DNA of 64,000 nucleotides from Pecten maximus (taxonomy: Eukaryota). The position numbers and the translations under genes were made by a program. The notes under the pieces are model-generated. The model saw only the letters and a list, made by a program, of their open reading frames with translations. It was not told the origin of the DNA and ran no database searches. Of this stretch, positions 1 through 64,000 are shown piece after piece (the stretch's first letter is position 1; each line of letters starts with the position of its first letter). The stretch is taken from positions 2,480,001 to 2,544,000 of the forward strand of contig NC_047016.1 of assembly GCF_902652985.1 (NCBI RefSeq). Reading direction: 5' to 3'.

Positions 1-262
1 AATACAATGTTCTGTAGAAACAGCCTTGGTGGAACATTCAACATCACTGTCAACTTCCACGAGGATGGTTGTTTACGACAGCGACAGTGGATAAACTTGT
101 GCAGTGAGACCTCCATAATCGCGCCAAGTGACGTCACAACAGCGTCACATCAAAAACTGGTCAAACTTGATTATTTTCTTCGTAGTTTCAAATCACTAGG
201 GACAATTCATCGATTAAAATTAAGTGGGAAAAAAAGAAAGTTTGTTTGAGGGACTGTATTTA

Positions 263-918
263 ACTAGAACTGTCGCCAAAATGGCTGACTAATACCCCCG
301 CAATCTGCACGAGTCAATGGTGAATTGGAATTGTTAATTAGAGGCTAACTAAGATAACCCAGTGATATAGTGACCAGTTGCCATAGCAACCATAATTCAG
401 AGAAAAAGAAAGTGAGATGCACATCTACACATGGTTCTCTATATTTGTGTGAAGTTTCATTGAAATCGGCCCTTCGGTTTAGGAGAAGTTGTCCGGACAA
501 ACTTAAAGTTATGGTTCTTATCGGAAAACCTGTTTATAGTGACCAGTTGCTATAGCAATCATAATTTTGAGAAAAAAGAAATTGGCATGCACATCTACAC
601 ATGGTCCTCTATATTTGTGTGAAGTTTCATTGAAATCGGCCCTTCGGTTTAGGAGGAGTTGTCCGGACAAACTTAAAGTTAGGGTTCTTATCAGAAAAAA
701 ACCTGTTTATAGTGACCAGTTGCCATAGCAACCATAATTTTGAGAAAAAAGAAAGTGGCATGCACATCTACACATGGTCCTCTATATTTGTGTGAAGTTT
801 CATTGGAATCGGCCCATCAGTTTAGGAGGAGTTGTGACGTCTACAGACAGACGGACAGACGGACGGACGGACAACCTGATTCCAGTATACCCCCCTAGCT
901 TCGTTGCGGGGGTATAAT
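263..918 (+). mobile_element. Non-autonomous Helentron-associated element (HINE/DINE-1/pearl-like) with internal ~170 bp tandem repeats
   Basis: Subterminal inverted repeat TAATACCCCCGC (~290) / GCGGGGGTATAA (~906). About 2.7 tandem copies of a ~170 bp core (starting ~368, ~537, ~710), a (GACA/GACG)n microsatellite at 845-872 and a short 3' palindrome ATACCCCC...GGGGGTAT, set in T/A-rich flanks. Confidence 0.85.
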
Positions 919-1236
919 AAAATTAATTAATTTCAAGAGTCAACTGTGTAGGACTGTTTCTTCTCTCGCCGGTATAAATGACCTACTTCGAGTGATTTGG
1001 TGATTTGGTTGCAACATTGAAATCAGTTGGTGATGTGACGACAAAGAGAAGCTCAGTTTTTTATGGGGAACGATGAAAAAAAGTCAAATCATAAAAATAA
1101 TCCGTCATTCATTTCCCTTCATATTAGATGTATGATACTCGTTTATATTCAAAAGTCGTATCATAAATCTAATGTGTAGGGAAACTAATGACAAATCCAA
1201 TATATATTGTAATAGTGCATACTATGTTATACATAC

Positions 1237-1674
1237 CTCTCGGCATTACTGTGGTCGTACTTGTAGACAAGGGAGTAGTTGTCGGTGTTGTTGTTGTGGT
1301 TGGTGTTGTTGTCGTTGTCGGTGTCGTTGTTGTTGTTGTCGTCGGAGTGGTCGTTGTTGTCGTAGTTGGAGTGGTCGTTGTTGTTGTCGTCGGAGTGGTC
1401 GTTGTTGTCGTCGGAGTGGTCGTTGTTGTCGTCGGAGTGGTCGTTGTTGTCGTAGTTGGAGTGGTCGTTGTTGTCGTCGGTGGAGTGGTCGTTGTTGTCG
1501 TCGGAGTGGTCGTTGTTGTTGTCGTCGGAGTTGTCGTCGTTGTCGTAGTTGGAGTGGTCGTTGTTGTCGTAGTTGGAGTTGTCGTTGTTGTTGTCGTCGG
1601 AGTTGTCGTTGTTGTCGTTGGTGTTGTTGTCGTTGGTTTTGCAGTTGGCGCAACCGTCACTACTCCTGGGTGGC
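1237..1674 (-). CDS. Thr/Pro-rich mucin-like exon (PT6-7 repeats) of the Ly6/uPAR-like gene; phase 1-1
   Basis: Acceptor ctccAG|GC at 1675-1676 and donor AGAG|GTATGT at 1236. Open frame GHPGVVTVAPTAKP(T)n...VMPR, with third-position variation in the Thr codons. Phase matches the upstream exon 6513-6700. Confidence 0.85.
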
Positions 1675-1904
1675 CTGGAGTCAAATTTTGAGAGAGTCAG
1701 AACAAAAGTATGTATCATCAATAAACACAAAAAAAGATTAAATTGTAGGAGACATTTTACCAATGCCTTAATGAATACAAGAAATACCATCTATATAGAG
1801 AAGTAATAGTTGTTTTGGCTCTGAACTAACCTCAAGAAACTGTATCGGAGAGATTTCTATCTTTCTATCTCCAAAACGCTATGTTGTTGACTTACCTCCA
1901 AACA

Positions 1905-4900
1905 GTTGACTGATCCTTACCTCCAAACACTATATCGGGGACGTTGACTGTTACTTACCCCCAAACACTATATAGGGGACGTTGGACTGATCCTTACCCC
2001 CAAACACTATATCGGGGATGTTGACTGTTCCTTACCTCCAAACACTATATCGGGGACGTTGACTGTTCCTTACCTCCAAACACTATATCGGGGATGTTGA
2101 CTGGTCCTTACCTCCAAACACTATATCGGGGACGTTGACTGTTACTTACCTCCAAACACTATATCGGGGACGTTGACTGTTACTTACCTCCAAACACTAT
2201 ATCGGGAGACGTTGACTGTTCCTTACCTCCAAACACTATATCGGGGATGTTGACTGGTCCTTACCTCCAAACACTATATCGGGGATGTTGACTGTTCCTT
2301 ACCTCCAAACACTATATCGGGGACGTTGACTGTTCCTTACCTCCAAACACTATATCGGGGATGTTGACTGTTCCTTACCTCCAAACACTATATCGGGGAC
2401 GTTGACTGTTACTTACCTCCAAACACTATATCGGGACGTTGACTGTTCCTTACCTCCAAACACTATATCGGGGACGTTGACTGTTCCTTACCTCCAAACA
2501 CTATATCGGGGACGTTGACTGTTACTTACCTCCAAACACTATATCGGGGATGTTGACTGTTACTTACCTCCAAACACTATATCGGGGATGTTGACTGTTA
2601 CTTACCTCCAAACACTATATCGGGGACGTTGACTGTTCCTTACCTCCAAACACTATATCGGGGATGTTGACTGGTACTTACCTCCAAACACTATATCGGG
2701 GACGTTGACTGTTCCTTACCTCCAAACACTATATCGGGGACGTTGACTGTTCCTTACCTCCAAACACTATATCGGGGATGTTACTGTTACTTACCTCCAA
2801 ACACTATATCGGGGATGTTGACTGTTCCTTACCTCCAAACACTATATCGGGGACGTTGACTGTTCCTTACCTCCAAACACTATATCGGGGACGTTCACTG
2901 TTCCTTACCTCCAAACACTATATCGGGGACGTTGACTGTTCCTTACCTCCAAACACTATATCGGGGACGTTGACTGGTCCTTACCCCCAAACACTATATC
3001 GGGGATGTTGACTGTTACTTACCTCCAAACACTATATCGGGGACGTTGACTGTTCCTTACCTCCAAACACTATATCGGGGATGTTGACTGTTCCTTACCT
3101 CCAAACACTATATCGGGGACGTTGACTGTTCCTTACCCCCCAAACACTATATCGGGGATGTTGACTGTTCCTTACCTCCAAACACTATATCGGGGATGTT
3201 GACTGTTCCTTACCTCCAAACACTATATCGGGGATGTTGACTGTTCCTTACCTCCAAACACTATATCGGGGACGTTGACTGTTCCTTACCTCCAAACACT
3301 ATATCGGGGATGTTGACTGTTCCTTACCTCCAAACACTATATCGGGGACGTTGACTGTTACTTACCTCCAAACACTATATCGGGGACGTTGACTGTTCCT
3401 TACCTCCAAACACTATATCGGGGACGTTGACTGTTCCTTACCTCCAAACACTATATCGGGGACGTTGACTGTTCCTTACCTCCAAACACTATATCGGGGA
3501 CGTTGACTGTTCCTTACCTCCAAACACTATATCGGGGACGTTGACTGTTCCTTACCTCCAAACACTATATCGGGGACGTTGACTGTTCCTTACCTCCAAA
3601 CACTATATCGGGGACGTTGACTGTTCCTTACCTCCAAACACTATATCGGGGACGTTGACTGTTCCTTACCTCCAAACACTATATCGGGGACGTTGACTGT
3701 TCCTTACCTCCAAACACTATATCGGGGACGTTGACTGTTCCTTACCTCCAAACACTATATCGGGGACGTTGACTGTTCCTTACCTCCAAACACTATATCG
3801 GGGACGTTGACTGTTCCTTACCTCCAAACACTATATCGGGGACGTTGACTGTTCCTTACCTCCAAACACTATATCGGGGACGTTGACTGTTCCTTACCTC
3901 CAAACACTATATCGGGGACGTTGACTGTTCCTTACCTCCAAACACTATATCGGGGACGTTGACTGTTCCTTACCTCCAAACACTATATCGGGGACGTTGA
4001 CTGTTCCTTACCTCCAAACACTATATCGGGGACGTTGACTGTTCCTTACCTCCAAACACTATATCGGGGACGTTGACTGTTCCTTACCTCCAAACACTAT
4101 ATCGGGGACGTTGACTGTTCCTTACCTCCAAACACTATATCGGGGACGTTGACTGTTCCTTACCTCCAAACACTATATCGGGGACGTTGACTGTTCCTTA
4201 CCTCCAAACACTATATCGGGGACGTTGACTGTTCCTTACCTCCAAACACTATATCGGGGACGTTGACTGTTCCTTACCTCCAAACACTATATCGGGGATG
4301 TTGACTGTTCCTTACCTCCAAACACTATATCGGGGACGTTGACTGTTCCTTACCTCCAAACACTATATCGGGGATGTTGACTGTTCCTTACCTCCAAACA
4401 CTATATCGGGGACGTTGACTGTTCCTTACCTCCAAACACTATATCGGGGGGGACTGTCTCTCCAACACTATATCGGGGACGTTGACTGTTCCTTACCTCC
4501 AAACACTATATCGGGGACTGTTGACTGTTCCTTACCTCCAAACACTATATCGGGGACGTTGACTGTTCCTTACCTCCAAACACTATATCGGGGACGTTGA
4601 CTGTTCCTTACCTCCAAACACTATATCGGGGACGTTGACTGTTCCTTACCTCCAAACACTATATCGGGGACGTTGACTGTTCCTTACCTCCAAACACTAT
4701 ATCGGGGACGTTGACTGTTCCTTACCTCCAAACACTATATCGGGGATGTTGACTGTTCCTTACCTCCAAACACTATATCGGGGACGTTGACTGTTCCTTA
4801 CCTCCAAACACTATATCGGGGACGTTGACTGTTCCTTACCTCCAAACACTATATCGGGGACTGTTGACTGTTCCTTACCTCCAAACACTATATCGGGGAT

Positions 4901-6540
4901 GTTGACTGTTCCTTACCTCCAAACACTATATCGGGGACGTTGACTGTTCCTTACCTCCAAACACTATATCGGGGATGTTGACTGTTCCTTACCTCCAAAC
5001 ACTATATCGGGGATGTTGACTGTTCCTTACCTCCAAACACTATATCGGGGACGTTGACTGGTCCTTACCTCCAAACACTATATCGGGGATGTTGACTGGT
5101 CCTTACCTCCAAACACTATATCGGGGATGTTGACTGTTCCTTACCTCCAAACACTATATCGGGGATGTTGACTGTTCCTTACCTCCAAACACTATATCGG
5201 GGACGTTGACTGTTCCTTACCTCCAAACACTATATCGGGGACGTTGACTGTTCCTTACCTCCAAACACTATATCGGGGACGTTGACCAGTCCTTACCTCC
5301 AAACACTATATCGGGGACGTTGACTGTTCCTTACCTCCAAACACTATATCGGGGACGTTGACTGGTCCTTACCTCCAAACACTATATCGGGGACGTTGAC
5401 TGTTCCTTACCTCCAAACACTATATCGGGGACGTTGACTGTTCCTTACCTCCAAACACTATATCGGGGATGTTGACTGTTCCTTACCTCCAAACACTATA
5501 TCGGGGACGTTGACTGTTCCTTACCTCCAAACACTATATCGGGGACGTTGACTGTTCCTTACCTCCAAACACTATATCGGGGACGTTGACTGTTCCTTAC
5601 CTCCAAAACACTATATCGGGGATGTTGACTGTTACTTACCTCCAAACACTATATCGGGGACGTTGACTGTTCCTTACCTCCAAACACTATATCGGGGATG
5701 TTGACTGGTCCTTACCTCCAAACACTATATCGGGGATGTTGACTGTTCCTTACCTCCAAACACTATATCGGGGACGTTGACTGTTCCTTACCTCCAAACA
5801 CTATATCGGGGACGTTGACTGTTCCTTACCTCCAAACACTATATCGGGGACGTTGACTGTTCCTTACCTCCAAACACTATATCGGGGACGTTGACTGTCC
5901 TTACCTCCAAACACTATATCGGGGACGTTGACTGTTCCTTACCTCCAAACACTATATCGGGGATGTTGACTGTTACTTACCTCCAAACACTATATCGGGG
6001 ACGTTGACTGTTCCTTACCTCCAAACACTATATCGGGGACGTTGACTGTTCCTTACCTCCAAACACTATATCGGGGATGTTGACTGTTCCTTACCTCCAA
6101 ACACTATATCGGGGACGTTGACTGTTCCTTACCTCCAAACACTATATCGGGGACGTTGACCGGTCCTTACCTCCAAACACTATATCGGGGACGTTGACTG
6201 TTCCTTACCTCCAAACACTATATCGGGGATGTTGACTGGTCCTTACCTCCAAACACTATATCGGGGACGTTGACTGTTACTTACCTCCAAACACTATATC
6301 GGGGATGTTGACTGTTCCTTACCTCCAAACACTATATCGGGGATGTTGACTGGTCCTTACCTCCAAACACTATATCGGGGATGTTGACTGTTCCTTACCT
6401 CCAAACACTATATCGGGGACGTTGACTGTTCCTTACCTCCAAACACTATATCGGGGACGTTGACTGTTCCTTACCTCCAAACACTATATCGGGGATGTTG
6501 ACTGTTCCTTACCTCCAAACACTATATCGGGGACGTTGAC
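1905..6540. repeat. 38 bp minisatellite, ~120 copies; the unit is the last 27 nt of exon 6513-6700 plus the donor and first 11 intron nt
   Basis: Unit GTTGACTGTTCCTTACCTCCAAACACTATATCGGGGAC; the last copy runs directly into the coding exon. Confidence 0.97.
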
Positions 6541-6700
6541 CGGAAAGTTCTCGTTACAGAGTTGCTGTTCTGGTCTACAGTTCCAGGAAATACAACAGTC
6601 GTAACAGACAGTCCCGGCCGGAGGGTGGGCGTTCCGACAAACTGGGTTACTGACACTGCTGAGGGCGATATTGGCGCGACACTCTGCTTCACTGGCATAC
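6513..6700 (-). CDS. Exon encoding the C-terminal half of a Cys-rich Ly6/uPAR (three-finger)-like domain; phase 2-1
   Basis: tcactatcAG|G...GGAG|GTAAGG. Translates YASEAECRANIALSSVSNPVCRNAHPPAGTVCYDCCISWNCRPEQQLCNENFPVNVPDIVFG, with a CxxCC...CN terminal motif. Confidence 0.8.
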
Positions 6701-7134
6701 CTGATAGTGACATCGTGTCAGCCAATCAACGGACGGAAATAAATAGATCATGTTGTATATACAGACTGTATACTAATTATGAAACTCGTTATATTCTATA
6801 CACACAATGGAAGCTTACACTCTCGTACTTCGTTTCATAAGCAAACACACAGCATTATTGTGTACTTTGTCATGACTCCTAAATCACAATGATCAATCAC
6901 GTTTTGTTTGATGCTGCCTTATATCGGGGACATGATATAAAGAATACTTTCGTACTGATGGTCAACTGTATGTACAATGTAGGTATATTTTCTCCAATGA
7001 TTCAAATGATCATGTAGCAATCCCCAATCGGGTATACTTTATCCCTCTGTTATCTGCTGGAGTGTATAACTCAATTACTTTGAAAATGTCAGACAGTGAT
7101 TTCCAAATCAGATACAATCTTTTGGTGAACTTAC

Positions 7135-7267
7135 CCTTTCTGAACAGTGACCTGCCCGCCCGCCCGGTAGGTGGACTTCCTAAAGCAGAACGGATGTCTA
7201 ACTGAGTATTCGCTGTTTCCACAGACTTGGTCGACTCTGTTCGCCTCACATAATCCACACAAACTAA
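7135..7267 (-). CDS. Exon encoding the N-terminal half of the Ly6/uPAR-like domain; phase 1-2
   Basis: tttttctttgcAG|TT...AAAGG|GTAAGT. Translates SLCGLCEANRVDQVCGNSEYSVRHPFCFRKSTYRAGGQVTVQKG and joins 6513-6700 in frame. Confidence 0.85.
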
Positions 7268-7489
7268 CTGCAAAGAAAAACGAGATATTTTATCTAAGAT
7301 CAAAGGAAAAAGATTGGGATCAATTAAAAAGAGCTTAGCTACATACAAATGCTCTCAAGAACAGTGAAACATAACTAATGAAGATTATTTTGGAAAAGTT
7401 GGGGAATAGGAAAAACTAACATCTTTCCTGATTACACAAAGCTAGGGATACTATTGTATCCTTCGACCAATTAAAAACAAGGAAACCCG

Positions 7490-8630
7490 GAACCATCATA
7501 CAAGGTTACCTGTTTCAATAATACCGTATTAATATAAACAAGGGGACCCACTACCATCATACAAGGTAACCTGTTACAATAATACCGTATTTATATAAAC
7601 AAGGGGACCCACTACTATCATACAAGGTTACCTGTGACAATAATACCGTATTTAAATAAACAAGGGGACCCACTACTATCATACAATGTAACCTGTTACA
7701 ATAATACCGTATTTATATAAACAAGGGAACCCACTACCATCATACACGGTAACCTGTAACAATAATACCGTATTTATATAAACAAGGGAACCCACTACCA
7801 TCATACAAGGTAACCTGTTACAATAATACCGTATTTATATAAACAAGGGAACCCACTACCATCATACAAGGTAACCTGTTACAATAATACCGTATTTATA
7901 TAAACAAGGGAACCCACTACCATCATACAAGGTAACCTGTAACAATAATACCGTATTTATATAAACAAGGGAACCCACTACCATCATACACGGTAACCTG
8001 TTACAATAATACCGTATTTATATAAACAAGGGGACCCACTACTATCATACAAGGTAATCTGTTACAATAATACCGTATTTATATAAACAAGGGGACCCAC
8101 TACCATCATACACGGTAACCTGTTACTATAATACCGTATTTATATAAACAAGGGAACCCACTGCCATCATACAAGGTAACCTGTAACAATAATACCGTAT
8201 TTATATAAACAAGGGGACCCACTACCATCATACAAGGTAACCTGTTACAATAATACCGTATTTATATAAACAAGGGAACCCACTACCATCATACAAGGTA
8301 ACCTGTAACAATAATACCGTATTTATACAAACAAGGGAACCCACTACCATCATACACGGTAACCTGTAACAATAATACCGTATTTATATAAACAAGGGGA
8401 CCCACTACTATCATACACTGTAACCTGTAACAATAATACCGTATTTATATAAACAAGGGAACCCACTACCATCATACACGGTAACCTGTAACAATAATAC
8501 CGTATTTATATAAACAAGGGGACCCACTACTATCATACAAGGTAACCTGTTACAATAATACCGTATTTATATAAACAAGGGGACCCATTACCATCACACA
8601 CGGTAACCTGTTACTATAATACCGTATTTA
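7490..8630. repeat. 60 bp minisatellite, ~19 copies
   Basis: Unit AAGGGGACCCACTACCATCATACAAGGTAACCTGTTACAATAATACCGTATTTATATAAAC. Confidence 0.95.
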
Positions 8631-8664
8631 TTCAAACGCCTTGGCAGGTGGACCTGATACTTAC

Positions 8665-8700
8665 ATTTGGGCTGTGGGCAGGACTGCCTGGAATATTTTA
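8665..8700 (-). CDS. 36 nt exon (KYSRQSCPQPK) of the Ly6/uPAR-like gene; phase 1-1
   Basis: Strong acceptor ttttattttttcAG and donor |GTAAGT; in frame with exon 7135-7267. Confidence 0.65.
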
Positions 8701-9137
8701 CTGAAAAAATAAAATGTAAGTAAGACTTTAAAAAATGTTTTCCCGCAAAACGCCAATACAGGAAACATATATTGTTGGGATAATTTTGTACTATATCTAA
8801 CCTGTACATTTTATAAACAATTGATCGTAGGATGACTAAGTGAGATTTATTATTACGCTTAAAGTCCATCTGTGTATAAGGGTATGTAAGCGTACTATAT
8901 TGCTGCTTCATCATTAGGAACCAAACAAGTGGTTTTGTCTCAGGCCACAATGACATTCATGAAGATATCTGGATCAAATCTGTCTGACATTCGAGTGGTG
9001 AGGAACTGAGCCAGTTCTTACTCTCTGATCTCACTAGAACTTATGTCTTGGATTTGGTTTGGTATAATTTTTTCAATTTCATTTACAGATAGGACAGTAA
9101 GTTTTGGAATCTGGATGGTAATATCTCGAACCTTCAG

Positions 9138-9748
9138 TACAACATGTTACACAATGAACACACTCAGACCCCATACAACATGTTACACAATGAACACACT
9201 CAGACCCCATACAACATGTTACACAATGAACACACTCAGAGACCCCATACAACATGTTACACAATGAACACACTCAGAGACCCCATACAACATGTTACAC
9301 AATGAACACACTCAGAGACCCCATACAACATGTTACACAATGAACACACTCAGAGACCCCATACAACATGTTACACAATGAACACACTCAGAGACCCCAT
9401 ACAACATGTTACACAATGAACACACTCAGAGACCCCATACAACATGTTACACAATGAACACACTCAGAGACCCCATACAACATGTTACACAATGAACACA
9501 CTCAGAGACCCCATACAACATGTTACACAATGAACACACTCAGAGACCCCATACAACATGTTACACAATGAACACACTCAGAGACCCCATACAACATGTT
9601 ACACAATGAACACACTCAGAGATCCCATACAACATGTTACACAATGAACACACTCAGAGACCCCATACAACATGTTACACAATGAACACACTCAGAGACC
9701 CCATACAACATGTTACACAATGAACACACTCAGAGATCCCATACAACA
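9138..9748. repeat. 36-38 bp minisatellite, ~16 copies
   Basis: Unit CCCATACAACATGTTACACAATGAACACACTCAGAGAC. Confidence 0.95.
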
Positions 9749-9879
9749 CAAACACGCCACGCAAGGAAGCACCTCACTGAGCACGTCAGCACGAAACGTA
9801 TTTGTTGGATCTTGGTCAAACATCGATGACCATGGTTGAAGACCATTGGTCAGTTCCGAATTCCACAGTAAATCCTTAA

Positions 9880-11340
9880 AGTGAAATAAAGAGGATTTCA
9901 TCGGTATGAGAGGAGAAGTCAGATGACTAGACAGGAATATTGCCGGGAAACATATCAGAAATGTACTGCAAATTTACCGATTTCGTCACAAATCAATATA
10001 TCCCAAAACACAAACCTAATGACCATCACGGAAACAAAAAGGATAACATGTCACTAAAAGAGTCGATTCTGAAGAAAATTAACAAAAAACACAGAGCATG
10101 GCAGCGCTACATGGAAACTAAAACTGAAAAGAAAAAAAATATGTAATATGCGAAAATGAGAAATCAGCTGAAATGGGAAGTCAGAAAATCAAAAAGAGAA
10201 CATGAGAAAAAAACTGCTGAGGACATTAAAAAACAACCTTAGAAATTTTAGAAACATGTTAATCCCTATTAAAACTAGAATAGCGGAAATCAAGGCTCAA
10301 GATCAGAGCTAGAAAATACAGACCAGTCAGTTTAACCAACATAGTTAGAAAGACAATAGAAAAACTAGTAAGGGATAGTATAGTGAATCACATGAACCAT
10401 TAGGATTTGTCTCCGGGAGATCTACACAATTGCAGCTGCTAATAGTTTTGGAAGAATGGACAGAAATAATTGATTTAGGCGGCCAAATAGATGTTGTATA
10501 CATGGATTTCATGAAAGCGTTTGACAAAGCTCCACATCGTAGACTACTAAAGAAACTCCCAGGATATGGAGTTAATGACGTGGTCACCAACTGGATAAGG
10601 GATTTCCTCAGTAACAGATGTCAAAGAGTTTTATTTAATGGTAAATCATCAAAGACATGCCCTGTAGTAGGCGACATTCCTCAATTAAGCATTCTTGGAC
10701 CATTTTATTTGTAGTTTATATTACTGATTTACCCGAAATCCAAAAATCTAAATTTCCCCTTTTTGCAGATGATACAAAGTTATACCGAAAGATCAGAGAT
10801 AGCAATGATAAAGACACTTTGCAAAACGATTTGATACATTTGAACAATGATCAGCAAAATGGCTACTTAAAGTCCACCCTAACAAATGCAAAGTGCTACT
10901 AGTAGTAGTATCAAATAACTCCAAAGAGAAAAGATTTTATTTCATGTCGGGAACAATGGATGAACAAATAGAACTCGAAAACATAACATTTGAAAAGGAC
11001 ATTGGAGTAACGGTAGATGAAGATTTTAATTTTAGAACCCAGATCCAGTTAGGAGTAAATAAAGCCAATAGTATTCTAGGACTGATTAGAAGAACATTAA
11101 TTTTACATATCAAGATTGAAAAAAAAATCAAACTCTTGTTCAAGGCACTAGTAAGACCCCACCTGGAATATGCCTCGAGTGTTTGGAGTCCTTATGAGAA
11201 GAGGGGTATTGAACTGATAGAGAATGTCCAAAGGAGGGTCACAAAACTCATACCGGGTTTCAAAATCCTGAAAGTTTGCAAAGACTAAAACTGCCAACTC
11301 TGCACTATCCTCATCTCAAGTAGGTGACATTTATCAATCG
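9880..11340 (+). mobile_element. Decayed CR1-like LINE ORF2 (reverse transcriptase) fragment
   Basis: Frameshifted ORFs carrying ENTRPVSLT, DVVYMDFMKAFDKAPHRRL, FADDTKLY, EKDIGV and LVRPHLEYASSVWSP. Confidence 0.92.
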
Positions 11341-11364
11341 TGCCTCACTCTGATATACAGAATA

Positions 11365-11927
11365 TTATTGTTTGGTGAAGGAATGTATTGTTTGGTGAAG
11401 GAATGTATTGTTTGGTGAAGGAATGTATTGATTGGTGAAGGAATGTATTGATTGGTGAAGGAATGTATTGTTTGGTGAAGGAATGTTTTGTTTAGTGAAG
11501 GAATGTATTGTTTGGTGAAGGAATGTTTTGTTTGGTGAAGGAATGTATTGTTTGGTGAAGGAATGTATTGTTTGCTGAAGGAATGTATTGTTTGGTGAAG
11601 GAATGTTTTGTTTGGTGAAGGAATGTATTGTTTGGTGAAGGAATGTTTTGTTTGGTGAAGGAATGTTTGTTTGGTGAAGGAATGTATTGTTTGGTGAAGG
11701 AATGTATTGTTTGGTGAAGGAATGTTTTGTTTGGTGAAGGAATGTATTGTTTGGTGAAGGAATGTATTGTTTGGTGAAGGAATGTATTGTTTGGTGAAGG
11801 AATGTACTGTTTGGTGAAGGAATGTATTGTTTGGTGAAGGAATGTATTGTTTGGTGAAGGAATGTATTGTTTGGTGAAGGAATGTATTGTTTGGTGAAGG
11901 AATGTATTGTTTGGTGAAGGAATGTAT
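11365..11927. repeat. 20 bp minisatellite, ~28 copies
   Basis: Unit GAATGTATTGTTTGGTGAAG. Confidence 0.95.
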
Positions 11928-12884
11928 TCATTCACAGAGCTTATCATATATAAAGCAAAGGAGAAGAAGCATTCTGATCGACCAGGAATCCTCTATAACT
12001 CTGGTATATATGATTAGCTGATACTTTCAACTACTTTGATTTATGTGAAGCAAACACTATTTTGGAGAACACCTCTGTTCTCTTGACCCTCAAGATAACA
12101 CATGTATTTATTCATCCAGACATGCTTACAGTGTGAAACAAAAAGTCAGAATCCTACCAGCTATACATTTTGGACACTGTTACACATTTGTAAAACAAGC
12201 GCCAGCAAAGTCATCACATACATATATATATATACCTACAAACAAACGGACTAATATTATACTCCAAACTCTTAACATCATTTGGAACACAAACGCTGCG
12301 GTTAGGAATCTGTTGCTTCAGACATTGGGAATGTTAAAGCTACAACACAGCAATACAAACAACAAACGTTCGAAAGACACGGAAACTGATAACATCAACA
12401 TCGGTATTCCTTACATAACAGATAAGTAGACCAGAAAATCACAATCGTTTAAATATAAATCCCCACTTCCACACCAACTGAAGAGCATTGCTCCAGGTAT
12501 TCGACTCAACCGAAATAGCAAAAAGCTTAGAGATTTTGTTTAAACAAGAATGGTGTTGATCATGTGAGGCTGTGTTACCAGTCCTAACCATACTAACGAA
12601 GGCAGTGGGACTCTGTACTGAAATATCAAATGGTATAAGATATTTATCCATCCACTCATAATCAGAATTATAGAATAAAAACATTCTAACTATCATTAAC
12701 TTTACTAACCTGTCAGTAGTATAACCATTACACAAACAAAATAAGCTCGAGTTGTCCGCTCCATGTCGATCGGTGGGTAGCGCTATATTGTCATACTCGT
12801 CAGATGGTTCCATCCGTTATCTACAGCCCAAGTCTTAAAGGCACACGGGACAGAAGGAAAGTACTCGACAAGTTTGATGTAAGA

Positions 12885-14975
12885 ACACGTGTCACCGCAT
12901 TGGTACCAAGGACACATGGGATGGATGTTCCCACATTGATGTTAAGGACACATGGGATGGAGGTTCCCACATTTGTACCAAGGACACATGGGATGGAGGT
13001 TCCCACATTGATGTTAAGGACACATGGGATGGAGGTTCCCACATTTGTACCAAGGACACATGGGATGGAGGTTCCCACATTGATGTTAAGGACACGTGGG
13101 ATGGAGGTCCCCACATTGATGTTAAGGACACATGGGATGGAGGTTCCCACATTGGTACCAAGGACACATGGGATGGAGGTTCCCACATTGATGTTAAGGA
13201 CACATGGGATGGAGGTTCCCACATTGGTACCAAAGACACATGGGATGGAGGTCCCCACATTGGTACCAAGGACACATGGGATGGAGGTTCCCACATTGGT
13301 ACCAAGGACACATGGGATGGAGGTCCCCACATTGGTACCAAGGACACATGGGATGGAGGTTCCCACATTGATGTTAAGGACACATGGGATGGAGGTTCCC
13401 ACATTGGTACCAAGGACACATGGGATGGAGGTTCCCACATTGGTACCAAGGACACATGGGATGGAGGTCCCCACATTGATGTTAAGGACACATGGGATGG
13501 AGGTTCCCACATTGATGTTAAGGACACATGGGATGGAGGTTCCCACATTGATGTTAAGGACACATGGGATGGAGGTTCCCACATTGGTACCAAGGACACA
13601 TGGGATGGAGGTTCCCACATTGATGTTAAGGACACGTGGGATGGAGGTCCCCACATTGGTACCAAGGACACATGGGATGGAGGTTCCCACATTGGTACCA
13701 AGGACACATGGGATGGAGGTTCCCACATTGATGTTAAGGACACATGGGATGGAGGTTCCCAAATTGGTACCAAGGACACATGGGATGGAGGTCCCCACAT
13801 TGGTTCTAAGGACACATGGGATGGAGGTTCCCACATTGGTACCAAGGACACATGGGATGGAGGTTCCCACATTGGTACCAAGGACACATGGGATGGAGGT
13901 TCCCACATTGGTTCTAAGGACACATGGGATGGAGGTTCCCACATTGGTACCAAGGACACATGGGATGGAGGTTCCCACATTGGTACCAAGGACACATGGG
14001 ATGGAGGTCCCCACATTGATGTTAAGGACACATGGGATGGAGGTTCACACATTGATGTTAAGGAAACATGGGATGGAGGTTCCCACATTGGTACCAAGGA
14101 CACATGGGATGGAGGTTCCAACATTGATGTTAAGGACACATGGGATGGAGGTTCCCACATTGGTACCAAGAACACATGGGATGGAGGTCCCCACATTGAT
14201 GTTAAGGACACATGGGATGGAGGTTCCCACATTGATGTTAAGGACACATGGGATGGAGGTTCCCACATTGGTACCAAAGACACATGGGATGGAGGTTCCC
14301 ACATTGATGTTAAGGACACATGGGATGGAGGTTCCCACATTTGTACCAAGGACACATGGGATGGAGGTTCCCACATAGGTACCAAGGACACATGGGATGG
14401 AGGTTCCCACGTTGGTACCAAGGACACATGGGATGGAGGTCCCCACATTGGTACCAAGGACACATGGGATGGAGGTTCACACATTGATGTTAAGGAAACA
14501 TGGGATGGAGGTTCCCACATTGGTACCAAGGACACATGGGATGGAGGTTCCCACATTGGTACCAAGGACACATGGGATGGAGGTTCCCACGTTGGTACCA
14601 AGGACACATTGGATGGAGGTTCCCACATCGGTGTTAAGGATACATGGGATGGAGGTTCCCACATTGGTACCAAGGACACATGGGATGGAGGTTCCCACAT
14701 TGGTACCAAGGACACATGGGACGGAGGTTCCCACATTGGTGTTAAGGACACATGGGATGAAGGTTCCCACATTAGTTCTAAGGACACATGGGATGGAGGT
14801 TCCCACTTTAGTGTTAAGGACACATGGGATGGAGGTTCCCACTTTAGTGTTAATGACACATGGGATGGAGGTTCCCACTTTAGTGTTAAGGACACATGGG
14901 ATGGAGGTTCCCACTTCAGTGTTAAGGACACATGGGATGGAGGTTCCCACATTAGTATTAAGGACACATGGGAAT
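12885..14975. repeat. 36 bp minisatellite, ~58 copies, with two interleaved unit variants
   Basis: Unit GGACACATGGGATGGAGGTTCCCACATTG(GTACC/ATGTT)AA; it accounts for the 524 aa, 691 aa and 397 aa ORFs. Confidence 0.97.
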
Positions 14976-15383
14976 GGGCTCCCTCGTTGATATTGAGAAC
15001 ACCTGCAATGTAATTATTATATCTGAAAAATCGTGAAAATAAATAATTGAAGTCGTATTAGGCAGGTCAAGTGGTCTTGAAGTATTTCCATCATCTTACA
15101 ATAAAATATGTCGAGTGACGCAATTTCGTCTCGGTTGCTTGTGCTTTATATACATGTACGTCTGTTGAGTGTGCTTCTTTAAACATTTTTCTCTCGATGA
15201 ACAAATGACTGTTGTGTAAGATATCGGCCTCCTTGAGGAAGTGTCCGGGTCGTGCTTAGTCCACCCTTATCTAGACAGACAGATAGAGGTAGGAGTCACC
15301 TCACGATAAGGCTGTAAGTGATTTCGATTGGTTTGTGTCTTCAGAGATCGAACAAGTGATCCCGGGGGTCACACAGTACTCAC

Positions 15384-15393
15384 GTGTTATACC
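15384..15393 (-). CDS. Candidate 10 nt microexon (GIT-L) of the Ly6/uPAR-like gene; phase 0-1
   Basis: gttgttgttgcAG|GGTATAACAC|GTGAGT; it bridges a phase-0 first exon and the phase-1 exon 8665-8700. Confidence 0.4.
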
Positions 15394-15779
15394 CTGCAAC
15401 AACAACTCGGGACTATCACGTTAAAATTAATACGTTATATATTCTACAAAGGCGAGTTATTTTCCTTGAGTATATCACAAATTTGAGTTATTGTCATTCA
15501 TTATATACATGTATTAGTATATCACATGTTTGCTTTATTGACATTCATTATATATTAGTATACCAGTTTTCTATGTTCTTGAGTCTCACAACACAGTGAC
15601 TTATTCTCGGAATTATGCAAAAAAAAATGTATATTTCGTGACCGGTTCACAACTGTAACTATACAGATGAACTATTACAACAGAATTGTATTTCCTGTTG
15701 GTTTAGATAGCAGTATATGTTATCTATAACAGTAACAGGTTGGATGTTTAATTTTAACCACTGCTGTTATTTCGCTTAA

Positions 15780-16610
15780 AGCAACTCAAAAACGAAAATA
15801 CTATATGGAAGGATCGGGAGGAGAACGAATCCAATTGGAACATGTCAAGAACGAAAAGGACATTGGTGTCACCATAGATGAGGATTTAAACTTCAAAACG
15901 CACATACAGTTAATTGTCAATAAAGCTAACAGTATAGTTGGACTGATAAGAAGATCTTTCGTGTATCTGGACGAACTCATGTTCAAAATGCTATTTAAAG
16001 CTCTAGTTAGACCCCACCTTGAGTATGCTGCAAGTGTTTGGAACCCATCAAAATTGAAAGATATAGAACTCATTGAAAATGTGCAGAGAAGGGCAACAAA
16101 ACTGATCCCTGGATTTAAAAATATCTCGTACCCGGAACGGCTACAACGGTTAAATCTCCCAACGCTACAGCACCGTAGGACCAGAGGAGATATGATTAAC
16201 GTTTTTAAGATAGTAAATAACATATACGATAGAATAACAAAAAAAACTTTTTCCAAATGGACAAGATGAGTAGAACCAGAGGTCACGATAAGAAAATGTT
16301 CAAAAAGCGATGTCGTCTTGATGGAAGGAAACATTTTTTCAGTTACCGAGTTATTGATTTATGGAATAGCTTGCCACAAATTGTTGTCAAAGCTGATTCT
16401 GTCATAAAATTTGAAATAATGTTAGATGATCATTGGAAAAATAACTGTTTTTATTCATGAATGTACGGGAACTAATATAAAGCCATTAATTACATAGGAA
16501 ATATTTATATTATACTATATTTTTGTATGTATTGATATTGATATGGATATAGTGGCTACAAGCCTGCGTCCATTATTTATGCTAATAAATGCTAATATGT
16601 TAATAAATGA
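15780..16610 (+). mobile_element. 5'-truncated CR1-like LINE (ORF2 C-terminus plus 3' UTR)
   Basis: EKDIGV, LVRPHLEYAASVWNP, SYPERLQRLNLPTLQHRRTRGDMI, RTRGH and FFSYRVIDLWNSLP, followed by a short AT-rich repeat tail near 16580-16610. Confidence 0.92.
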
Positions 16611-16744
16611 TATTTGTAATCTTCTTTGATTCACTCCGATGGTTAAACTTTATTCAAGCTAACCAAGTATCTTCCCCACACTAGGGCACCCTAACACCCA
16701 GAACACCTGACAAAGCCACACAAAGCGTGTGTAGTCTCCATAGA

Positions 16745-19700
16745 ACAGATCATAACACGGCAGGCGAAGGATCACGATATAACAGATGATAAGACGGCGG
16801 GCGGAAGGATCTCGATAGTACAGACAATAAGACGGCGGACGGAAGGATCTCGATAGTACAGATAATAAGGCGACGGGCGGAAGGATCTCGATAGTACAGA
16901 TCATAAGATGGCAGGATGAAGGATCTCGATAGTACAGCTAATAAGACGGCGGGCGGAAGGATCTCGGCAGTACAGATAATAAGACGGCGGGCGGAAGGAT
17001 CTCGGCAGTACAGATCATAAGATGGCAGGATGAAGGATCTCGATAGTACAGATAATAAGACGGCGGCGGAAGGATCTCGATAGTACAGATTATAAGACGG
17101 CGGGCGGAAGGATCTCGGCAGTACAGATCATAAGACGGCGGGTGGAAGGATCTCGATAGTACAGATAATAAGACGGCGGGCGGAAGGATCTCGGCAGTAC
17201 AGATCATAAGACGGCAGGATGAAGGATCTCGATAGTACAGATCATAAAACGGCAGGCGGAAGGATCTCGATAGAAGAGATAATAAGACGGCGGGCGGAAG
17301 GATCTCGGCAGTACAGATAATAAGACGGCGGGCGGAAGGATCTCGGCAGTACAGATCATAAGACGGCGGGCGGAAGTATCTCGACAGTACAGATCATAAG
17401 ATGGCAGGATGAAGGATCTCGATAGTACAGCTAATAAGACGGCGGGCGGAAGGATCTCGGCAGTACAGATAATAAGACGGCGGGCGGAAGGATCTCGGCA
17501 GTACAGATCATAAGATGGCAGGATGAAGGATCTCGATAGTACAGATAATAAGACGGCGGGCGGAAGGATCTCGGCAGTACAGATCATAAGACGGCGGGCG
17601 GAAGGATCTCGATAGTACAGATAATAAGACGGCGGGCGGAAGGATCTCGGCAGTACAGATCATAAGACGGCAGGATGAAGGATCTCGATACTACAGATCA
17701 TAAAACGGCAGGCGGAAGGATCTCGATAGTAGAGATAATAAGACGGCGGGCGGAAGGATCTCGGCAGTACAGATAATAAGACGGCGGGCGGAAGGATCTC
17801 GGCAGTACAGATCATAAGACGGCGGGCGGAAGTATCTCGACAGTACAGATCATAAGACGGCGGGTGGAAGGATCTCGATAGTACAGATAATAAGACGGCG
17901 GGCGGAAGGATCTCGGCAGTACAGATCATAAGACGGCGGGCGGAAGGATATTGGCAGTACAGACAATAAGACGGCAGGATGAAGGATCTCGATAGTACAG
18001 ATCATAAAACGGCAAGATGAAGGATCTAGATAGTACAGATCTTAAAACGGCGGGTGTAAGGATCTCCATAAAACAGATCTTAAAACGGCGGGTGTAAGGA
18101 TCTCGGCAGTGCAGATCATAAGACGGCAGGATGAAGGATCTCGATAGTACAGATCATAAGACGGCGGGCGGAAGGATCTCGATAGTACAGATCACAAGAC
18201 GGCAGGATGAAGGATCTCGATAGTACAGATCATAAGACGGCGGGCGGAAGGATCTCGGCAGTACAGATCATAAGGCGGCGGGCGGAAGGATCTCGATAGT
18301 ACAGATCATAAGATGGCAGGATGAAGGATCTCGATAGTACAGCTAATAAGACGGCGGGCGGAAGGATTTCGGCTGTACAGATCATAAGACGGCGGGCGGA
18401 AGGATCTCGACAGTACAGATTATAAGGCGGCGGGCGGAAGGATCTCGATAGTACAGATCATAAGATAGCAGGATGAAGGATCTCGATAGTACAGCTAATA
18501 AGACGGCGGGCGGAAGGATCTCGGCAGTACAGATAATAAGACGGCGGGCGGAAGGATCTCGGCAGTACAGATCATAAGATGGCAGGATGAAGGATCTCGA
18601 TAGTACAGATAATAAGACGGCGGGCGGAAGGATATCGATAGTACAGATCATAAGACGGCGGCGGAAGGATCTCGATAGTACAGATATTAAGACGGCGGGC
18701 GAAAGGATCTCGGCAGTACAGATCATAAGATGGTGGGCGGAAGGATCTCGGCAGTACAGATCATAAGACGGCGGGCGGAAGGATCTCGATAGTACAGATA
18801 ATAAGACGGCGGGCGGAAGGATCTCGGCAGTACAGATCATAAGACGGCAGGATGAAGGATCTCGATACTACAGATCATAAAACGGCAGGCGGAAGGATCT
18901 CGATAGTACAGATCATAAGACGACGGGCGGAAGGATCTTGGCAGTACAGACAATAAGACGGCAGGATAAAATATCTCGATAGTACAGATCATAAAACGAC
19001 AGGATGAAGGATCTCGATAGTACAGATCATAAGACGGCGGGCGGAAGGATCTCGATAGTACAGATAATAAGACGACGGGCGGAAGGATCTCGGCAGTACA
19101 GATAATAAGACGGCGGGCGGAAGGATCTTGGCAGTACAGACAATAAGACGGCAGGATAAAATATCTCGATAGTACAGATCATAAAACGACAGGATGAAGG
19201 ATCTCGATAGTACAGATTATAAGACGGCAGGATGAAGGATCTCGATAGTACAGATCATAAGACGGCGGGCGGAAGGATCTCGATAGTACAGATTATAAGA
19301 CGGCAGGATGAAGGATCTCGGCAGTACAGATCATAAGACGGCGGGCGGAAGGATCTCGGCAGTACAGATCATAAGACGGCGGGCGGAAGGATCTCGATAG
19401 TACAGATTATAAGACGGGAGGATGAAGGATCTCGATAGTTCAGATTATAAGACGGCGGGCGGAAGGATCTCGATAGTACAGATTATAAGACGGCGGGATG
19501 AAGAATCTCGATAGTTCAGATCATAAGACGGCAGGCGGAAGGATCTCGATAGTACAGACCATGAGACGGCAGGATGAAGGATCTCGATAGTACAGATTAT
19601 AAGACGGCAGGATGAAGGATCTCGATAGTACAGATCATAAAACGGCAGGCGGAAGGATCTCGATAGTACAGATTATAAGACGGTGGGCGGAAGGATCTCG

Positions 19701-20350
19701 ATAGTACAGATTATAAGACGGCGGGATGAAGAATCTCGATAGTTCAGATCATAAGACGGCAGGCGGAAGGATCTCGATAGTACAGATAATAAGACGGCGG
19801 GCGGAAGGATCTCGATAGTACAGATAATAAGACGGCGAGCGGAAGGATCTCGGCAGTACAGATCATAAGACGGCGGGCGGAAGGATCTTGGCAGTACAGA
19901 CAATAAGACGGCAGGATAAAGGATCTCGATAGTACAGATCATAAAACGACAGGATGAAGGATCTCGATAGTACAGATCATAAGACGGCGGACGGAAGGAT
20001 CTCGATAGAACAGACAATAAGACGGCGGGCGGAAGGATCTCGATAGTACAGACAATAAGACGGCAGGATGAAGGATCTCGATAGTACAGATAATAAGGCG
20101 GCGGGCGGAAGGATCTCTATAGTACAGATCATAAGACGGCGGGCAGAAGGATCTTGGCTGTACAGATCTTAAGACGGCGGGCGGAAGGATCTCGATAGTA
20201 CAGATCATAAAACGGCGGACGGAAGGATCTCGATAGCACAGATCATAAGACGGCGGACGGAAGGATCTCGATATTACAGATCATAAGACGGCGGGCGGAA
20301 AGATCTCGATAGTACAGATTATAAGACGGCGGGTGGAAGGATCTCGATAG
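16745..20350. repeat. 38 bp GC-rich minisatellite, ~95 copies
   Basis: Unit AAGACGGCGGGCGGAAGGATCTCGATAGTACAGATCAT with several variants. Confidence 0.97.
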
Positions 20351-20524
20351 GATATTTTGTTTACATGAAATCAGGACCAATAACAAATGATACAGGTATA
20401 TTATGGTCGTAAGACATTAAAATGGGGAGAAAAAAAACAAGAATAAAACTACTGATTTTGACCACACATTTGGATATAGAACCGTACATATGTAGAGTAA
20501 TCTCACGCTCGTCTCTAACTGTAC

Positions 20525-20614
20525 CTTGATCGCAATTAGTTGTTCAGAACCAAACAGATTAATCCCGAACATAAACCCAGCAGCGTAAATCCCGTCTCGG
20601 ATCAAAATCTCCAT
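20525..20614 (-). CDS. Candidate first coding exon of the Ly6/uPAR-like gene (MEILIRDGIYAAGFMFGINLFGSEQLIAIK)
   Basis: ATG at 20614 and a phase-0 donor AAG|GTACAG. The peptide is moderately hydrophobic but not a textbook signal peptide. Confidence 0.35.
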
Positions 20615-20846
20615 ATAACACTCTCATCCGATCAACCGATTATGGCAAAGAACAATCCACTTTGTCCTGAGTATGGAAAGTTTTCATATTTAATTGTATT
20701 ATCAGAGCTCTGTATCCACCAGTTTCTTACCAAGGGTCGGGACGCGTTGGCCTTCATCTGGACGAGTTCTTGACAATATTGCGCAATGGATAGCTCAAAG
20801 TCTAGCTGGGAACAATATCTTCCTCGCATGCCCTTATAAGGTAAGT
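20615..20846. promoter_or_regulatory. Possible bidirectional promoter and non-coding first exon of the + strand gene
   Basis: Consensus + strand donor AAG|GTAAGT at 20841, pairing with the acceptor at 22467; the candidate minus-strand ATG lies ~230 bp away. Confidence 0.35.
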
Positions 20847-21279
20847 AACCATAATCTTATGTAGATATGCTTTTATATAGTACAACCAATGTATGTGTCT
20901 AGTCAGTTGATGACTAACTACTGTGGTAGGGTTAGGGTGCCTGAAATAGATGTTTTCAGTTTTGGAAATAGATGAAGGTCTGATGGAGCGAGATCGGGTA
21001 GATAAAACGGATGCTCAATCAAATTAAAACCACAATCGTGAATGGCAGCCATAGCAATGACAGACTCTTTCACCTTAACCCTTACCGATTTTGTCCATTT
21101 GCAAAACCCGCTTGTCTTGTTTCCTTTAGAGCGCTACCTCTTCGATATAAACTAACCAAATCAGACCAGTCCTTTGGTACATGGCCCTATATAGTCAGAG
21201 AATAGTAGGACTTTAAAAAATCATCCTTGAGTACATCCTTCAATAAGAGGCTCACGACTTATCAATCAGCGCAAGTTCG

Positions 21280-21930
21280 GGCTAGTTCTAGATGGGGGAT
21301 TTTCTAGTCTAAAGAATACGTTATAACGGACCAGTTCTAGATGGGGGATTTTCTAGTCTAAAGAATACGTTATAACGGGCCAGTTTAGATGGGTGATTTT
21401 CTAGTCTAAAGAATACGTTATAACAGGCCAGTTCTAGATGGGGGATTTTCTAGTCTAAAGAATACGTTATAACGGACCAGTTTAGATGGGTGATTTTCTA
21501 GTCTAAAGAATACGTTATAACGGACCAGTTCTAGATGGGGGATTTTCTAGTCTAAAGAATACGTTATAACGGACCAGTTTTAGATGGGGGATTTTCTAGT
21601 CTAAATAATACGTCATAACGGGCCAGTTCTAGATGGGGGGTTTTCTAGTCTAAAGAATACGTTATAACGGGCCAGTTCTAGATGGGGGATTCTTCTAGAC
21701 TAAACAATACGCCGTTACGAGACAGTTCGGAGGATTATTCTAGTGCTAACAATACGCCGTAACTTATAGTTTATACAATACGCCGTAACTTCTAGTTTAT
21801 ACAATACGCCGTAACGGGTCATTTCTAGATGAGGATTTTTCTATTCTAAAAAAATACGCTATAATAGGCCAGTTCTCTAGACGGGGGATTCTTCTAGTAT
21901 AAACAATACGTTATAACGGGCCAGTTCTAG
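21280..21930. repeat. ~49 bp minisatellite, degenerate at the right end
   Basis: Unit CCAGTTCTAGATGGGGGATTTTCTAGTCTAAAGAATACGTTATAACGGA. Confidence 0.9.
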
Positions 21931-22563
21931 CCTGACAGTGTCTGTTTTCATTGGTTCGTCATTCTGTACACCCATTTTAAGTGTAGCTAACTCGAAATGT
22001 CGATTTAGTGTCATCCTGTAGAGTTTTCACGTCAGTGTTAGCACAGTTTCTCCTGATTGTGACATGACGTCATACGGCTTGACTGATTGTATTCAGGATA
22101 AACCGTATGATTCAAGTTCATAGTCATATGATGCCTGCCTTGTGCCATAAATATTTCAGTCTCTAAAACTGAAATATTCTAGTGACTATTTGTCCTCCTT
22201 TATTTGAAATTAAATAATTCATTTCTAATTATGCCTACAAAATAATCAGATTTTAATATGAAAGCAATTCGCGTTAATTTTTAGTAAAATGCCATCGAAT
22301 GGGTTATTTGGAATCTGGAGCGTCACACTGTACATTTATGGGTAAATTATGGTTTAAATGCAAACATCATGATAGTTAAGAAATTGTATAAAATGGTCTG
22401 GTATAAATCCTATTCCATCAAAGAAATGAATTGAAGACTTGTTAATATGTTTTTTTCTTCGCTGCAGGTATTTCGTCCATGACTGTTTCGTCATAGGAAG
22501 TAGCTGGCTGTGTCCTTAATACATTTCCAAACTCGATAATAGTTCCTCATACAAACTACAAAA

Positions 22564-23754
22564 ATGTCGATGTCCTCGAGGTCGCTGTTTCTGTTGAAGA
22601 CACGTGACTTAACCGTACAGGATCACAGTATGAACATTGAGGTGATGCTGGCACCAAATAGGACTTACTTATTGATGAACAAACACAAAACTCTGAACGC
22701 CAAGAGTAACAAACAAAATCATGATGTAGAGAGACAGCGAGACTCCTCCACACACTCGTACATCTCCGAGAAACGTCTCGTGGACCGCCGGAACCAGGAA
22801 TTCTACATCAAACGGGTCAACATGTTCCTCAATCAGTTATCGCCGAACACCCGCACTACCGTCCTCGACAGAAAGTCCTTCTCTCCCAGTTTAAATAAAA
22901 TACAGTACGAAAACAAACAGGCAACAGAAGCGGAGAAAGTAAAAAAACCGAACACTAAGCCAAGAGTCAAATCAGAACCATGCACACCACGAGGTTCTTT
23001 AAGTTCAAGCTTTCCTCTGATTCCGACTGACAGACGTCAATCTAAATCATCTGTAGGTTTTCACGAGAGAGCGAAAGATAAAGACACGGTTGTAAAACAG
23101 ACAAACTCGTTTGGTCGTTCGAGCGTGGCTGTAAAGGGGGGTAAGCTAACCATCCAGGGAGGTCGCTTTCAAAATGAAATCAGATCTAAAGAACAGAATT
23201 GCATCTCGCCCGTCCCAGAATACTTCCCTCCAGTTTCGCCGACACACAATATCACTAGGGATGTTATTACACCAACCAATCCGAATCCATCACCACAACC
23301 AGTCCTACGGGACCATAATAAGATATTTCCGTCCCGAACGGAAATAAAGAAAGTTAAATTTGTGTCAACAAAGGATCAAAATGGTTACAAAAAGTGGCAA
23401 GAAACACAGACCAAAGAGAAACACAAAATAAAATACTTAGACAAAAAGATAGAAGGATTTATGATGGACCAGTTAAAATTTAACCAGTCCAATAGAATAT
23501 CTCACTTTGATAAGCGAGTCGTCAACACGACGGAGGACGGTAAAATTTCAAACAAAGGAAATCTTATCGAGATGTTTGACGCGTTTTGTCAAACAGGAGG
23601 TAAGCAGCAGATGCATAAGCTTGTCAAGATGGCTGCCAAAATGAAAGTCAAAAGAAGTACAGCTACATCGAGTACGTCTCTCGCGCCATCAATCGCATCC
23701 TTCAAAAACTCGCAGACATTCAGGCGCTTGAACGAAGTACTTGTGAGGTCCTAA
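22564..23754 (+). CDS. Uncharacterised basic 396 aa protein, single coding exon; paralog A
   Basis: Non-repetitive long ORF, upstream acceptor ttttttcttcgctgcAG at 22467, AATAAA at 23911 and clear similarity to 33296-34339. Confidence 0.9.
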   Translation: MSMSSRSLFLLKTRDLTVQDHSMNIEVMLAPNRTYLLMNKHKTLNAKSNKQNHDVERQRDSSTHSYISEKRLVDRRNQEFYIKRVNMFLNQLSPNTRTTVLDRKSFSPSLNKIQYENKQATEAEKVKKPNTKPRVKSEPCTPRGSLSSSFPLIPTDRRQSKSSVGFHERAKDKDTVVKQTNSFGRSSVAVKGGKLTIQGGRFQNEIRSKEQNCISPVPEYFPPVSPTHNITRDVITPTNPNPSPQPVLRDHNKIFPSRTEIKKVKFVSTKDQNGYKKWQETQTKEKHKIKYLDKKIEGFMMDQLKFNQSNRISHFDKRVVNTTEDGKISNKGNLIEMFDAFCQTGGKQQMHKLVKMAAKMKVKRSTATSSTSLAPSIASFKNSQTFRRLNEVLVRS

Positions 23755-24624
23755 CTCCGACAGCTCTGGAATATATATATAACGATCTTTGTGTGTCGAT
23801 GTCTGGATGTTATGTTGTTTAACCAGGGGGTAGTATAGATCCCCCGGAATCTCTGTCAAGAACATTGGATTAAAAATGCCTGTTGATAAACGATTCTGTA
23901 TTGTCATTTAAATAAAACAATAACTCATTTTAACATTGAACTTTTATACTAGTATAGAGTTGATATCAATCAATCGATTTGGGTGACAGATAAATGGAAT
24001 GTCGGCCAGTCAGCCTCCAAATTAAATCCGTTTTTTGCGCATTGATATCACAGGTACTTGTGGACATGATTATGATGTTTCTGATTAAAATGTTATGTTA
24101 TAGACGAGTAAATTATTGTATTACAATTGCATGCTTAATTTGTAAAAATCTATATATATATCATACCTTAGTCTTATAAATACTAAAAGGTAAGTAAAGT
24201 AATAGATCGAGTATCTAGGTCACCGCCTACCCTCTCGAGGGAATCCCTGTTCTCCCTAAAATACCCTTTAAAAATCGTTTCACCAATGGCAAAGTTCCAC
24301 ATGGCTGTACACGTATTACAATGAAAGTAGGCAGAGAAGATCTGGAGGTATTGATGGTACTATAACCCAGACCTGAGTTAATCAGTTCGGTTAAAAACTC
24401 AATGATATTTTTCACAGATGGTGAAAATGGTCGATATTCCTTTTAGTTGCATATGAATACCACATTTTGGTGTAAACGTCATACTGTTTCTGTATTCCTG
24501 GGCGCCATGATGACAACAACATTCCCTCAGCTTCTTTTGAAAATCCAATGTCTATGGGAGTTTTCCGGAAAGGCGACAAGCCATGAGCTGCATCTTTGGT
24601 AGGGATTCCATCGATCTGCTGGGT

Positions 24625-24733
24625 TGATACAGAGTGTCCTTCCTCCTAGGTATGATACAGAGTGTCCTTCCTCCTAGGTATGATACAGAGTGTCCTTCCT
24701 CCTAGGTATGATACAGAGTGTCCTTCCTCCTAG
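24625..24733. repeat. ~27 bp tandem repeat (x4) inside the DIRS ORF
   Basis: Unit TGATACAGAGTGTCCTTCCTCCTAGGTA. Confidence 0.9.
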
Positions 24734-24765
24734 GTAACAAAAACACACAATGATCAATCTCAACA

Positions 24766-24949
24766 AAAATGGGAACCATGTTTGTGTAGTCCAAATGGGA
24801 ACCATGTTTGTGTAGTTCAAATGGGAACCATGTTTGTGTAGTCCAAATGGGAACCATGTTTGTGTAGTCCAAATGGGGACCATGTTTGTGTAGTCCAAAT
24901 GGGAACCATGTTTGTGTAGTCCAAATGGGAACCATGTTTGTGTAGTCCA
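24766..24949. repeat. ~26 bp tandem repeat (x7) inside the DIRS MT region
   Basis: Unit AAATGGGAACCATGTTTGTGTAGTCC, which encodes the WTTQTWFP motif on the minus strand. Confidence 0.9.
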
Positions 24950-27684
24950 GAAAGGTCATTATTACCTCGGATTCATCTTCCTTAACTTTTGTAAGTATTG
25001 TCCCAATAAGTGAAAATGGTGGGGGAAATGTACACAAACTTATCCCATACAGAAGAAAGGGCATCCACTGCTTCAGCATATGGATCAGGTTTCCAAGAAA
25101 CATATCTTTATAATGGGTAGTTAAGTCTAGATGCGAATAAGTCTAGCTCAGGCATTTCCCAAATATTCAAAAGCATTTTGAAATGTTTTGATCTATTTTC
25201 CACTCTGTGTTATCATGGTCTAATCTGCACTCTGTTTCGGCCTCAATATGTGTACTACCAGGAATATGAGCAGCTGACAGCCATATATCTCTCACTACAC
25301 CACTCTCTCTACACCAATGTCAGATTTACCTGGCTAACAAATCACACTATGCATGTCTGCCACCCATATGATTAATGTTACCTATAGCTGTAGTGCTATC
25401 TAAGTTCATCCGTATGTGCATATTTTTGATTTATGCTGCTTTGAGTTCAGGATAGTTGATATGATCAATTAATAAACCTTTTGACCAATTACCACCAGTT
25501 TTTTGTCGAGTATCTGTCATGTATAACACTCCTCCTTTTTTGGAAGCATTAGACGCAAGAGTGACAACAGGTAGACCATGTGATTTGACATTTTTGGCTG
25601 TCATAATATTATCAATCCACCATTTTAAGTTTATTTTACTCTGTAAAGATAATTCTGTTTTTTACATTGTAATTGCCCTTATTCTGTTTAAGCGCAGTGA
25701 TTTTGTTTGCTTCCAGATGTCTATAATGTAACGGACCGTATTGCACTGTAGGAAAACTTGATACAAGTAAACCGATACATTGCGCAATTTCCTGAATAGT
25801 TAGTGTCCTACTACACAACAACTTGTCCTACAACACAAAAACTTTTGACATACATTTCAAATAGTGTCAGATTTCCTAGATGGTAAAGTAACTGTCATGG
25901 TCCTGAAGTTCAAAACAAACCCTAGATATTGTGTTGGTCCAAACACTGATTTTGTTGGATGTACTATAAAACCATCCTTGTCAGACAGTTAAACGGTTTC
26001 TTTAACATTTTGATGACATTCGCTAGCGAAGTACCTAACAATAAGGAATCGTCAATATATATGTATTCATATGACCCACCCATTTTTCTCAATTCCGAAA
26101 AAAATGGTTTGGTAATTTTTGTAAACATCCTAGGTGCTGATGACAAAGGTAAAATTATACTGATACAGCTTGCTTTAAAACGTGAATAGTAATATTTTTG
26201 GTAATCTTTGTGAACAGGGACTGAGTAATATAGGCATCCTTCTAATCAATTGGTGCCCTATAACAATCTTTTGTCATTAGATTCAGGACATTTTTAATGT
26301 ATCCATCTTGAAATGTCTATACACTATTGACTCATTTAAACTTTTTTCAGATTTAGTATAAGACGACAGGTAACATCCTTCTTAGGTCTCGTGCATATGT
26401 TTGATATATATATCCCCTGGACATGATCTACTTCTATAACTCCCTTTCTGAGAAGATTCTCAATCTCAGTTTTAATCATTACTTTTTAAGATTCTTTGGA
26501 TTCATAGTGTGGTACTATAAGGTCAGTGTGTCTATCTTTGATATTATCTGTCTCATTAAATTCAAGCTTGACACCCTTTTCTATTGTTTAGCAACATACA
26601 ATCAGTGGTCATTTTTGTCCATGATGACAGATGATCACATATACAACCTGCCAAGTTAACATATTTTGGCAATTCACTTTAAATTGTACTTATAAACTTG
26701 TCCAAATCTCTCTTACTATTCTCAACATCATACCGAGATTTTTTGAGATTTTGTTCTCGTAAGTTTAATCCACTTACCTCATCAACTGGGGACAGAGGTG
26801 TTTCTACTTCCAGTCTTGTGCCTGTCCCCGTTTTTGGTCTGTGTTGATTACCAAAACCACCTGTCTGGGGTCCTTTTCCTTGGTATTGAAACCCTTGGAA
26901 ACCACGTCGGTTTCGCTCATACGGTTGAAATCGTCCTCGGTGTCCACCATATTTCCCTCTGTATGAATACTTGGACTGGCCTTCATTTTTTACATAATAA
27001 TTCCCATATGAAGCTTGGGATGCAACCCGATTCGTTTCGCAGATCTCTTTCATAGATCGGTAAAGATCGTCTCCAAACAGTTGTGTAGTGACAGGATTGT
27101 TCGTAGAACAAAGAGATGAAAATTGGTTATTTAAGTCAGGCTTAATGAGCTCACACCTTTGTGGACTTGTGTCCTGAGAAGCAGTGCTAATTAGCACGAA
27201 ACTGTCCAGCGTAGATTTCATGACTTCATCCAAAACGGCTTTTACATTGTCGACGATGATCTCTTTCCGAGCCGAGGTTAATTTTTGGAGAGTTCTGACC
27301 AAAGGAACTAACCCTTTCAACATTTTGTACTGAGCTTTCTGAAAGCTCAGATCTCTACCTTTTGTGTTGTGACTAATCTTTCGCCATATTTCTGGGTTTG
27401 TTCTTGGCGCCTGTAAAATGGCAACGTTTGATGGGCGGAGATATTCGTCCATTTTTGCTTTCAGTTTTTCCTCATGCATGCGTTTTGACAGCATATCACA
27501 CAAAAGCTTTATACATTTTGTATAACATAGGTAAACAGCATATCAGTTTATGAATAAATACTCTCAGAATTGGCTCATTAATTAGCTATCGTATCTAATG
27601 ATAGTGCAATTCCATTATCGGATAGCCAATGAAATTGATTGAATCTGTAAGTGTAAGTATTATAAACTCTTATGCCACCATTGT

Positions 27685-28450
27685 TGCTATTTCTTCACAG
27701 ATATTGTTATGTCATCATCGTGACTATTTCTACACAGATATTGTTATGTCATCATCGTGACTATTTCTACACAGATATTTTCATGTCATCATCGTGACTA
27801 TTTCTACACAGATATTGTTATGTCATCATCGTGACTATTTCTACACAGATATTGTTATGTCATCATCGTGACTATTTCTACACATATATTGTTATGTCAT
27901 CATCGTGACTATTTCTACACAGATATTGTTATGTCATCATCGTGACTATTTCTACACATATATTGTTATGTCATCATCGTGACTATTTCTACACAGATAT
28001 TGTTATGTCATCATCGTGACTATTTCTACACATATATTGTTATGTCATCGTTATGGCTATTTCTACACATATATTGTTATGTCATCATCGTGACTATTTC
28101 TACACAGATATTGTTATGTCATCATTGTGACTATTTCTACGCAGATATTGTTATGTCATCATTGTGACTATTTCTACGCAGATATTGTTATGTCATCATT
28201 GTGACTATTTCTACACAGGTATTTTTATGTTGTCATTGTGACTATTTCTACACAGATATTTTCATGTCATCATTGTGGCTATTTCTACACATATATTGTT
28301 ATGTCATCATTGTGACTATTTCTACACATATATTGTTATGTCATCACCGTGGCTACTTCTACACAGATATTGTTATGTCATCACCGTGGCTACTTCTACA
28401 CATATATTGTTATGTCATCACCGTGGCTACTTCTACACAGATATTGTTAT
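27685..28450. repeat. 37 bp minisatellite, ~20 copies
   Basis: Unit GTGACTATTTCTACACAGATATTGTTATGTCATCATC. Confidence 0.95.
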
Positions 28451-29427
28451 CAAAATTTTAGGAGGATGTCCAATAACCCTATCACTCTATAATGTATATA
28501 TGCTATAAAAAGAAAACCACACAAACACTTGCCTGTTTGATGTAAACTTTATTTAGTTTCTTTTGGTAGAGTATATGACAGCATTTTAGTAACAACAACA
28601 AACAGAAACAGGATATGGAAACAAGCTGCCTGTTTAATCTAAACAAAAGCTGATTTTTTTACTGTATTTCATTCCGGATATCACTAACAATGTACCTACA
28701 TTGTACGTATAGTTCCATTGGGTACTGTTTAGATAAACCAGTAATATATCATTGATGTTTACCATATATACATGTTTAAATACTTGTACAGGTATGTACG
28801 TCATGATTGTTGTCTTTTTATGTATTGTCCATGCTCTTCATTTTGAAGGAAATAAATATGATAATTATTTTCACTTCTTTTTATAGGTTAACAAATATTT
28901 GTGCTGCCACCCTTCCCTAGTTACCGTGTCAGTTCCTGTACCATGTCATAAACATTAGTATGACAATGGTTTATAAGCGTTAAAGTTATATGTACCCGTC
29001 AGTAATATACCGGTGTATGACACGTGACCCGTAACCTATAAATACATAAGGTAAATATCGGTCGAGACCCGGTAGACAAAACACAAATTATATTATTCCA
29101 AATGTGAATCCGTTCCCGCTTTGATACTAATACTTAGAATTAACATTTCGTTCATTGGGATTAACTATTGAATGAAAAGTGGCTATTCTATAATCCAATC
29201 CGGACCGGAACCTGGTGTGGAAAAGGTCTCAATGTCACGGTATAACAGGGTTGTGTATTAGTCCTATCTAAACCTTGTATGACAGCATTGAATTGTTGAA
29301 CACCCGTCTACCCCTACTCACACAAATACACATCTGCTACAAAATACACTTACAAGTGTTCTTTTTTTTTACAGTTACGCAATAAAACTTCCTTCTCGTA
29401 AAAATGCACTACACTCGAGGACATTAA

Positions 29428-29683
29428 AGGGACTAAATGGCTAGATTTTCATTTAAATAACATATATAAAAGGGTATAAGATTTAAAATTATGTAAAAAC
29501 TTATGCACTCCGATACAAATAGCAAATGGCGACAGATACAACTTCCAGCGTTGTTCAGCGATAAACATGCCAATATTTCAAAAGAAATGCCTTAATTTTG
29601 TAAACAGTCTAATTCCAAGTACCACAACGCTTTCCGTAATCAAATGCATGAAGAAATTATTGAAATCTAACCATTAAGTTCCT
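29428..29683. mobile_element. Kolobok-type MITE (256 bp) with TTAA target-site duplication
   Basis: TTAA|AGGGACTAAATGGCTAGATTT ... AAATCTAACCATTAAGTTCCT|TTAA: imperfect ~21 bp TIRs with AG...CT termini. Confidence 0.75.
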
Positions 29684-29719
29684 TTAAAGCACAATTAAAT
29701 ACACAGCCTTTGAAGCCCT

Positions 29720-30030
29720 CGCACATTAGCACACTCACGACGTCAAACACGCGCACACACTAGCACACTCACGACGCCACACACGCGCACACACGCGCAC
29801 ACACTAGCACACTCATGACGCCACACACGCGCACACACTAGCACACTCACGACGCCACACACGCGCACACACTAGCACACTCACGACGCCACACACGCGC
29901 ACACACTAGCACACTCACGACGCCACACACGCGCACACACTAGCACACTCACGACGCCACACTAGCACACTCACGACGCCACACACGCGCACACACTAGC
30001 ACACTCACGACGCCACACACGCGCACACAC
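29720..30030. repeat. 34 bp CA-rich minisatellite
   Basis: Unit CACACTAGCACACTCACGACGCCACACACGCGCA. Confidence 0.9.
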
Positions 30031-30104
30031 ATGAACACACTTTTTCCAACCCAAAAATGTAGATATCATCCGATTGAGCGACACCAAAGAGTTCGTTATT
30101 TATG

Positions 30105-30310
30105 TGAATATTAATGATATTGAAGACGAGTTCCATTTTGTATCAGTATGTCCTTGTTTTGCAAATTTAAGAAATACATTCTTGAAACGGTATTATGTAT
30201 CCAAGTGTATACAAACTAGTGAACTTACTTTCTACAAATAGCTCTGAAGAATTGAGAAGTTTGGGAAATTATAGAAAGCTTGCTAATAAGACAAGGTTAG
30301 AATTACTACC
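30105..30310 (+). mobile_element. LINE ORF2 C-terminal (zinc-knuckle region) fragment
   Basis: Translates DIEDEFHFVSVCPCFANLRNTFLKRYY, the usual EDExHF..CP..LR motif of non-LTR ORF2 ends. Confidence 0.65.
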
Positions 30311-30711
30311 TCATAGAAATATGTTTATGTGTACACATACTTTTTAATATGTTAGGTACATAATAATAAATACATGATTTTTTATATGTAATTACATAAT
30401 TATAAGTACATGGAACTATGATGTAACGAACATTATATTATATCAGGCGTTCTACGGCTGAACCTGTATATAAGTATATATATACACACAAAACACACGC
30501 CCTCCCACACAGTATTTAATGCACAACACTAAAGAATATTAATAATAATTCCTCACTGTAAATATTCATTACATACCTTCTGTACGTGTGTACATTCTAA
30601 TATAAAAAAAACAGTTTACGAAATCCTCACGTGTCCGGAATATTCCTTTTAAGAACAAAGATGGAATATATTGGGATAATAAAGTAAAATAGCACGTTGG
30701 ATATAACATGT

Positions 30712-31448
30712 AGTTACGGAACAGTAACCTAGTGACATTACGTTTAGGTGGAGTACGATTTAGTTAGCAACAGTAACCTAGTGACATTACGTTTAGGTGG
30801 AGTACGGTTTAGTTAGCAACAGTAACCTAGTGACATCACGTTTAGGTGGAGTACGGTTTAGTTAGCAACAGTAACCTAGTGACATCACGTTTAGGTGGAG
30901 TACGGTTTAGTTAGCAACAGTAACCTAGTGACATTACGTTTAGATGAAGTACGGTTTAGTTAGCAACAGTAACCCAGTGACATTACGTTTAGTTGGAGTA
31001 CGGTTTAGTTAGCAACAGTAACCTAGTGACATTACGTTTAGGTGGAGTACGGTTTAGTTAGTAACAGTAACCTAGTGACATAACGTTTAGTTGGAGCACG
31101 GTTTAGTTAGCAACAGTAACCTAGTGACATTACGTTTAGGTGGAGTACGGTTTAGTTAGCAACAGTAACCTAGTGACATCACGTTTATATGGAGTACGGT
31201 TTAGTTAGCAACAGTAACCTAGTGACATTACGTTTAGGTGGAGAATGTTTTAGTTAGCAACATTAACCTAGTGACATTACGTTTAGGTGGAGTATGGTCT
31301 AGTTAGCAACAGTAACCTAGTGACATTACGTTTAGATGAAGTACGGTTTAGTTAGCAACAGTAACCCAGTGACATTACGTTTAGATGAAGTACGTTTTAG
31401 TTAGCAACAGTAACCTAGTGACATTACGTTTAGGTGGAGCACGTTTTA
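30712..31448. repeat. 49 bp minisatellite, ~15 copies
   Basis: Unit GTTAGCAACAGTAACCTAGTGACATTACGTTTAGGTGGAGTACGGTTTA. Confidence 0.95.
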
Positions 31449-33295
31449 GATTAAAAAATATCATATTACAACTATGAATAATTCAATTCGGATCAAATAC
31501 TGATCGAGTTTTTGTAAGTGATACCTGGTTTAAATTATTTGATTTATTTTAATGCTATCAGGTATCACCCTTTGTATACTATACGTATCTTCTCTAAATC
31601 ATATACTCCCAGTCCCTTACACAACAAAGTACGTCGGGGACTTGTAATTATGTTGGTTTGTCACAGGTATACCTCGCTAACGTCACTCTACTCACTGAAA
31701 GCCTGTAACTAATATCATAACACCGTTTATAAATTCACCATTATGTGTTAAATAGGTCAAACCTTAAAGTACTTGTTTTTGGTCTGTTTTAAACTCTCGG
31801 TCATTAGCCTGGCTCCGCCTGCACCTGTACATGTACCGGATACGTTTGTAATTACCTAAGCGGCCATTATAATCTGACCAGCGTATCATTGAAGACAAGC
31901 TTTGATGAATTGAAATTATTGACATTAAATGAAAAATATGTTAAATGGATGCAAAACTAGTAATTTGATATTATAATTGTGAGTGTATAAACCGTTGACA
32001 TTTAAACTCCAGTGAGGATTGGGTCGGTGCCGTGTGTTTACGATCACGATATAATCGGGAACGTTTCAGTTTCCATTGTTCTCCTTTTGGTAACATAATG
32101 ATATTTAACGAATGCATTTAAAATAATGTATGGCCAAATTCTCAAAGCATATTAGGAAAGCACCACCAATCTTCCAAACGTTTGAATTATTCAATAGTAC
32201 GAGTACAATATAATCCGGCTCAGGATTATAGTGATCCGGTTAGCTGGTTGGTAAGGCGGGTGGCGAGATACACTTTAAGACCACTTAGACACAGCACGTG
32301 CAACGGATAGACTAATCTCCCTGTTGTTGGTTAATAGACAACAGTAAATGGCTAAATTCCGTGAAGGACATTGGTTTGAAATGTAAAGTAAGTCAGTTCT
32401 CGTGCTATACTACGTACGTACCACCACTGTCCAGTACTGGTCAGCAGGTACACGTTGTCTGGAATCCACTCTGTCCAGTTGGACTACTCACAACAGTAAG
32501 TAAACTTTTATTGTATTTACAAGATTTAACCCTGGGCCTACTGTGCCTACATTTATGTGTAAAGAGAGAAGATTTAGTAGAATGTTATATTATAATATTA
32601 CATCATTTACGAACACATTCCCGAGTACTTTATGTCACATGAACGCGAAGTGATGTTGCTTCACATTTGGGGTAACGTTTAGTATCGACGTGTTGGAGAG
32701 GCGTGTGAGGTCAGACGTATAAAAAGGGAGATATGTGACGTTGATTATGTGAATACGGAAAGGTTTGACTTCATGGGTGAGATGACGGGGATGTTTGACG
32801 TTAAATATGTGATGACGTGATATCTGTGCCGACAGAGATGTTTTGACGTGTGATGTACTGTACTCGCCTGTCAGACTAACACCTTACCCAAAGTACCCAT
32901 GGGAGATGATATATTAGTAGTATCGTTCGTACAGTACATGTGTCTTTAGAGTTGAAGATCGACTTTGTTGTAAGTACAGTAACTGGTATGTCTGAGAGGG
33001 TGTATGTGTGAGGGTATTGTTTTGGCTTTAATTAGGTCCAATATGCATTCATAACGAAAGAGTGTTTGACAAAAAAAAAGGGTTTTCTATGTGATATGTA
33101 CTATTTGGGATAACACTGTCTGAGGTGCTCGCGTACTGGTGTATGTGTCCATGAAGGTGGGGAGGTTGCTGTCTTGTTCTCCGGTGGATTGTGTAGGGGT
33201 TGACGAAATTATTAATTGTCTTTTGGTACGAATCTCAAATTTATCTTCATCATTACAGATGTTTATTTGACGTGGAGACAAAACCGGAAGTGAAT

Positions 33296-34339
33296 ATGGC
33301 ACTTCTGCTACTTAAAACGAATGACCCCTCGTGGCAGGACCGGACGGTCAATGTGGAAGTGATGCTCGCGCCGGCCAGGAATCAGCTCCTCATGAATAAA
33401 CACAAAACGCTTGGTAGTAAGTGTCTGAAGGCACAGCGTCTTTACGAGAAAGAGCGGGAATCCATGCTGAAGAACATACTTATTGAGAAGCGGATAATGG
33501 AGAGAAAGAATCAGGCATTGTTGAGGAAGAAATCGGATATAATGATGAATCGTGTGTCCTCTGGTGTGTCTTCTCACAGACAAAATACTACAGCCGTCCT
33601 CAAACTGCCCTCAAAACGGGGCGGGTCGGCCCCAGCAAAGATCGGCTGGCCTGATAAAAATCCCAGTGAAAGCGTGTTTTTAACGGAAGTGTCTGGAGAG
33701 ACTCGTTCTCAATCTGTAACCACAACGGAAATATCAGGAGAGTCTCGATCCCAATCCGTAGCCATACCGGAAAAGGACAAACAATGGGGCGTAACTCCAT
33801 CCCCTTCTCATGGTAATCTCAGTATGCAGGTTGCCGGCTCGGCCTCTCAGCTATCGGCATCATCGCGTCGAGTAATCTCGCCTTTCGGACCTAAACGTTC
33901 TTCGAGAAGAATCAAGTCTGTGAGGTTTGACGACAACCGTCTTCCTGAAAATCAGCAAACAGATACATATTCCCGCCAATCAAATGTAAGCGGCTTAGTA
34001 GAACAATTCGTGAAGACTCAGGTTGAGTTCAATAAGCGACCACCGATAGGTAGTGCTGAACAATACAGGGTAAATAATAGATCTGGATCAAACACACCGC
34101 TAATCGCCAAGAGATACTCCACTCTTTCGGTAAACAACGATAAACTCATTAACGCGTTTGATAACTTCTGTTTAGACAGGAACAAGGAAGACTTCCAAAA
34201 ACTCGTGCGGATGGCTTCAAAACTGAAATCATCAGCCAAATTGGCTCGGAACCAATCGGTGGTTCCTGCTGTAGCGGCTCTGCGGTCTGGAAAAGTGTTT
34301 ATAGACCAGATTAGGAAACCCGAGACAGTGCAATCATAG
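33296..34339 (+). CDS. Uncharacterised basic 347 aa protein, single coding exon; paralog B
   Basis: Acceptor tcttcatcattacAG at 33258 and ATG at 33296 (MALLLLKTNDP...). Shares LLKT-D, N(V/I)EVMLAP-R--LLMNKHKTL and LI--FD-FC...KLV(R/K)MA-K(L/M)K with paralog A. Confidence 0.9.
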   Translation: MALLLLKTNDPSWQDRTVNVEVMLAPARNQLLMNKHKTLGSKCLKAQRLYEKERESMLKNILIEKRIMERKNQALLRKKSDIMMNRVSSGVSSHRQNTTAVLKLPSKRGGSAPAKIGWPDKNPSESVFLTEVSGETRSQSVTTTEISGESRSQSVAIPEKDKQWGVTPSPSHGNLSMQVAGSASQLSASSRRVISPFGPKRSSRRIKSVRFDDNRLPENQQTDTYSRQSNVSGLVEQFVKTQVEFNKRPPIGSAEQYRVNNRSGSNTPLIAKRYSTLSVNNDKLINAFDNFCLDRNKEDFQKLVRMASKLKSSAKLARNQSVVPAVAALRSGKVFIDQIRKPETVQS

Positions 34340-34364
34340 GGTTAAAGTAAAGTGTTTATTATTA

Positions 34365-35785
34365 TGTTACAGTGTGGACGAATCATCTGGTGTTACACTT
34401 TGGACGAGTTATCTGGTGATGTGTTACACTTTGGACGAGTTGTCTGGTGATGTGTTACACTTTGGACGAGTTGTCTGGTGATATGTTACTGTATGGACGA
34501 GTTGTCTGGTGATATGTTACTGTATGGACGAGTTGTCTGGTGACATGTTACTGTATGGACGAGTTGTCTGGTGATATGTTACTGTATGGACGAGTTGTCT
34601 GGTGACATGTTACTGTATGGACGAGTTATCTGGTGATGTGTTACTGTATGGACGAGTTGTCTGGTGACATGTTACTGTATAGACGAGTTGTCTGGTGATG
34701 TGTTTTGTATGGACGAGTTGGCTGGTGACATGTAACTGTATGGACGAGTTGTCTGGTGATGTGTTACTGTATGGACGAGTTAGCTGGTGATGTGTTACTG
34801 TATGAACGAGTTGTCTGGTGATGTGTGACTGTATGGACGAGTTGGCTGGTAATGTGTTGCTGTATGGACGAGTTGGCTGGTGATGTGTTACTGTATGAAC
34901 CAGTTGTCTGGTGATGTGTTACTGTATGGACCAGTTGGCTGGTGACATGTTACTGTATGGACGAGTTGGCTGGTGATGTGTTAGTGTATGGACGAGTTAT
35001 CTGGTGACCTGTTACTGTATGGACGAGTTGGCTGGTGATGTGTTACTGTATGGAAGAGTTATCTGGTGATGTGTTAGTGTATGGACGAGTTATCTGGTGA
35101 CCTGTTACTATATTGAGGTGTTGTCTAGTGACATGTTACTGTATGAAGGTGTTGTTTAGTGACATGTTACTGTATGGAGGTGATGTTAAGTGACATGTTA
35201 CTGTATGGAGGTGATGTTTAGTGACATGTTACTGTATGGAGGTGTTGTCTAGTGACCTGTTACTGTATGGAGGTGTTGTCTAGTGACCTGTTACTGTATG
35301 GAGGTGTTGTCTAGTGACCTGTTACTGTATGGAGGTGTTGTCTAGTGACATGTTACTGTATGGAGGTTTAGTGACATGTTACTGTATGGAGGTTTAGTGA
35401 CATGTTACTGTATGGAGGTTTAGTGACATGTTACTGTATGGAGGTTTAGTGACATGTTACTGTATGGAGGTTTAGTGTTATGTTACTGTATGGAGGTGTT
35501 GTCTAGTGACATGATACTGTATGGAGGTGTTGTCTAGTGACATGTTACTGTATGGAGGTGTTGTCTAGTGACATGTTTCTGCATGGAGGTGTTGTTTAGT
35601 GTTATGTTACTGTATGGAGGTGTTGTCTAGTGACCTGTTACTGTATGGAGGTGTTGTCTAGTGACCTGTTACTGTATGGAGGTGTTGTTTAGTGACCTGT
35701 TACTGTATGGAGGTGCTGTCTGGTGTTGTTACTGTATGGAGGTGTTGTTTAGTGACCTGTTACTGTATGAACGTGTTGTCTAGAC
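34365..35785. repeat. ~31 bp minisatellite just 3' of the paralog B stop codon; the unit type changes along the array
   Basis: TGTTACTGTATGGACGAGTTGTCTGGTGATG changes to TGTTACTGTATGGAGGTGTTGTCTAGTGACA near 35100. Confidence 0.95.
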
Positions 35786-35974
35786 GTGGCCCATTAGCAT
35801 ACGTGTAATTACCATACATTTATTCAGGTATATTTTCCGGTTTAAAATATTATTTGCAATTGAATTATTTTAATAAACATATATTAATCTGCCCCTTTAT
35901 CCATGTTTTTGACTGCCATGTGTGGAAGTGAAATAATGTGGCGTTTACTACATCAATAACTGCTTTACTATTAC

Positions 35975-36998
35975 TGTTTAACGTCCTAACAACATAATAA
36001 AGCAATGTTAGGACGGGCCTTATTGAGTTTAACGTCCTAGCAACAAAACAAGGTAATGTAAGGACGAGCCTTATTGAGGTTAACGTCCTAACAATACAAT
36101 AAGGTAATGTAAGGACGGGCCTTATTGAGGTTAACGTCCTAACAACACAATAAGGTAATGTTGGGACGGGCCTTATTGAGGTTAACGTCCTAACAACACA
36201 ATAAGGTAATGTTAGGACGGGCCTTATTGTGTTGAACGTCCTAACAATACAATAAGGTAATGTAAGGACGGGACTTATTAAGTTTAACGTCCTAACAACA
36301 CAAAAAGGAAATGTAAGGACGGGCCTTATTGAGTTTAACGTCCTAACAACACAATAAGGAAATGTAAGGACGGGCCTTATTGAGTTTAACATCCTAACAA
36401 CACAATAAGGTAATGTAAGGACGGGCCTTATTGAGTTTAACGTCCATACAACACAATAAGGTAATGTAAGGACGGGCCTTATTGAGTTTAACATCCTAAC
36501 AACACAATAAGGTAATGTAAGGACGGGCCTTATTGAGTTTAACGTCCTAACAATACAATAAAGTAATGTAAGGACGGGCCTTATTGAGCTAACGTCCTAA
36601 CAATACAATAAGGTAATGTAAGGACGGGCCTTATTGAGCTAACGTCCTAACAATACAATAAGGTAATGTAAGGACATGCCGTATTGAGTTTAACGTCCTA
36701 ACAACACAATAAGGTAATGTAAGGACGGGCTTTATTGAGTTTAACGTCCTAACAATACAATAAGGTAAGGTAAGGACAGGCCTTATTGAATTTAACGTCC
36801 TAACAATACAATAAGGTAAGGTAAGGACAGGCCTTATTGAATTTAACGTCCTAACAATACAATAAGGTAATGCAAGGACAGGCCTTATTGAGTTTAACGT
36901 CCTAACAACACAATAAGGTAACGTAAGGACGGGCCTTATTGAATTTAACGTCCTAACAATACAATAAGGTAATGTAAGGACGGGCCTTATTGAATTTA
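35975..36998. repeat. 51 bp minisatellite, ~20 copies
   Basis: Unit GTTTAACGTCCTAACAACACAATAAGGTAATGTAAGGACGGGCCTTATTGA, with an internal AATAAGG/CCTTATT inverted pair. Confidence 0.95.
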
Positions 36999-38489
36999 AT
37001 ATAAAGAACTGAATCTCCAATCTGATGCTGACAGCGGATTCTTTAGAAACTTGTTTTAACGTCGCATACATATAAAGAAAGAACACAAGCTCGTGCGAGC
37101 TATTGTTGAGACAAACATATGTATGGTTGGGAAGCCCCTACCTACCGTACTCTCTGACTTAATTAAATAAGTATTTATATAATAATCCGAATTTTTATGT
37201 TAATGACCGTAGCGACTAAACAACAACAGTTCTGAATACATAATGACAAAATTAGATGATCTGACCACACGGGAACATTGTACGATGTTTACTTGCCGAA
37301 ATATACGGAATTTAATTCCAATCCAAACCGCCTCACAGCTTCTGGTCACCATCTTTGTTCAAATCAAAGCATCTGTGCGTTTGAAAAAGTCAGTAATGCA
37401 AAGCTTCTGAACGATCTTGTAATGCAAATTTTAAGATTATAATAGAAACGAAATATGAATTTTAAAATAATCTAATTTCAATTACTTATGCTTTAGGTTA
37501 GCGAATCGTAGCAATTATTTACGATGGAACTTTAATGTTGCACTCAATACTGATCACAATATTTCTATTCAGACGTTTTTTTTATTTCTTTCACTTTATT
37601 TCATTTTAAGTGTTGATTTAGATTTCCCAATAAATTCGCCGGAAATGAATTTGATGACGTAACCGGAAGCTCACATGCTATTAGAATGTGACCCGGAAAA
37701 CATGACGATAATAAAAGAAGTTCTTGAACATTACCGGATTATTTTCGCATTTTTAAGACACCAATGTGCTAAAATACAACGGAAGGTAACACTGTTTTTG
37801 TTCATAGCTATCGTATCAAGTAAAACGAACAGTTATTGCGAAAATAGAAGTATTTGCTTCACCTAGTTGGGCTAGACCTACTTTCTTTTTCCAGTTTACA
37901 GATATGATCATATTAAATAATTCATCTTCTCAACCATAGTCGATCTAATTACTTATCCGCGGGATTTTTCTTTTAAGAATATTTGTACTTCTCATATACA
38001 GTGCATCTTTGTTTAAAATTGACTGGTCTACAGGTCTGATCTGACTCCCTCAGCTGACCCCGACCACAGGGCCACGTTACTATCGTATCCTTTTGTAAAC
38101 ACCTCATAATAAATGTATCAACGGCAGAATCGTCTGGATTACTACAATTTTTACCTTTTAAATACTTTAATATATAAATACTTATTACCGGTTAGCTTGT
38201 AAATAAATAAATACATGATTAAATGAATAACAAATAGAAAGTTTCCTGAAATAAGGCTACATGTAAAAAGTAAAAAGTAAAAATTTTAAAAAATAAATAA
38301 AATGCCTATAGACATGGCCAAAGCAAACAACCGGAAGACTCATGATTTGCAGATATTGCACAAACAGATGGGACCATCCCAGGAGTGGACCAGTCTCCTG
38401 AATACCCTGAAGTTTTCTACTCTTTGAAAGTCATTGGGAGACTTTTCCACACCCGAGCGGCCTCAGAAGCAAATGACTTTTGTTTACTT

Positions 38490-38760
38490 CATACCTCACA
38501 GTGTTTACCGACTTTTGACCATACCTCACAGTGTTTACCCCATACCTCACAATGTTTACCGACTTTTGACCATACCTCACAGTGTTTACCGACTTTTGAC
38601 CATACCTCACAGTGTTTACCGACTTTTGACCATACCTCACAGTGTTTACCGACTTTTGACCGTACCTCACAGTGTTTACCGACTTTTGACCATACCTCAC
38701 AGTGTTTACCGACTTTTGACCATACCTCACAGTGTTTACCCCATATCTCACAGTGTTTAC
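38490..38760. repeat. 30 bp minisatellite
   Basis: Unit CATACCTCACAGTGTTTACCGACTTTTGAC. Confidence 0.9.
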
Positions 38761-38819
38761 CTGGACACCTCAGCTATATACTCATTCCTGAGGTCATAGT
38801 CGAATCTACCAATTGAACA

Positions 38820-39095
38820 TAAGAAACTGAATCCTCAATCCGTTCCGCAGCGGATTCGTTATTTGAATCCCAATGTCAAAATGTCAATAATAAGAAATAT
38901 CAATTGTACATAAAGAACTGAATCCCCAATCCACTGGTGGCAGCGTATTCGTTATTCCAATCCACAGGGGCTTGGCACGATTTTCCAAATGATAGTCCAT
39001 ATATATATGTATATAGTAGGCTTGGCACGATTTTCCAAATCGTGCCAAGCCCCTGTGTTCCAATCCCCAATAACGAATAAAGAATCCGCTGCTAA
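38820..39095. mobile_element. Hairpin-forming non-autonomous repeat, with a related end at ~37000-37045
   Basis: GGCTTGGCACGATT-TTCC-AAATCGTGCCAAGCC palindrome at 39018-39051, and AAGAACTGAATC..CAATC..CAGCGGATTC-like ends at ~37004, ~38821 and ~38913. Confidence 0.55.
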
Positions 39096-39667
39096 CTGCA
39101 GTATAAAAAATACAGAATAAACAGACCTAGCTTTTTCGTACATAATATAACATATTCTGTCTTTCCATACATAATATAATATATTCTGTCTTTTCATATG
39201 TCAGTGTAGAAAAATTGTTCATACTCTATCCGCAAACCAAAAAAAAAAAAAAAAGGTTTGAAGAGCAGTTTGGTGATTGTGTATCAAAACAAATTATGGC
39301 CATCGGTGATAATGTTGTTCTGTGTTTGTCTGAGAAGTGACGTCTGATCAAACACTTTACCCCCACAAATCTGCCGTTAATAGATCAAACTTTATACGAT
39401 GATAGCATCCTTCTTACTGATGTGTAGTATACATTAGCGTTGAAATTATAGAGAAATGCTTCAAACCGCAACGACGAAACACATTTACGTTAGATACACA
39501 ACAAATTACTGAAGTCTAATTATGGGGCCAACGAGGCTGACTACGTATACTCCGGCGGACAAGGAGGACTGCAGGTAAAAGTACGTGACATCGGTTTGTA
39601 TAATTTTACCCGTAAGCTGAACAAATGACAGGCTAGGCCATATATTCTGATGTGGCTTGTGAGATCA

Positions 39668-40455
39668 TTGTTATCCTGATATTAACTTATTGTTATCCTC
39701 TGATATTAACTTATTGTTATCCTGATATTAACTTATTGTTATCCTCTGATATTAACCTATTGTTATCCTGATATTAACTTATTGTTATCCTGATATTAAC
39801 TTATTGTTATCCTGATATGAGCTTATTGTTATCCTGATATTAACTTATTATTATCCTAATATTAACTTATTGTTATCCTAGTATTAACTTATTATTATCC
39901 TGATATTAACTTATTGTTATCCTCTGATATCAACTTATTGTTATCCTAATATTAACTTATTATTATCCTCCGATATTAACCTATTGTTTTTCTGATATTA
40001 ACTTATTGTTTTCCTAATATTAACTTATTGTTATCCTAATATTATCTTATTGTTATCCTCTGATATTTACCTATTGTTATCCTGATATTAACCTATTGTT
40101 ATCCTAATATTATCTTATTGTTATCTTAATATCATCTTATTGTTATCCTCTGATATTAACCTATTGTTATCCTGATATTAACTTATTGTTATCCTCTGAT
40201 ATTAACCTATCATTATCCTGATATTAACTTATTATTATCCTGATATTAACTTATTGTTATCCTAATATTATCTTATTGTTATCTTAATATTAACTTATTG
40301 TTATCCTGATATTAACTTATTGTTATCCTAGTATTAACTTATTATTATCCTGATATTAACTTATTATTATCCTCCGATATTAACTTACTGTTATCCTAAT
40401 ATTTACTTATTGTTATCCTAGTATTAACCTATTGTTATTCTAATATTAACTTATT
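39668..40455. repeat. 22-24 bp AT-rich minisatellite
   Basis: Unit TGATATTAACTTATTGTTATCC. Confidence 0.93.
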
Positions 40456-40545
40456 TTTATACGTAAATGAAAGAGATATGTCATTCTTGGCATTTGAAGA
40501 ATGTCCTTACAACTTTCTCGTTGCTAAACACTACAAAGATATTTC

Positions 40546-40973
40546 AGAGAGAGAGATATGTATAGTTAGTATTTTACAAGTTATAATCTAAAGTCTTTTG
40601 CGCCTGGAAAAAAATCCCGCGATTAAATGTTACTTTTTGTCGCCAATGTCCATGTTTTATCCAATTTTAGACATACTAGATATTCTAGTAATATTTCCAA
40701 CGTACTTGCATACTTCTTGGTGAAAAATGATTCGCCTAAAACTAATTTTCTTCACTGACAGAGAGAGAGATATGTATAGTTAGTATTTTACAAGTTATAA
40801 TCTAAAGTCTTTTGCGCCTGGAAAAAAATCCCGCGATTAAATGTTACTTTTTGTCGCCAATGTCCATGTTTTATCCAATTTTAGACATACTAGATATTCT
40901 AGTAATATTTCCAACGTACTTGCATACTTCTTGGTGAAAAATGATTCGCCTAAAACTAATTTTCTTCACTGAC
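40546..40973. repeat. Direct tandem duplication of ~213 bp
   Basis: AGAGAGAGAGATATG...CTTCACTGACA occurs twice, head to tail. Confidence 0.93.
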
Positions 40974-42087
40974 ATGTGTGCCCTAGATATATCAAGTTTG
41001 CCCTATATGTCGTAGTGACCGACATCGTATTCCAGCGTTACAAATCAACTTTTCTATCTTTGATACAACTTAACTTTGTCAACGAAGATTGAAATACAAA
41101 TATTTATAAAGAGGCTTTTTTCTCGGTAGTGTCAATAAAGATGTCGGATTAAATGTGTCCCCGTAGAATCTGAGATGGCAATATGTGTTCTGTATTGTAT
41201 AAACAATGTCGGTGGATCTGTAGCCTAACTTCGGGAAAACATTCTGAATACAGTAAAACACTGTCTATAACGGCCATGGCAAGTATTGTACAAAAGAAGC
41301 CAACCTCAAGACTATAATGTTATTTATGTTCCTCAAACTTAAAAATAGCAAATACATATAGACATTGAAATGGCCACCATAAGTGACATTTTAATAATAA
41401 TTCTAGAACAGTTAAAACAATTACGTAACAAAGCATAAATTCAAAGTAATTTTTTTTTTCTCCACAAGTAAGTTACATTACATTTCGCCTTAGTAGGGAT
41501 GTGAAAATCCGCCATAACTAAAACACAAGTTAAATCATTTATTGAATGGGTTGGCAAGTGGGTGGGTTAAGAAAATTGACCAAAGGCACAAAATAGATGA
41601 AAAAACTGATGATGATCAAAATGGCGTAAAAAAGGATTTCTCTTTTCTTTATATGAAAGCGCATGCGCCGAAGGCTGTAACATTGAGCTATGATTTTAGA
41701 CCAATCGGATTAACCAGAATTATGTACCCCTTTGTTCACAAAAATCTCTCACGTTAAAGATGCATAACCCGTACTTTTTACAGAAATCTCATGTTAAAGA
41801 TGCTTAGCCCATACATTTGTAGCAAATCAGTAAACAAATTAGAACTTGTGTCTCATTACATTATACATCAAACTAATAATATTAGTTATTATTCTTAAGT
41901 TTTGTAAGCATAAATTTAGCTAATAAATTAGCTGCCTTTTATTTACAGTGTGGTTACCATGATATGCCAGATCAGTATAATTAAAATGTTTCTGGAAATG
42001 TTGAAAACTTGAATAGTCGCTCTTAAATTCAATAATGAAGGCACTGGTGCATATTCATCACTTTCTTATAGCTTTTCTTGATAAGAA

Positions 42088-43135
42088 AATACAGTGTATT
42101 AATTACAATCCACGTACAGATCTGGTCACCGTATCTCCGTAATACAGTATATTAATTACAATCCACGTACAGATCTGGTCACCGTACCTTCGTAATACAG
42201 TATATTAATTACAATCCACGTACAGATCTGGTCACCGTATCTCCGTAATACAGTATATTAATTACAATCCACATACAGACCGGGTCCCCGTACCTCCGTA
42301 ATACAGTATATTAATTACAATCCACGTACAGATCTGGTCACCGTACCTTCGTAATACAGTATATTAATTACAATCCACGTACAGACCTGGTCACCGTACC
42401 TCCGTAATACAGTATATTAATTACAATCCACGTACTGACCTGGTCACCGTACCTCCGTAATACAGTATATTAATTACAATCCACGTACAGATCTGGTCAC
42501 CGTACCTTCGTAATACAGTATATTAATTACAATCCACGTACAGACCTGGTCACCGTACCTCCGTAATACAGTATATTAATTACAATCCACGTACAGACCT
42601 AGTCACCGTACCTCCGTAATACAGTATATTAATTACAATCCACGTACAGACCTGGTCACCGTACCTCCGTAATACAGTATATTAATTACAATCCACGTAC
42701 AGACCTGGTCACCGTACCTTCGTAATACAGTATATCAATTACAATCCACGTACAGACCGGGTCCCCGTACCTCCGTAATACAGTATATTAATTACAATCC
42801 ACGTACAGACCTGGTCACCGTACCTCCGTAATACAGTATATTAATTACAATCCACGTACAAATCTGGTCATCGTAATACAGTATATTAATTACAATCCAC
42901 GTACAGACCTGGTCACCGTATCTCCGTAATACCGTATATTAATTACAATCTACATACAGACCCGGTCACTGTACCTCCGTAATACAGTATATTAATTACA
43001 ATCCACGTACAGACCTGGTCACCGTACCTCCGTAATACGGTATATTAATTACAATCCACGTACAGACCTGGTCATCGTACCTCCGTAATACAGTATATTA
43101 ATTACAATCCACGTACAGATCTGGTCACCGTACAG
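42088..43135. repeat. 53 bp minisatellite, ~20 copies
   Basis: Unit GTAATACAGTATATTAATTACAATCCACGTACAGACCTGGTCACCGTACCTCC. Confidence 0.95.
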
Positions 43136-43203
43136 TTCGGCTTCTAGATATACATGTATCTAAAGTTTTGTATCGCAAAATCTTCAATAGTTTCCTCTTC
43201 TTC

Positions 43204-45844
43204 TACAGCTGTTTCGTCCTTTTAGGATTCGTGATGTTAGAGACATCATACAGCTGTTCTAGGACTCGTGATGTTAGAGACATCATACAGCTGTTTCGCC
43301 CTTCTAGGACTCGTGATGTTAGAGACATCATACAGCTGTTCTATTACTCGAGATGTTAGAGACATCATACAGCTGTTTCGTCCTTTTAGGATTCGTGATG
43401 TTAGAGACATCATACAGCTGTTCTAGGACTCGTGATGTTAGAGACATCATACAGCTGTTTCGCCCTTCTAGGACTCGTGATGTTAGAGACATCATACAGC
43501 TGTTCTATTACTCGAGATGTTAGAGACATCATACAGCTGTTTCGTCCTTTTAGGATTCGTGATGTTAGAGACATCATACAGCTGTTCTATTACTCGTGAT
43601 GTTAGAGACATCATACAGCTGTTTCGTCCTTCAAGGACTCGCGATGTTAGAGACATCATACAGCTGTTCTATTACTCGTGATGTTAGAGACATCATACAG
43701 CTGTTCTATTACTCGAGATGTTAGAGACATCATACAGCTGTTTCGTCCTTCAAGGACTCGCGATGTTAGAGACATCATACAGCTGTTCTATTACTCGTGA
43801 TGTTAGAGACATCATACAGCTGTTTCGCCCTTCTAGGACTCGTGATGTTAGAGACATCATACAGCTGTTCTATTACTCGAGATGTTAGAGACATCATACA
43901 GCTGTTTCGTCCTTTTAGGATTCGTGATGTTAGAGACATCATACAGCTGTTTCGTCCTTCAAGGACTCGCGATGTTAGAGACATCATACAGCTGTTCTAG
44001 GACTCGTGATGTTAGAGACATCATACAGCTGTTTCGCCCTTCTAGGACTCGTGATGTTAGAGACATCATACAGCTGTTTCGTCCTTCTAGGACTCGTGAT
44101 GTTAGAGACATCATACAGCTGTTTCGCCCTTCTAGGACTCGTGATGTTAGAGACATCATACAGCTGTTTCGCCCTTCTAGGACTCGTGATGTTAGAGACA
44201 TCATACAGTTGTTTCGCCCTTCTAGGACTCGTGATGTTAGAGACATCATACAGCTGTTCTAGGACTCGTGATGTTAGAGACATCATACAGCTGTTCTAGG
44301 ACTCGTGATGTTAGAGACATCATACAGCTATTTCGCCCTTCTAGGACTCGTGATGTTAGAGACATCATACAGTTGTTTCGCCCTTCTAGGACTCGTGATG
44401 TTAGAGACATCATACAGCTGTTCTAGGACTCGTGATGTTAGAGACATCATACAGCTGTTCTAGGACTCGTGATGTTAGAGACATCATACAGCTGTTTCGC
44501 CCTTCTAGGACTCGTGATGTTAGAGACATCATACAGCTGTTTCGCCCTTCTAGGACTCGTGATGTTAGAGACATCATACAGTTGTTTCGCCCTTCTAGGA
44601 CTCGTGATGTTAGAGACATCATACAGCTGTTCTAGGACTCGTGATGTTAGAGACATCATACAGCTGTTCTAGGACTCGTGATGTTAGAGACATCATACAG
44701 CTATTTCGCCCTTCTAGGACTCGTGATGTTAGAGACATCATACAGCTGTTTCGCCCTTCTAGGACTCGTGATGTTAGAGACATCATACAGTTGTTTCGCC
44801 CTTCTAGGACTCGTGATGTTAGAGACATCATACAGCTGTTCTAGGACTCGTGATGTTAGAGACATCATACAGCTGTTCTAGGACTCGTGATGTTAGAGAC
44901 ATCATACAGCTATTTCGCCCTTCTAGGACTCGTGATGTTAGAGACATCATACAGTTGTTTCGCCCTTCTAGGACTCGTGATGTTAGAGACATCATACAGC
45001 TGTTCTAGGACTCGTGATGTTAGAGACATCATACAGCTGTTCTAGGACTCGTGATGTTAGAGACATCATACAGCTGTTTCTCCCTTCTAGGACTCGTGAT
45101 GTTAGAGACATCATACAGCTATTTCGCCCTTCTAGGACTCGTGATGTTAGAGACATCATACAGCTGTTCTAGGACTCGTGATGTTAGAGACATCATACAG
45201 CTGTTTCGCCCTTCTAGGACTCGTGATGTTAGAGACATCATACAGTTGTTTCGCCCTTCTAGGACTCGTGATGTTAGAGACATCATACAGCTGTTCTAGG
45301 ACTCGTGATGTTAGAGACATCATACAGCTGTTTCTCCCTTCTAGGACTCGTGATGTTAGAGACATCATACAGCTATTTCGCCCTTCTAGGACTCGTGATG
45401 TTAGAGACATCATACAGCTATTTCGCCCTTCTAGGACTCGTGATGTTAGAGACATCACGAGTAATAGAAATTATGATCACAGTTTTCATATATAGTGTTC
45501 TTGTGTATATTTAGAAAGTATGTTATTTATATTGAATAGTACGTGTTTAAATTATGTCGTCATACTGTCATGACGTCATAGGCATGCAATACGTAAACGC
45601 TGTAATTGTTATGCATCAGTTACAAGTTTTCAAAATCATTATGTTATTCATTATTATGTGTCGTAAGTATATTGCCTGTGTTGGGCCCTCGGCCATCTTG
45701 TCATTCAATTTGCAATATGTATACATATTATATGAATATTGTGTTATCCTATATGCTGTGTTGCATTTGGAATAAATAAATTGAATTGAATTGACATCAT
45801 ACAGCTGTTTCGCCCTTCTAGGACTCGTGATGTTAGAGACATCA
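43204..45844. repeat. 45/37 bp two-variant minisatellite starting at an acceptor-like site and interrupted by an insertion
   Basis: Unit TACAGCTGTT(TCGCCCTT)CTAGGACTCGTGATGTTAGAGACATCA; one more unit follows the 45458-45792 insert. Confidence 0.95.
45458..45792 (+). mobile_element. 5'-truncated retroposon (LINE/SINE 3' end) with 7 bp TSD
   Basis: Flanked by GACATCA direct repeats (45451-45457, 45793-45799); ends in AATAAA followed by an (ATTGA)n tail. Confidence 0.75.
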
Positions 45845-46541
45845 AAAAACTTAAATTTGGTAGAAAGAAATGTCAAAATCTGGACAGACAGCCGCTACGC
45901 TACACTGATGACGTGATCGATGTAGCGTAGTGCAATCAACCGTGGATACCGACAATGGACTTAGAGGTGCAAACGATACTTGATGGAATTTTTAACAGGT
46001 AGATGAGACAAACGTGGCTCTTAATTAAGCGTTACGGTGCACGTTAGATCTAATACAACCGAGATACTTCATTATTTCAGATGTTACAGCATTGTTTCCC
46101 AATGAACATTAAAAAAATCAAGTACAACACTATCACGAGAACAAGTGGTGATTATTAACCATATAATCAGGGACGTATAATATAATATACACATTTGGTG
46201 GCTTAGCGCGCTTTTACATTCTTTTAAAGTTTCAGTGACAGTATATGAGAACCCCATTCATTGTTCCGCGTACACACGTATTAGTAAGTACTATATACAT
46301 AATGTATGGTGTCAGTATACTTGTGTGGTAGGTGATAGTTATGTAAGCCAGCTCGTATTCTTAACGGCACCGACTGTCTTGTCTGACACCCATCCCAGGA
46401 TAAAAGAACTCTCCACCACAGACGTTTGACGTCCGCTATTAATTTACGGGGCGTTTTAGTCGGAATCTTCGTACACATAAAGCATGTAACACGGTGTCGC
46501 CTGTCGTCCACTCTGTGGTCAGTCAGAATTACACCTAGGGG

Positions 46542-46579
46542 TATAAACCTTATAGGCCACGGCTCCTCTCACCTTCAGT
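46542..46579 (+). promoter_or_regulatory. TATA box plus Inr-like TCAGT of the WAP-domain gene
   Basis: TATAAA at 46542, TCAGT at 46575 and ATG at 46592. Confidence 0.5.
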
Positions 46580-46591
46580 GCCGACTTCAAC

Positions 46592-46618
46592 ATGGATCGT
46601 CATCGCCTCGTCCTCTCC
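46592..46618 (+). CDS. Exon 1 of the secreted WAP-domain protein (MDRHRLVLS)
   Basis: caacATGG context and phase-0 donor |GTAAGT. Joined to exon 2 it gives the signal peptide MDRHRLVLSICVYLGVVVSA. Confidence 0.8.
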
Positions 46619-47249
46619 GTAAGTCTGATTATTTACATTTCAAACTAATTATCCAGTAGAGTGATGAAAGTGACAATGTTTTAAATGTTTTCACTGTTTC
46701 TTTGAAGGTTTCCCCACAGCTTTCAGCGTGTTTGATACCGAATACATGTATCTTCTCTATTGGTTATTTATATGTCAATTGACACAATATTTGTATATTT
46801 TAGACATCGCAGTTAAACATAGTATTAGTTATTTTCGTATTGTTCTAAATAATTAACACGTTTGAATGAAAAACACCAAATATTTATGTCAAAACTATTC
46901 TCAATAAAAAAACTGAATTGACCTCTGGAAGTATTCGTCGTCAGTTTGACCGTCAAAAAGTTATTCATCATTCTGAAAACATGAAATTAAAGTAAGTTCC
47001 ATAAATTGATCATTGATGACGTTTCTCGCATTCAATAACGACGTCATTAGTTTTCTGTTTGACTTCCCTTTTCTTTGTAGAAACCTAATGTTATCTTAAA
47101 GTGATACTTCGCCAACAGCCTATGCACACTAGTACTGCTGCCAGTCGCAAAATTAATCATAAAATGACACCAATAGTATAAATTATCTACTTAACATTAA
47201 CAAATAAAAAAAAAAAAAACACAACGAAAAAAATCGTCATTTAAAGAGA

Positions 47250-47905
47250 CAAGTAGGAGAGTAGTATGAGAGAAGTACGAGAGGAGTACGATAGGTTTAC
47301 GAGAGGAGTACGAGAAGAATAGGAGAGAAGTACGAGAGAAGGAGAAGAGGAGTATGAGAGAAGTATGAGAGAAGTACAAGAGGTTAAGGAGAGAAGTACG
47401 AGAGGAGTATGACAGAAGTACGAGAGGAGTATGACAGAAGTACGAGAGGAGTATGACAGAAGTACGAGAAAAGAACGAGAGGAGTATGAGAGAAGTATGA
47501 GAGAAGTATGACAGAAGTACGAGAAAAGAACGAGAGGAGTATGACAGAAGTACGAGAAAAGAACGAGAGGAGTATGAGAGAAGTATGAGAGAAGTATGAC
47601 AGAAGTACGAGAAAAGAACGAGAGGAGTATGACAGAAGTACGAGAAAAGAACGAAAGGAGTATGAGAGGAGTATGACAGAAGTATGACAGAAGTACGAGA
47701 AAAGAACGAGAGGAGTATGACAGAAGTACGAGAAAAGAACGAGAGGAGTATGACAGAAGTATGACAGAAGTACGAGAAAAGAACGAGAGGAGTATGAGAG
47801 GAGTACGAGAAGAGTATGAGAGGAGTACGAGAAGAGTATGAGAGGAGTATGACAGAAGTACGAGAAAAGAACGAGAGGAGTAGGAGAGGAGTACGAGAAG
47901 AGTAT
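47250..47905. repeat. Purine-rich compound repeat built from ~11-12 bp subunits
   Basis: GAGAGGAGTAT / GACAGAAGTAC / GAGAAAAGAAC mosaics. Confidence 0.9.
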
Positions 47906-48144
47906 ATACATAAAGAGAAATTTTCATTGAATGTATTTACAAAAAATCATCGAAACATTGTCTATACATTGTCATTTATAAGTGTTATGTGTCACATATA
48001 AATATATCTTAATTAAGTGTAAAGCTTTAGGCATACTCTAATATTGTTTTTACACTTTATGCGCAAATTCATACATATAAAGTGTATACGTAATGTTTAT
48101 GGTGTTATTGTACCGAATGCTTTGTATATATACAACATGTATTT

Positions 48145-48272
48145 GCTTGGTTCTGGCCATAAGCCGATGGTTTTTCTCCGGGTACTCTGGTGTTTCCTCC
48201 ACCTCTAAATCCTGGCTCGTTCTAAATGACTCTGGCTGTTAACTGGGCGTTAAACAAAATAAACCAAACAAT
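48145..48272 (+). mobile_element. SINE fragment with a V-domain-like core
   Basis: GGTTTTTCTCCGGGTACTCTGGTGTTTCCTCCACC core, then GGCGTTAAAC and an A-rich tail. Confidence 0.65.
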
Positions 48273-48454
48273 ACATTTTGGAGGCAATACAGAGAATACA
48301 ATAAACAATACAACAATAATAAAACTAGACAACAGTCTATACTTAGTTTCAATCAATTATAATTACTGATTAATAATAAGATTTACCATCTTGGACATTT
48401 AGCGGTCAATATAACAGTGATGTTGAGGGTGGACATAAGCCTCCTTTATCGTCG

Positions 48455-49091
48455 TCAGTGTGATATAAAGTCTTGTTCCTTACAGATCTTGTCGTGGTCA
48501 GTGTGATATAAAGTCTTGTTCCTTACAGATCTTGTCACGGTCAGTGTGATATAAAGTCTTGTTCCTTACAGATCTTGTCACGGTCAGTGTGATCTAAAGT
48601 CTAGTTCCTTACAGATCTTGTCACGGTCAGTGTGATATAAAGTCTTGTTCCTTACAGATCTTGTCACGGTCAGTGTGATATAAAGTCTTGTTCCTTACAG
48701 ATCTTGTCACGGTCAGTGTGATATAAATTCTTGTTCCTGACAGATCTTGTCGTGGTCAGTGTGATATAAAGTCTTGTTCCTTACAGATCTTGTCGCGATC
48801 AGTGTGATATAAAGTCTTGTTCCTTACAGATCTTGTCGCGATCAGTGTGATATAAAGTCTTGTTCCTTACAGATCTTGTCGCGATCAGTGTGATATAAAG
48901 TCTTGTTCCTTACAGATCTTGTCACGGTCAGTGTGATATAAAGTCTTGTTCCTTACAGATCTTGTCGCGATCAATGTGATATAAAGTCTTGTTCCTTACA
49001 GATCTTGTCGCGATCAGTGTGATATAAAGTCTTGTTCCTTACAGATCTTGTCGCGATCAGTGTGATATAAAGTCTTGTTCCTTACAGATCT
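48455..49091 (+). repeat. 43 bp minisatellite, 15 copies, each carrying the exon-2 splice acceptor
   Basis: Unit GTCAGTGTGATATAAAGTCTTGTTCCTTACAGATCTTGTCACG; the last TTACAG|ATCT opens exon 49088-49238. Confidence 0.95.
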
Positions 49092-49238
49092 GTGTTTATC
49101 TGGGTGTGGTGGTGTCTGCTAACAACTCCCTGTTTCGATACACACCCACCAACCCGACTGCACCACTGACTGCTGAGGGCCAAATAAGTACATCCAGGGG
49201 CGTCCAACCAAACGATATCACCGACACCCGTAATAGAG
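49088..49238 (+). CDS. Exon 2 of the secreted WAP-domain protein; phase 0-1
   Basis: cttacAG|ATC...AGAG|GTGAGG. Translates ICVYLGVVVSANNSLFRYTPTNPTAPLTAEGQISTSRGVQPNDITDTRNR. Confidence 0.85.
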
Positions 49239-49514
49239 GTGAGGCATCAATTCCCTAAGTGGCATACATAATGTTAATCATACAGGCCAATGACACTCAT
49301 GTTACCTACTTTGTAAAATTGATAGAATTACATGCAATTTTTTATACGAGAAATGTCAAATAATTTCAAGATATAGTAAAACGTAAATTAATCAACTGCC
49401 TATGAAAAAGCCCGCATTTCATTCAGAAAGAATTCATACACTTGACGTCTCGTGCGGCCATTACATTCAATATATAATGTGTAAATAGTTTGCTCCATCA
49501 TTCATTAACTTATT

Positions 49515-51440
49515 CTGTGTATGTACCGACACCAGTCCAAACATTAACATACGTCTGTGTACTGACACCAGTCCAAACATTAACATACGTCTGTGTACTG
49601 ACACCAGTCCAAACATTAACATACGTCTGTGTACTGACACCAGTCCAAACATTAACATACGTCTGTATATGTACTGGCACCAGTCCAAACATTAACACAC
49701 GTCTGTGTATGTACCGACACCAGTCCAAACATTAACATACGTCTGTGTATGTACTGACACCAGTCCAAACATTAACATACGTCTGTGTACTGACACCAGT
49801 CCAAACATTAACATACGTCTGTGTATATACTGACACCAGTCCAAACATTAACATACGTCTGTGTAGTGATACCAGTCCAAACATTAACATACGCCTGTGT
49901 ATGTACTGACACCAGTCCAAACATTAACATACGTCTGTGTATGTACTGACACCAGTCCCAACATTGACATACGTCTGTATATGTACTGACACCAGTCCAA
50001 ACATTAACACACGTCTGTGTACTGACACCAGTCCAAACATTAACATACGTCTGTGTACTGACACCAGTCCAAACATTAACACACGTCTGTGTATGTACCG
50101 ACACCAGTCCAAATATTAACATACGTCTGTGTACTGACACCAGTCCAAACATTAACATACGTCTGTGTACTGACACCAGTCCAAACATTAACACACGTCT
50201 GTGTACTGACACCAGTCCAAACATTAACACACGTCTGTGTACTGACACCAGTCCAAACATTAACACACGTCTGTGTACTGACACCAGTCCAAACATTAAC
50301 ACACGTCTGTGTACTGACACCAGTCCAAACATTAACATACGTCTGTGTACTGACACCAGTCCAAACATTAACATGTGTCTGTGTATGTACTGACACCAGT
50401 CCAAACATTAGCATACGTCTGTGTACTGACACCAGTCCAAACATTAACATACGTCTGTGTACTGACACCAGTCCAAACATTGACATACGTCTGTATATGT
50501 ACTGACACCAGTCAAAACATTAACATACGTCTGTGTACTGACACCAGTCCAAACATTCACATACGTCTGTGTACTGACACCAGTCCAAACATTAACATAC
50601 GTCTGTGTACTGACACCAGTCCAAACATTAACATACGTCTGTGTATGTACTGACACCAGTCCAAACATTAACATACGTCTGTGTACTGACACCAGTCCAA
50701 ACATTAACATACGTCTGTGTACTGACACCAGTCCAAACATTAACATACGTCTGTGTATGTACCGACACCAGTCCAAACATTAACATACGTCTGTGTACTG
50801 ACACCAGTCCAAACATTAACATACGTCTGTGTACTGACACCAGTCCAAACATTAACATACGTCTGTGTATGTACCGACACCAGTCCAAACATTAACATAC
50901 GTCTGTGTACTGACACCAGTCCAAACATTAACATACGTCTGTATATGTACTGACACCAGTCCAAACATTAACATACGTCTGTGTACTGACACCAGTCCAA
51001 ACATTAACATACGTCTGTATATGTACTGGCACCAGTCCAAACATTAACACACGTCTGTGTATGTACCGACACCAGTCCAAACATTAACATACGTCTGTGT
51101 ACTGACACCAGTCCAAACATTAACATACGTCTGTATATGTACTGGCACCAGTCCAAACATTAACACACGTCTGTGTATGTACCGACACCAGTCCAACTTA
51201 ACATACGTCTGTGTACTGACACAGTCAACATACGTCTGTATATGTACTGACACCAGTCCAAACATTAACATACGTCTGTGTACTGACATCAGTCCAAACA
51301 TTAACATACGTCTGTATATGTACTGACACCAGTCCAAACATTAACATACGTCTGTATATGTACTGACACCAGTCCAAACATTAACATACGTCTGTATATG
51401 TACTGACACCAGTCCAAACATTAACATATGTCTGTGTACT
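49515..51440. repeat. 36/40 bp minisatellite, ~50 copies, in intron 2
   Basis: Unit ACTGACACCAGTCCAAACATTAACATACGTCTGTGT(ATGT). Confidence 0.96.
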
Positions 51441-51638
51441 GTAACAAGCTTGTGTGTGTATGATCTGAAGACGCAATGATTAAAGAGTCTGGTTAGTCTG
51501 AATGATTCCGAATATCTAGATAACTGATACCGTTACCTAAACACCTTTAGAAAAGTGGACAGATTGTTAATTAAAAATGCTGGCATAATATATTCTTTTA
51601 ATTGTGACTCACTATCTCATTGTCCTTGCTTCATGTAG

Positions 51639-52495
51639 GTAAACTGGTGATAGTCGACACGAACAGCACCACGCCACAGGACATCACCGCGGTGAAGGCA
51701 GGGGGAGACAATATTGTCGTCACCGTGGAAACCGGGCCGAACGCCACACCCTCACCACCGGCTCAGACAAGAACGACCGACTGGAATTGGATAGTCACTC
51801 CAGCTCCCAAAGCAACGCCCTCACCACCACCACCACAAACCGGAACCACCGACTGGAATTGGATTGTCACGCCGACTCCCAAAACCACGCCCTCGCCAGC
51901 GGCACAAACCAGACCGACTGATTGGAATTGGATTGTCACCCCGACCCCCAAAACCACGCCCTCGCCGGCGGCACAAACCGGACCGACTGATTGGAATTTG
52001 ATTGTCAACCCGACCCCCAAAACCACGCCCTCGCCGCCGACACAGACAAGATCGTCTGACTGGAACTGGATAGTCACACCTACTCCAAGAGCCCCTGTTC
52101 ACTACACTCCGGCACCATACGTCCAATACGCGGCAACAACTGCCCCGAATCCTTTCTTATATGGATATACAAACACAATGGGTTATTTCGGAAATACTCC
52201 GGGCTACTTTGGAACACCTTCGTATTGGGAAATCGCATATCAACAACCACAGCAAACAACGGCAGACCCAGGTATCAAATACGGACAATGTCCCGCCCCG
52301 AACGTAGTTGGCGCGAAATGTGGTCACCGGTGTTACCGGGACACGGAATGTCCCCAGGACTGGAAATGTTGTAACGACGGATCAGGCAGGCAAGATGGCT
52401 GCTGTCACGCTCGTAGACCAACGGAAGTAGAAAGCTTTATGACGTCTCTGTGGGACATGCCTCCATCACAAGAAATACAGAATGAAATGCCGTGA
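51639..52495 (+). CDS. Exon 3 of the secreted protein: five DWNWIVTP/Pro-Thr repeats, a Tyr/Gly-rich linker and a variant WAP (four-disulfide core) domain; 344 aa in total
   Basis: catgtAG|GT in phase 1; KYGQCP..CGHRCYRDTECPQDWKCC..GCC; AATAAA at 52883. Confidence 0.9.
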
Positions 52496-52909
52496 ATATT
52501 GAATTGATTTTCATGTTCCCTACGTCACATCTGCCTAAAATAACCATACGACGTCATTTATTTATGATAAGGTCTATATAGATCTAACAGCCAAGTGGAA
52601 AGTTGACATTTGATTTTAAAAATACTTGAAGTTCATAATAGTGTAAAGCAGCTAGTTGAATTTCTATCAATCAAGCTATCAATCAATCAATCCAATTCAA
52701 CCAATAAGTACACTGTGAAAACCAAGGTTGTACGATTGAAGAGTCCCTTTCTACAGTACACGAGACTATATATATCGACTCTCGCGCCGTCTACCGTTGT
52801 TTATACTAACCAACAGACAACGGAAGAGTGTTTCACGTGGCGCGGTCTATGTTTTCAGATATGTGGTGTTAAGTTATACTCTAATAAACATGTACTATAA
52901 ATGCTTTCT

Positions 52910-55225
52910 TGATAATTGTTAATTACCTGGTGTGATGGGGTTGATGATAATTGTCAGTTACCTGGTGTGGTGGGGTTGATGATACTCGTTAATTACCTGG
53001 TTTGATGGGGTTGATGATACTCGTTAATTACCTGGTGTGATGGGGTTGATGATAATTGTCAGTTACCTGGTGTGATGGGGTTGATGATAATTGTTAATTA
53101 CCTGGTGTGACGGGGTTGATGATAATTGTTAATTACCTGGTGTGACGGGGTTGATGATAATTGTTAATTACCTGGTGTGATGGGGTTGATGATAATTGTT
53201 AATTACCTGGTGTGACGGGGTTGATGATAATTGTTAATTACCTGGTGTGATGGGGTTGATGATAATTGTCAGTTACCTGGTGTGATGGGGTTGATGATAA
53301 TTGTCAGTTACCTGGTGTGATGGGGTTGATGATAATTGTCAGTTACCTGGTGTGATGGGGTTGATGATAATTGTCAGTTACCTGGTGTGATGGGGTTGAT
53401 GATAATTGTCAGTTACCTGGTGTGATGGGGTTGATGATAATTGTCAGTTACCTGGTGTGATGGGGTTGATGATAATTGTCAGTTACCTGGTGTGATGGGG
53501 TTGATGATAATTGTTAATTACCTGGTGTGATGGGGTTGATGATAATCGTTAATTACCTGGTGTGACGGGGTTGATGATAATCGTTAATTACCTGGTGTGA
53601 TGGGGTTGATGATAATTGTCAGTTACCTGGTGTGATGGGGTTGATGATAATTGTCAGTTACCTGGTGTGATGGGGTTGATGATACTCGTTAATTACCTGG
53701 TGTGATGGGGTTGATGATAATTGTTAATTACCTGGTGTGATGGGGTTGATGATAATTGTCAGTTACCTGGTGTGATGGGGTTGATGATAATTGTTAATTA
53801 CCTGGTGTGACGGGGTTGATGATAATTGTTAATTACCTGGTGTGACGGGGTTGATGATAATTGTTAATTACCTGGTGTGATGGGGTTGATGATAATTGTT
53901 AATTACCTGGTGTGACGGGGTTGATGATAATTGTTAATTACCTGGTGTGATGGGGTTGATGATAATTGTCAGTTACCTGGTGTGATGGGGTTGATGATAA
54001 TTGTCAGTTACCTGGTGTGATGGGGTTGATGATAATTGTCAGTTACCTGGTGTGATGGGGTTGATGATAATCGTCAGTTACCTGGTGTGACGGGGTTGAT
54101 GATAATTGTCAGTTACCTGGTGTGATGGGGTTGATGATACTCGTTAATTACCTGGTGTGACGGGGTTGATGATACTCGTTAATTACCTGGTGTGATGGGG
54201 TTGATGATAATTGTCAGTTACCTGGTGTGATGGGGTTGATGATAATCGTTAATTACCTGGTGTGACGGGGTTGATGATACTCGTTAATTACCTGGTGTGA
54301 CGGGGTTGATGATAATCGTTAATTACCTGGTGTGATGGGGTTGATGATAATTGTCAGTTACCTGGTGTGATGGGGTTGATGATAATTGTCAGCTACCTGG
54401 TGTGATGGGGTTGATGATAATCGTTAATTACCTGGTGTGATGGGGTTGATGATAATCGTTAATTACCTGGTGTGATGGGGTTGATGATAATTGTCAGTTA
54501 CCTGGTGTGATGGGGTTGATGATAATTGTCAGTTACCTGGTGTGATGGGGTTGATGATAATTGTCAGTTACCTGGTGTGATGGGGTTGATGATAATCGTT
54601 AATTACCTGGTGTGATGGGGTTGATGATAATCGTTAATTACCTGGTGTGATGGGGTTGATGATAATTGTCAGTTACCTAGTGTGACGGGGTTGATGATAA
54701 TTGTCAGTTACCTGGTGTGATGGGGTTGATGATAATCGTCAGTTACCTGGTGTGATGGGGTTGATGATAATTGTCAGTTACCTGGTGTGATGGGGTTGAT
54801 GATAATTGTCAGTTACCTGGTGTGATGGGGTTGATGATAATTGTCAGTTACCTGGTGTGATGGGGTTGATGATAATTGTCAGTTACCTGGTGTGATGGGG
54901 TTGATGATACTCGTTAATTACCTGGTGTGATGGGGTTGATGATACTCGTTAATTACCTGGTGTGATGGGGTTGATGATAATTGTCAGTTACCTGGTGTGA
55001 TGGGGTTGATGATAATTGTCAGTTACCTGGTGTGATGGGGTTGATGATAATTGTCAGTTACCTGGTGTGATGGGGTTGATGATACTCGTTAATTACCTGG
55101 TGTGATGGGGTTGATGATAATTGTCAGTTACCTGGTGTGATGGGGTTGATGATAATCGTTAATTACCTGGTGTGATGGGGTTGATGATAATTGTCAGTTA
55201 CCTGCTGTGATGGGGTTGGTGATAA
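52910..55225. repeat. 35 bp minisatellite, ~66 copies, starting just after the poly(A) signal
   Basis: Unit GATAATTGTCAGTTACCTGGTGTGATGGGGTTGAT. Confidence 0.97.
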
Positions 55226-55894
55226 ATGTTCGTTACCGATACAACACTGGTATGATGGGACCTCTCTGTCTATAAGTATACATGTATAACTGTATGGTGA
55301 GTAGTCGGGCAGCTATTACGTTCGAATCACAGTTGTCACCAAAACGTCAGTATAACTGACATGTTTAGTGCAGATTGATGCAACAAGCAGGCAGGTACAC
55401 GTAAAGTTTCACTTGTATAGACACAGGACAACACTCCAGGCCAAATGTGTCTCAAAGGAAACAATGGTTCGCCTCAAGGGCCCAACACATACATGCACTT
55501 AATATTATATGTGAATCTTCTAAATAAAACAAACTATTTTGATTGTGGTTTGGTGACTTAATACTGGTAGTTTTTCCATTATGCTTCATTTGTTTCATGT
55601 CATTGCGCCCGAGACTTGCAGGAAACAATGAAAATATAAAAGTAAACTAATGAATTAAGCAGAGAAAACAAAAACGTTTTATTTAAGAAAAACAAGTAAA
55701 CAGTGTAAATAAATTGGTTACATTTGTATATGAAACTTTCTTAAAGTAAGTAAATGTCAAAAATAAATCATATCTACTAACAATGACACTAATATCTGGC
55801 TGGACGGATAAATGATCATGGGGAATAGGATGTGATTATCACATCAGACTTTATGTATCAGGTATTAACCGTCATACAGCAAAGGAGGGAAATA

Positions 55895-56280
55895 GAACCT
55901 CACGTGATTGCCGTCATAGACTGTAAAGGCGGGGAACATCACGTGGTTGCCGCCACAGACGGTAAAGGCGGCGAACCTCACGTGATTGCCGTCATAGACT
56001 GTAAAGGCGGGGAACATCACGTGGTTGCCGCCACAGACGGTAAAGGCGGCGAACCTCACGAGGTTGCCGCCATAGATGGTAAAGGCGGGGAACATCACGT
56101 GATTCCCGCCTTAGACGGTAGAGGTGAGGAACCTCACGTGATTCCCGCCATAGACGGTTAAGGCGGAATACTTCACGTGATTCCCGCCATGGACGGTAGA
56201 GGTGAGGAACCTCACGTGATTCCCGCCATAGACGGTAGAGGTGAGGAAATCTCACGTGATTACTACCGCATAGACGGTAA
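55895..56280. repeat. 39 bp minisatellite, ~10 copies
   Basis: Unit GAACCTCACGTGATTCCCGCCATAGACGGTAAAGGCGGC. Confidence 0.9.
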
Positions 56281-57547
56281 TTATGGAGGGAATTAATAAT
56301 CAAAACAGCAAGTAAAAAGCACAGATCCACGTTAATCCAAATGGACACAACTCTTAATAACATTTAACGTTAAATACCTACTTTCTTTTAAATGTAATTA
56401 ATAACAATACAATTACATGTATATTTCAATTAAACATTAATATATTTTGTTATTAATAAATAATTATCAGTTTTCAACATATTAGGACTTTCTTTCTTAT
56501 ACATATAGAAACGGTCTACACCATGTCCATCGATTTGATAGAAAACAAGCAAGCAACACATAGGATTATTAACATCACAACACTTGAAGTAAGAGAGGTA
56601 TGTATTACAATACTGTATATATAAATAGATATAACTCTGTAAGCACAATATCAATATCAAAGAATGCGTAAATATGTAGGGGAATGAGAAAACATAGTCA
56701 CACCTTTATCCATACCGAGTGGAATGAGTCAACACGATATGGTGGTCATAGACATAATTTGTCGTCGACATCATCCCATTTAGTACCTTCTCTCTATAAC
56801 GGACATACATACTACTACTACGGACGCATCAGTCACGTAAGGGAGACAACCCTTCATAACCTCCTGGACACCAGATTGACAAAGGAGGTAATGCCTTGTA
56901 ACTATGTATTCTGGGGCAGATTTTGTTTCAGGAACATGAATATCAAACTATAGTAAACATTAATATATTATACATGATAATCGTTGGCCTTGACATAAGA
57001 GATATTTTGACAATATTTTTAGTAAATGATATGGTAACAAAAATAGGTACAGTGGTCTGTACCTTACTGACAGGTGTTAATACTGGGCACTAGAAATACA
57101 CAAAATATTCAGATTGAGCAAATAGTTTTGAGGAAGACACTCCTCTCTAAGCAGCCATCCTGTTTACAGTATAGTGTAGCAGGTCTGACAGAAAGCTGAC
57201 AGGATATTGTATAAAGTCCATGACTTAGACAAGATTCTATGTCCTTGACTCTTTTGAGATGTCCTAGCATTCACCTATTTGGTGTCCGCAACTTAACCCG
57301 TTGATCTTCCAGACATTCCACACAGATGTCATTTGGTCTGTGTATAAGGCACTGTGTCAACTGCCAATATTGATGAGCGAGCATGTTAGTAGACAAGTCT
57401 ACAGGTAATATACTGCTTGTATACTTCTGTTTAAAATACATATGGAAAACTTTCTGTTTTTGTAATTGTATTGAATACCTGCCTGGTATTTAATTTATCT
57501 ATTTATGCACCAAAATACCAGTGAACTATCAAGACTGGATTTTTGAA

Positions 57548-57681
57548 CTAGGCTGCAGCAATCTGCTCTCTGCCACTGTTCACGGTGGCCAGATTGGTCA
57601 GGTGATCATGGTAACCAGGGGTAACAATGTCAGAATTCTTTATACACTGTGACAGGGAACCACTGTAATCCAACTTCTCTT
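57548..57681 (-). CDS. Last exon of the GGCT-fold gene (EKLDYSGSLSQCIKNSDIVTPGYHDHLTNLATVNSGREQIAAA*)
   Basis: tttttttcAG acceptor, phase 1 matching the previous exon, TAG stop at 57548-57550. Confidence 0.85.
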
Positions 57682-57992
57682 CTGAAAAAAACAAACAACG
57701 ATCAATCAATCAATCAATCAGAAAAAGGTGAAGGTAGGTACATTTGTAAGCTGTACAATATAAAACAGAAGACCAATGGCCTTGTCAGTCGTTAGTAACT
57801 TGATTATAATGACAATATACAGCTCTCTAATATTTGGCCAAATGTTATACTGTATAGCAGCTAGATTTTACAGGCACAGCTTTCCCAGTAAAGCTAATAT
57901 AACATGTAGAAATTGGTGTATTTGACAAGTTATGATTACAACATGTGTGACTTAATTAACTTTTGGAGAATGTATTTGTATTTCTAACCCTC

Positions 57993-58610
57993 TCTAAGGC
58001 TATGTGTTATGCTGAGAGGGCATAGCTAAGGCTATGTGTGAGGATGTGAGGGCATCTCTAAGGCTCTGTGTGAGGATGTGAGGGCATCTCTAAGGCTATG
58101 TGTGAGGATGTGAGGGCATAGCTAAGGCTCTGTGTGAGGATGTGATGGCATCTCTAAGGCTCTGTGTGAGGATGTGAGGGCATAGCTAAGGCTCTGTGTG
58201 AGGATGTGATGGCATCGCTAAGGCTCTGTGTGATGATGTGAGGGCATCAGTAAGGCTCTGTGTGATGATGTGAGGGCATCGCTAAGGCTCTGTGTGATGA
58301 TGTGAGGGCATCAGTAAGGCTCTGTGTGATGATGCGAAGGCATCTCTTTAAGGCTCTGTGTGAGGATGTGAGGGCATGGCTAAGGCTCTGTGTGATGATG
58401 TGAGGGCATCGCTAAGGCTCTGTGTGATGATGTGAGGGCATCAGTAAGGCTCTGTGTGATGATGCGAGGGCATCTCTTTAAGGCTCTGTGTGAGGATGTG
58501 AGGGCATCAGTAAGGCTCTGTGTGATGATGTGAGGGCATCGCTAAGGCTCTGTGTGATGATGTGAGGGCATCTCTTAGGCTATGTGTGATGATTTGAGGG
58601 CATTGCTAAG
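57993..58610. repeat. 32 bp minisatellite in a GGCT-like intron
   Basis: Unit TAAGGCTCTGTGTGAGGATGTGAGGGCATCGC. Confidence 0.93.
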
Positions 58611-58668
58611 AGTATGGATGAGGGTATGTGTGTGTGTGAGGATGTATAAATGGATATGTGTGATATAC

Positions 58669-58795
58669 CTGTCTCTATCCACCTGTCCTGGGCAATGAAG
58701 GTGAGTGCAGGTACACAATACTGAGCCACACCATACTCGTTAGGGTCTTCGTGGGAGTTCATCAGCCAGAGAGGGGTCACAAGGTGTTCATAATG
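58669..58795 (-). CDS. GGCT-fold gene exon (HYEHLVTPLWLMNSHEDPNEYGVAQYCVPALTFIAQDRWIET); phase 0-1
   Basis: tttttgtAG|CAT...ACAG|GTATAT; in frame with both neighbouring exons. Confidence 0.85.
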
Positions 58796-58879
58796 CTACA
58801 AAAATAAAACAGTTCAACAGATCAAAGCTGTGATATTTAATTTATGAGAGTACAATACAGAATATCTTCATTTGTTCAT

Positions 58880-59335
58880 ATTTACCTGTATGCAGAATTT
58901 ACCTTTACATAGTTTACCTGTATGTATAGCTTACCTGTATGTAGAATTGATCTTTATATAGAGGTTACTCGTGTATTTAGTTTACCTGTATGTATAGCTT
59001 ACCTGTATGTAGAATTGACCTATATATAGAGGTTACTTGAATGTTTAGGTTGCCTGTATGTAGAATTGATCTTTATATAGAGGTTACTCGTGTATTTAGT
59101 TTACCTGTATGTATAACTTACCTGTATGTAGAATTGACCTTTATATAGAGGTTACTTGTGTATTTAGTTTACCTGTATGTAGAATTGACCTTTATATAGA
59201 GGTTACTTGTGTATTTAGTTTATCTGTATGTAGAATTGACCTTTATATAGAGGTTACTTGTGTATTCAGTTTACCTGTATGTAGAATTGACCTTCATATA
59301 GAGGTTACTTGTGTATTTAGTTTACCTGTATGTAT
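58880..59335. repeat. ~51 bp minisatellite in a GGCT-like intron
   Basis: Unit AGTTTACCTGTATGTAGAATTGACCTTTATATAGAGGTTACTTGTGTATTT. Confidence 0.9.
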
Positions 59336-59354
59336 ATTGTGCCTCTCTAGTTAC

Positions 59355-59482
59355 CTGAGGATAGCCAACATGCTTGTCCAGTAGAAGCAGTTCCTGTTGT
59401 GTAATTGGGTAGACACACCCTTCCACAGAGGAGTAGGGATTAAACTCTATGTTGGCAAAACCTCCTGCCTCTAGGTCAGCAC
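59355..59482 (-). CDS. Gamma-glutamylcyclotransferase (GGCT/AIG2-like fold) exon: GADLEAGGFANIEFNPYSSVEGCVYPITQQELLLLDKHVGYPQ
   Basis: ttacAG|GT...CAG|GTAACT. The G-ANI, VEG-VY and LD--xGYP--Y motifs match the GGCT family pattern. Confidence 0.85.
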
Positions 59483-59614
59483 CTGTAAGTACCAGCACAC
59501 CAACATTAGGTCAGATTAATACTCGGTCAAGGTCGGATTAATACTGGGTTAAGGTCAGATAAGTACTGGGTTAAAGTCAGATAAATACTAGGTCACCGTC
59601 TGGGAAAGACTTCC

Positions 59615-59830
59615 TTTTACACAGAGTATTTGATTCTACCATATCTTGGAGTTTAGAAGATTTTTAAAATTTTAGTCAATTTGACCCTTTTTGGCGCCGC
59701 CCCTCAGGCCCCTGAGAGGTTGCGACCATATAATTTACACTTTTGGTTGACCTTTGGCCATGAAAGCTTCCTACCAAATTTCATTAAATTTGGTCTAGCG
59801 GTTTTGTTTACGATGGACAGACGGACAGAT
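59615..59830 (+). mobile_element. Truncated HINE-like repeat fragment
   Basis: AATTTGACCC...CCTACCAAATTTCATTAAATT core followed by a GGACAGACGGACAGA microsatellite remnant. Confidence 0.55.
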
Positions 59831-59840
59831 ATTAGATACT

Positions 59841-61700
59841 GAAGAAAATAGCATACAATTTTGCGAGGACTTGAAATTGTTGCCATTATCTGGTACATTT
59901 CCTACTTGTAAATGTGAAGTTGACAAACTGTACACTATAAATCGACATGGTCAGAGGAGGAAACAGTGGAGGTTTCAGTGCAACAAATCTAACTGTAAAA
60001 AGAAAAACCCAAAATCATGTACTGTTGAGAAAAAATATGTGGTTTGATGGTGGACACCTTTCTCTCTGAGTATTTTATTAATATACTGTTTTGTAAATAT
60101 GTTTAGTTATGATATCACTATACAGGAAACATCTATTTCTCCCATACTTCACAGGGTTATCCCGCGGTGGCTAGGGAAAAGATAAATCGATCTTACACAG
60201 GGTTATCCCGCGGTTACTAGGGAAAAGATAAATCCATCTTACACAGGGTTATCCTGCGGTTACTAGGGAAAAGATAAATCCATCTTACACAGGGTTAGCC
60301 CGCGGTTACTAGGGAAAAGATAAATCCATCTTACACAGGGTTATCCCGCGGATACTAGGGAAAAGATAAATCGATCTTACACAGGGTTATCCCGCGGTTG
60401 CTAGGGAAAAGATAAATCGATCTTACACAGGGTTATCCGGCGGTTGTTAGGGAAAAGATAAATCTATCTTACACAGGGTTATCCGACGGTTGTTAGGGAA
60501 AAGATAAATCGATCTTACACAGGGTTATCCGGCGGTTGTTAGGGAAAAGATAAATCTATCTTACACAGGGTTATCCGACGGTTGTTAGGGAAAAGATAAA
60601 TCGATCTTACACAGGGTTATCCGACGGTTGTTAGGGAAAAGATAAATCGATCTTACACAGGGTTATCCGGCGGTTGTTAGGGAAAAGATAAATCTATCTT
60701 ACACAGGGTTATCCGACGGTTGTTAGGGAAAAGATAAATCGATCTTACACAGGGTTATCCGACGGTTGTTAGGGAAAAGATAAATCGATCTTACACAGGG
60801 TTATCCGACGGTTGTTAGGGAAAAGATAAATCGATCTTACACAGGCTGGATAAAGACAGCTGGCACACGCTGTATGACGCTGCTCACAATAACATAACGT
60901 CATCATTTTACGTTGAGTAACCAAGTCGTAAATGATGACGTCATCAATTTTGACGCACATTCCATGGAGCATTGAAGATGGTGCAATGAAAACTTTCATA
61001 AAAACTTACGTTTGGTTGCAAGTATGTGAGAAAAATAATCAATCACGGGTCTGTTCCGTGAACAAGGATATCTCAACCCTCGTGTAAGAGTTTGGCTGGC
61101 CAGCACTCGGCAAGCCTTGTGCTGACTGGCCAAACTCTTACACTCGGGTTGAGATATCCCTGTCCACGGAACAGACCCATGATAGATTCTATTATTCATC
61201 TGCATCAGAAGTAGACACAGATGTGGAAGTACAGACGGCAGTTAAAAAACATAAGTTTGAGACTTCCTCAGAAACTCTGATTACTATAATTACTGCCATT
61301 ATATATGTTACGAAAAAGGTAAAAAGCAGCAGCCAGAAAAAAAGATTGGAGGATCAGGCACAATTGTTGAAATTGATGAGGCAAAATTTGGAAAGCGTAA
61401 ATACAATCGTGGCCGTATAGTGGAAGGGACCTGGGTTTTAGGTGGAATCTGCAGAGACACAAGAAACGGGACCTCCTACACTGACCTGTCAATGCTTGGT
61501 TATACTCGACCTCCTACACTGACCTGTCAATGCTTGGTTATACTCGACCTCCTACACTGACCTGTCAATGCTCGGTTATACTCATATCAAAGAAAAGAAA
61601 CACTTAGTCAAATACATGTGGAGGTGCATGAGATACTGATCCAATTTGTTTGAAACTTTCCTAATGGATGCCTCAAAATACACATACAACACATAAAAGC
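59841..61700 (+). mobile_element. Decayed Merlin/IS1595 (ISXO2-like) DDE transposase, copy 1, intronic and interrupted by an insertion
   Basis: N-terminal Cys motifs (TCKC...FQCNKSNC..WFDG) and IGGSGTIVEIDEAKFGKRKYNRGRIVEGTWVLGGICRDT at ~61345-61462. Confidence 0.85.
60133..61193. mobile_element. Non-autonomous element with a ~150 bp terminal hairpin and an internal 46 bp minisatellite, nested in Merlin
   Basis: CTATT direct repeats at both ends, an inverted pair TATTTCTCCCATAC / GTATGTGAGAAAAATA, a 46 bp array at 60150-60845 and a palindrome at 61037-61188 centred on GGCAAGCC. Confidence 0.65.
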
Positions 61701-61829
61701 AAGGTAAATATATTACCCTTAATGTGTATGCAACCTAATTTCAGTTTGAGTTGGGGGTGCAAAAGGAAGTCTTACCTACAGGGTACAGTCATATTTATCA
61801 GACAACTTTTTAGTTATAATATAGTTCAC

Positions 61830-61909
61830 CTTTCTTATTGAACACCAGCTGGAATCCAAATAAAAGACCCCAGTAACGTTGTGGCTCTCTCTTTATGTAG
61901 GTGGTCAGT
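61830..61909 (-). CDS. GGCT-fold gene exon (RLTTYIKREPQRYWGLLFGFQLVFNKK); phase 2-1; upstream exons lie outside the window
   Basis: gtgttacAG|A...AAAG|GTGAAC. The L-G(F/Y)-L-FN motif is typical of GGCT, and the exon joins 59355-59482 in frame. Confidence 0.8.
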
Positions 61910-61963
61910 CTGTAACACAGAAGGGTCAACAATCATACACTTGAGGCAACAAGGTCACACATG

Positions 61964-62215
61964 ACTGATAGCCAAATAAGGACTTATAGTGAGATCAAAT
62001 CTGATAGCCAAATAAGGTCTTATAGTGAGATCAAATCTGATAGCCAAATAAGGACTTATAGTGAGATCAAATCTGATAGCCAAATAAGGTCTTATAGTGA
62101 GGTCAAATCTGATAGCCAAATAAGGACATGAGATCAAATCTGATAGCCAAATAAGGACTAATAGTGAGATCAAATCTGATAGCCTAATAAGGACTTATAG
62201 TGAGATCAAATCTGA
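61964..62215. repeat. 36 bp minisatellite, ~7 copies
   Basis: Unit CTGATAGCCAAATAAGGACTTATAGTGAGATCAAAT. Confidence 0.9.
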
Positions 62216-63050
62216 AGATAAAAAAAGACTTGTAAATATAATAAGGTCAAGACTGAGGGTGAGGGCAAAATAAGATTTTAAATTTGGCAATTTAAGGGTG
62301 GGCCCCCCAAAAATTTTTGTTTTCAAAAAAGGGGGGGGGGGGAAAAAAAGGTTTAAATATAAAAGGGCAAGTGGGTAAAAAAAAGGGGTAAAACGAAGAA
62401 AATTTTTTGCCCTAAAAAAAAAGAATTTGGGTTTTTTTGGATTTACAAACAAAAAAAGGGGCAAAGGAAAAGGGGGGGAAAAGGGTTTTCCAAAACAAAG
62501 GGAAAAAAAAAAAATGAATGTGAAAATAAGTGGTTAGGGGGGTTTTTTTTTAATTTGTTTTATGTATTGATAATACGGACCCGGGGGGGAAAGAGTTGCT
62601 AAAATTCAGGGGGGTCTGATTGAATTTCCGGGGGGGTTTTGTAGAAGTTTTGTTTATTTTTCAAAATAGAAAATTTTTTAGTTCGGGGTTAAAATTTTTT
62701 GAATTCCCGGGGTTATATAAAACTTATTCCCTTTTTTTTTTAAATAAAAGAGCATTGGGACGAGATGGATTAGGGGGTTTAAGGTTAAAAAACTGTTTAG
62801 GGGGGGAATGTTTTAGGGGTTTTTAAAAGGGGGGGGTTTTTTTAATAAGTGTTTTAATGAAGAAAATTGGGGGGTATATTGATAAATTTTTTGGGGGTTT
62901 TTTTAATTATGGTTAATTAATTTAAAAAATATTCGGGGGGGTTGGAAAATTTTTTGAGTTGGGGGTTCAGAGATGTTAAGTTTGGGGGGGGTTAATAAAA
63001 TTAGTTCAGGGGGGCCGTGATAAAATAGGGGGGTTTGTGTTGCTATATTG
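62216..63050. other. Homopolymer-rich, C-poor segment; probable uncorrected low-quality read sequence
   Basis: Abrupt switch to long G/T/A runs unlike the rest of the window, lying exactly between two copies of the same sequence. Confidence 0.75.
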
Positions 63051-64000
63051 GAAAAGAAAATAGCATAAAATTTTGCGAGGACTTGAAATTGTTGCCATTA
63101 TCTGGTACATTTCCTACTTGTAAATGTGAAGGTGACAAACTGTACACTATACGTGGTCAGAGGAGGAAACAGAGGAGGAAACAGAGGAGGTTTCAGTGCA
63201 ACAAATCTAACTGTAAAAAGAAAAACCCAAAATCATGTACTGTTGAGAAAAAATATGTGGTTTGATGGTGGACACCTTTCTCTCTGAGTATTTTATTAAT
63301 ATACTGTTTTGTAAATATGTTTAGTTATGATATCACTATACAGGAAACACCCTCGTGTAAGAGTTTGGCTGGCCAGCACTCGGCAAGCCTCGTGCTGACT
63401 GGCCAAACTCTTACACTCTGGTTGAGATATCCCTGTCCACGGAACAGACCCATGATAGATTCTATTATTCATCTGCATCAGAAGTAGACACAGATGTGGA
63501 AGTGCAGACAGCAGTTAAAAACATAAGTTTGAGACTTCCTCAGAAACTCTGATTACTATAATTACTGCCATTATATATGTTCCGAAAAAGGTAAAAAGCA
63601 GCAGCCAGAAAAAAAAATTGGGGGATCAGGCACAATTGTTGAAATTGATGAGGCAAAATTTGGAAAGCGTAAATACAATCGTGGCCGTATAGTGGAAGGG
63701 ACCTGGGTTTTAGGTGGAATCTGCAGAGACACAAGAAACGGGACCTCCTACTCTGACCTGTCAATGCTTGGTTATACTCATATCAAAGAAAAGAAACACT
63801 TAGTCAAATACATGTGGAGGTGCATGAGATACTGATCCAATTTGTTTGAAACTTTCCTAATGGATGCCTCAAAATACACATACAACACATAAAAGCAAGG
63901 TAAATATATTTCCCTTAATGTGTATGCAACCTAATTTCAGTTTGAGTTGGGGGTGCAAAAGGAAGTCTTACCTACAGGGTACAGTCATATTTATCAGACA
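63051..64000 (+). mobile_element. Merlin/IS1595 remnant copy 2 plus flanking intron; duplicate of ~59841-61803 with an internal deletion
   Basis: Near-identical to copy 1, including the non-transposon flank; lacks ~60132-61077. Confidence 0.85.

What the first reader, a model, noticed from the sequence alone, without database searches (positions are those of the whole stretch)
48455..49091. Mirror case: 15 tandem copies of a splice acceptor in front of a real exon
Seen: TCTTGTTCC(T/TG)ACAG|ATCT recurs at exact 43 bp spacing (48485 to 49087), and only the last copy opens the coding exon that completes the signal peptide. Use of an earlier AG reads ATC TTG TCx xGx TCA GTG TGA and stops almost immediately. 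The proximal pyrimidine tract and AG context are essentially the same in all copies, so the choice must depend on exon definition from the downstream donor (inference).
Basis: partly seen in the sequence, partly recalled or inferred. Interest (0 to 1): 0.7.

Follow-up and report, generated by a model that had tools for sequence, protein, structure and literature searches.

The report
Scallop splice-acceptor "mirage" minisatellite
The end of an intron in a scallop gene for a likely secreted protein has been copied 15 times in a row, splice signal included, and the one spliced transcript recovered uses only the last copy; such repeats are known from lancelets and are common in this genome, so this one is likely harmless clutter.

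Summary
Confirmed. Fifteen AG|ATCT acceptors sit at exact 43-bp spacing (48485-49087) at the end of intron 1 of a three-exon king-scallop gene encoding a 344-aa signal-peptide/Thr-Pro-repeat/WAP protein. One contig in 1 of 7 runs laid joins exon 1 (46618) to the 15th AG; none enters at an earlier AG. Thirteen of 15 acceptors score identically and earlier ones stop at codon 16.

This is a 'mirage' minisatellite, described in amphioxus, including an acceptor-side case (BflGb6, PMC3087553). The scan has noted the kind before on other DNA (48 notes, at least 12 genomes).

New here is a base rate. Of 532 homology-called dynein introns in this genome, 15 acceptors (2.8%) and 21 donors (3.9%) carry two or more intact decoys, about what local repeat density predicts (13.6-17 per side). 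So it is ordinary for this genome.

The last copy likely wins because it alone is followed by real exon sequence. Exon size alone does not explain the choice, and masking by NMD is not excluded. One post-hoc hint: acceptor arrays carry less exon sequence than donor arrays, possibly from selection.

The parts
46441..46618 (+). Exon 1 as covered by the RNA contig (true start not shown); ATG at 46592, 9 codons, phase-0 donor GT at 46619
   Evidence: this donor is weak, 2nd percentile of 262 scallop donors
46619..49087 (+). Intron 1, 2469 nt; holds a purine-rich 11-bp array (47246-47898) and the acceptor array
48454..49091 (+). 43-bp mirage minisatellite, 14.8 copies; unit is mostly intron end (candidate branch point near -23, pyrimidine tract, CAG) plus the first 4 exon bases
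   Evidence: branch point inferred by eye from the recalled mammalian consensus; the 14 genome matches of the unit all lie in this array
48484..49044 (+). 14 decoy acceptors (AG ending 48485 to 49044), each leading to a stop at codon 16
   Evidence: no contig seen entering at any of them
49086..49087 (+). Authentic acceptor AG (copy 15)
   Evidence: X1 contig joins 46618 to 49088
49088..49238 (+). Exon 2, 151 nt; encodes the rest of the predicted signal peptide and the start of the mature protein; donor GT at 49239
   Evidence: signal peptide judged by eye from the hydrophobic core kept in orthologs, no predictor run
49503..51443 (+). 36/40-bp minisatellite filling most of intron 2; does not touch a splice site
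51639..52495 (+). Exon 3 coding part: Thr/Pro-rich Trp repeat (69-bp unit, 51744-52077) and WAP four-disulfide domain
   Evidence: (PF00095, E 5.8e-06, above cut-off)

Best explanation
This is a locus-specific 43-bp minisatellite made of the gene's own intron-1/exon-2 junction, giving 14 decoy acceptors ahead of the real one; the spliced contig uses the last copy, which likely wins because only it is followed by true exon sequence, and the array is likely a tolerated by-product of a repeat-prone genome rather than a regulator. Steps: (1) a short segment spanning the AG was duplicated in place and expanded by slippage or unequal exchange (inferred from locus-specificity and blocks of identical neighbouring units); (2) any such duplication leaves the intact exon behind the last copy (follows from the geometry); (3) factors bound on exon 2 and U1 at its donor would favour the nearest upstream 3' splice site, while decoys carry only 4 exon bases (inferred from mammalian work); (4) rare mis-spliced RNAs would stop at codon 16 and make no protein (stop shown, their frequency and fate not shown).
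For: Unit found only in this array (14 of 14 genome matches; that search skips very common words). Junction 46618-49088 in a 1176-nt contig of depth 138.9 with no branch; unit-only 73-nt contigs at depth 6.71, 4.05 and 5.18 in X1, X2, X4. Equal acceptor scores and accessibility rule out a local sequence or folding cause. Survey: 15 of 532 acceptors and 21 of 532 donors carry two or more decoys; 16 and 24 arrays reach the junction against 13.6-17.0 expected per side. In human extract, duplicated beta-globin 3' sites with 14, 55 or 205 exon bases behind the upstream copy spliced only to the downstream copy (PMC5389562, passages). Amphioxus mirages are reported not to disturb splicing (PMC3087553, PMC3902484, passages).
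Against: The junction rests on one contig in 1 of 7 runs laid; the runs are only guessed to be RNA, and contigs drop rare forms. Steady-state RNA cannot separate accurate choice from decay of wrong products. The mechanism is borrowed from mammals; in PMC5389562 splicing was very inefficient and the reported dependence on exon length was not reproduced. Copy number in the sampled animals is unknown, because the contigs collapse the array. The survey covers one gene family, and its introns are called by homology, not by RNA.
Confidence: 0.72

Rival explanations
1. Leaky choice hidden by decay: upstream AGs are used often, since they are transcribed first and are equally strong, but the products stop at codon 16 and are degraded, so copy number would act as a dimmer on expression.
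For: All 14 decoys give a premature stop two junctions upstream of the last exon. 13 of 15 sites score the same. Contigs cannot show rare or unstable forms (tool caveat).
Against: Unit-bearing contigs are at most about 5% (X1) and 2% (X2) of the mRNA contig depth even if each molecule held one unit, and intron-containing RNA or DNA explains them (depth is a poor measure). In human beta-globin, stops close to the AUG escape NMD (PMC4513866, PMC3273812, abstract openings only), so a codon-16 stop might leave such RNAs visible; untested in scallop. A stop is expected anyway: the nearest decoy gives a stop or frameshift in 14 of 15 surveyed acceptor arrays by my reading, and 43 is not a multiple of 3.
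Confidence: 0.17
2. Splice junctions are preferred sites of tandem duplication (a splicing- or transcription-linked mutational process), so the array marks a special mechanism of origin.
For: 24 donor-spanning arrays against 13.6-17.0 expected (Poisson p 0.007 or 0.063 by null). A second, 122-copy donor array lies in this window. Seven acceptor-side arrays end within 0-2 nt of the AG.
Against: Acceptor-spanning arrays are at expectation (16 against 13.6-17.0). Tandem repeats cover 25.7% of the 1.4 Mb surveyed, and 187 arrays lie in 153 of 532 introns, mostly away from junctions.
Confidence: 0.08
3. Assembly artefact: the array is inflated or invented by the assembly.
For: Parts of the window look unpolished or duplicated (about 62.2-64 kb). 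Copy number was not checked against DNA reads.
Against: Head-to-tail unit contigs occur in 3 of 4 runs laid on the unit (X1, X2, X4, one study). X1 differs from the window at exonic positions, so it likely comes from another animal or allele. Units carry distinct variants in blocks.
Confidence: 0.03

Closest known systems
Amphioxus 'mirage' minisatellites: globins BflGb6 and BflGb9, Adh3, troponin C, PGBD5 (PMC3087553 and PMC3902484, passages read; the Adh3 and troponin C originals not read)
   Same: Tandem copies of an intron/exon boundary that keep the splice signal, with normal splicing. BflGb6 is acceptor-side like this one (3' end of the intron plus 5' part of exon 2). Unit size lies within the 10-160 bp reported.
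   Different: Mollusc, not lancelet. 15 copies against 6 and 3 in BflGb6 haplotypes. Only 4 exon bases in a 43-bp unit, against 150-160 bp units there. Length polymorphism not tested here.
Human F7 intron 7 37-bp VNTR (PMC1557585; abstract and Discussion read)
   Same: Identical, functional splice sites in a minisatellite; only the exon-adjacent one is used; choice depends on position, not sequence.
   Different: Donor side, where the used site is transcribed first and a 5'-to-3' scan explains it. Here the used site is transcribed last, so that scan cannot explain it.
Human ABCA7 intron 18 25-bp VNTR (PMC5954066; passages read)
   Same: Minisatellite that includes a splice site; use of a neighbouring unit gives a frameshift and premature stop.
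   Different: Donor side. Decoy use and a length effect on splicing are shown there and not here.
Engineered duplicated 3' splice sites of beta-globin (PMC5389562, passages; Reed and Maniatis 1986 seen only as cited there)
   Same: Upstream copy with a short piece of exon behind it, downstream copy with the full exon; the downstream copy was used.
   Different: Two copies, in vitro, human extract, inefficient splicing; the dependence on exon length was not reproduced in that paper.

Membership tests
Mirage minisatellite (as described in PMC3087553) | Head-to-tail repeat whose unit spans an exon-intron boundary of the host gene | tested here: met
   Array 48454-49091 crosses the used junction at 49087/49088 by 4 nt
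Mirage minisatellite (as described in PMC3087553) | Minisatellite-sized unit (10-160 bp in the described cases) | tested here: met
   43 bp (range)
Mirage minisatellite (as described in PMC3087553) | Many copies keep the AG or GT signal | tested here: met
   15 of 15 keep CAG; 13 of 15 score identically
Mirage minisatellite (as described in PMC3087553) | Main transcript is spliced at the authentic site | tested here: met
   X1 contig, 1 of 7 runs laid; rare forms cannot be seen
Mirage minisatellite (as described in PMC3087553) | Length instability between alleles or cells | not testable with these tools
   Only contigs were offered and they collapse the array to a 73-nt circle
Mirage minisatellite (as described in PMC3087553) | Concerted turnover inside the cluster | tested here: met
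   Variants come in neighbouring blocks (units 3-7, 9-11, 13-15); mean pairwise difference 2.0 of 43 nt among units 2-15
Regulated unproductive splicing (AS-NMD) element | Stop-bearing isoform is actually made | tested here: inconclusive
   No contig enters at AG1-14, but contigs drop rare forms
Regulated unproductive splicing (AS-NMD) element | Element conserved in related species | not testable with these tools
   Only ortholog proteins were obtained; no relative genomes are held for this window
Dispersed satellite or transposon-derived repeat | Unit occurs at other loci | tested here: not met
   14 of 14 genome matches are inside this array (the search skips very common words)
NAGNAG-type tandem acceptor (definition recalled) | Alternative AGs a few bases apart that share one branch point and tract | tested here: not met
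   AGs are 43 nt apart and each has its own tract

The most novel reading that the evidence does not exclude
About 3% of scallop acceptors sit behind ladders of their own copies, and selection shapes which ladders survive: acceptor arrays keep little exon sequence (mean 0.25 of the unit, against 0.49-0.50 for donor arrays and 0.5 under neutrality), because decoys followed by enough exon get used. Scallop mirages would then be a genome-wide natural allelic series showing that exon sequence, not order of transcription, picks the 3' splice site in an invertebrate, with copy number acting as a heritable dimmer at some genes.
Probability: 0.25. Interest if true: 0.55.

Novelty: new member of a known kind. 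Interest (0 to 1): 0.25.

Why it matters
As a single locus it matters little: the kind is published and this gene appears to be spliced correctly. It is a clean test substrate, with 13 identical strong acceptors of which the last-transcribed is used, which a first-come scan cannot explain. The base rate measured here (36 of 1064 surveyed splice sites with two or more decoys) shows such arrays are routine in this genome. That matters for gene annotation and read mapping, and it turns 'what picks among identical 3' splice sites in an invertebrate' into a question that can be counted genome-wide.

Tried and rejected
1. Donor:acceptor asymmetry. The first sample (262 introns, 11 regions) gave 17 donor to 4 acceptor arrays, suggesting selection against acceptor arrays. 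The larger sample (532 introns, 18 regions, which includes the first) gave 21 to 15, binomial p 0.41. Rejected.

2. Exon-size ceiling as the selector: 168 of 455 called internal exons are 194 nt or longer (some may hide missed introns). Rejected for the nearest decoys.

3. Folding that hides the decoys: no difference in predicted accessibility.

4. Stop after each decoy as a designed feature: the unit is not a multiple of 3, and period-multiple-of-3 shows no clear bias (3 of 16 acceptor, 8 of 24 donor, 61 of 187 all arrays).

5. Purine-rich enhancer motifs (recalled, mammalian) in exon 2: none found by a simple count. A/C-rich words occur in exon 2 and not in the unit; too crude to count as evidence.

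6. No listed holder is on record as RNA. Runs X3, X5, X16 gave nothing on exon 1 and X6 nothing on exon 2; this is no evidence of absence.

7. Literature: search 'mirages, amphioxus, splice' gave 3 papers; 'minisatellite, scallop, intron, exon-intron boundar' gave 1, on an abalone kinase gene, listing only; searches gave no mollusc case. No scallop mirage paper or genome-wide count was found in this library, which lacks most subscription journals. No supplements were read.

Full report
Observation. The sequence and a parse show 15 copies of ACAG|ATCT with the AG ending at 48485 + 43k up to 49087. TRF reports period 43, 14.8 copies, 96% matches, no indels. Units 2-15 differ by 2.0 of 43 nt on average, with variants in neighbouring blocks. 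A genome search with the last unit plus exon 2 gave 14 matches, all in this array, so the unit appears to be local; that search skips very common words.

Host gene. Three coding exons (46592-46618, 49088-49238, 51639-52495) give 344 aa, identical to NCBI protein P0002 labelled Pecten maximus. The search found 4 proteins among 4806 candidates, the three named ones all scallops, at 63-72% identity for the non-self hits. The protein has a hydrophobic N-terminus split across exons 1 and 2 (signal peptide judged by eye, kept in two orthologs), a Thr/Pro-rich Trp repeat and a WAP domain. The NCBI names differ between orthologs and likely reflect low-complexity matches.

Which acceptor is used. No run was on record as RNA; 7 different runs were laid as contigs. 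On exon 1, 1 of 4 runs (X1) had a contig: it covers 46441-46618 and continues with the first 30 bases of exon 2. On one unit plus exon 2, the same 1176-nt contig (depth 138.9) enters at 49088 from exon 1 and leaves to exon 3; X2 shows the exon 2/3 junction (depth 214.9); X1, X2 and X4 each hold a 73-nt unit-only contig at depth 6.71, 4.05 and 5.18; X6 had nothing. No contig joins exon 1 to an earlier AG. The main form therefore uses copy 15, and a tandem array exists in three samples of one study. Contigs drop rare forms and hide copy number, so decoy use is bounded only loosely (about 5% and 2% of mRNA depth at most, on a poor measure).

Are the decoys real competitors? A weight matrix from 262 scallop acceptors scores 13 of 15 copies, the real one included, at 11.76 bits (88th percentile); copies 4 and 7 score 9.2 and 10.65. 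Predicted accessibility is the same for all. All 14 decoys stop at codon 16. The two nearest would give exons of 194 and 237 nt, sizes reached by 168 and 85 of 455 called internal exons. So neither local sequence, folding nor exon size picks the site. What is unique to copy 15 is the exon behind it: the decoys carry only 4 exon bases.

How common is this? I located dynein heavy chain genes, fetched 18 regions (1.4 Mb; one near-duplicate on contig C29 left out), and called introns by tblastn with 79 database dyneins plus junction scoring. Of 652 called introns, 532 were kept (3 or more votes and more than rival calls) and 120 dropped. Tandem repeats cover 25.7% of the sequence. 187 arrays lie in 153 of the 532 introns; 24 reach a donor and 16 an acceptor; 21 donors (3.9%, 95% interval 2.5-6.0) and 15 acceptors (2.8%, 1.6-4.6) carry two or more intact decoys. 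Two simple nulls based on array density and period expect 13.6 and 17.0 per side. Acceptor arrays are at expectation; donor arrays are at most mildly above it (p 0.007 or 0.063). An early 17:4 asymmetry did not survive the larger sample (21:15, p 0.41). These introns are homology-called, a few may be off by one unit, and one gene family may not represent the genome.

A post-hoc hint. Acceptor-spanning units contain less exon than donor-spanning units: mean share 0.25 against 0.49-0.50 (Mann-Whitney p 0.004-0.006; acceptors differ from uniform, p 0.004; donors do not, p 0.9). In absolute bases the medians are 9 and 20 (p 0.06), and without the zero cases the shares are 0.33 and 0.51 (p 0.04). 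This array (4 of 43) fits the pattern. It could reflect selection against decoys followed by exon sequence, or drift of units away from the exon, or bias in my calls; n is 16 and 24 and the test was chosen after seeing the data.

Mechanism. Shown: the array, its local origin as far as can show, the equal strength of the copies, the stops, and use of the last AG in the main transcript. Inferred: birth by local duplication and expansion; choice of the last AG through exon-bound factors and the exon-2 donor; no regulatory role. Outside support: duplicated beta-globin 3' sites with 14, 55 or 205 exon bases behind the upstream copy spliced only to the downstream site in human extract, though inefficiently and without the reported length effect (PMC5389562, passages). 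The main rival is leaky choice hidden by decay. Against it, human AUG-proximal stops can escape NMD (PMC4513866, PMC3273812, abstract openings), but this is untested in scallop.

Known kind. led to the human F7 VNTR (PMC1557585; abstract and Discussion) and to ABCA7 (PMC5954066; passages), both donor-side. I then read the passages in PMC3087553, where BflGb6 has tandem copies of an intron 3' end plus the start of exon 2 with normal splicing, and in PMC3902484. This array meets the tested features of that kind; length polymorphism could not be tested. The scan holds 48 notes with these words in at least 12 genomes (unchecked AI notes), several acceptor-side and much larger, and three donor or junction cases in this genome. 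I found no scallop paper on the kind in this library.

Verdict. Real, correctly described, and a new member of a known kind that is ordinary for this genome. Interest 0.25. The part worth pursuing is the genome-wide count and the exon-share asymmetry, not this locus alone.

Noticed in passing
window 1905-6540 (minus strand): 38-bp array, 122 copies, built from the end of an exon (about 6541-6700) and its donor; 118 copies match the donor motif. The donor-side counterpart of this finding; not checked against RNA.
   Followed up: partly
window 48497-48927: 8 of units 2-15 hold a donor-like GT 11 nt after the decoy AG (27th-36th percentile), which could define 11-nt micro-exons. The other 6, including the three nearest the exon, lack it through a one-base difference. 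May be drift.
   Followed up: partly
window 48445-48450 and 49095-49100: A 6-bp direct repeat (TTTATC) brackets the array and could mark a microhomology-bounded founder segment of 48 bp; the present unit is 43 bp, so the fit is imperfect and chance is possible.
   Followed up: no
window 51639-52495: The host protein has a Trp-containing Thr/Pro repeat, a WAP domain and an invariant 11-residue C-terminus in all 4 proteins found; function not studied, NCBI names inconsistent.
   Followed up: partly
window 7475-8631, 9138-9748, 57994-58623, 58873-59334: Several arrays begin about 20-45 nt inside an intron next to an apparent minus-strand donor (read by eye). In the dynein survey arrays within 1-100 nt are 47 donor-side and 38 acceptor-side.
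   Followed up: partly
window about 22.5-23.8 kb and 33.3-34.3 kb (+): Two long open frames with similar N-termini, by eye likely paralogous single-coding-exon genes of unknown function.
   Followed up: no
window about 62.2-64 kb: Homopolymer-rich, apparently unpolished sequence followed by a near-copy of pieces of 59.8-61.9 kb; possible assembly artefact.
   Followed up: no
G000:C19 dynein gene, 228001-288000 (L052-L055, L114-L115): One gene region holds 5 acceptor-spanning and 3 donor-spanning arrays among 49 called introns, including an 81-copy acceptor array that ends exactly at the AG.
   Followed up: partly
G000:C29:13544-17514 and G000:C13:6825370-6834083: Dynein exons with identical scores on a small contig and a chromosome-scale one; likely an unmerged haplotype.
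   Followed up: no
window about 10.0-11.3 kb, 15.8-16.4 kb and 24.9-27.5 kb: Decayed frames that by eye resemble retroelement fragments (recalled resemblance, no search run).
   Followed up: no
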